Below are positions 1 to 64,000 of a stretch of DNA of 64,000 nucleotides, one piece after another. The notes below the pieces were generated by a model. That model was given only the letters and a program-made list of their open reading frames with translations, was not told where the DNA came from and searched no databases. Within the stretch, counting starts at the first letter, position 1. Every line of letters starts with the position of its first letter. The position numbers were made by a program, and so were the translations under genes. The stretch comes from Thalia democratica. Lineage: Eukaryota. The stretch covers positions 42,036,001 to 42,100,000 of the forward strand of contig OZ241831.1 in the NCBI GenBank assembly GCA_965202585.1. The letters run 5' to 3'.

Positions 1-1077
1 AAACCATTGATATAATATGTAGAACTTGGTTCATTCTATAGTTTGATTTTATTAGCAGCGCCTTTCCTCTGTAAATAATAAAAGGTTTTTCAATATTTTC
101 GATAGATATTTATTTAGCCTGTATTCCTAATGTGCTTTGGACTTTAGATTTAGTGGTTAGTCAATGCACTTAAATTTTTCATATTTTTTTAAAAATTGCC
201 TGTACCTTAATTCCAATAATGTTTTTTTAAATTGAATCGATTATCCTTTGACAAAGCGAAAAAAACAATAGATAAAAAATCAATGAAGTACCAAACGGTT
301 GCACAAATGTACAGAACCTTACTTTAAAAGTCAGGATGTGTATATCCGGTTGATGTTTGAACAAGAATAAATTTTATTCATGAACTTTTGTAGTTTTTTT
401 GAACTCTGACATTCTAGTATGTTCTAAAAGAATTTTATAAAAGTATCTACGTAACTTCTATAAATGAAGAAGTGCGTAATATAGACTATTTTGCTGATTG
501 CTGCACTTAAATCATTAAAATAATTTACTAAATCGTCTCAATATGTGTTGCTGAATTTTCAAAAGAAAGTTTTTTGTTGAAAAGAAATCAGAAGTTAGTT
601 CTAAATTTAAAAATTGTGCAACTGTGTTTGGTTTTATTGGAGCTCACTGATCGATGAAAGAATTGAAGTTAAACTTGTTTATATAGAGTTAAAATCAAAT
701 GTTTTAAAAACCTGTACCTTCAAATCATAAATAAGTCAATTAGTATTATACTTAAGTATAAATCTTTTTTGCTGTTAATCTATAAATATTAGATAAAACT
801 ATAGTTTTTGATTTTAAGGTATATAAATTTGCGTCTCTTTGTTAAGTGTCATTCAGTTTGAGTGGCTTAGCTTTTGATGCCTAGGTCAAGCATAGAATAA
901 AAAACTTCCAACAGCAATGAATATCAAAAATTAAATTTTAACAAAAGCTATCTGAACATTAAGTTTAAATTTATACAAAAATAACTAAATTTCATTAAAA
1001 AACAACTTTGTTGAGATTAATTTGTTTTTAAAACAAACCCTAATTTTAAAACTATAATAAACAAACATATTAATACA

Positions 1078-1400
1078 GATCGGGTCAATAATTGTCGGGT
1101 TATATCGGGTTATATCGGGTTAGATATGATCAGGTTAGAAATGATCGGGTTAGATATGATCGGGTAAGAAATGATCGGGTTAGAAATGATTGGGTTAAGT
1201 CGGGTCAGAAATGATCTGGTTTGAAATGATCTTTTTAGAACTGATCGGGTTAGTAATGATCGGGTTAGTAATGATCGGGTTAGAAGTGATCGGGTTAGAA
1301 GTGATCGGGTTAGAAATTATTGGGTTAGAAATGATCGGATTAAAAGTGATCGGGTTAGAAATGATCGGGTTAGAAATGATAGCGAGTTAGAAATGATAGT
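1078..1400 (+). repeat. Tandem array of a 15-bp unit (ATGATCGGGTTAGAA), about 21 copies
   Basis: Unit read directly. The same unit forms the inverted arrays of the element at 33163-34553. One inverted unit (tccgatcgtttctaac) follows at ~1423-1438. Confidence 0.95.
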
Positions 1401-1645
1401 AAACCAACCTTATTATTTCTATTCCGATCGTTTCTAACAAGACTAGTAAAAGTTTGTTGGTTTTTTGTTTTTTTTTTAATAAGTATTTATTTTTAAAACA
1501 AACTTATCTAAGCAAAATTGTTATTGAAATAAAATATAGTTTTCTTTGATTTATCGAAGACTTATCATTTATATAGTTTAAATTAAAATAAACTTTTGAT
1601 ATATTTTTAAAAACTTATTATTACTCCAAGTTTCTTCCCTTATTT

Positions 1646-4085
1646 TAGGGGTGGGCAACGTAAATAGTTGACGGGCCGGATCCAGAAAAATATAGTCCTC
1701 AGCGGGCTGGATCATTTCAAGTTAGTGATCTTTTGGATTCACCTAGATCCTTTTTTAAATCCGGATCCCATTTTAAACATATTATCCGGATCCAGCTAAA
1801 TACTAATTTTAGACAAAGATCTGGACCCGAATGGAAGCTAATTTCAAAAAGATTTTGATCCGGTTGGATGCTTATTGACCGGGTATTTCAGAATTTTGAT
1901 TCAATATATTAATTACCAAGGTTCTAAAGTATAAAATTTTGTATTAAATTTAGTTAAGTATTCATAATTCTATATATATTATAAATCTGGACCGAATTAA
2001 CACTAGTTAGTACTAAAAAAATTATAATTTGGTTACTAAAAGCTACTCGAGCCTAAATTTCAAGCTAAAACATAAAAAACTGCTACATATTCGAAATAAA
2101 TTAATTTTGGAAATCCTTATCTGGAGTTTATCTTGATAATATTTTTTCAAAAAATAACAAACAATACAATATTAAACTACTATTATTTAATTTAGATAAG
2201 CTAAAGAAGACTCATTACATTTTTTTGCATGTATAAAAGAAACAAAACATAATTCTGATATAATAAACGGTTTTACCATAAAAAGCAAAAAAAATAAATA
2301 AAAGATCTCGATGAAACACTTAAGATTAATCATGTATTAGAGTTGCATGACAGTTTTGGAAAATCTGCAAGTGCACTGAAATACCGATAAGGTTTGAAGT
2401 TAGCTCATCCTTGTCAATATTTATGGTTGGAAATGTTTGTTTTCAAATGTATGAAGTATCAAACAACACAAATAGTTCCATGGTCATCTTTAGAAGTTGA
2501 CAAACTTATGCTCGATCAATAATACATAAAATCTATCTAAAAATCTTATAAAAGCAACAAAAATTATATGTTTGATTTCAAATCGTCTTATTAAGTTATT
2601 TAAAAAAAGGAAAGCCTAGATAACAAATTACTTTGGCTTGAAATTTTAACACTTTTACTTTCAAAATATCAAATAGTTATAATAAAATTACTAAGTTTAA
2701 CTAAATTCTGTACTTTGAAAGTATTATTATCAAACAGTGCAGCTAAAATACTTTAATAAGAGTACTAACATAAAATAACGAAATATTGAAACAAAAAAGA
2801 AATTGATATATATTTTTAGCACAACAAATATTTTAGTTTGATAGACTTTTAGAGTAAGAACGATTTCACTAGTGAGTATATTACTAAACGAATAACTAAA
2901 ACATAAAACTGTCATATTATACTTTATGTATTAAATTAAAAAAACTTAGCAAGAACAATTACACTAAAAAGAAGTCAATGAGACATTTATGGATCGTAAA
3001 AGTTTTTAACAAGTTGTTTAAAATATGGAAGTTTACTTGAAGTAAATATTCTCAGTAATTACTGCAAATTCGTATAAGTAAGATTTGAACACAGCATACT
3101 TTTGTTTATATACATGGTTAAGAATGTTTGTTTGCAAAAATATGTAGACCCAAACAGAAAAAAATAACTTTATTATCATCTTTTTTAAATTAACAAACTT
3201 TGACTTCTTATGTAAGTCATAAAATCTGTCTATTTTTCAGTTTTCAACTTTTCTTTTTGTGTACTGCCGCATTGAAGTTCAACAGTTCTAACAATATTAC
3301 TAAGTACAAATTCGGTGTCAAACGTCGACGGTGATGAAATAATGTCGAATTCTTCATTTAATTGTTAAAAGTCTGCAAAACGACGACCAAACTTAATATC
3401 AAGTGAAACTGTTGTCATCAAATGGTCATCACTAAATTTAACCATATATATAATCAAAAAGTCCTTAATAAAAAAACAATAGCAGAAAAAGTGCAAATTG
3501 TAGTTTAAACTTAAAACATTTGACAAAAATTTAAATTTGAGCAATTTGACTTAAAAAATTTGTCGATGTTTAAAAAGATATTTTTTTTTTACTTTTTTAA
3601 ACATTTAAAAAACAACTCAATACTTATCTGCAAAAGACAGCAATTTTTGACACGTCTATTTTTTATGAAAACATTATGGTAAGTAAGATCATCAAAATTA
3701 TTTCAGCAAACAATTGCTTTTAAGTAATTTGAGAAAGGATTACTTCAACTGACTTGAAACAGAACAAAATATTATAACAAAGTAGTGTTTTATCACCACA
3801 AAATAATAGGCTATTTAAACAAACGTTTTCAGGGTCAAAGTTTTACAGTTTGTTTAATGAAATAGTTCAAAAAAGGTTTTGTACAAGTTTTGTAATAATA
3901 AAATTAACTGGCCGGATTTTGTATAAATTTTGAAAACGCTTAGCGGGCCGGATCATCCACTTGTGGGCCGGATCAATGTTGTCTGCGGGCTGGATTCTAT
4001 TTAAAATTAAAAAAAAAATTGGGAGCCGGTCATTTTCACTCTGCGAGCCGGATCCGGTCTGCGGGCCGTACGTTGCCCACCCCTA
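1646..4085 (-). mobile_element. Non-autonomous hAT DNA transposon (SPIN/Charlie-like), copy A
   Basis: Perfect 17-bp TIR TAGGGGTGGGCAACGTA...TACGTTGCCCACCCCTA. 8-bp TSD ccttattt/ccttatat (7/8). Subterminal GGCCCGC/CCGGATCCGG motifs. Reverse complement of 10023-12473. Confidence 0.92.
2975..3395 (-). pseudogene. Degraded hAT transposase C-terminus (dimerisation region) in copy A
   Basis: Manual minus-strand translation in broken frames gives KFGRRFADF*...VELQCGSTQKEK...KQTFLTMYINKSMLCSNLT...LLRIFTSSKLP...MSH*. This fits the SPIN/GTF2IRD2-type pattern RFxDF...ELQC...KEKF...CEQxFSxMxxxKSxxRSxLT...LRIxTS...SH*. Confidence 0.75.
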
Positions 4086-4340
4086 CCTTATATCAACTTA
4101 TTTTTTTATAAAAATCTCCCTAAAACGAATTGCTTTTTCAATAAAACAAAATTTACTAGATAAGTTTTTTTTTAATTTAGCTTTGATGAACTCCTTAACT
4201 TATTATTATGTTTAAGCTGTATCTTTTTATCACTTACGTAACTGGAATATGATTTTAACGCAAAAAAATTTAAAAGTTTTATTGATACTTATGTTATATT
4301 CATATACAAAGAACAAATATTTTCATATGAAAGTCTAGAT

Positions 4341-4785
4341 CAGGGTTTTCTAAACTTTTTTTCTTTTTTATTTCTTTTCTCTAAGGCTCACTTTAAAGAA
4401 ATTAAAAAAAGGTATTGCCTCGTACAGCAAGATTTCTAAAAGAATCACTTTTAACACTGCCTAAGAACTTTTTTTTTACTTTTCATCATCAATCCAGAAA
4501 ATCTATTGTAAGTTTCAAATTATGGCCTTTTGACTACCGCTTCTACGGCTTGTTGCTCCTGAATTTTTTATTTGTTTTCTATAACTTCTAGTATTAGTTT
4601 CAAAACTACCACTAAAAACGCCTAAGACCTTTTTTTTTTGCTCTTCATTATCAACTCTAGAATATCTAGTGTAAATTTCTATCTATGACCTCATGGCTCC
4701 CTTGTGGCCCCTTTGGTGCTCATGAACCCCTAAATTTATGTAATTGCCCCAAAGGAGACTACTTGGCCCAGTTTAGGAATATCTG
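4341..4785. mobile_element. hAT-Charlie-type MITE (445 bp)
   Basis: Imperfect TIR CAGGGTTTTCTAAACT / AGTTTAGGAATATCTG. 8-bp TSD gtctagat/atctagat matches the NTCTAGAN Charlie target preference. Confidence 0.85.
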
Positions 4786-5370
4786 ATCTAGATACTAACC
4801 TTTTTATAGTTTCTGACTAATCTATCACTGTTTTAAAGTCGATAAGTTTCCAATTTAAACTTAAAAATTTGCACAAAGTGTTTTACAACTTAAACAGACC
4901 TTGTTAGATAATATAATTAAAACCAAAACTAAGCGAACTTGAAAGCTTTTGTTTTCAACTTTAACTTTTAAATATAACCACTTAATCATGCTTTTTTATC
5001 AATATAACGAGGCAGAGAGTTATTAAATCTCGTTTAGTTATTGATCTTAAAAGTTTTCACCCAAGTTTATATATACTCAAACTCCTTTAATTTAGACTTA
5101 AATAAGTACTAAAATTGATATATTTATATTTTTACAACTATATTTAAATTATAAAAAATATTTTTTATGAGAATTTTCTAGTAATTATACTTTAATTAAA
5201 CATTAGTTTTTTATAATTTCTTTTTTTGTTGTTACTTTGATTGTGCTTACGTTATTTTGACTCTGTTATATAAAGTAAATAAAAAAACATTTTTCATCAT
5301 AAGTCTTTAACATAGTCTTAAAAAGTAGGAAACTTTGGCTTTTTAATCTGCGTAGCATATACAATGATAT

Positions 5371-6348
5371 GGGAACGGATCACTTTTGCACGAAGGGACA
5401 CTTTCGCACGAGGGGACACTTTTGCACGGCGTCATTTTTGCACAAGGGGACACATTTACTCAGCAACTATTTTGTACGCAGGGTAATTTTTGCACACAGA
5501 GTCAATTGTGAACGACATCACTTTTGCACAGTGACATTTTTGAACGATGACAATTTTTCACGGCAGCACTTTTGCAAAACGATACTTTTGTACGATGTCA
5601 CATTTTTACGGTGACATTTTCGCACAGCAAAATTTTGGCACGATTAATTTTTTACACGGAACATTACTTTTGCACGAAGGCTGATTAAATGCTTTTCAGC
5701 TAGTGCCAAATCTGAAATATAAAAAAAAATTGAAACTTAAAATTTTATAACAGACTTATATCAAAGACAAAAATTCAAAGATTTAAAATCTTAAACAGTA
5801 AAAATTGATGTTAGAAACAAAAAAGAACTAACATATAAAGTTAGAATATTTCTAAAAGATTCATACCAGGGACATAAAATTGAATTTATTTAGAACCTAA
5901 GACAAAGAAAATACTAAAATGTAAGTAATTTATTCTAGTTTATTCTGAATTCTTAGTTGTTAATTAACAACTATGCCTTTTTTTTTCTTCACTATTACAA
6001 GTTTTTTGTCCATATGATGGACTTAGGCATCAAAATTTATGCCACTTAAACTGAAAACATATAAAAAAAAAATAAATAACACAAAAAGTCGTGCAAAAAT
6101 GCTGCCGAGAAAAATTGTTACCGTGCAAAAATGTCGTTGTGCAAAAGTGACGCCGTGCATAAGTGACTCTGTGTGCAAAAATGACCCTGCGTGCAAAAGA
6201 GTCGCCGTGCAAAAATTATTTCGCGTGCAAAAGTGGCGCCGTGCTAAAGTGTCCCCTCGTGCTCAAGTGACCTTCGTGCAAAATTGTCGTTGTGTAAAAG
6301 TGTCTCCTTGTCCGAAAGTGTCAACTCTTGCAAAAGTGATAACAACCC
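5371..6348. mobile_element. Foldback-like non-autonomous element with inverted arms made of TTTTGCACG repeats
   Basis: Left arm 5371-~5690 (cacttttgcacg units) and right arm ~6085-6348 (cgtgcaaaa units). Termini GGGaacggATCACTTTTGCA / TGCAAAAGTGATaacaaCCC. No 8-9-bp TSD; the flanks read only tat/ata. Confidence 0.8.
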
Positions 6349-7039
6349 ATAAAATTATACATTTAATTTTTTAACAATTTTAATTTTAATATTCTTCATT
6401 GAAAAAACTTAAATAGTCAGTGTAATTTTTTTATAAACTTAATATTTTTGGGATATTGGTAATTTTGTTTTTTCCATTTTTTGTCTTTAATCTTACTCGG
6501 TCAAAAAAAACTTAGGAAAATCTAAATTTTCTGACCATTAAAAAAGTTTTTTGCAAAACTTAAAAAAATTAAAAAAGTTTTTTTTGATTTTTTACTGTTT
6601 TATAAAAATGTTTTTATTTAAAAGTAAATTTAAAAAAAAAAGTTTTTTGTAGGCAAGAGGACCTAATTGAAGACAGAACTTTTAACATCCCAAAAATTTG
6701 ATTTGTAAAAAAAACAAAGACACTGACTATAAAGGTTTATTCACTGAAGAAAAAAAAAAGTTAATAAAAAACTATATTTAATATTAGAAATCTTCTACGC
6801 AGACTAGCCGAAGTTTTCCTTTTTTCTATGAGCGCTTGCACCAACCAAAAAAGAACGAAAAACAAAAAAAACATTATTATTTATCTGTGTCATTTAGCTA
6901 TTAAATTCTACACAAAATATACTTAAAGAATGTATAAGTTGTTTGTGTATTAAAATTTATAACTTTAGAAAAATGTCTTATATATCCCCTTAATTAATAC
7001 CTAAAATATCCTTTAATAATAGTTTCAATGATTTTCGTT

Positions 7040-7900
7040 AAGTTGTTCTTATATAATTGTAACTCAGGAACTGTAAAAAGTTTAAACATTAGATACATAA
7101 ATTTTTCAAATAAAAGGTATGTCGTTCGTCATAGAACATCAAGTTTTTTGATAATTTAGTTGTTAGTTTTTCTATATACTCTGTAAATCTGATATTAATA
7201 TCCATTAAAGAGACAAAAATTTTATGTATATTTTAAATTTGTTTTAGCTATGTTCTGCGTTAAATGTTAAGTTTTTCTAAAACTTTTTTTTTGCTGAATG
7301 AAAAAGGCATGAACATTTTTTGTCGACTTTCAATCTAAGTTTGTTTACAATAAGCCCGTCTGAAAATTTGTTAAGATCCAAGCTAAGGTTGGATGGCATG
7401 GCATCGTACTTATCAGTAATGTAATTTCGTTAATTGTAGCTGTATATTCAGTTATATATAGTTTAAGTTATATATAATAATGTGTATATAATATCATGAG
7501 AAGATGTAAATACAAAATGCTTTCTGGTAATTTTGGTTAAAATTTTCTTGATCAAGTGAGTTTTGCTAAAAGCTGTATATAATAATGTATCATATGCAAA
7601 ATTATAAACTATTTTGCTGGTGTTGTTCTGTAAATCATTAATATGTAGCAGGGATGGGTTTTGACTGGTTTCCTGTTTACTATGCCTCTCTTATAAAAAT
7701 ATATTTAAAAAAAGTTAATGATCTTAATTATTTTACTGAAATGTTGTTGAATGAAAGTCTGTTCATTTGTTAATAGATCTTATTAAGGACTTTAAACTAT
7801 GTTTAAAAGAATAAATGTTAGATTTATAAGTTTAAACATGAAAGATCTTTAATTTTGCTGGCGCAGTCAGTTGTAATGGCATTGTTTTTGAAAAAGGAAG
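7040..7900 (-). pseudogene. Degenerate non-LTR retrotransposon (CR1/L2-like) reverse transcriptase fragment
   Basis: Minus-strand pieces in the expected order: LLHINDLQNNTSKIVYNFAYDTLLY (YINDL...FADDT motif), DLNKFSDGLIVNKLRLKVDK (ELxxIxxWxxxNKLxLNxxK), YIEKLTTKLSKNL. Many stops and frameshifts. Confidence 0.75.
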
Positions 7901-8535
7901 TTAAATTTTACTTAAAAAGAATTCAACAATAGCAAAATAATTTACACAGTTATAATTAGTTTCTTCTAGAAATTAAATTTATGTTAGTCCAACTTTTATT
8001 GATTTAATTTATACAGCAATTCTTAAGTAGGTTTTATTGAAGCAGATTACTCAAATCTTTTACTATGGAAATACTAGATTGAAATTTTTTCAAGTTATGA
8101 TTCTTGAATTTGCTAATTAATGACTATATTATTTGCATGTAAAATTTTAAGATTTTAGTAAAATTTTAATGAGCTAAACTCTTTTTTTGTATTCTACTTG
8201 TTTTTGTTACTAACGTTTCATGGTAATCTTTCTTTTTTATAATGAATTGGCAACTTCATTAAGTTAAAATGTATTAATCAATTCAATCACCAAAAGATAT
8301 TAAATAAACTTATTTTTGATTAAAAAGAAAATAATTAAACGTCAAAACTATTACAGTTTTAACTATTGACTAGTTTTTATAAAATAGGTCTAAGTAAAGT
8401 TTGAAATTACTAAGGTTAAGACTAATTTATGTTAAGTACTGTTAATGTAAATTACAATAAAACAGTATCAGTTTCACAAATTATCAAACGAGCATTTTTA
8501 TAGTAATTTGTATGTAATTTTACAGAAACTAAAAT

Positions 8536-8987
8536 ATGTCAGTCCAAATCAATGCCAAAATGTAAATAGGAGCAAAAAGTTACAAAAAGCAGACAGCAAG
8601 GAAGACCGTTATTAGCAGTATCCCAACCAGAAACACGTTGAAATAATTTGCTCCGCTCAGCATCAATTTACGATCATCGAGCAAGCGAAAATGGAAGCGA
8701 ACCACGTTAGACGGAAAATTCAAAGTTAAAAGGACATTCCAGGAAAGACCAGACGACATTTATGATCTTTACTACAGATATAGTCTGGATAGGCATCACA
8801 TTTGGACTAACAACCTAGTGATTAACAGTGATACTAAGACAGATTATTCACTGATTGGACCTTAGTTTGGAAGATTTGGAGAAGTGCAATCAGGAATGTC
8901 TTGACGATCCTGAAAGTCATTTTTACTTGATTGGTCTTTGTGACGAAATAGGTCATGGACTGTTTGCAAGGCATGCAATAGCAGCAA
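8536..8987 (+). pseudogene. SET-domain methyltransferase paralog, exon 1 (disrupted)
   Basis: Colinear with 44792-45251. ATG at 8536, TAA at 8563 (CAA in the paralog), TAA at 8644 (AAA in the paralog), frameshift at ~8836-8857. Encodes KSYKKQTARKT and IGHGLFARHAIAA. Donor A|GTTAGT at 8988. Confidence 0.85.
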
Positions 8988-9110
8988 GTTAGTTTCAATG
9001 TTTTAAACTGTTTTCTAATTTTTGTTTTGTTATAGTGTAAGGTTTGACTAAAAAGTTTTTAAAGTACACTAATGACTTAGATATTCGTCTTAACGATTGG
9101 TTATTTTCAG

Positions 9111-9487
9111 ACACAATAATAGGAGAATACACTGGTGAAGTAATTCCCATAGAAGAGTATTATAAAAGATTGGATGAAATGGAACAATCAGGAGCTACCA
9201 ACTACTTTTTTGAAACATGCTGCGAAAACATGAAGATAGACGCGGGCGCAATGGGCAACCATACCAGGTTCATCAACCACGACTGCGGAGATCAACTGAA
9301 CTGCAAAACCGAATACGCATTAATTGACGGCATTCCTAGGAACTTTGTCATCAGCAAGTGTTATATTGAAGCTGACGAGCAACTCTTCATATGGTACAGA
9401 AAAGAATATTTTTATTTTAGCGATACGAACTGTCTTTGTAAATCTAGTAATTGCTTTTCGAAAAACTGTAAAAAGAGACAGGAATAA
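9111..9487 (+). pseudogene. SET-domain methyltransferase paralog, exon 2 (open frame)
   Basis: Acceptor ttattttcag|9111, phase 1. Encodes IIGEYTGEV, IDAGAMGNHTRFINHDC, EQLFIWY and post-SET CLCKSSNC. AATAAA follows the stop. The ORF-track start at 9044 is intronic. Confidence 0.88.
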
Positions 9488-10022
9488 TAATAAGCGCATA
9501 AATTTATAATAAAACACATGCTCAGTTATGTTTGTTTTTTTTATGTAGTCCTTATTTAAAATGAATATATTCGTAGTATCAACGTTTTAAGTTTAATATA
9601 ATATTAGTTAGTTAAACTATTGTTATAGGCAAAAGTATTCATAAAGTTAGTTTCTAAAAAAAAGAAACTAGAAGTATTTTTCAAAGTCATTTTAAGACAA
9701 GTTGGATGAATTATACAATTAGAACTAAAGTATTAAAACTAAAAAAATAAAACAATATCCTATTTAAGCTAGCCACAGTATTTAAATCATTGAGTAATTA
9801 AAAGAAAATAGGTTAAGTTGAATAAATCTCAACACATTATTACAATAAAAATTTAAAATACTGCTCAAATTTACAAAAACTATAAGATGTTATTTAACTA
9901 AAATATTCTAATTTTTTAAATACATATATTTTAATTCTTATAACGGCGAATTTTTGTTTTGAAAATTCCTTTTTGTACTAACAGAATCGATTATTTAAAC
10001 TTTAGATTAGTATGGACTACAA

Positions 10023-12473
10023 TAGGGATGGGCAACGTACGGCCCGCGGGCCGGATCTGGCCCGCAGAGTGAAAATGACCGGCCCCCAAACCTTTTTTAA
10101 TTTTAAATGGAATCCGGTCCGCGGACAACATTGATCCGGCCCGCAAGTGGATGATCCGGCCCGCTAAGCATTTTCAAAATTCATATAAAATCCGACCAGC
10201 CAATTTAATTATTAAAAAACTTGTACAAAACCGTTTTTGAACTATTTCATTAAACAAAACTGTAATACTTTGACCCTGAAAACGTTTGTTAAAATGGCTT
10301 ATTATTTTGTGGTGATAAAACACTATTTTGTTATAGTATCTTATTCTGTTTGAAGTCAGTTGAAGTAATCCTTTCTCAAATTATCCAAAAGCAATTGTTT
10401 GCTGAACTAATTTTGATAATCTTACCTACCATAATGTTTTCTTAAAAAAAAGAAGTGTCAAAAATTGCTGTCTTTTCCAGATAAGTATTGAATTGTTTTT
10501 TAAATGTTTAAAAAAGTAAAAAAAATATCTTTTTAAACATCGACAATTTTTTTAGGTCAAACTGCTCAAATTTAAACTTTTGTCAAATGTATTAAGTTTA
10601 GACTACCATTTGCACTTTTTCTGCTATTGTTTTTTCATAAAGGACTTTTTGATTAATTAAATGGTTAAGTTTAGTGATGACCAATTGATGACAATAGTTC
10701 CACTTGATAATAAGTTTGGTCGTCTTTTTGCAGACTTTTAACAATTAAGTGAAGAATTAGACATTATTTCATCACCGTCGACGTTTGACACCGAAAATGT
10801 ACTTAGTAATATTGTTAGAACTGTTGAACTTCAATGTGGCAGTACACAAAAAGAAAAGTTCAAAACTGAAAAATTGACAGATTTTAAGACTTAATTAACA
10901 AGTAAAAGTTTGTTAATTTAAAAAAGATGACAATGAAGTTATTTGCTCTGTTTTAGTCTACATATTTTTGCAAACAAACATTCTTAACCATGTATATAAA
11001 CAAAAGTATGCTGTGTTCAAATCTTACTTATACGAATTTGCAGTAATTACTGAGAATATCTACTTCAAATAAACTTCCAGATTTTAAACAACTTGTTAAA
11101 AACTTTTATGATCCAAAAATGTCTCATTGATTTCTTTTTAGTGTAATTATTCTTGCTAAATTCTTTAAACTTAACATTTAAAGTATAAAGTGACAGTTTT
11201 ATGTTTTAGTTTTTCGTTTAGTAATATTTTCACTAGTGAAATCGATCTTAATCTAAAAGTCTACTAAACTAAAATGTTTCTTATGTAAAAATATATATTT
11301 ATTTCTTTTTTGTTTCAATATTTCGTTATTTTATGTCAGTACTCTTATTAAAGAATTTTAGGTGGACTGGTTGATTAATATTTTTAAAGTACAGAATTTA
11401 GTTAAATTTCGTAAGTTAATTATAACTTTTAGATATTTTGAAAGTAAAAGTGTTAAAATTTCAAGCCAAAGTAATTTGATATCTAGGCTTTACTGTTTTT
11501 TAAATAAGTTAATAAGAAAATTTGAAATCAAACATATAATTTTTGTTGCTTTTATAAGATTTTTAGATAGATTTTATGTATTATTTATCGAGTCAAAGTT
11601 TGTAAACTTCTAAAGATGACCATGAAACTAGTTGTGTTGTTCGATACTTCATACATTTAAAAACAAACATTTCCGACCATAAACATTAACAAGGATAAGC
11701 TATCTTCAAACCTAATCGGTTTTTCAGTGCACTTGCAGATTTTCCAAAACTTTCATGCAAATAGATTTAAACAACTCTAATACATGATCAACTTTAAGTG
11801 TTTCATCGAGATCTTTTATTTATTTATTTTTTGCTTTTAATGGTAAAACTGTTTATTATATCAGAATTGATTTTTATTTTGTTTCTTTTATACATGCAAA
11901 AAAATGTAATGAATCTTCTTTAGCTTAATTAAATTAAATAACAGTAGTTTAATATTGAATTGTTTAATAATTTTTGAAAAAATATTATCACTATAAACTC
12001 TAGGTAAGGATTTCCAAAATTAATTAATTTCGAATAGTTAGCAATTTTTTTATGTTTTAGCTTGAAATTTTAGGCTCGAGTAACTTTTAGTAACAAAATT
12101 ATATTTTTTCTAGGACTAACTAGTGTTAATTCGGTCCAGAGTTAGAATATATATAGATTTATGAATACTTAACTAAATTTAACACAAAATTTCATACTTG
12201 AAAACCTTGGTAATTAATATATTGATTCAAAATTCTGAAATACATTAGCACCTGGCCGGATCCAAATCTTTTTCAAATAAGCATACGTTCGGATCTGGAT
12301 CTTTGTCTAAAATTAGTATTTAGCCGGATCCGGATAATATGTTTAAAATGGGATCCGGATCTAAAAAAGGATCCAGCTGAATCCAAAAGATCACTAACTT
12401 GAAATGATCCGGCCCGCTGAGGACTATATTTTTCTGGATCCGGCCCGTCAACTATTTACTTTGCCCACCTGTA
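10023..12473 (+). mobile_element. Non-autonomous hAT DNA transposon (SPIN/Charlie-like), copy B, inverted relative to copy A
   Basis: TIRs TAGGGATGGGCAACGTA / TACTTTGCCCACCTGTA. TSD gactacaa/gactacat (7/8). Transposase remnant KFGRLFADF*...VELQCGSTQKEKF at ~10700-11130 shares the stop after ADF with copy A. Confidence 0.92.
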
Positions 12474-13572
12474 GACTACATGAATCTTTAGTAGTTTTGT
12501 TTTAATAGTTAATCATTTAATTGAAAAGAAGAAAATACTAATTTTTACTAGATTAGTTTTTTTTAGCTATGATGAACATAAAATATATTGGTAATTGCCT
12601 TGCATGATTGCGGACCAATATCTAGCTGAAATTAGCTTTTCCCCCTTTTTGCCTCAAGTGAAATTATTAATTTCTTTTGGCCATATTAAATTTTTTTCAA
12701 AAGAAAGTTTCAAGTTTTATATTTAATTTTTATATTAATATTAATTTCTTAAAGTTTACACTCAAATTTTTTAATGGATAATTTATAAGGCATGAATCTA
12801 GAATAACAATAAACATGTGAATATAATATATGTTTACTATATGCTATATTAGTATGTTAAAAAAAGATGCAATTTAAACTGTATGTATTTAATATTTAAT
12901 AACCTATGCAATTAAATCGTATTGCAATTAACATACTGTAATTAAACTAATTTTTCAAATTTAATATACAAACAATTTAATACTAATATGCAACGATTAT
13001 TAAACTTATGATTTTATTAAATTTGGAAACAATGTAAACTAAATTACCGCAATTTTTAATTTTGTTAACATTTTTAAAAACAATAATGACTTAATTTAAT
13101 TAGTAAATTGAATCACTGATCATTGAATATGAAGTATTATTTATTATTTGTTTTATTATCCTTATTTTTCTTGTAAATACTTTTTGCTTTTTACATTTAG
13201 TTTTACAAAATTATGTTATTAATATATCTTATTTTTAATTATAAGTTTATTTTTACTTAATTAGTAGTTATTTATTGCTATTATATTACACTTTGCTTAT
13301 TCTTGAATTAATATCACTGTAAAACAGTTTTAGCTTTATGGTTTGTTTACAAAATGTTAGCATATGTCCTAATAGAAAAATCTGTCAAAAGTAGTTGCGT
13401 TCTTTTTGAGTCTAAATTCATATGAAGTTTATAAAATTAACAATTCTATTGCGCTTAAGTTAACTTACTTTAAGCTTTATTTTGGAGATTGTAAAAAAAC
13501 TTGTTAAGTTTTAAATCGATGCCACGTTTTTAATAAAAGTGCTTCAAAAATTTATTTAAATTTCAAATTACC

Positions 13573-14440
13573 TGTTATGTGATAGTTGTATTGATTACGA
13601 TCTACTGTGATGTGATAGTTGTATTGTTGCAATCTACTGTGATGTGACAGTTGTATTGTTTGCAGTTTACTGCGATGTGATAGCTGTAGTGTTGCAGTCT
13701 ACTGTGATGTGACAGTTGTAGTTTTGCAATCTACTGTGATGTAATAGTTGTATTGTTTGCGGTCTACTGCGATGTGATAGTTGTATTGTTTGCAGTCTAC
13801 TGTGATGTGATAGTTGTAGTGTTGCAGTCTACTGTGATGTGATAGTTGTATTGTTTGCAGTCTACTGTGATGTGATAGTTGTATCGTTGTAATCTACTGT
13901 GATGTGACAGTTGTAATTTTGCAATCTACTGTGATGTGATAGTTGTAATTTTGCAACCTACAGTGATGTGACAGTTGTATTGTTGCAATCTACTGTTATG
14001 TAATAGTTGTATTGTTTGCGGTCTACTGCGATGTGATAGTTGTAGTGTTGCAATCTACTGTGATGTGATAGTTGTATTGTTACAATCTACTGTGATGTGA
14101 TAGCTGTAGTGTTGCAATCTACTGTGATGTGATAGTTGTATTGTTCACGATCTACTGTGGTGTGATAATTGTATTGTTTGCAGTCTTCTGTGATGTGATA
14201 GTTGTATTGTTTGCAGTCTACTGTGATGTGACAGTTGTAATTATGCAATCTGCTGTGATGTGATAGTTGTATTGTTGCAATTTACTGTGATATGATAGTT
14301 GTAGTGTTGCAGTCTACTGTGATGTGATAGTTGTATTGTTGTAATCTACTGTGATGTTATAGTTGTAGTGTTGCAGTCTTTTGTAATGTTATAGTTGTTT
14401 CATTGCGATCTACTGTGATGTTGTAGTTGTATTGTTGAGA
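13573..14440 (+). repeat. 32-33-bp minisatellite (TCTACTGTGATGTGATAGTTGTATTGTTGCAA), about 27 copies
   Basis: Head-to-tail units with point variants and no spacers, read directly. Confidence 0.97.
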
Positions 14441-14583
14441 TCATAACTTGAAGCTTACATTTAATGTCTGTAAGATAAAACTCCTCTTTATGATATAATG
14501 ATTTTTTTTTTGAGAACTTATGATTTTTTAATATATGACTAAGATTATATATGACCATTTGATAGATACTATTAATGATGATA

Positions 14584-15520
14584 GGGTGTCACTTTTGCAC
14601 GACCGTCACTTTTGCACGAGCGTCACTTTTGCACGAAGGGACACTTTTGCACGGCGACACCTTTGCACGAGCGTCACTTTTGCACGAGGGGACACTTTTG
14701 CACGGCGTCACTTTTGCACGCAGGGTCACTTTTGCACGAGGGGACACTTTTGCACAGCGTCACTTTTGCACGGTCGTCACTTTTGCACGAGGGGAAACTT
14801 TTGCACGACGACTCTTATGCACGGAGGGTCACTTTTGCACGAGGGGACACTTTTGCACGGCGACTATTTTGCACGGAGGGTCACTTTTGCACGAGGGGAC
14901 ACTTTTGCACGGCGACTCTTTTGCATGGAGGGTCACTTTTGCACGAGGGGACACTTTTGCACGGCGCCACTTTTGCACGAGGAGACATTTTTGCACGGCG
15001 ACATTTTTTCACGATGACAATTTTTTTACGGCAGCTTTGTTGCACAACGACACTTTTGCACGGAGAGTCACATTTGCACGAGATGACTCTTTTGCACGGC
15101 GTCATTCTGCACTAGGAGACTTTTCTGCATGCAGGGTCATTTTTGCACGAGGAGACACTCTTGCACGGCGACATTTTTTCACGATGACAAATTTTTATGG
15201 CAGCTTTGTTGCACAACGACACTTATGCACGGAAAGTTACTTTTGCACGAGGGGACGTTTTGCACGGAGGTACATTTTTGCACGAGGGGACTCTTTTGTA
15301 CGGCGTCTTTTTTGCACGAGGAGACAGTTATGCACGCAGTCATTTTTCTTAGAGGAGACACTTTCTCTAGGCGACATTTTTTCATGATGACAACTTTTTA
15401 CGGCAGCTTTGTCGCACAACGACACTTTTGCATAACGTCACTTTTTTAAGAAGAATTTTTACACAGCGACATTTTGGCACTATGACTTTTTCGCATGGAA
15501 CATCAATTTTGCAAGAAGAC
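14584..15520 (+). repeat. Solo long left arm of the TTTTGCACG foldback-like family
   Basis: Starts GGGTGTCACTTTTGCACG and continues in ~16-18-bp units. A longer block (gcgacattttttcacgatgac...gcacaacgacac) recurs at ~14998, 15168 and 15371. The end resembles the inner end of the 5371 left arm (tttgcacgaaggctgattaaatgc). No partner arm nearby. Confidence 0.9.
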
Positions 15521-18272
15521 CAATTAAACGCCTTTTTTAGATTTATAACATATAGAAAAACATAAATCTATTGCGTGCGTTTTTTTATTATATTTAAAAA
15601 ATGTACTCAGATAAAATTTTATATTTTAATGGATTGATAATATAAATTGAAACCTATTTCTAACTTTTAAATAAAAACTTTTGTATTAATTTTTTTCTAA
15701 AAATCTCAATTTAATAACAGTGTACAATATAAAAATCAAAAAAATTGTTTTTTTAGTAGTCTTTAAATTCTAATTGTTAGTTATAATCATGCGCAAACTA
15801 CTACATTTTTGTTACAGTTAACTATTAACTATTAAAACTATTAATTATAAATCAGTTTATAAATTTCAAGACTACGTTATATTTTAATATAGAATAGTTT
15901 TTTAATTATAGAAAAAAACAACTAAGCAATTTATTTTATACCCAGTCATCATTTATTTATTGTTTACAATTTAAAAGATCCACAATAAACGAACAAAAAG
16001 ACGTCTGTCTAAAATGTCTGAAGTAAGTTTCTGATGAGTTGCAGTGAAAGTATATTAAAAATTTTATGAAAAACATTGATTGTTATTTATATAGGTAAAA
16101 ACTATAGTAGACTTATGTTTTTAATTAAAAAAAAAATATATAAAATGTAAAAAATTTCTTTAACATTGTTATATATTGTTAATATATGATGTTCTTAAGT
16201 ACCCATAAGGTGTAGCATTTTTTTAGCTTACTAATTACTATCGCTAATATCTCTTAATCAAAGTAAATTTCGGTTGTTTTGATAATATTATCTGGTATAT
16301 ACTTTTGTAATTATATCAGAGGTTAGGTTAATTTTGTTCGTTTTTAAAATTACAATTGGATATGTGAACATTTTAATATTCTTTTCAAACTCGTGAAACG
16401 TAAATACAATTAAGTATCCTTTAGCTGCAGCTTTTTTGTTGAATACTTAGTAATGCATATATCTCTTAATTTAAGTCAACTTCGGCCGTTTTCACATTAC
16501 CATCGGATAGTCAAGACTCTAAGCTACATTTTAAGATGCTTACTATAGTCGTGTGACTAGAGATAAAGATTATATAACATCTAAAAGTTTCTTAAAAATG
16601 TTATATTTGGTAATTTTAAAATTTCTTAAGTACTCTTAAGGTTCATCATTTTTAATTTTTATATATACTATCGCTAATATCTCTTCGTTTAGGTAAATTT
16701 CGGCAGTTTTAAATAATATAAGATCTCCTTAAGTATCCTTAAGGTGAAGCATTTTTATTTAGATTTATGCTATTGTATGTATATCTGAGGTTAGGACGAC
16801 TTGGGTCGTTTTAAAAAAACCATCGGATAGTTGAGTCTTATAGCAACATTTTAAGATGCTTGTCATTGTTATGTGAAGAGAGATAAAGATTATACAACAT
16901 CTAAAAGTATAATTTTACATTATTATTTCTTGTAAACACACGACTTTGTTAAGTGTTCTTAATGTCCAGCATATTTTGTATTTGAATTCGTACTGTTGCA
17001 TAAATCTCCGATGATAGGTTAATATCGGCACTTTAGAAATACCATCACATAGTAAAATTCTCTGCAACATTACAAAATACTTTTGTTTTTATCCACGACT
17101 AACAGTTGTTTATTTTCTAACTTTTTTAAAAGTATTATTATATATTTAAGACTTTCAGCGAAATTTTAGATGCTTGCCGGTTTTTCTTGATTAGAATTTC
17201 AGATTATAAAACCTTTAGAAGTTCAGTTTAACAAAGTTTCTATATGTTAACATACGATTTCTCAAAGTATCATAAAAGTTGAACTTTTTTTATAAATTCA
17301 CACTTTTGCATTTATCTTAGAGGTTGGATCGATGTTTTTAAAAACTCTCAGAAAGATGAGACTCTAATCAAGATTTTAAGATGCTCACCATTGTCGTTTG
17401 ACCAAAAATTAAGATTATTAAACACTTTTAAAACTAGTTCAACAGTATTATTATTCAAAAACATACCAATTCCGAAAATATATTTAAGGTGCAGCATTTG
17501 TTTCAAATGATTCTGATTATTACGTACATCTTTAAGGTAAGATTTAATTCAGCCGTTTTTAAACACTTTCGAAAAGCTACGATTTTAAGCACCGTCTTGA
17601 GATATATTTTATTGTCATGTGATCAAAAATTACAGTTATATAACATATAAATTTTTACCTTAACAATGTTATATTTTGTAATGTACGACTTCCTTCAGCA
17701 TGCTTAAATTGCAGCACTTTCTAGTTAAATTTATATTATTGCATATATATCTATTTTTAGCTCGGTTTCGTCCGTTTATCTAATTCACTGCTAAAATCTA
17801 CTGAAGCATATCAGAAATAGTGAGCTTGTTTTTTAGTTTTGTATTAGTCAGTAAACTTTTAATAACTATAACTATATTTGTAAATTATATAGTTTCAATT
17901 TATGTGCATGAGATTATGGATCGAATTCTGTTTTAACTTTTAAACAGATTTTTACATTCAACTCTTTATGACGTAACTATTTTTGCTAGATACTTAAAAA
18001 TTATTATATATTACTAAATTTATCCATATTCTTATCAGTTTTAGCGAGCGTATTCTGACGTTGTGCTAAAATAAATCAATCATTAAACTTTCAATCTTTT
18101 TAAAAATGAGTGATTTGTGTTTATACTTTTTAATAAAAACCAGAACAAAATAAAACTATTCTAAATATTAGTTATAGTTTTAACTTTTTCTTTCTGAAAA
18201 GTGACTATTACAAAAAAATGTATAAAATGTTTTGTTTTAATCTACAAATAAAAAAAAATAATCAATGAAAGT

Positions 18273-18535
18273 TTATTTTAGAGCTGTCAACTCTCCAATA
18301 GTTTTTAAGGCCTTAAACTTGTGGATACCCCTATTTGATGAGCTTAGGACTTTAAAATACATTGGTTTGTTATTTTCGTTGTAATTTAAGAGTTCGTCAG
18401 GAAGTTCAGAGAAATCAACTGGCGATGTTGGGTAAATTGTACTTTTCTGTTTCTGAAGAGTTGGACTGCTTCTCCTGTCAAGTTTATCTAACATATTGTA
18501 CTCCAATAGTTTTTGCCGAGTCTCAGCTTTTTTGT
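18273..18535 (-). CDS. Terminal exon of the zinc-finger gene fragment in the foldback spacer
   Basis: Acceptor tttttag|ACAAAA at 18535, phase 1. Open to TAA at 18273 (DKKAETRQKLLEYNMLDKL...GELTALK*). Confidence 0.6.
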
Positions 18536-18883
18536 CTAAAAATTTAATCTATTAAGTTTGTTGACTTTAAGTTGTTTTTTAAATAATAGTCCAAACTCTG
18601 ACGACTAATTTTCAGAATTAATATTTAATTTTTTGAAATTGTTAGTTGCTTTTTATTTTAATGTAAAATTACAAATTGTTTTACGTTGGTTGATGTAAAA
18701 TAAAGTTTATTTATGAGGAAAGGTATACCTAAATGAGGAAAACTACTTTAATAAAATATAAACTATAGATACAAAACAATGAATATTTACAATAAAGTTA
18801 ATGTTACAGTAGTTTAAGTAAATATTCATAAACTACTTAACTTCAAAAAACTTAATAGTATCATTTGGAAGTTTAAGACAAAC

Positions 18884-19123
18884 CTGAGTTATTTTGATTA
18901 TTCGTCTTATGTAAAAACTTTTTAGTATTACAACTTATAGAATCTCTCCAGTGAAGTTTTAAATTATAAGGCCCATTAAAACGTGAATCACAATTGTTGC
19001 ATACTAATAGGTTGGGCATGTACTTTGCGTGTACCGATGAAATATGCTTGATATAACAACTTTTATCATAAAACTTCAAGTAACTGCATTTTTGACTGAT
19101 TCTGCATTTGTAAGTAGTTGACC
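18884..19123 (-). CDS. Exon encoding a C2H2 finger and a C2HC-like finger
   Basis: Acceptor ttttttcag|GG and donor CAG|GTTTGT, 240 nt, phase 1-1. Encodes YKCRISQKCSYLKFYDKSCYIKHISSVH and VCNNCDSRFNGPYNLKLHWRDSISC. Confidence 0.75.
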
Positions 19124-19244
19124 CTGAAAAAAGCACAAAAAACTAAAATCTAAAATGGTAACAATAAATACTTGTAATCTATCTATAAACCTTAGGTTTA
19201 TTCGAAATTTTACCAAACAGTGATTAAGTACTACTATCACATAC

Positions 19245-19400
19245 TAAATAAACAACTTGAAGAAATAAAATCAAAAAAAGTTTCACTATTTTTGAAAATA
19301 AATGTGTTTAAGTTTAAAAAAACATTTTCAGAGATTGTAATAAAAAACACACCATTTGTATCAGTTTTATCTACCAAGTGAGCTGTACTATTGAAATTGA
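19245..19400 (-). CDS. Possible upstream exon of the zinc-finger fragment
   Basis: Acceptor tattttgcag| and donor A|GTATGT, 156 nt, phase 1-1, open frame, 121-nt intron to the next exon. No start codon or further upstream exon found before the right arm. Confidence 0.45.
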
Positions 19401-19444
19401 CTGCAAAATAGGTGCTCAACTTACACAATGTAAAGAGCTAAATA

Positions 19445-19480
19445 TAATAAATATAATAATAATAATAATAATAATAATAA
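19445..19480 (+). repeat. (AAT)n microsatellite
   Basis: Run of ataataataata... at the spacer/arm junction. Confidence 0.8.
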
Positions 19481-21194
19481 AATATAGTAATAATATTACG
19501 GACGAAATCGAGCTAAAACTAGATATATATATGCAATAGTATAAATTCAACTAGAAAATGCTGAATTTAAGCATGCTGAAGAAAGTCGTACATTACAAAA
19601 TATAACATTGTTTAAGTAAGATTTTATATCTTATATAACTGTTATTTTTGATCACATGACATTAAAAAGTATCTCAAGACGGTGCTTAAAATCTTAGCTT
19701 TTTGAAAGTATTTAAAAACGGCTGATATCAATCTTACCTTAAAGATATACGCAATAGTCAGAATCGTTTAAAACAAATGCTGCACCTTAAGGATACTTTA
19801 GGAAATGGTATGTTTTCAAATTATAATAGCGTTGAAGTAGTTTTTTAAATGTTAAATAACTCTATTTTTGTTCAAGCGACAATGGTGAGCATCTTAAAAT
19901 GTTGATTAGAGTCTAATCTTTCTGAGAGTATTTAAAAACATCGATCCAATCTCTAAAATAAATGCAAAAGTGTGAATTTATAAAAAAAAAGCTTCACCTT
20001 TATGATACTTTAAGAAATCGTATGTTAACATATAGAAACTTTGTTAAACTGAATTTCTAAAGGTTTTATAATCTTTAAATTCTAATCAAGAAATACTTAT
20101 AAGCATCTAAAATTTCGCTGAAAGTCTTAACAATATAATAATACTTTTAAAAAAGTTAGAAATTAAACAACTGTTAGTCGTGGTTAAAAACAAAAGTATT
20201 TTATAATGTTGCAGAGAATTTTACTCTGTGATGGTATTTCTAAAGTGCCGATATTAACCTATCAGCGGAGATATATGCAACAGTACGAATTAAAATACAA
20301 AATATGCTGAGCCTTAAGAACACTTAACAAAGTCGTGTGTTTACAAAAAATAATAATGTAAAATTATACTTTTAGATGTTGTATAATCTTTATCTCTAGT
20401 CACACGACTATAGTAAGCATCTTAAAATGTTGCTATAAGACTCAACTACCCGATGTTATTTTAACACAACCGAAGTCGTCCTAACCTCACATATACATAC
20501 AATAGCATAAATCTAAATAAAAATGCTTTACCTTAAGGATACTTAAGGAGATCGTATATTATTTAAAACTGCCTAAATTTACCTAAACGAAGAGATATTA
20601 GCGATAGTATAAATAAAAATGAAAAATTATGCACCTTAAGAATACTTAAGAAAATTTAATATTAACCAAATATAAAGTTTTTGAGAAACTTTTAGATGTT
20701 ATATAATCTTTATCTCTAGTCACACGACTATAGTAAGCATCTTAAAATGTAGCTTAGAGTCTTGACTATCTGATGGTAATGTGAAAACGGCCGAAGTTGA
20801 CTTAAATTAAGAGATATATGCACTAATAAATATTCGACTAAAAAGCTTCAGCTAAAGGAAACTTAATTGTATTTACGTTTCACGAGTTTGAAAAGAATAT
20901 TTAATGTTCACATATCCAATTGTAATTCTAAAAACGAACAAAAATAACCTAACCTCTGATATATTTACAATAGTATATACCAGCTAATATTATCAAAACA
21001 ACCGAAATTTACCTTAATTAAGAGATATTAGCGATAGTAATTAGTAAGCTAAAAAAATGCTACACCTTAAGGATATATAAGAACATCATATATTAACAAT
21101 TTATAACAATGTTAAAGAATTCTTTAACATATTATATAATTTTTTTTAATATTAAACACATAAGTCTACTATAGTTTTTACCTATATAAATAAC

Positions 21195-21893
21195 AATCAA
21201 TGTTTTTCATAAAATTTTTAACATACTTTCACTGCAACTCATCAGAAACTTACTTCAGACATTTGAAGTAGAACAATAGCTTTTTAAGTAAAAACAATAA
21301 ACTATAGAAAACAACTCAAGTAATTAGATTGCTGTAAAAAGTTATTCAACGAAAATCAAATAGTAATTAACGCAAAGAACAATCAATTAAAACTACAAAA
21401 CAAAATGTTTAACACAAGCAAAGACAATTTTAAGTAAATAAAATAACAAAGGAAAGTTTTAAACAAATAACCAAAAGAAACTTTTAAACGAACAAGGAAA
21501 CCTTATAGTCAAACTTTTTCTATTTATAAGTTAAAATACTGAAATTTCTTCTAGTTTGACCTTGGTTTTTTTATTCACTTATAAGTGTCTTTGTTTATGT
21601 AAAACGTTTTGTTTTGAAGTTTAAAATGTTTGTTTTTTGCGTTAATTACTATTGCATTTTTGGTAAAAAGCAGAACTAGACAGAGATATCAATCCTTGGT
21701 GGAGAGATATGAATAAATTTTGTACATTAATTGATTTTTGTTGATTGGTTTTTTACAGAAATCTAATTACTTAAGTAGTTTTCTAAAGTTTATTTTTTTA
21801 CTTAAAAAGCTATTGTTCTACTTCAAATGTCTGCAGTAAGTTTCTGATGAGTTACAGTTAAAGTATATTAAAACTTTTATGAAAAACATTGAT
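21195..21893. repeat. Second imperfect palindrome: ~21195-21455 vs ~21560-21893
   Basis: For example, cagacatttgaagtagaacaatagctttttaagtaaaa is mirrored by ttttacttaaaaagctattgttctacttcaaatgtctg. The right arm carries a ~60-bp insertion. Confidence 0.8.
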
Positions 21894-21979
21894 AGTTATA
21901 GCTATCGTTGAAAGTAGTTATAGCTAATATTATTAAAAGAAAAGTTAGTAGCTTAACAATTGTTATTACAGGTTACACC

Positions 21980-22580
21980 AAACCACAAGTACGTTATATT
22001 GTTGGAGAGAATTTCACTATCTGATAGTACTTCTTAAACGCCGATAGTAACCTGTTTTTGGAGATATATGCAACAGTATGAATTCAAAAAATAAAGTGCT
22101 GAACTTAAGGATACTTAATAAAATCTTGTGTTAATAAAATAAATTAGTGTTAAAATAAACTTTTAAATGTCACATAGTCCTTATTTCTGGTCGAACAAAT
22201 ATGGTAAGCATCTTAAAATCACCTTAAAAGTCTAGTTTGTCTGATGATATTGTTAAAGTTGTCAATGTTGACCTAAATTAAGAGATAAATACAATAGCAT
22301 AAATTCAACAAAAAAAATGCTGCATTTTAAGGATACTTCAGGAAATCTTATGTTAATAGAATAGAATGGTGTTAAAAAAGACTTTTAGATGTTATATATC
22401 CTTCTTTCATATCACACGATTATCGTAAGCGTCTTAGAATAAGGCTAGATATTTATACAACAGTATCAATTTAACTTAAAAAAGTTCTGCACCTTAAGAA
22501 TACTTAACGAGGTCGTTTGTAAATAAAACATAACAGTATTCAAGTAAATTTTTAGATGTTGTATAACAGTTATTTCTTAA
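21980..22580 (+). repeat. Further ~220-bp monomers of the same family, oriented like the right arm
   Basis: Contains gctgaacttaaggatacttaa, ttttagatgttata and gtaagcatcttaaaat motifs, as in 19500-21100. Confidence 0.75.
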
Positions 22581-23509
22581 ATGTCCAATTTGTTAAATAT
22601 TAAATCTCTATATCGCCCAATAAGCAATAAATAAAAACTTCTATTAATCTATTTAATAATTATCAAGTTTTTTTTGAGTTTGAAATTTAATTACGAAATG
22701 AAAGAAGATATATTTGTTAATAAAATAAACAAACAATTAGTAACAAATTAACTCATAACATATGAAGTTTGATAAAGATTTTGTAAAACTATTATTCAGA
22801 AACTAGAAAAAAAAGTATTATATCTTGATTGAAATCAAAATATTCGTTTTAATAAACAACTAGAAAAATTCGACCTGCATTAAAAAAAAACCTTAAGCTT
22901 TGATGTTTTATTTGCTTAAAAGGTAAAAAAAAAAAGCATAGTAAGATTTCTTGTTAGATACAAGCTTCAAAATAAGTAAAAATATGAAAACTATTAGTTT
23001 AATTCAGAACTTAAACTTTGTAGCTAATTGTTCTCATATTTGCTGTTATTTATGAAACTGTGCTGCAAAATGAAAAATAATTGTATACAGTTTTTCTAAG
23101 CACAAACTCAACTAACAAAAATTATTAATTTATAGTTTGTGAAAATTGGAAAAGAGTCTCATTTTAGATATTCTTAATGTAAAAACCCGCGTGCGTTAAA
23201 AGAACTTTATGTTAAACCGATGTATTTGCAATACTCAATATACCAAAGTGTTAAATATTAACCATTTTACAACAATAATTTTACAGATAAAACTTTAAAA
23301 ACAATACAAAACTACCAAACAAGGCTAAAAGCTGGGTTAGGCTAAAAATATTTTTTAATTTTACAAACAGTTTCAAACTTTTTATGTGAAAAATCAAAAG
23401 ATGAGCTTTACATGCCCGATAAGCGCACAAAGAAAACCTCGAAAACGTTGCCCGACGAAAAAAGCGCGAAAACCGACACGTTTTTACGCGGGAACGGTCA
23501 GACTCAGAG

Positions 23510-23858
23510 TTAGCACTTTTTCTTCTCGTTGGCGCAAGCTACTGACTTCTTGCACAAATGTGTAAATATCTGATCACACTTAAAAGTATGAATTCGTCCC
23601 CTTTTCAGAGCGGCGCAATTGAAGTTTTCCTTGCTCCAACCGCTGAAATCAGGCTCATTGTCAGCCCACTTAAACGCCAAATCCGTAGTGTTCAAGTTTG
23701 CCGTGGGAGAAGTGTCATCTGTGAAGGTGAAGTAGTTGTCATTTTCCGAACGCTCAGATGAAATGTTCTTCGTGCTAATGCCGATCCAGATTGAACCTTC
23801 ATCTTTGTATTGTGCGCGATGGCTGAAGATAGCAAGAATGGCTCTTTTTGAATTTTTA
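23510..23858 (-). CDS. C-type lectin, exon 2 (C-terminal half of the CTLD)
   Basis: Acceptor catttttcag|T at 23858, phase 2. Encodes IWIGIS (WIG motif), KWADNEPD, NCAAL, FKC...HLC, then stop. Confidence 0.85.
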
Positions 23859-25070
23859 CTGAAAAATGAAATGGTGGTTGACATTTATTTTTTATATTTC
23901 TACAGTTTAATGATTTCAATTTTATCTGTAACAAATTACTGGTTTTATTATGTCGGTTTGTATAAGTTTTACATTATAAATTATATTAAATGTTTTATTA
24001 AATGCTACAATATTATAATGTTTAAGTATTGTTTACAGTATTAAATATGCACTTTAAAACAGTTCATGAAATTTAATTTAAAAAAAATCAAATATTTTGG
24101 TTCTACTTTTATTTTTATCATTACAGTTATTTACTTTTTGCATATAAGTGATGTATATAAAAATGCATTACATGAAAAACCACTAAAAATTGTGTTTAAC
24201 TAATCATTGTATTTGAAAATACATTGTTAACTTAAATTTTTATCTTTTTTATTTCGTTTGTACTTAATTAGTAACTGCACCAGAGGTTTTTTTTTGACTG
24301 GTTTCTTGTTTCCTGTGAACCCCATGAAAAAAAAAGAAAAAAAGATTCTCAGATTATCACTAAAAACGTTGTTTATTGACCTTGTTTTGGTTATTTGATA
24401 AACTTTGAATAATGAATGTTGAATATATATATAACACTGAAAGATAAAAAGTTTCCTTAACAAAAAATGCTCCTTTTTGCTCAGCTGAAACATATTTTAT
24501 TTAAAAATTTCATTCGTGACGTCATAATAGGTAAAAGCTTTAAAATAGCACTTTTTTTTAGGAAACTTTATACTAAGATGCTTTTAGTTCCAACTATAAC
24601 TTGTTACTTAGTATAAACAAATTTTGATACAGTATTGTTTTTAAACTAGTAAGTAGAATTTTACTTAAAAAATGTCCAATTTAATTACTTAATTTTTTGT
24701 TACCAAGTTATTGTGTATAATAATGTTGTGTTAAGCTTTTGTACTTTAAAATTTATATTTTTTGTTTATGTGTCAACCAATTGGGTTCAAACCTTGAAAA
24801 GTTCAGTTTAGAGAGTTTTCAGTTAATCTTTAAACTACTACGCTTTGCTGGCAATTTATTATTTTATCAATAATTGGTATTTTGATAGTTTTTTATTTAA
24901 GTTGTTTTATTTTTTTATATCTGTTGGCCACAAAGTTGGTTCTTAATTTATTGAAATTTTTAAATTAGAGAGATTACAAAATCATTATTAGAATTCCTGC
25001 ACCATCAGGCAAACATTAAATTATAATTTAGAGATATTCTTATTTTGTTATAAAAGTCTAAACATTTTTC

Positions 25071-25468
25071 GGTAATTACCTAGGATGATGTTGCACCAAT
25101 ATCAAGCTGAAATTATATTGTGTTTAATATCTTTTTAAACTCTAATTTATATGATTGATCTAAAATTATTCTTCGTTTTAAACAAGGTAAATAAATACAT
25201 AGTTAGAATTAAATTCATTTGTTAAAAACTAAAATACTTAATTGATTTTATTTTACAGTATAGGAATGTATATAAGTTATTGTATCATTTGCTTTATTTT
25301 ATAATAAAAGAAATTAAATTTATAAGTTTTATTGGTTAATTGGTAAATAAGTTTTATTTATGTATTTATAAATTGTATTCTATAAGCCTATAATTATGGT
25401 AAAAAACAACATTGAATTTGATATAATTTCAGCTTAATATTGGTGCGACATCATCCTAGATAATTACC
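25071..25468. mobile_element. MITE (398 bp) with ~50-bp TIRs and a perfect 8-bp TSD, Merlin-like
   Basis: TIR GGTAATTAYCTAGGATGATGTYGCACCAATATYAAGCTGAAATTATAT. Flanked by catttttc on both sides. A degenerate single TIR lies at ~12591-12636. The superfamily call rests only on GG termini plus the 8-bp TSD. Confidence 0.8.
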
Positions 25469-25739
25469 CATTTTTCTAGTGAAATTTCAGTTTTTATAGA
25501 CTAAAGTACTAGAAAAAATGTTTTTCTTATAAATATAATATTTTCGGCTCTTTTAGTTTTAATTTAACTAAATTTAAAACAGTATAATAAATAAAAAAAT
25601 ATAGTTTTTTCCATTACTACTTATTTGTTAATTTTTATTTCTAAGCAGAAAAAATAATTTTAAACACAGAGTTTTTCGGCTAAATATTGCGTACTTATAC
25701 CTAAGAAATGCGTATATAAGCGGGAAATTAAGAAAAAAA

Positions 25740-25791
25740 AAATTGTGAACCCCCTTTGAAAAAAGTCTAGACACGCCCCTGAACTGCACTT
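25740..25791. mobile_element. Isolated hAT-like MITE terminus
   Basis: ...gaaccccctttgaaaaaagtctagacacgcccctg, the reverse of a CAGGGGCGTGTCTAG end. Partner end not found. Confidence 0.35.
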
Positions 25792-27703
25792 AGTATAGCT
25801 TCTACAATTGAACGTTATATTACAGTTATTTGTAAAATCTTTGCTAATTAGATGGCACAAAAATTATTCGTGATCAATCTATCTTCTTTAAAAAATCTTT
25901 AAAACGATTAGAAAAATGTTAATGACTTTGAAAAGTTTTGTTTGAGTTACGCTTAATAGTTTGGAATGTTATTATAGTAAATATAATTTTGCAAAGCTGA
26001 GATGTTTTCAGCATCATTCAATAAGCATATGTTAAAGCCTGCTTGATCAGACCTAAACAGTTTTTTATTGCAACTATGACTGCCCGGATGAGTCATAATT
26101 GACGAAATTGACGGCAGGTTGCCTCATGTTATGAAACGTTGTTCGGTGCAGTTTAGTGCTTATTAAATAACGATGAAAACATTTTTAGTTTTGCTAAAGA
26201 AAGTCAAAACTTTGCTACTAGCTATACTGATTATAAAAAAAAGTTAAACTTTAGTTGTACATTCAAAAAATATAGCTCAACTAATTTAGAGATATAAATA
26301 AATTAAAATAATATAGCTTCACTTGTAAATTTTTACGACAGTTAAAACTTTAAAAGAAGTTTTTCTTTAAATCAAAAAAAAAGTTTCATTTGTCACATTT
26401 TTGTCCTATTTTCAATTATTTGTAGCGTAAGATTGCTCTTTAAACTTAAAAATTTTATACTGTTTTTCTACAAGCCATCATTTTTTTAATACTCTTCTCT
26501 TTACACTGTAAAACAATAAACATTTTTATATTATATTGGTAAGTCATGGTAGACAATTTTTTTAATGATTACAAAATAAATTGTATTTGATTAGTACTGT
26601 AATTTTCTGTAAAGTCACACTTTTAATCACAAAAAATATTTTATCATAAAGTTTACTTTTGTAATATTATCTATGTTGTTTGTATGAAGTTGATTTTAAG
26701 CTTTGCTATTTACTATAATTCGTGATATCGTTTTTTATTTATAAAAACAGTTTTTAAATTTAGAATGATCCCTATACTTATTCTTAAGTTACTCATTTTT
26801 GATAAGTAGGATGTTTTAATTATCAAACTAATTTTACTTTTTAGAACTATTAGTGTTTAAATTAAGTTGTTTTTTAAAACAAACAACTTTTTGTCTAAAT
26901 TATCTATTATTTTTGTAAAATTGCTCTTTTAATAACAAAATATATTTCGTTATGTAGTTATACTGTCATACTATGAGTCATTATATTTTTTAAATTGTTA
27001 CTCTTTAACTTAAACAATTACAGTATTGTTCTACATGTCGTAATTTTCGTCTTAAAATTTTCTTTTAAGTAAAAATAAAGCATACTTATACTGTACAACT
27101 TCTGTATATTTTAAAATACATTAATTGGTTAGTTAAAATACAATTTGAAATTTTGTTTTACAATAAAAAGTTTTGAGTAGTGTTGTTTTTGACAATAAAA
27201 AATAAACTTTGTTGTCTAAAACAGTGTTTTTAAAAATTGATTTTTATTAATAGATTATATTTTATGATATACTTATACTTTTATACTATGAACTATTGTT
27301 TGTTGTTTGAAGATGCTTATAACTTAAGATAAAAAAAAACTAGTATTCTCAGTAATTTTCTTTTATAAAGCTTGTCTTATAAATCAAATAAATTCTACAT
27401 TTTTTTACATATAATTATTTTTTGTACAAAAATTCTTTAAAAAATTAAACTAATTATACTTTTATATTACAAGTTGATATTTTTTTATTAAACTTGCTCT
27501 TAAACTTAAAAAAACATTTTTTTATAGTTATTAATTTTTGTATGAATTTGTTTTTATGGTTAGATAAATGCTGCTACAGTGTTTTAGACAATTGCTCGTT
27601 TAAACACAATTGGTAGTTTATTATTTATTACTAAATTATATTATAATGTATTATTATGAATATAATATATTATTATTTAAAGTTATACTTTTATACTCTA
27701 AGT

Positions 27704-29664
27704 CAGTGGTCGGCACGGTGTACACTAGTGTATCCAAATTTTTTTGGGGTGGACAAAACTTTTAGGGTACACGAAAGTCATTTAGGAGTGCACGAAATTT
27801 TAAGATTACACAAAAACTTTTTTTTGTCTTACTATTATTTTTATTTAGTTTAAGCGACATAGTTAAATATTTAAGTTGAATCTAGCCCTGGTGTTTAATT
27901 TAGCTTTAAGTTTATTGGCCATTCTACTCTCATGATCTATTTTGTTAATAAAAATCACATATTATTCTTTATATAAACATTGAGAAAACAGTTTTTATTT
28001 GAAAGAATAGAGAGAATGTTCGAATAGTATTATTTGATATTAATAAAACTAGATTAGAAATCAGTAATGGCATTAGTTTTTTGATTAACTTTATTTTCAC
28101 ACACTCAAAATACTTTGGATAACTCTTATGCTATTTTAAAGGTTGGAAAACTTTTGCAAAGGAACGTTTTTAAAAATACTTATGCTGAGACATTATACCT
28201 CTATTTGAAGAAATTTCTGGACAAGTTCAACCACAACCCAGTAGTAGTTCCAATAAACATCTCATTATAGTAAGATAATTTTAGAATAATAGGTCTCTTG
28301 GTATTTTAGTCTCTAATATTACACTTAAAAAAATTAAAATTCAATGTATCTTCTATTAATGTTAAACATAATGTTAAAATTTTACAAAAATGATTTTGCT
28401 ATTTTTATAAGTGCTTAATAACTCTTGAGATATATCTAGTTATTCATATTTTAACTTGTATTAATTTACAGGAATTTACTTGTTGTTATTTTTAATCATT
28501 AACACTTTATTTAGTTGAAAAAAAAATCTTGTTTTTATTAGATAAAGCTTTGTTTTGCTTTTTTTTTAATGAATGTTGTAGTTTTGTTTTTTAATGTTTT
28601 AGCTCATTTTTGTTCTTAGTATAGTAGAATCCAAATTCTTAAACATACTTTTTAAAACTTAAAATATATAAAATTTTTGTTTTTATTTTTTTTAAGACAT
28701 ATAAAAGGTTTAATTGTTGATAAACTTTAAATTTAAAAACATTTCAGGTTAAAACTCAACCTTTTAATGTAGAATTCAATATATATTTTATGTATGTATA
28801 ATATTAGATACTTTTATATAGTTTGCTCAAAATGGATATTTTTGTTTGTAAAAATATTTAATGTTTTAAAGTTTAATAGTCTCATTTTTCATAGAGTGTT
28901 TTGATTAGAGTTTAAATTATAACTGTAAAGTTATTTTTATTATCTTTTAGCTCATTATAATTTTGATTAGAGTTGGGTATGCAACTCGATGACCGAGAGG
29001 TCTTTTTGTGTATCCAGGCCTTCAACCCAAAATAATTTTTGAGAATTTTTGTTCCAAAAACCATTAAGACCTGAAAATTTTTAAGCATAAACTTTAAATC
29101 CTAAAACTTAGGCTTGATAAGACTCTTGCTAGCAACAAGACCAACACAGACAGTTCCAGATCAACAAACTGATTTAGCTGTGATAATTTTTAATGTCTTT
29201 TTTTTGTTACTTTTTTGTGTAACTTATTCTTCTGTTATTTGTTCGTGACAATACATTTGTTAAAAAACAGATAGTAATCGCTTAATAAAAATCATTAAGT
29301 TAACTTAACTAAATATTTAAATTTACCCTTCAATAAAAAGTATCAAGACTACTGATTGTTAATTGGGGTTGTGGCAATGTATTAAATTAATCTAGTTTGT
29401 ATTTCAAAACTGGGTGATACAAGTAAAATATTGTTGTAAAAATTAGATCATCATTATTTTATTAAAATAGATAGGGTAAAGAGACAGTTTATAGTTAGCG
29501 TTTAAAAATTAACTGAGTGTTACTGAAATATTAGTAAAAAAAACGATTAAAAGTGTTTACATATTCTTAAACACTAGCAGCGCTTAAGAATGCATATTGG
29601 GGTGCACAGAATTTAAACTTTGTGATTTAGGGTTCACGGATTCAAAGTACCGTGCCGACCACTG
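27704..29664. mobile_element. Young non-autonomous hAT element (1961 bp) inside the lectin intron
   Basis: Perfect 16-bp TIR CAGTGGTCGGCACGGT / ACCGTGCCGACCACTG and perfect 8-bp TSD ctctaagt/ctctaagt. No transposase ORF. Confidence 0.93.
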
Positions 29665-30871
29665 CTCTAAGTCATGATGTTTTTTTAGTTGTAATATAAG
29701 TTTTACTTTCGTTGTTTAGTTCTAATTTATAGATTAGACTTGTTTTTATTAATAAAAAAAAAGTTCTGTTTGTCTACTGGTTTGTTTTAAAATGCTTTTC
29801 AAATAACCTAATATACTATATTATAATAAATAACTCTATATACTATACTTATTTTTGTACAATTATTCATAATACTTGATTTTAGTTACTCTTTTATCTG
29901 TAAATTACATAACTATTATTTATAATTTGTAGTTTTGTGTTGATAGTTAGTTATTAAAATTAAAATAATTAACTTATTTGTTATAAAAATGTTTCTTAAC
30001 TATAAAATAGTTTTTTATTAAAAATAAATTTATACACTTCTTCTAATCTAATAGATACTAACTTTTAAATTGACTTGCTATTTTTATTTTTAAATTACTT
30101 ATACTTTTTCTCTACATTTATAAGGCTTTGAAGAAACTTCTTTTTGTAAATACAAAACAAATTGTTTTGTCTAATGTACTTAATATATATGTATTTTTAA
30201 ACTAATTTTTTTAATCATAAGATATTTTGTATGATAAAATTATACTTGTGTATTATTAGTTATTGTTTTTTGTTTAAAGTTGGTTTTCTAAGTAAAAAAT
30301 GCATTCATTTTGGTAATTTTGAGCATTAAATGATAAGTTTAATAGTAAGTATGAAATAAATATTCTACCTTAATTATCAAACTAATTTCAATTCAATTCA
30401 CAGTTATGAAATTTTACTTAAAGTTTTTTTTTTTGTAAAATAATGTATTTGTCTATTATAGTAATTATTGTTGAATTAAGCTTCTCTTTTCGTCACATTA
30501 CCTATTTTCTCACTTTTTTTGTACTGCTAGTGACTACTTCCGGCTTAAGTTAAATTTTCATACTAAACTAAATTTCACTTTTGTTTCAAAAACATTTATT
30601 TATCAACAAATTACTTATTTATTAGAACACATTTTCAATTTTTTTTACTGTTGTAAGTTTTAAATACTTTTAAAATCAAGACAAAAAAAGTTGTTGTTGA
30701 CGTTTATTGTGACTTTTTTATGGGAGCAAATTACAGTTTCGGATTTATTTTTTTTAAATCTGCCCTTGTGATAAAAAACACGTGTTTTTACAACACTAGA
30801 CTTTTAATTAAAACTACTACTGAAATTTCAAACTATTATCAAAATACTAATTTTCAAACAAAACTAGCCAC

Positions 30872-31117
30872 CTGTCCGCGAGGTCACTGGACGCCAACTT
30901 GCCACCCTGCTTTGCGCATCTGTCGCTACCAGTTTCGGGTTTAGTCCATTTAGACACTTCGGTCGATACGTAGTAGTCGAAGCACTCTGTGAAGAAAACG
31001 TTCGTTTTTAACACAGTCACGGTTTTAGAGCGCGTTCGTGCACGCTAACGGAAGTAGCATGAAAGTTGCGCAAATAATAAGCATAGCTTTGACTCTGGTA
31101 TCGTTGAAAGTATTCAT
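30872..31117 (-). CDS. C-type lectin, exon 1 (signal peptide plus N-terminal CTLD), with a 1-nt frameshift
   Basis: ATG at 31117 gives MNTFNDTRVKAMLIICATFMLLPLACTNA. After removing one base the frame reads SKTVTVLKTNVFFTECFDYYVSTEVSKWTKPETGSDRCAKQGGKLASSDLAD. Donor AG|GTGGCT, phase 2, joins 23858 in frame. Absent from the ORF track. Confidence 0.75.
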
Positions 31118-33162
31118 TTTAACTAGTCACAATACAGGAACGTCGCACAACTGATTTTGATACAGATATCACTTTGCCGTGTACATATTTTATCAATGTT
31201 ATAAATCCAGTGCGCAAAGTTTTTAAAGTGCTAATCAGCGGGATGTCAATCGATTTATTATAAAGAATTAATTAAGATATTCTTAATTGCTGTTAAGCTA
31301 TGGAAAATGTTTCAAGAAGTTGGTTTATTTTTTTATTCAACTTTACTAAGGCTATTTAAATTATTGTAGCTACCTATACCAAGCTATCTATAATTATTCG
31401 TTTGTACAAATAAACTTATAAATTCTAAAAAAATGGTCTTAAGACCTTGGTTTACGAAAAGACCTCTCAGTCAATATTTAACAGGTTATTATTATGAAAA
31501 TATACTAAAAATTTAAACATTACAGAAATAAAAAAAACTACTAAAAATAATAATGAACATTTTATACAAACCTTTTACTTCTGTCGCTTGGGTGAAGAAC
31601 AGCAAGGCAAATGTCAAAAACACAAACTTCATTTTGTTAATTCTGTTTTTATTTGTAAAACTAATGAGTGAGCTGTATAAAGTTTTCAAGTTAAATTTTA
31701 GTCACACTAATGCTTTATATAAGGTGTTTGTTCAGTATTTCAAAAACACTTGTCTTGAAACAACAGAAAAAACTTAAAAACGTTTAGTTTAAAAGCACTT
31801 TTTTTTCATTAAAAATACTAAACTTTAAATAACAAAGCTTCAAAGAGCTATAAAAACACATTCTCAACAAGGCTTAACATGTTTTTTGCAAAGTACAAAA
31901 CTTTTAAAGTGACAAGTTTTTGCAACATACCACCGTATTTATGCTGAATATGGCTTTGACAATCTTATCAGCTCAATATGCGAAGAAATCATAAGGAAGT
32001 TTGTCATGACCACAAGCTGCTTGACTAATTGTTGACTTCATGAAAACGTCCACGTTATTCATTGTTTTGTAATGAGCAAGTATGTAGGCGTAAGCTTATT
32101 GAGCTTCACAACAATAAGCGCGGCTTGCTTGCTTGCTTTATTTTGTTTTAATTTAAATTTATTTTCTGTTTTAAACCACATATGATACTTTACCAAAGCA
32201 GCGACTCGCCAAATTTTCAAAGCTACGTACAGTAAACTGAATAATTTCTCTTAATACTAGATTGTTTACTATAAGCAGTTTAATTACTTAGAATTTTTTT
32301 ATAATGATTTAAAAGTTTTAAACATGTAGATAATGAAACCATCCTACAAAATACTTGATTTAGTTTTCTGTACTACAAACTCTTTAAATTAAAAATTAAA
32401 AAAAAACTTTAAGTTTCTAGATTTCAAACTACTTGTCCTAAAAAAAATTATAAACATAAGAATTCGTTAAAGCTAAACTAAAAATTCTCTCAAAAATACT
32501 ACCACTTGTTTGATTTAAGTTAGTTTTAGTTTTATGATGTTTAATGACAGTAATTTAAAAGTTTTGTATTTGCTGTATTTATTCAATTTAGTAAAGTTTA
32601 AATAGTATTTTTTTCGTTTTCTATATTGCACGTTTTAAGACTTACAACAACTATTTGAAACCAAAACATATTACTTGTTTTAAAAATTTTTTGATCTTCA
32701 TTATAAAAGTAAAACAAACTTCCAAAAAATTCAGTAAACGCTTTAAAGAAGCATATATTAAGCTAAAGTAAAAACATTTTTACTTAAAAAAAAATTATTA
32801 AATTAACTTTATTAATTATTTTGTCAACAGTTAAAGCAAGTTAAAGTAAAACACCTTAATTGTTACTAAAAATAAAATAAATTCATGAGCTTGATAAAAC
32901 GATGACACCTTGTGCTGCTTAAGTTACTTGTTTTAAAAGTTATCCTATATTAACTCAATTTGGTTTTAACTTAAAGAAACTTCAAATAAAATCATACATA
33001 GACACATATTTATAATATAATTTTGTTATAGTACTATGAGTTTACGACAAGAAACTTTCAAGCTTAAAAATATGGTAAAAACATAAAAAAAAGTAAACTT
33101 TTTGTTTTATCTAACTGTCCTTCTAAAAATTAAGTTTTTTAGTATTTTTTTAAACTAAATAG

Positions 33163-34553
33163 GAGCCGAACATTTCTAACCCGATCATTTCTAACCCGAT
33201 CATTTACTAACCCGATCACTTCTACCCAATCATTTTTAACCCGATCACTTCTAACCCGATCAGTTCTAACCCGATCATTTCTAACCCGATCATTTCTAAC
33301 CCGATCACTTCTAACACGATTATTTCTAACCTGATTATTTCTGACCCGATCACTTCTAACCCTATCACTTCTAACCTTTGTATCTAAATATTACATTTGT
33401 AAATATCTAAGTTAAGAAAAATCTTTTACGTTTAACATTAAAAATATTCTATTTAAATAACTAAGAAAAAGCATTTCTTAAAAAGAATTATAACAGCTTA
33501 CTATAAGAATAATAAAAAGCAGAGTTTTCAAACCGTTTAGTAAATATGAAATTCATTCTAAAATCAGAATAACCTGAAAAAATTTCTTGACTTAAAAATT
33601 TCAACACACAGCAATTTTTGTTTATATCAATTAAATTTTTACAGAATTTAATACCTAAATGTTACAGCTAAAACATATTATTTTTTTTTTTAAGTTTGGG
33701 TGTATTGCGTTGGTAAAAGAGCACATAGAAAAATTGTGACATTTTAGTTTTTTTCAAAAATACATTAAACTTTTTATCTTTTTTAAATTTTAAATTACTT
33801 CAGTAAATTAACTTAAATAGTTAAATGTTTTTGATTTTATAGAATTTTTTTTTGAAATGATGGACATTTTTGGTTTTTTCAGTTTTGTATTTTATTTAAG
33901 ATCTTTTTACTTAGTCAAACATTATTTTAGATCATCTAAATTTATTGACGAGTATCGACATATTTGTTTAAAAAATGCCAATGAAATATTATTTTTAGTG
34001 TTACAGAAGCTGAAAACATTTATAGGTCCTTTTGTGGTTAATAGTTTGCGTAGAATATTTAAAATAAAAAAAGTTAGCGTTTATTTTTTTAATGTTTAAC
34101 AAAGTTATTTTATTTCTCGGTGAATTTAGATTAAGATAAAAAAAAATTATCAAGAATACTCTAATTTCTCTTTGTTTTTGAATAAATGTAGTGTGGTATA
34201 TTTTTTATGAACAAAAGAAAATCTTCGATTTAATCAGTTTGATATAAAGAAAAAACGTAAAATATAGAAATTTATTTTAATTTATAATAATTGAAATATA
34301 ATTAATACTTTAAGCATATTTTAAACTCAACAATACAAAAATTAAGTTTTGTTTGAGACTGGAAGCACAAATTCAAATAAAAGAACAAATTTGTGAAGTT
34401 TAGATTTTATTTAATGCTATCCTAAAAAAAAATCTAAAACTAACAATTTTTTATAAATGTGGTATAAATAATCGGGTTAAATATGATCAGGCTAGAAGTG
34501 ATCGGGCTAGAAATGATCAGGTTAGAAGTGATCGGGTTAGAAATTATCGGCTC
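33163..34553. mobile_element. Foldback-like element with inverted arrays of the 15-bp GATCGGGTTAGAA unit
   Basis: Left array 33163-33376 (~14 units, minus) and right array 34471-34553 (~5 units, plus). Termini GAGCCGAacATTTCTAAC / GTTAGAAATtaTCGGCTC. No TSD found. Confidence 0.78.
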
Positions 34554-35449
34554 TGGTCAATTTTATATGCTACTAAGTGAATTAATATAAGTTAAATTTT
34601 AAAAGTTTTTAATTTTTTAACAGACAAGCTCAAGTTATAGATGATATAGAATATACATGTAAGGAATTATTAATTTTTTGAATACATTTTATCATTAATA
34701 CTGTACAAATTTGCTTTTTTACGATAATACTTTATTTAAAGTTATTTTTTAATAATAATAAAAAAAATTGTGTTTTTGAAATTTTTTTAAATTTTAAGTG
34801 GTTAGACACAATCAAGTTTTAAGTAAAAATTCTTAGAATTAAATTAAATTTCAACAGTGTCAATATACAAAACTAAGTCATATATTTAATCAAAAACTAT
34901 TTTTTATAATTCTTAATTTAAAATAACAATCAAGTTACATAGAGCTTAAGTTAGTGATAGTTTTGTAAAAACAAAAACTTTTATGTTCACCTGAGTTTAA
35001 TAGGTACTAAACTACCGCGTATATATGAATTTTATATTTCGTAAAGTAATTCATTTAAATATTTATGTTATGAAATAGTTTTTTTAACTAGTTATCTACA
35101 TAAAGTATATTACTTATTTATTTTTATTTATTTTTAAACTTTTTAAATACATTCTTTAAATTTTTATCACACAAAATTAGGTAATACAACAAACTTTTTT
35201 AAGCAGTTTTTTTTTTCAGAATACAGCGAAAATTGTTTTATTACTAGTAAAATTAGAATATTAAAACACTAAAAACAAAAAATCATAAAAACTTAAAATA
35301 GTTACTTAGTAACATTACATAAAAAGCAAAATAACATTTCTATATAACATAATTGTGAAAAGATTAAAAACAAAACAAAGCTGCACGTTTAAAAATCTCT
35401 TTACAAACCTAAATACATTATAATTTGCAATAAAAATGCTTTATATGAG

Positions 35450-37625
35450 ATTCAGCTACCCGAAGGTATTTCTTTAAAACGAACGAAATACACTAAGCTC
35501 ATTAATATATACAATAGTTTAAGATCAATTTTGAAAATTCTGCTTCTTAACGATACATAAGAAAATCGTATGACAATATAATAAAGTAGTGTAAAAGTAA
35601 ACTATTAGATGTTATAAAACCGTTAGTTCTTGTCGAATAGCGAGCATCTTAAAATGCTGCTGAGAGTTTTAGTCATTTGATTATGTTTTAAAACGGCTGC
35701 AAATTACCCAAATGAAAAAATATATGAAATAGTATGAGTAAAACTAAAAAAAAGCTGCAAAAAGAATATAGTAATTAAACTATTAGATGTTAAACAACTG
35801 TTATTTCTGGTATTACGACAATAAAAAGTAGCTTAAATTGTTGTTCAAAAACTTAACTTTTTCACAGACTGATAAAAACGGCTGATATCGACCTAAACTT
35901 ATTGATATATTCAGTAGTGAGAATTCATCAACAACAAAAGCTGCACCTTAAGCATACTTTATGAGATAGTATGTTAACAAATAAAAGTACTGTTAAACTG
36001 AAATTCTAGAGGTTATATAATCTTCAATTCTTCAAGTGAAAATGGCAATCAACTTAAAATTTCGCTGTAAGTGTTAGCTATCCAATTATTTTTACAGATG
36101 TTATAAATTAAACAAATTTTATTTCTGGTTACAAAAAGTCAAAAGTATTTGATAATGTTTCAGAAAGTTACACTCTGTAAAAGTATTTCTGAAACGCCGG
36201 TGTTAACCTATCTTCGGAGGTATATGCAACAGTATGAATACAAATTAAAAAATATGCTGCACCCCAAGGATACTTAAGGATATCTTGTGTTAACACATTT
36301 AAGTATAGTTATGAGTAAAACTAAAAAAAGGCTGCAAATTAAGCATACTTACGGAAATCGTATGATAACAAAAAGTACTAATTTTAATGTAAACTTATAC
36401 ATTTTATATGATCTTTATTTGTTGTCAAACAACAATCAAAATCATCTCTATAAGTTGCTAAGAGTCTTAGCTATCCGGTAGTATTTTCAAAACAACCGAA
36501 ATAGACATACATTGAAAGATATACGAAATAGTATAAATCAAATTTAAAAAATCCTGCACTTTGAGAACTCATAATAAAATCGTAAGTTAAAAGAAATAAT
36601 GGTGTTTAATTTAACTTTAAAGATTTTATAAAATATATATTTTTGGTCACACGACAATTATAAGTATCTAAAAATTGCTTAGAGTCTCAACTATCCGATA
36701 GTAATGTAAAACGGACGCAATCGAGCTAAACTCAGATATAGACGCCAAAATATAAATTCAACTAAAAATGCTGCACCTTAAGAATACTCTCGCAAATCGC
36801 ATATTATCAAAATATAATATTTTTGAAATAAACTTTAAGATGCTAAATAAATGTAATTTTTGGTACCACGACAATAAAAAGTATCTTAAATTGTTGCTCA
36901 AAAATTGAGCTTATTCACAGTCTGATAAAAACGGCTGATATCGACCTAACGTTGAAGATTTATTCATTACTTAGAATATATTAACAGCAAAATCTGCACC
37001 TTAAGCATACTTTATCAAGTTGTATGTTAACAAATAAAAATACTGTTAAACTGAAACTCTAGAGACTATATAATCTTTAGTTCTAGTCAAATGACAATAG
37101 CAAACAACTTAAAGTTTTGCTCAAAGTCTTAGCTATCCAATTTTTTTTCCTGAGTAATAAATTATACAAATGTTATTTATAATTACACAAAATCACAAGC
37201 ATTTGTTAATGTTGCAGAGAGTTTCACTCTGTGATGGTATTTCTAAAACGCCGATATTAACCTATCATCGGAGATGTATGTAACAGTATGAACTCAAATA
37301 AAAAAATGCTGCACCTTAAGGGTACTTAAGGACATCTTGTGTTAACACAATAAAATAGTGTTAAAATAAACTTTAAGATTTTGTATGATCTATATTTCTA
37401 GTCACACGACTATTGTTAAAATGGTCGAATTTAGGCTAAATTAAGAGATATATAGAAAGGCATGAATTCAACAAGTAATAAATACTCCACCTTAAGGATA
37501 CTTGAAAGATTTTTAAGTTTATAGAATAAAATAGTATTAAAAAAAGTTACAAATGTTATATAGACGTTAAATCTTATCACACGGCTATGATGAGCATCTT
37601 AAAATGTTGCTGAGAGCTTGTATGA
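35450..37625 (+). repeat. Diverged satellite-like array of the ~220-bp family with a ~1.05-kb higher-order repeat
   Basis: Recurrent gctgcaccttaaggatacttaag / ttagatgttata / gcatcttaaaatg motifs. ~35865-36300 is repeated at ~36910-37350. Confidence 0.8.
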
Positions 37626-37672
37626 GAGACTTTTTTGAGCCAGCTACGTCCCTGATGTATAATATATGCTTA

Positions 37673-37720
37673 CAGGGGCGTCGTGTGGGGTGGTACACTG
37701 CTGCACATGCACAAAAATTT
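37673..37720. mobile_element. Possible hAT-type element terminus (CAGGGGCG...)
   Basis: GC-rich CAGGGGCGTCGTGTGGGG just after the array ends. A minus-strand KARKMDFI* at ~37790-37820 recalls a hAT transposase C-terminus. Other end not found. Confidence 0.3.
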
Positions 37721-39854
37721 TGTACAAAAATATTAAGTAAAACGTTTTACTTATTTTTTGGAGCAAAATTTCTTATTAAACTCCAATTTAGATAAAATCC
37801 ATTTTCCTCGCTTTATTGCTCTCTGCCGCAAATGAACTCAAAAAAGAAAAATCTCTTTAAATTCAGCCGCAAAATCAATATCAAGCGGTAAGTAAGATAG
37901 GTTGAAAATTCCTTAAATCAGTACAGGCTTAAGTTTCATTCCACAAACTATTGTAAACAGAAACTGAAAAACAAAGCTATGCTACTGCAAAAAATTACAG
38001 TTAAGTTTATGTAAATAAAATGCAGTATTTAATAAAAATAAACAGAGCACAAAAAAAGGAACCATACTTATTTTTAATTAATTATAATATAAAAACAGAT
38101 AAAAATGACGTTAAAAGGTACCCGTATTGTGCGACTCGATAACCGGAAGGCTTTTCGTGCACTAGGTTCTAGGACCAAAAACCTTCAGCGTACGTTTTGT
38201 CGTTCAATAAACTATCCATATAACTATATATGTAGAAAACAAGGTGATTATTTAAATTTAATCACTTTCTACAGAACCCACTTGAAGGGCTTTTAAAAAA
38301 TTATTTAAAAATGCGATTTTAAAAATTCCACAGAACATATGTTCCATTAAGACAAAAAAGGTTTGTCTTTAATCTTCAGCTGGTTCAAGGTAAAATAAAA
38401 AGCACTTTAATAATCAAAAATGCAAAATTTGTACAAAATTATTAATAATCAATATTTTGAATGTACTTAATTTAAACTTTATTTTAAGGTACTTAACGAA
38501 TTTAATTTGGCCAAAAAAAGCCGTTTTAATAAAAATATGAAGCTTTCAAAATTAGTATTGAAATTATTTGAAAAATTTTATTATTTGTGGTCGTAAAACT
38601 TTTCTTAAACTTAACTTGAGACTCGTTTCGAAAGCTTTACAAAAAGCTTAAAGTTGCAAACTACAACGTTTTTTTTGAATCGAAAACTTATTGCGGAAAT
38701 AAATCAACTTTATTAGAAAAAACTTTTAATTTCTCACCATTATTTCGATTAAAGTATGTTATCTTTTATCGTAATATGTTTATCAAAACTGACAAAAAAT
38801 TATTTAGAATTAACATTTGTGTATGAATTCTCTTTTTTAAACACAAAAACAAGCATTGTTATTAAAGCTTTAAAAAATTTGTAAAATAAAACTTTTAGGA
38901 ATTTTGCTACTAGAAGGTTGAATGTTCTTTTTCGCCGGGTCATCATTTGTAGTCCCCGGCCTGTGGTAGGAACTACATTTAATTAAGGTAAGTCCACTTT
39001 TTTGTGCTTTTAAGAGCTAAACGCTTTGAGACCATCTTTGATCTTATTTGGGGTGCATGATCTTTTCAGGTGACGCAGAAAAAAATTATTTTCATTAATA
39101 GTTAGAATAGTTTGTTATTTTGAAGCGATAAAGTTTAATACTAAAGCTAATTAAAGCCCTGTTAACTTTGTCTTTTTTATTTGACCGGTTTGTTTAAAAA
39201 CGACCATTTTTGTACATTTTTTATACCTTTATAATACTTTCAATGTAAATATATTATTAATGAAAAACATCTACTCCTGTCCAAGCTTCCTCAAGTTGTT
39301 TATAAAAATCTCAAAGACTCACATATATAATAGTATTAAGTTTATTTTTAACTTTATTAAAAATTTTTTAAACTTTTATGCTGACATATTAATTCCCAGT
39401 ATTTTGTTATAATTAAATATATTGTATTTAACTGGTAAATCAATACTATCTTATTTTAAAAAATAATCTTAATATGAAGAGTTCAAACAACTATACACTT
39501 AATAAGTTTAAAGTTAAAAAAAGCTACAAACACTATTAGTGTTTTGTAGACTCGTGTTTCTTAGGATAACCCAGTCTAGTTACAAGACTTTAGGATTATA
39601 TACATTTAGTATACACAGAATTGATCAGAACTTATTGGAAACATCAGAATGACTTAGGCCAATTTGATTGTTCTAACTCAGGAAAGTTATACGTTTATTT
39701 AATTTCTCAGTTATTTTCATATTAGATCTTATTCATCCATAAGATAGTTAATCCAATTTTAGCTCTTTGATAATGTATAAGCAATATTTTTTAAAGATTT
39801 ATTTTTGTTTTTAAAAGTTTTGTTTAATTGTCGAGTTAAATTATTTGTTAAATC

Positions 39855-40229
39855 CAGGGTGGCAAAAAAAAATTGAAACTAAGAATTTAACAATTTAAAC
39901 TTAAATACTTGGTGTTTGATAAATTTAGAAAAAACTTTGAATTTTGAACAGAAATCACAAAAACCAAGAACTTTAAATAATTTTATTTTAAAAATAATGG
40001 AACTTCAATTTGAAACAAAAATCTACCATATGCATATATATTTTTTGTTATGTTTATTTAACTTGAAGAAGCTTTACAGTATTTTTTAAATGTTGTTATA
40101 CTGTTAAAGACAGGTACTTACCTTAAACTTAAATTTATATTAAAAGTAGACAAAAATCATTCACTTCTAAAAATATGGAAAAAATCAGAAAACCTTAAAA
40201 AAAGATTTCTAAGACCGTTGGCAACCCTT
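39855..40229. mobile_element. Degenerate MITE with CAGGGTTGCCAA-type ends
   Basis: cagggtggcaa ... gttggcaaccct. No recognisable TSD. Confidence 0.4.
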
Positions 40230-43200
40230 TACATTATTAAAGATGCTTTTAAAGGTTTTTAAAAAACTCAAGATGACTTAAGACAATTCTAGGTTAATCA
40301 CAAATTTTTCCTTGAGTCAAAAATTTTATATTTCAATCCTAATTTATATCCGAAGTTTTTCAAAAACTTAAGTCAACTCAGGCTAGTTTAGAAAAATTAA
40401 ACTTATTAGGCTAGTTTCTGTTTAGTTAGACTGTTTAAGATATATTATTCAAGTTTCTTCCTTTTTTTTAATTCAATGCCTTTCGTATTAATTCTCTATT
40501 GAAATAGCAAAAGATTACCAAATAATATTTTCACAAACTTTGTTATTTACCCTAATTGGTACACATCTGTTTCAAAAATTAATGAAAGTTCTTTATGTGA
40601 GCTAAACGCCATTCAAAACAGTATGACAAACGGGATATCTGCTAATTATAACCCTTCTATGGAAGTTTTGATGTAGTATCTGATACAGGTCACTTCCACA
40701 AACAATTTAATATACAACTTTATATTTTGATATCAAGGTTTACTTTAATATAAAGTGTACTTAAGAATTATGCACACTTAGGTTTCTCAGGATAACTCAG
40801 GCTAGTTTTAAACTTTTGAAAACTAAGGCTATTTTTAACTTTTTACAAAATTTCAGTCTGACTTAGACTAGTCTTGATTTTTTTTGTTGTAAAAATTTGA
40901 CTTTTTTTAAATATCTTTTTGTGGTTTAATAGTTTTAGTTTTTTTGTTACTATTTATAGTTTTTAAGGATTAAAAAACTTCTTGATAGATTTGACTCAAA
41001 TAAGTTATATTTTATTAATTTATATATAAGTAAAAGCCATCTAAAGGCTAGCTTAATGTAACTCAGTATAGTTTTTAGATACCCAGCTTAGACTTTTCTT
41101 TTTAAAGATTGGCATCCTACAGTTTTATCTAGTTTGTAATAATAAATGTCAAGTAACAATTTCATAGTTCAACAAAAGATTTTATTTCTTCTAAAAAACA
41201 AAAATATTTACGCTAAGAAGATATTAGTAAACGTTAAATACGATGCTTCTAAAGTTTCAGTTAAATGATAAAATTTAAGTAAGAATTCATTTTAGTATAA
41301 TTATAGTTAAAAGCTTAACTCGATAGTTACAGGTATAGTTAAGTGTTTGCTGTAAGTTGCTAAATATAATTCAATGTTTTTTTCATATCTTATCTGTAAC
41401 ATATCATACTTATAACACTGTAACATAGTAATGTACTCACTTAATGTTTGACTACAATTTATTTTCTTCTAAAAGAAGTCAAAACTTTTTACTACTTGTT
41501 AAGTTCCTTTAATTCAAATTCAATATAACATGAAAACAAAAAGAAAAAAAAAAGCTTATTTTTTTTTACAGTAATGCCACACACTAAGTATAGTTTAATT
41601 TTTCTGAGTAGTGTTAAGGTTGATTTAAATTTGTCTAAAGTTTTTTTGCACAATTCAAGCTTGAAAATTCATCCCAGATAATTTTTCCGAGTTCAAAACA
41701 TTTTTATTCTCAAAAAGTATGTTACAAACCCTTTTTTATTCTTTTTCCTTTTACAATGATAGTTTTAGTTATAGGTAATTTGTTTAAGTATACACTTTTC
41801 AGTTTTAAGCTTTTGATTTAAAACAATAATTTCAGAATGACTCAGAGTACTATTAAGTGACCGAAAATTGACTTGCTTTACTTCTGTTATATCTCTGTTG
41901 TTTAATTGTAATATCTCTTTTGATATTCAGTTTTTAATTTTTTCAATCAATTTTATTCATCATTGCCACACAATTAAGCTAACTTATAATAATTTGAAGT
42001 TTTTGAGGTGTTGTTTAATATTTATACTAATAACTTAATAAAAACTTTTGTAAAAGTTCAGGATTCTTAAAACATTTTCTTAAATTTCAAGTTAGTTTTT
42101 TGATTTAACCAACTTTTTTGTGTAAAAAAGAAGGTTTTAGTTTTCTTAAGTTTTATTAGTTCGCTGCAAGAACGTAATTAGCTTAAAAAAGTTACGAATC
42201 TGCAAAAACTAAAGCATTTGAAATAACACGTCCAAGCGAGAACACAGCAATTAAAACTACCTCTAATATTATTGAATTTAATTTTAAAATAGGCAGTTTT
42301 GTTAATACATCAAAAGTTGAAAGTTGAAATACGAGTAATAACTGTATACAAGGCAATTTATTTTGCTCCACACCCTATATGACTCTTTATGTCATGCCAC
42401 TAGTGTAAGCCCAGAAAACACATTCATTACAAATAAGTATAAAAATATCACAATTTAACTCAAAAACATTAATGTTGTTTTCATTCAAACATTTAAACGT
42501 ATAAAATAAAACATATATTGTAGTCAATAGTAACAACAAGTTATTGTAACATAAAATTGTATGATTTTGATTTTTGAAGCTACAGCTTCCATTAGATTCA
42601 ATTTTGCATTGTAGCTTTTTGACAAAACAAAGCTTAAACGCGCTAAATGTTACAATTTGGATGTATTTAATTCGTTCAATTTTTTTACGACACAACAGAT
42701 GCTAAAGAGTACATAAATTTCAAAATTATTTCTCAGCAGTGCATAACTAAGCATAAATGAATAGTATAAGCTAAGAAAGCAGAGCCTTTACAAGCCCGAA
42801 ATAAAAGCAAGTTTTTTCGCACATAAGTATACGTTTCTGTAGATTTGCAGAAACGTACCAAGCCATGTCCCTGGTTCGCTTCAATAAAACTATATTAGTT
42901 CCTCTGTTACTCTCGATATATATTTATTTTTGATCTTACAACTGTTACAAAATATTATTTTGTGCTGAAAGAATATTAACTCTGCTATAAGTAATTTTTT
43001 TTAAGTTTAAGTTGCAAAATGGTTTAATGATTTATTTGAATTTTGTCATACGAAAAAAAATATGTGTTTTGTTTAGTGGTACAACACAAAATAATATATT
43101 AGATTTTTAAAATAAGTAAGAAAAAGATCTCTAACTTAAATTCAATACTACTTTTTTATTACTAGAAAAAATTAAAAAAAAGAAAAAAATAGTAGTTTTT

Positions 43201-43599
43201 CTACATTAGCTTCATGAAAGACAAAACAACTTTTATTCATGGAGTTCATTATCACGATTTTCAATGGTTTAATTTTTTTGAGTTTATTAATGGTTGAAAT
43301 TCTTTTTCTATTTCTTTTTTTATACTTTTGTATTTTACTTTATTAATATGTCAAGTATTTTTTAAATCATATACAGGATGATTTTTTTACCGTTTTTCTA
43401 AAAGTTAAGTCTAGTTTATAGTATTTTATATTTTTTATAGAAAGAATTAGATTTTGTTTGTAAATAAAATATTTTAATTAGTATCAAAACAGATGTATAA
43501 GATTTAAATTATCATTTATATTTGGTCTAAAAATAAACGGAATCATTGAACTAACTTAACTAACTATTTTGTAGAAATTTTTAAAAACATAATAAAAAC

Positions 43600-44470
43600 A
43601 CTCCTGATAAGTTTTCTAGATAAGAAAAGTTGCGGACTAGAAAGACTTTGAAGTTCTCATTTTTCTAAGATAGATGTTTTCACCACGTGTCCAAGTAAAC
43701 AATCTTGAGCTTCGTTGTATGATAAAAAATTACTTTACCAAATGGTGTGAGACTAGCATTGATAGAACCATATCGATATCTCTATCAATACAACTGAAGT
43801 CTTTTACACTTGCCAGGATATTTTCTTTGTTGCATTATTTTGAGTTTTTTATCATAAGATAAATGTTCTACTGGTATTAGTTGAAACAATTTTTTTCTAT
43901 TTTCAGTTTGTTTATTCGACATAACTCATCTATTAGGCTTTTTATAACGTCTAATACAACTAAGTTTAGAACTTTTGTAACATCTTAGTTAGAGTTTCTA
44001 GCCTTCTCATTATCTTTCAAATTTCATATCCTGTGTTTCAAGATTGTTTTTGTAATTCCTAAATTTTGTAAACATTCATAAACAGTATCTTTTCATATTT
44101 TACAGTTTCATTAGCATTGATTAACAATCTACTTTTTTTCTTTCATTGATTATTCAAAAATTCTGTTTATATTCTCTTTTTCTGCTATAACCTCTTTAAC
44201 TTTTTGTCAGATTCAATTGAACTTTATTTTCTAATTGATAAATTATCTTTTTTTAAGTTGAGAGTTTTCTATCATTTCATGCATTTCTTCAACATGTATT
44301 TTATATTTAAGTTCGGTATTCATCTCTACCTTTATTTCATTTATGAATTATTTTAACACCTTTTCTAGGGATTCGATAATAGTTGCTATTTTAAATTGTT
44401 TATATAGATTTTTTTAAATAAATTGTTGATGTTGGAAATCAGGTTTGACATAACAACATTTTGAAATTCA
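43600..44470 (-). pseudogene. Probable degraded LINE (ORF1 coiled-coil to endonuclease start)
   Basis: The minus strand gives a broken E/K-rich coiled-coil-like reading, followed by KLKIVYLDTW, which resembles the I-x-x-L-x-E-T-W motif of LINE endonucleases. Confidence 0.35.
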
Positions 44471-44791
44471 TAGTTTTCTTAAGCTAAAGTATTAAATTCT
44501 AGTTTTATTTTATCTGTATCTGAGATAAATTATAATGTTAGATTAGTTTAAGATTTTTGAATTTTCAAATCTATTATATTTTTTGGTTATCTATAAATTT
44601 TAATTTTATAACTTATTGGTTGTGTTAAATTTATATAAAATAGGTTGAAGAACCATTTGAAATTTTCAAGGTTAATATAAAGTTATAATAAATATTTCGG
44701 ATATAAAACATAGTAAAACAATATAAGTTTCTTAAACCATCTTGTCCAACATCTTTATAGTTATTTATATCTTAATTTTCAAAACTATACA

Positions 44792-45251
44792 ATGCGAGTA
44801 AAAACAAGTTCCAATAAGCAAACAGGAATAAAAAGCTACAAAAAGCAGACAGCAAGGAAGGCCGTTATAAGAAGTGTTCAAATCAGGAATACGTTGAAAA
44901 AATTTGCACCACTCAGCATTAAAATACGATCGTCAAGCAAGCAAAAATGGAAGAAAATTGCTTGGGAGGGAAAATTCGAAGTTAAAAGGACATTCAAGGA
45001 AGGGCCTGACGACGTTTTTGATCCTTACTATCATTTCAATACAGAGAAGCATCATGTTTGGACGAACCACCTCGTGATTAGAAGCGATACTTATTTGGAT
45101 GAGATGAAACATGTAGCTTCTTTTATTGAACTGGATAGTTTGAAAAAGTTCAATCATGACTGCCTCGACGATCCTGAAAAACATTTTTATGTGGACAGTT
45201 TTAGTGGTAATATGGGCCGTGGACTGTTCGCCAAGCATGCTATACCAGCAA
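44792..45251 (+). CDS. SET-domain lysine methyltransferase, exon 1 (basic N-terminus with H3-like KQTARK; SET motif I)
   Basis: Open from ATG at 44792. Encodes KSYKKQTARKA and MGRGLFAKHAIPA. Donor A|GTTAGT at 45252, phase 1. Confidence 0.88.
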
Positions 45252-45381
45252 GTTAGTTTCAGATTTTTAGTTTTGTTTTTCATTTTACAACCTTTTTACG
45301 TCATAGTTTAAGTTTTGACTAGAAAATTCTTTTTGTAAACTATTAGCTTGGATATTAAACTTAGTAATTGCTGATTTTCAG

Positions 45382-45749
45382 ACTCAATAATAGGAGAGTA
45401 TACAGGCGAGCTTATTTCAAAAGAAAAAAAGACTAAAAGATGGCATCAGAATAAAGGGGCTACCAACTACTATTTCAGCACATGCACGAATTTTGATATT
45501 GACGCGGGCGCAATGGGCAACCATACCAGGTTCATTAACCACGATTGCGAAGAAAAATTAAATTGCAGGACAGAGTACGCTCTGATCAATGGAATTCCTA
45601 GGAACTTTATCATCAGCAAAAAAGCTATCAGAGCTAGTGAGCAACTCTTCATTTGGTACGGAGAAGGGTATTTTCGTGATTTTGATTGTGCGTGTAATTC
45701 AAAAAACTGCTTATCGAGAAACACTTCACTAGAGACCGAAAAAAATTAA
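45382..45749 (+). CDS. SET-domain lysine methyltransferase, exon 2 (catalytic core plus post-SET)
   Basis: Acceptor ctgattttcag|. The spliced frame is continuous (828 nt, 275 aa): NSIIGEYTGELI...IDAGAMGNHTRFINHDC...EQLFIWYGEGYF...CACNSKNC. AATAAA at 45765. Confidence 0.9.
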
Positions 45750-47025
45750 GCGTACAAATTATAAAATAAACATAACATAATTATTTATACTGCTACTATA
45801 TAAATTTTTTGTAATACATATACTAAAAAGAAGTTTGAAACTGATTTGATCAAAAACGTTTCATTTAAACAATCAAGTAAAATCGATTTCAGCTGACAGT
45901 TTTCAACTTCTTTTATTAGCAACTATTTAAAAAAATTGAGTAAATAAGAGTTAAAGGTTTCATCACAAAATATTCAATAAATATCAATTAGCATAGTTAA
46001 GTAAATTTAATAAGAGATAGATCAACAGTTTATAATTACATATTTATAAATTGATTAATTAGTAATTTAACTAAGATAAGCAAACGTATATATATAAAAG
46101 CAAACAATTTATATAAAAAAATAAGTGATAAAAACCAAATATAACAACAAGTAGTTGATAAGTTTTAGGTGAAATTTATTTTATTTTTTGTTTAAATAAA
46201 AATATTTTTTTAACGAATCATGTCTCTAATTTGTGTTTAATAGTTGTTATTATTTAAAAAGTACTTTAATTATTTTTTTTTATGATTGATTTCTAAGGTT
46301 TTTTATAAAATTAATTATTAAGAAACAAACTACAGAGAAAATTTTTCGTACATTTAGTTCTACAAAATAAGCAACTAGCAATAATTTTTATGAATTATTT
46401 TGAGACATAATAGAAATAACTTTCAAGTAAAACTAAAAAGTTTATAGTTTAGAAAAATAAAATCATTAACTTGTTAAAATTAAACACAATGTCTTAAATA
46501 ATCGGTGCAAAAAAAATTAGTTGAATTTGTAACACGTTTTTACAAAAAAAAAAAAACAAAAAAAAACCATAACAATTATAAAATGTGAAATAAATAAAAC
46601 AAAGTTTTTATATCCAGTTATAGCTGTTTTACATTTTGTAAAAACAGATCTTTATATTAAAAATTCATGTTTTTACCAACAGTATGTATCCAGAATTACT
46701 TTTGAAATAAAATTCAATTAACTTTTGCACAGTTATGTTTAGGAAGACTTCTTTCATGTTGGTGACTAAACTGTATAAAAACAAAATTTAAAAGTTGAAT
46801 GACCTCTACAACATGTAAATTGACTTTAGATTATGTTTAAAATATTTTCAAAGTTTAGTTAGTTAGTAGCCATTTTTTAGGTAGAACTTTCTGCTATTAA
46901 CTGTTACAAAGATACAGCTCATCTTAATAACAAAAATAGATCAAACATTTTCTATCACCAGGCCAATTTCTTTGATCTTCTAACAAATATTGGTGGTTGA
47001 CAACTACAAACCGTTGTTCTGAGTG

Positions 47026-47100
47026 ACGTACGGCCCGCGAGTGAAAGTGACCGGCCAGCTTAACGATTTCAAAATTAATACGTAATCCGGCCCGCTGAAG
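47026..47100 (+). mobile_element. Isolated degenerate end of the hAT family at 1646/10023
   Basis: acgtacggcccgcgagtgaaagtgaccggcc...aatccggcccgct matches the end of copy B at 10035-10170. Confidence 0.65.
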
Positions 47101-49713
47101 ATAATATTACAAAATTTGCATGAAGCCTGTAACATGGTTTCGACTAAACAAGACAATAAGAGTTTGCCCTTGAAAACAGACAAAATATAGGTCCTATTAT
47201 GACCAACATTAGAAGCCCTTAATATAATTAGTAAATTTAAACTATCAAAAACAAAAACTTTATATTTAGTTGTATTTTTAATAGTAAAATTATAACTATA
47301 AGTGCAAAAAAAAACATAATTTTTTATACTCTTTTATAAACTTTATCTTTAACAAACCAACATGTTTAAAATTTTTTCGTTGTTTATAATTTTTAAACGA
47401 TTGAACTTTTAATTAAAAACTGCTTCTAGATTGTTAGTACAACATGAAAATTATTTTCATGTGAGTAGAACACAAGTTTACTAATTCAAGAATTTTTTGA
47501 TAGAATAATGATTCACTCAGCTACCAGTAAAAAATTATATTTTGTTTTGGTTACATAATAAATATAAACTGAATGAAAGCACATTAAAAAAACTAAGCAT
47601 AAGTTTACAAAAAAATTAACAGTATAAGTTTGTTTATTAAGCTGATTCACTTTTGATAAAACAAAATTTTAAAAATATTAATTTTTTTAGTATATTAAAT
47701 AGCATTTTTATAGTTTGATAGAAAAAATGTCATGCAAACTTTTACTTATATCAGCAACATTACTCTAGAAAATAGATTATCATCAAAACATATTACATAC
47801 TGTACGCTTTTCAACATAATATTTCTGTTATGTTACCTTTACCATAACATCATCTTCGATTTATTGGTTTTTCTGACAGATTGCTGTTCTTTGCTAGTGA
47901 ACTTGGCTGGTTAAACTTAAAATGAAACTCGCAATTTTTTTTGTGCACAAAATTTTTCAAAATTGCTTTTTCAATATGCTAATAGTTATATCAATACAAT
48001 AGCATTGCGACACACAATTTAAAGAGATTAGTGTTACAACATATTTTATTCGTCGGTTTACGTTACTATTCAAGTAAGATTAAAGGCAAATTTAACTTTA
48101 ATTAAATATTGTATTTATATATTAATACACAAAAGTATAATAAGTAACAAATGCACTTATGTTACTAAAAGCTTTGCATTGCCCGATTTTTATGTAAATT
48201 AGGTTCTAAATGTTTCTTGCAATAAAAAAATTAAAGTCTTACTTACAGATTAAATAAACAATTTTCTATTATTTAAAGGCATCATCTGACCATATAAAAA
48301 AAAAACTTATCTCTATATTGTACATTACTTTGTTCCATACTTATAACTTTAAGTAATTTATAAGTAATAATTAAGAAAAACAATACTTAAAAATGTTAAA
48401 CAAATGTATCTAGTAACTAATTAATTTATAATATGATACTAATAACTATATACAAAAAACAGGCACAAAATACAGTTTTAGTTTTACTTTTAATTACCCT
48501 TTGAAACTTTTAGTTTTACCTGCATTAAGAACGATTTAAAAAATTTAAGTGGACAAAAAAAAGTTATTTAAGTTCGTTATCACTTAAAATATTAAACTAT
48601 AAAAATTTTTTAGTTTTTAAACATATAAGATAAGTATTCAGTATTCTAAACTTATAATGTAACAAAAAAATTATCATGATTCTATATATTTTTACTAATA
48701 ATGTTTTGCTTATTTTTTTAAATAAAAGTATACAATTTAGCTTACTTTAAAACTTCTTAGAAAGACGAACAAGTAGAAATATTATTCACAACAATAGATG
48801 TCGGTTAAAAGTTAGTGTCATTCGTAAAGTTTGAGATATTTGATTTTATTAAACTGCTTTTTTTGTCATATTTTTGTACTAAAACATTTTTTGTCATTTA
48901 AATAACTTTACATCACAGAAAGCATTGAATTTGCTGTTTCTGTTCATAGATTCTTTGATTTTTTAAGAAAAAATGAGCATACATACTTATAGTTTTAATA
49001 ACAAGTAATATTATTTTTATAAAACTTAAGTACACATAACAAATCTTTTTAACTAGTCTAAGTTTTAGTTTGATATAGTAAAACCATTTAAAAAAGCTTA
49101 GGTTACTTACATTCTTATTTTGAACTACCTGCTGAAACTAAATAAATTACTTATTCCTTTTTAAAGCAATGATAGTTTAAAAACTCTACCTCTAACTATT
49201 AACAAAAATAAAACGTCGCAAATATTTTAAATCAAGAAAATAGAAATTAATTAATTGCTTGTTAATAGAGCAACAGATGAAAACTAGGCAAAAAATATAG
49301 TTTTAGTTATCATTTACTAGATGTTTTTAAATGTTAGTTCTACTTATATTTAAAATGTTTTAAAAACTCATATGATTTATAATAACTATCTTTATTATAC
49401 AATATAAAAGTTAAACAAAATTTTAAACAAACTGGTAAACTTTTGTTTTTAGACAATATCTAAAAAATGCAATTACTGTTTGATCTTATTATGCATTTAG
49501 ATTTAATACTGAGAAATTTATTTTGCACTCTGAACACTTATTTAGTCAATTAATCGTATAAAACATTGGATTTTTTTCAAATTTTTTTAACCATAACAAT
49601 TAATTTTTTAAACCACGTGTACACGTGTCTTGAAAATACTTACTTATTTGTTATCTTTAGTACGGTTGAAGTAGTCAAAACTACTTATATAATCTAAAAT
49701 GTTTACAAAAACT

Positions 49714-50116
49714 GGATGCACGACTATTCAAATTCGGACAATTTTAATTCCGACAGTTCAACTTCCTAATAAAAGATTGAAACGGCTAAAAATAAAAAAG
49801 TAATGTACATCTGTCTAAAATAAAAATTGCTTTTGTAAATCAAATTAATATCTACAGGCCATTTTTTATTCTTGCAAGAAAAAAATAAAATTTTTTTGAT
49901 ATTTGGGTTTATTACAGTAAAAATTTTAGTAATTTTAAAATATCCTAAAAAATACTTTAGAATTGACAAAAAAAGTAGCTTGTAGATATTAATAAGATCT
50001 ACATACACATTTTTTTAATTTTTTCAAATATATATTACTTTTTGAGATATAATCTTTTAAATATTTTTTTTAATTGTCGGAATTTGAGTTGTCCGAATTT
50101 GCATTGTCATGTAACC
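49714..50116. mobile_element. Mutator/MULE-like MITE (403 bp)
   Basis: ~45-bp imperfect TIRs starting with GG and sharing CAAATTCGGACAA...AATTCCGACA. Perfect 9-bp TSD acaaaaact/acaaaaact. Confidence 0.85.

Positions 50117-64000: not shown

Follow-up and report, generated by a model that had tools for sequence, protein, structure and literature searches.

The question raised by this locus is whether six residues that repeat histone H3 at the start of a small SET-domain protein are maintained as a histone mimic and, if so, what such a mimic would do for the protein that carries it. The gene lies in a 64,000-nucleotide stretch of the Thalia democratica genome (contig OZ241831.1, positions 42,036,001 to 42,100,000 of the forward strand), referred to here as the window.

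The window gene and its basic tail

The two exons listed in Table 1 join into an open 275-aa frame with a SET and a post-SET domain, as the first-pass annotation had proposed; exon 2 matched the Pfam SET model with an E-value of 4.7e-16 (59.6 bits, cut-off 22.4). The SET knot motifs, given as RFINHxC and ELxFDY in PMC3980110, the tyrosines and the CxCx4C were intact in 22 intact models of the family; in the window protein RFINHDC is present and QLFIWY246 is the ELxFDY-equivalent with the catalytic tyrosine. The protein is predicted from its sequence to be a SET-domain lysine methyltransferase. An aliphatic residue two positions ahead of the catalytic tyrosine leaves space for multiple methylation, and C256, C258 and C263 together with C209 presumably form a zinc site, as in SET enzymes.

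Table 1. Coordinates of the window gene, the broken paralog and the upstream element (positions in the window)
Feature	Position	Strand	Description
Exon 1	44792..45251	+	codons 1-153 plus one base; basic tail, pre-SET block, SET start
Intron	45252..45381	+	130 nt, phase-1, GT..AG, within SET domain
Exon 2	45382..45749	+	SET core (GEYTGE 158-163, RFINHDC 203-209, IWYG with Tyr246) and post-SET
Basic N-terminal tail, residues 1-34	44792..44893	+	net charge +10; about three degenerate K/S/R repeat units
KQTARK (K18-K23) = histone H3 K4-K9	44843..44860	+	
Family-specific pre-SET block, residues 35-132	44894..45187	+	LKxxAP ... HVWTxxLV ... LDDPE
Post-SET CxCx4C (C256, C258, C263)	45687..45710	+	
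AATAAA	45765..45770	+	15 nt past stop; likely polyadenylation signal
Broken paralog	8536..9487	+	stops at codons 10 and 37; frameshift near 8845-8860; intron 8988-9110
ATGACG(T) element			upstream of L010, L011, L021, L032, L054, L055, L073, L085, L089, L091, L100, L102, L105, L112, L115, L116

The claimed K-K-Q-T-A-R-K-A (K17-A24, 44840-44863) was read in frame, and its KQTARK matches K4-K9 of the genome's own H3 exactly. The likeness exceeds chance: when the 34-aa tail was shuffled 3000 times, an exact six-residue match to H3 1-40 arose once at most (p 0.0007), and the local alignment score of the tail to H3 1-40 gave p 0.003. The residue after the motif is Ala in the window gene, Thr in most close paralogs and Ser in H3. 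A genome-wide search with a KQTARK pattern that excluded a T- or C-starting codon after the motif yielded 44 matches, of which 18 fell in the SET family and one in an H3 variant; among 16 further matches inspected, eight read KQTARK, all in frames of 66 aa or less. H3 variants with altered tails (KQAAKKS, ARKTTGG, MAKTK) were encountered at L061, L062, L065 and L066.

The observation that the protein has neither a pre-SET or AWS cysteine cluster nor a reader domain was borne out by Pfam scans, and 275 aa leaves no room for a reader. Pre-SET gave no match in P0009, P0051, P0049, P0059 or window exon 1 (control L093, E 3e-10), AWS gave none in four of four full-length family proteins (controls P0077 and P0093 over the cut-off), and no chromo, ankyrin, Tudor or MBD domain was found. 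The first-pass annotation had overlooked a conserved, folded, family-specific block at residues 35-132.

In all 16 relatives examined, full-length or nearly so, the sequence continues across the junction found in the window gene. Most spliced relatives come from JGI records whose contigs measure about 0.9-1.3 kb, barely more than the coding sequence, and are therefore likely to be assembled transcripts. Since P0018 is 96% identical to the L011 model and P0050 99% identical to L073, some family genes of this genome are likely expressed. The window copy is a predicted gene: no spliced protein comes closer to its product than 65-66% identity, and this low identity, together with the missing ATGACG element (see below), counts against assuming its expression. 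Contigs crossing the window intron unspliced carried three variants inside the motif, all of which matched the broken copy L009 and are not independent of the paralogs; these contigs speak neither for nor against expression.

Regarding the second copy in the window, of which it had been said that the motif is retained while much of exon 1 has changed, KQTARKT is indeed present at 8587-8607, but the gene is broken; because its in-frame stops and frameshift make it a pseudogene, it cannot alone demonstrate selection. This paralog is flanked by a long inverted repeat pair (1650-4085 with 10023-12469); a second such pair and tandem arrays (13572-15519 and 16012-21264 among the repeats) are also found in the window, and the two inverted pairs show about 90% identity. 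Elsewhere in the window, a 233-aa frame on the minus strand (54606-55307) matched the PARP catalytic domain (PF00644, E 2.6e-8), and a 124-aa frame on the same strand (23510-23884) was C-type lectin-like by eye and had no Pfam match.

A large family and the conservation of its motif

The gene had been assigned to a small family; about 86 loci, broken copies included, were counted in the Thalia democratica genome, a lower bound in which hits within 3 kb were merged and 10 of which lie on small contigs and may be alternate haplotypes. In keeping with a tunicate host, the mitochondrial HSP70 of this genome is, among named matches, most similar to those of Clavelina, Phallusia and Ciona (85-87% identity). 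A profile search of 1.84 billion representatives returned 20 matches at E 1e-30 or better; the eight full-length family matches looked up were unnamed proteins, and the sole named match was a repeat-SET fish protein, aligned over SET only. No family relative was found in the prokaryote, viral and metagenome contigs searched, and a metagenome pattern scan recovered two chlamydial-type SETs and no family transcript. No long transposase-like frame was seen beside family loci (frames of at least 110 aa in eight flanking stretches, by eye). That the architecture had not been recognised as a described family agrees with the literature searched, in which neither family nor architecture was described; the search included the accessible parts of PMC11703355, PMC3980110 and PMC5240408, with supplements and most subscription papers outside its scope. 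In another part of the genome (C5, 68.87-68.98 Mb), L223-L229 form a seven-copy, 18-kb tandem array with a 378-aa open frame without family assignment.

In a core tree of 44 rows computed with the tail excluded, a basic-tail clade (24 rows, support 99/98) consists mostly of genes with one intron, and the other members are multi-intron genes with acidic or short tails. The pre-SET block of about 100 aa is common to all members of both clades. The suggestion that the mimic may be the main targeting module fails family-wide, as the N-terminal motif is missing in all 14 representatives outside the basic-tail clade and in nine of 20 inside it, while the block is present in all. A looser form, [KR][QRK][TPAL][AG]RK, drawn post hoc, was found in 11 of the 20 basic-clade representatives and in none of the 14 others. 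By its distribution, the family-wide module is the conserved pre-SET block, not the mimic. In the model of paralog P0009 this block folds together with the SET domain (mean pLDDT 74) and residues 1-38 have a pLDDT under 50, i.e., the tail is predicted to be disordered; in the P0051 model the tail is a helix over residues 10-46. The block has no zinc cluster and overlaps structurally with the N-flanks of ATXR5 and SETD2. P0049 (802 aa) contains two tandem copies of the pre-SET block and a SET domain.

Of 27 family genes, 15 carry an ATGACG element between 101 and 127 nt ahead of the start, and one more carries it at 169 nt. The element, which we take to resemble a CRE half-site, is present in both clades and deeply diverged members, against a background of 0.125 per kb in the window; the subgroup of the window gene is without it. 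A germline role of the element is speculation.

Within the group of the window gene, all 14 intact loci (10 distinct sequences) keep KQTARK. Across the 10 distinct intact paralogs all six motif columns were invariant, compared with two of the remaining 27 columns of the tail; apart from KQTARK, only the SET-core GEYTGE formed an invariant run of at least five residues (column permutation P 0.0007). This test covered paralogs with DNA sequence and so left out P0006, P0010 and the P0008 group, and the paralogs had been collected by similarity to exon 1, which contains the motif. Comparison of the window gene with L010, counted pairwise and not per branch, gave no nonsynonymous change at 14.3 sites and two synonymous changes at 3.7 sites within the motif, whereas the flanks showed pN of 0.32 and 0.46 and pS of 0.48 and 0.19, i.e., they evolve at about the synonymous rate. 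The uncharged Q, T and A are invariant, which charge alone would not demand. The pN/pS of the SET domain was about 0.25-0.45 in divergent paralog pairs. Among broken copies with a readable tail the motif was eroded in four of seven and still kept in three. Over codons 14-52, L008 and L012 resemble each other unusually closely, so that gene conversion may make the L012 group non-independent and may inflate the apparent conservation of the motif; the clean contrast is then that of the L001 group with L010 and L011. Judged by the invariant columns and the divergence of the flanks, the motif is conserved above its surroundings among paralogs, as would be expected of the proposed mimic, and KQTARK in the branch of the window gene is real and selected, with the exceptions given below.

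Several of these exceptions count against a mimic. P0006 and P0010 read KQTARN and have lost the K9-equivalent, the spliced P0008 group, nested in the clade of the window gene, reads KQPGRKS, and L083 is apparently intact and reads QKTGNK; the lysine is followed by Ala instead of Ser or Thr in the window gene and in L002-L006, and most basic-clade members have G in place of A in the motif. Other tails show more of H3. The motif occurs twice in L011 and P0009. In L010 and P0007 the tail extends into a segment resembling H3 K18-P30 and is collinear with H3 K4-P30 (alignment scores 84 and 82). P0051 starts MVRTK and has an extended H3-like tail, KQTARKTGGKARK, that matches several H3 pieces (score 74, p 0.0003); the core tree does not discriminate between an independent gain of the exact motif in P0051 and a shared one. 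In a separate clade, L089 and L090 end in KQTGRKST, which shares seven of eight residues with H3 K4-T11 (p 0.0007 by shuffling, for one among about 50 tails tested). Forcing L089 into the basic-tail clade was rejected (p-AU 0.018, for a grouping chosen after the tree was seen), and since this C-terminal copy falls outside the basic clade, a K9-like motif is placed at both protein ends in the family. The KQTGRK pattern had 15 matches in the genome, six of them in family genes and seven in an unrelated tandem array in which the motif is out of frame. C-terminal ARKT, ARKQ or ARKN, individually not significant, was noted in L097, L107, L052-L057 and P0060.

Enzyme class and origin of the SET domain

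The top sequence matches were to EZH1/2 (E 1.5e-14), with a slight margin over NSD3 and SETD2 and over SET residues 141-257 only. Assignment to the EZH/E(z) class was rejected, as CXC and the other PRC2-binding regions were not found and the family lies outside the EZ-like group in the tree; the SUV39/G9a/SETDB1 class was rejected for the absence of both the pre-SET zinc cluster and a reader domain, and the SET2/NSD/ASH1 class for the absence of AWS. The fold search with a paralog model returned ATXR5 (Z 15.0, rmsd 3.3, 180 aligned) tied with SETD2 (Z 14.8, rmsd 3.8, 185 aligned), with G9a at 12.9, and that with the P0051 model returned SETD2 (15.9) and ATXR5 (15.3); a viral fold search gave only generic SET matches. 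Although the plant H3K27 monomethyltransferases ATXR5/6 and the SETD2/NSD enzymes are the best structural matches, the family shares only 18-23% identity with ATXR5/6 and SETD2 and has no AWS or PHD match, and the fold gives no target lysine.

GNHTRFINH and YGxxY[WF] are shared with Chlamydiota-type compact SETs of the NUE kind and with fungal-looking compact SETs. Aligned to a profile of the Chlamydiota-type SETs, the family gave an hhalign E-value of 2.4e-38 with a match reaching upstream to family position 97, and GNHTRFINH was found in 44 prokaryote loci, mostly titled Chlamydiae and all SET proteins. A tree of 116 columns placed the family beside bacterial-type and fungal-looking SETs, apart from the canonical classes (SH-aLRT 89.5 and 92), in a quick search with biased sampling in which support for the grouping is weak. 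In the ESM Atlas the nearest clusters were Chlamydiota SETs at 0.95, no sign of transfer, and the pre-SET block alone stayed under 0.9. The Chlamydiota-type SETs, unlike the family, have neither the post-SET cysteines nor an H3-like tail; because of the missing cysteines, and because eukaryotic SETs score at least as well, we treat transfer as no more than a lead. We regard as unlikely the scenario in which a microbial, chlamydial-type compact SET was domesticated in the tunicate lineage and grew to about 80 genes under a CRE-like promoter element with repeated H3K9 mimics at either end, the product being a reader-less writer that enters heterochromatin only via its own methylated tail, or an HP1-titrating decoy in a germline conflict.

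Possible roles of the H3-like tail

Some sequence-specific mimic role for the motif is probable. In the mechanism proposed here, the disordered basic tail of the compact SET protein would present the copy of H3 K4-K9, K23 would be methylated by the protein itself or by host H3K9 enzymes, and the methylated K23 would be bound by HP1-type chromodomain proteins, so that the HP1-bound tail would tether the reader-less enzyme to heterochromatin. This reading, the favoured one, has a substantial chance of being correct, if somewhat less than even, and we put it forward tentatively; catalytic activity, K23 methylation, the reader and any chromatin role are the parts of it that we infer. Automethylation of ARKT in G9a makes an HP1 site (PMC2175347), and in SETDB1 the mimics of the unstructured regions are bound by the HP1 chromodomain once they carry trimethylation (10.1101/2025.01.21.634156), an H3K9-like lysine in a disordered region of SETDB1 being described as methylated and HP1-bound also in 10.1101/2025.10.22.683908. 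HP1-like genes are present in the genome, with seven chromo-shadow matches over the cut-off. The open frame L216:1-1665 is HP1-like, with two chromodomains and a chromo-shadow domain, and L093:1158-2264 is an intronless, divergent Suv39-like gene with chromo, pre-SET and SET domains. A complex prediction for the L216 chromodomain with the unmethylated 36-aa tail, run without an alignment, scored 0.01 and carries no weight as evidence. The fold searches, made with predicted models, do not favour an H3K9 enzyme, which would count against HP1 reading.

The main alternative uses of a specific motif differ in the partner of the tail. The tail might lie in the groove of its own enzyme and damp activity until automethylation frees it, as in Clr4, whose loop is the precedent (PMC9768651). 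The 11-residue linker between K23 and the conserved block, the doubling of the motif in some paralogs and the exact conservation of six residues, which suits an enzyme groove, are in keeping with this; given that the motif is also found C-terminally and that the predicted models leave the tail unplaced (P0009) or helical (P0051), both weak evidence, we consider such a pseudo-substrate in cis improbable. A partner that spans K4 to K9, e.g., a tandem Tudor domain of the UHRF1 type, or a decoy that titrates host H3K9 readers, would explain why the conserved span is exactly K4-K9 with a variable S10 position: in UHRF1 an acidic pocket of the tandem Tudor receives K4, a cage receives K9me3, and phosphorylation at S10 is tolerated (PMC10464304). 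Searching the genome for a UHRF1-type tandem Tudor gave no match, nor did the controls of that search. Tandem amplification and turnover suit a dosage or conflict role of a decoy. No direct evidence points to such a partner, however, and several paralogs carry the ARKT that HP1 binds in G9a; this alternative seems very unlikely. PHD binding of K4 involves A1-R2-T3; as the motif lacks these residues and lies inside the chain, a reader of the K4 type is unlikely.

Two further explanations do without a mimic. The tail may be a set of basic K/S/R repeats for nuclear localization or DNA binding, in which KQTARK is one point change from the commoner xxxGRK and was preserved through recent duplication and gene conversion. 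Repetition is visible in the tails, G rather than A prevails in the basic clade, five identical family copies lie in one 22-kb tandem array, and the conversion-like tract of L008 and L012, the motif retained in three broken copies and the lysine lost in P0006 and P0010 all fit; yet both flanks diverge while the motif stays constant with synonymous changes inside it in the L010/L011 comparisons, its uncharged residues are invariant and the adjacent K/R are not, and a second, C-terminal placement exists in another clade, which leaves this explanation rather unlikely. Alternatively, the tail could be the captured 5' end of a true H3 gene, decaying or repeating. The MVRTK start and multiple H3-piece matches of P0051, the collinearity of L010 and P0007 with H3 and the 960 histone-fold candidates in the genome speak for capture. 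Against it, the ATGACG element is common to acidic-tail, multi-intron members and was absent at that place in nine H3 genes examined, the 20 best hits were all intergenic repeats when 27 upstream-plus-tail regions were compared with 12 histone loci by blastn, and selective retention of the motif is left unexplained; capture is accordingly judged to have little chance.

Enzymes with an H3K9 mimic of their own are already known (G9a/GLP, SETDB1 and, with an automethylated inhibitory loop, Clr4), so that the principle is not new. Like G9a/GLP (EHMT2/EHMT1) and SETDB1, the family combines a SET enzyme, an H3K9-like motif in an unstructured region and post-SET cysteines; as in the methyltransferases with automethylated mimics, the motif is conserved, with exceptions, and many paralogs share the ARKT form of G9a. 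It differs from them in its length of 275 aa, in having no pre-SET cluster, ankyrin, Tudor or MBD domain, in a mimic of six exact H3 residues versus four in G9a, and in being lineage-restricted, with about 86 loci known here from sequence alone. As in Clr4 and SUV39H2, a lysine on the polypeptide that bears the SET domain may serve as a self-substrate in the family, whereas its motif lies in a terminal tail, not in an internal loop, and it has neither chromodomain nor pre-SET.

The family appears to be undescribed and represents a large, non-canonical SET expansion in a chordate. Known mimics of chromatin enzymes sit in a few large multi-domain proteins, in which their role is hard to isolate, whereas in a 275-aa enzyme the mimic is the only obvious link to readers. 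As the family also offers natural variants in which the motif is absent, single, doubled, changed from A to G, deprived of its lysine or placed C-terminally, the use of a mimic to a writer would be directly testable in it.
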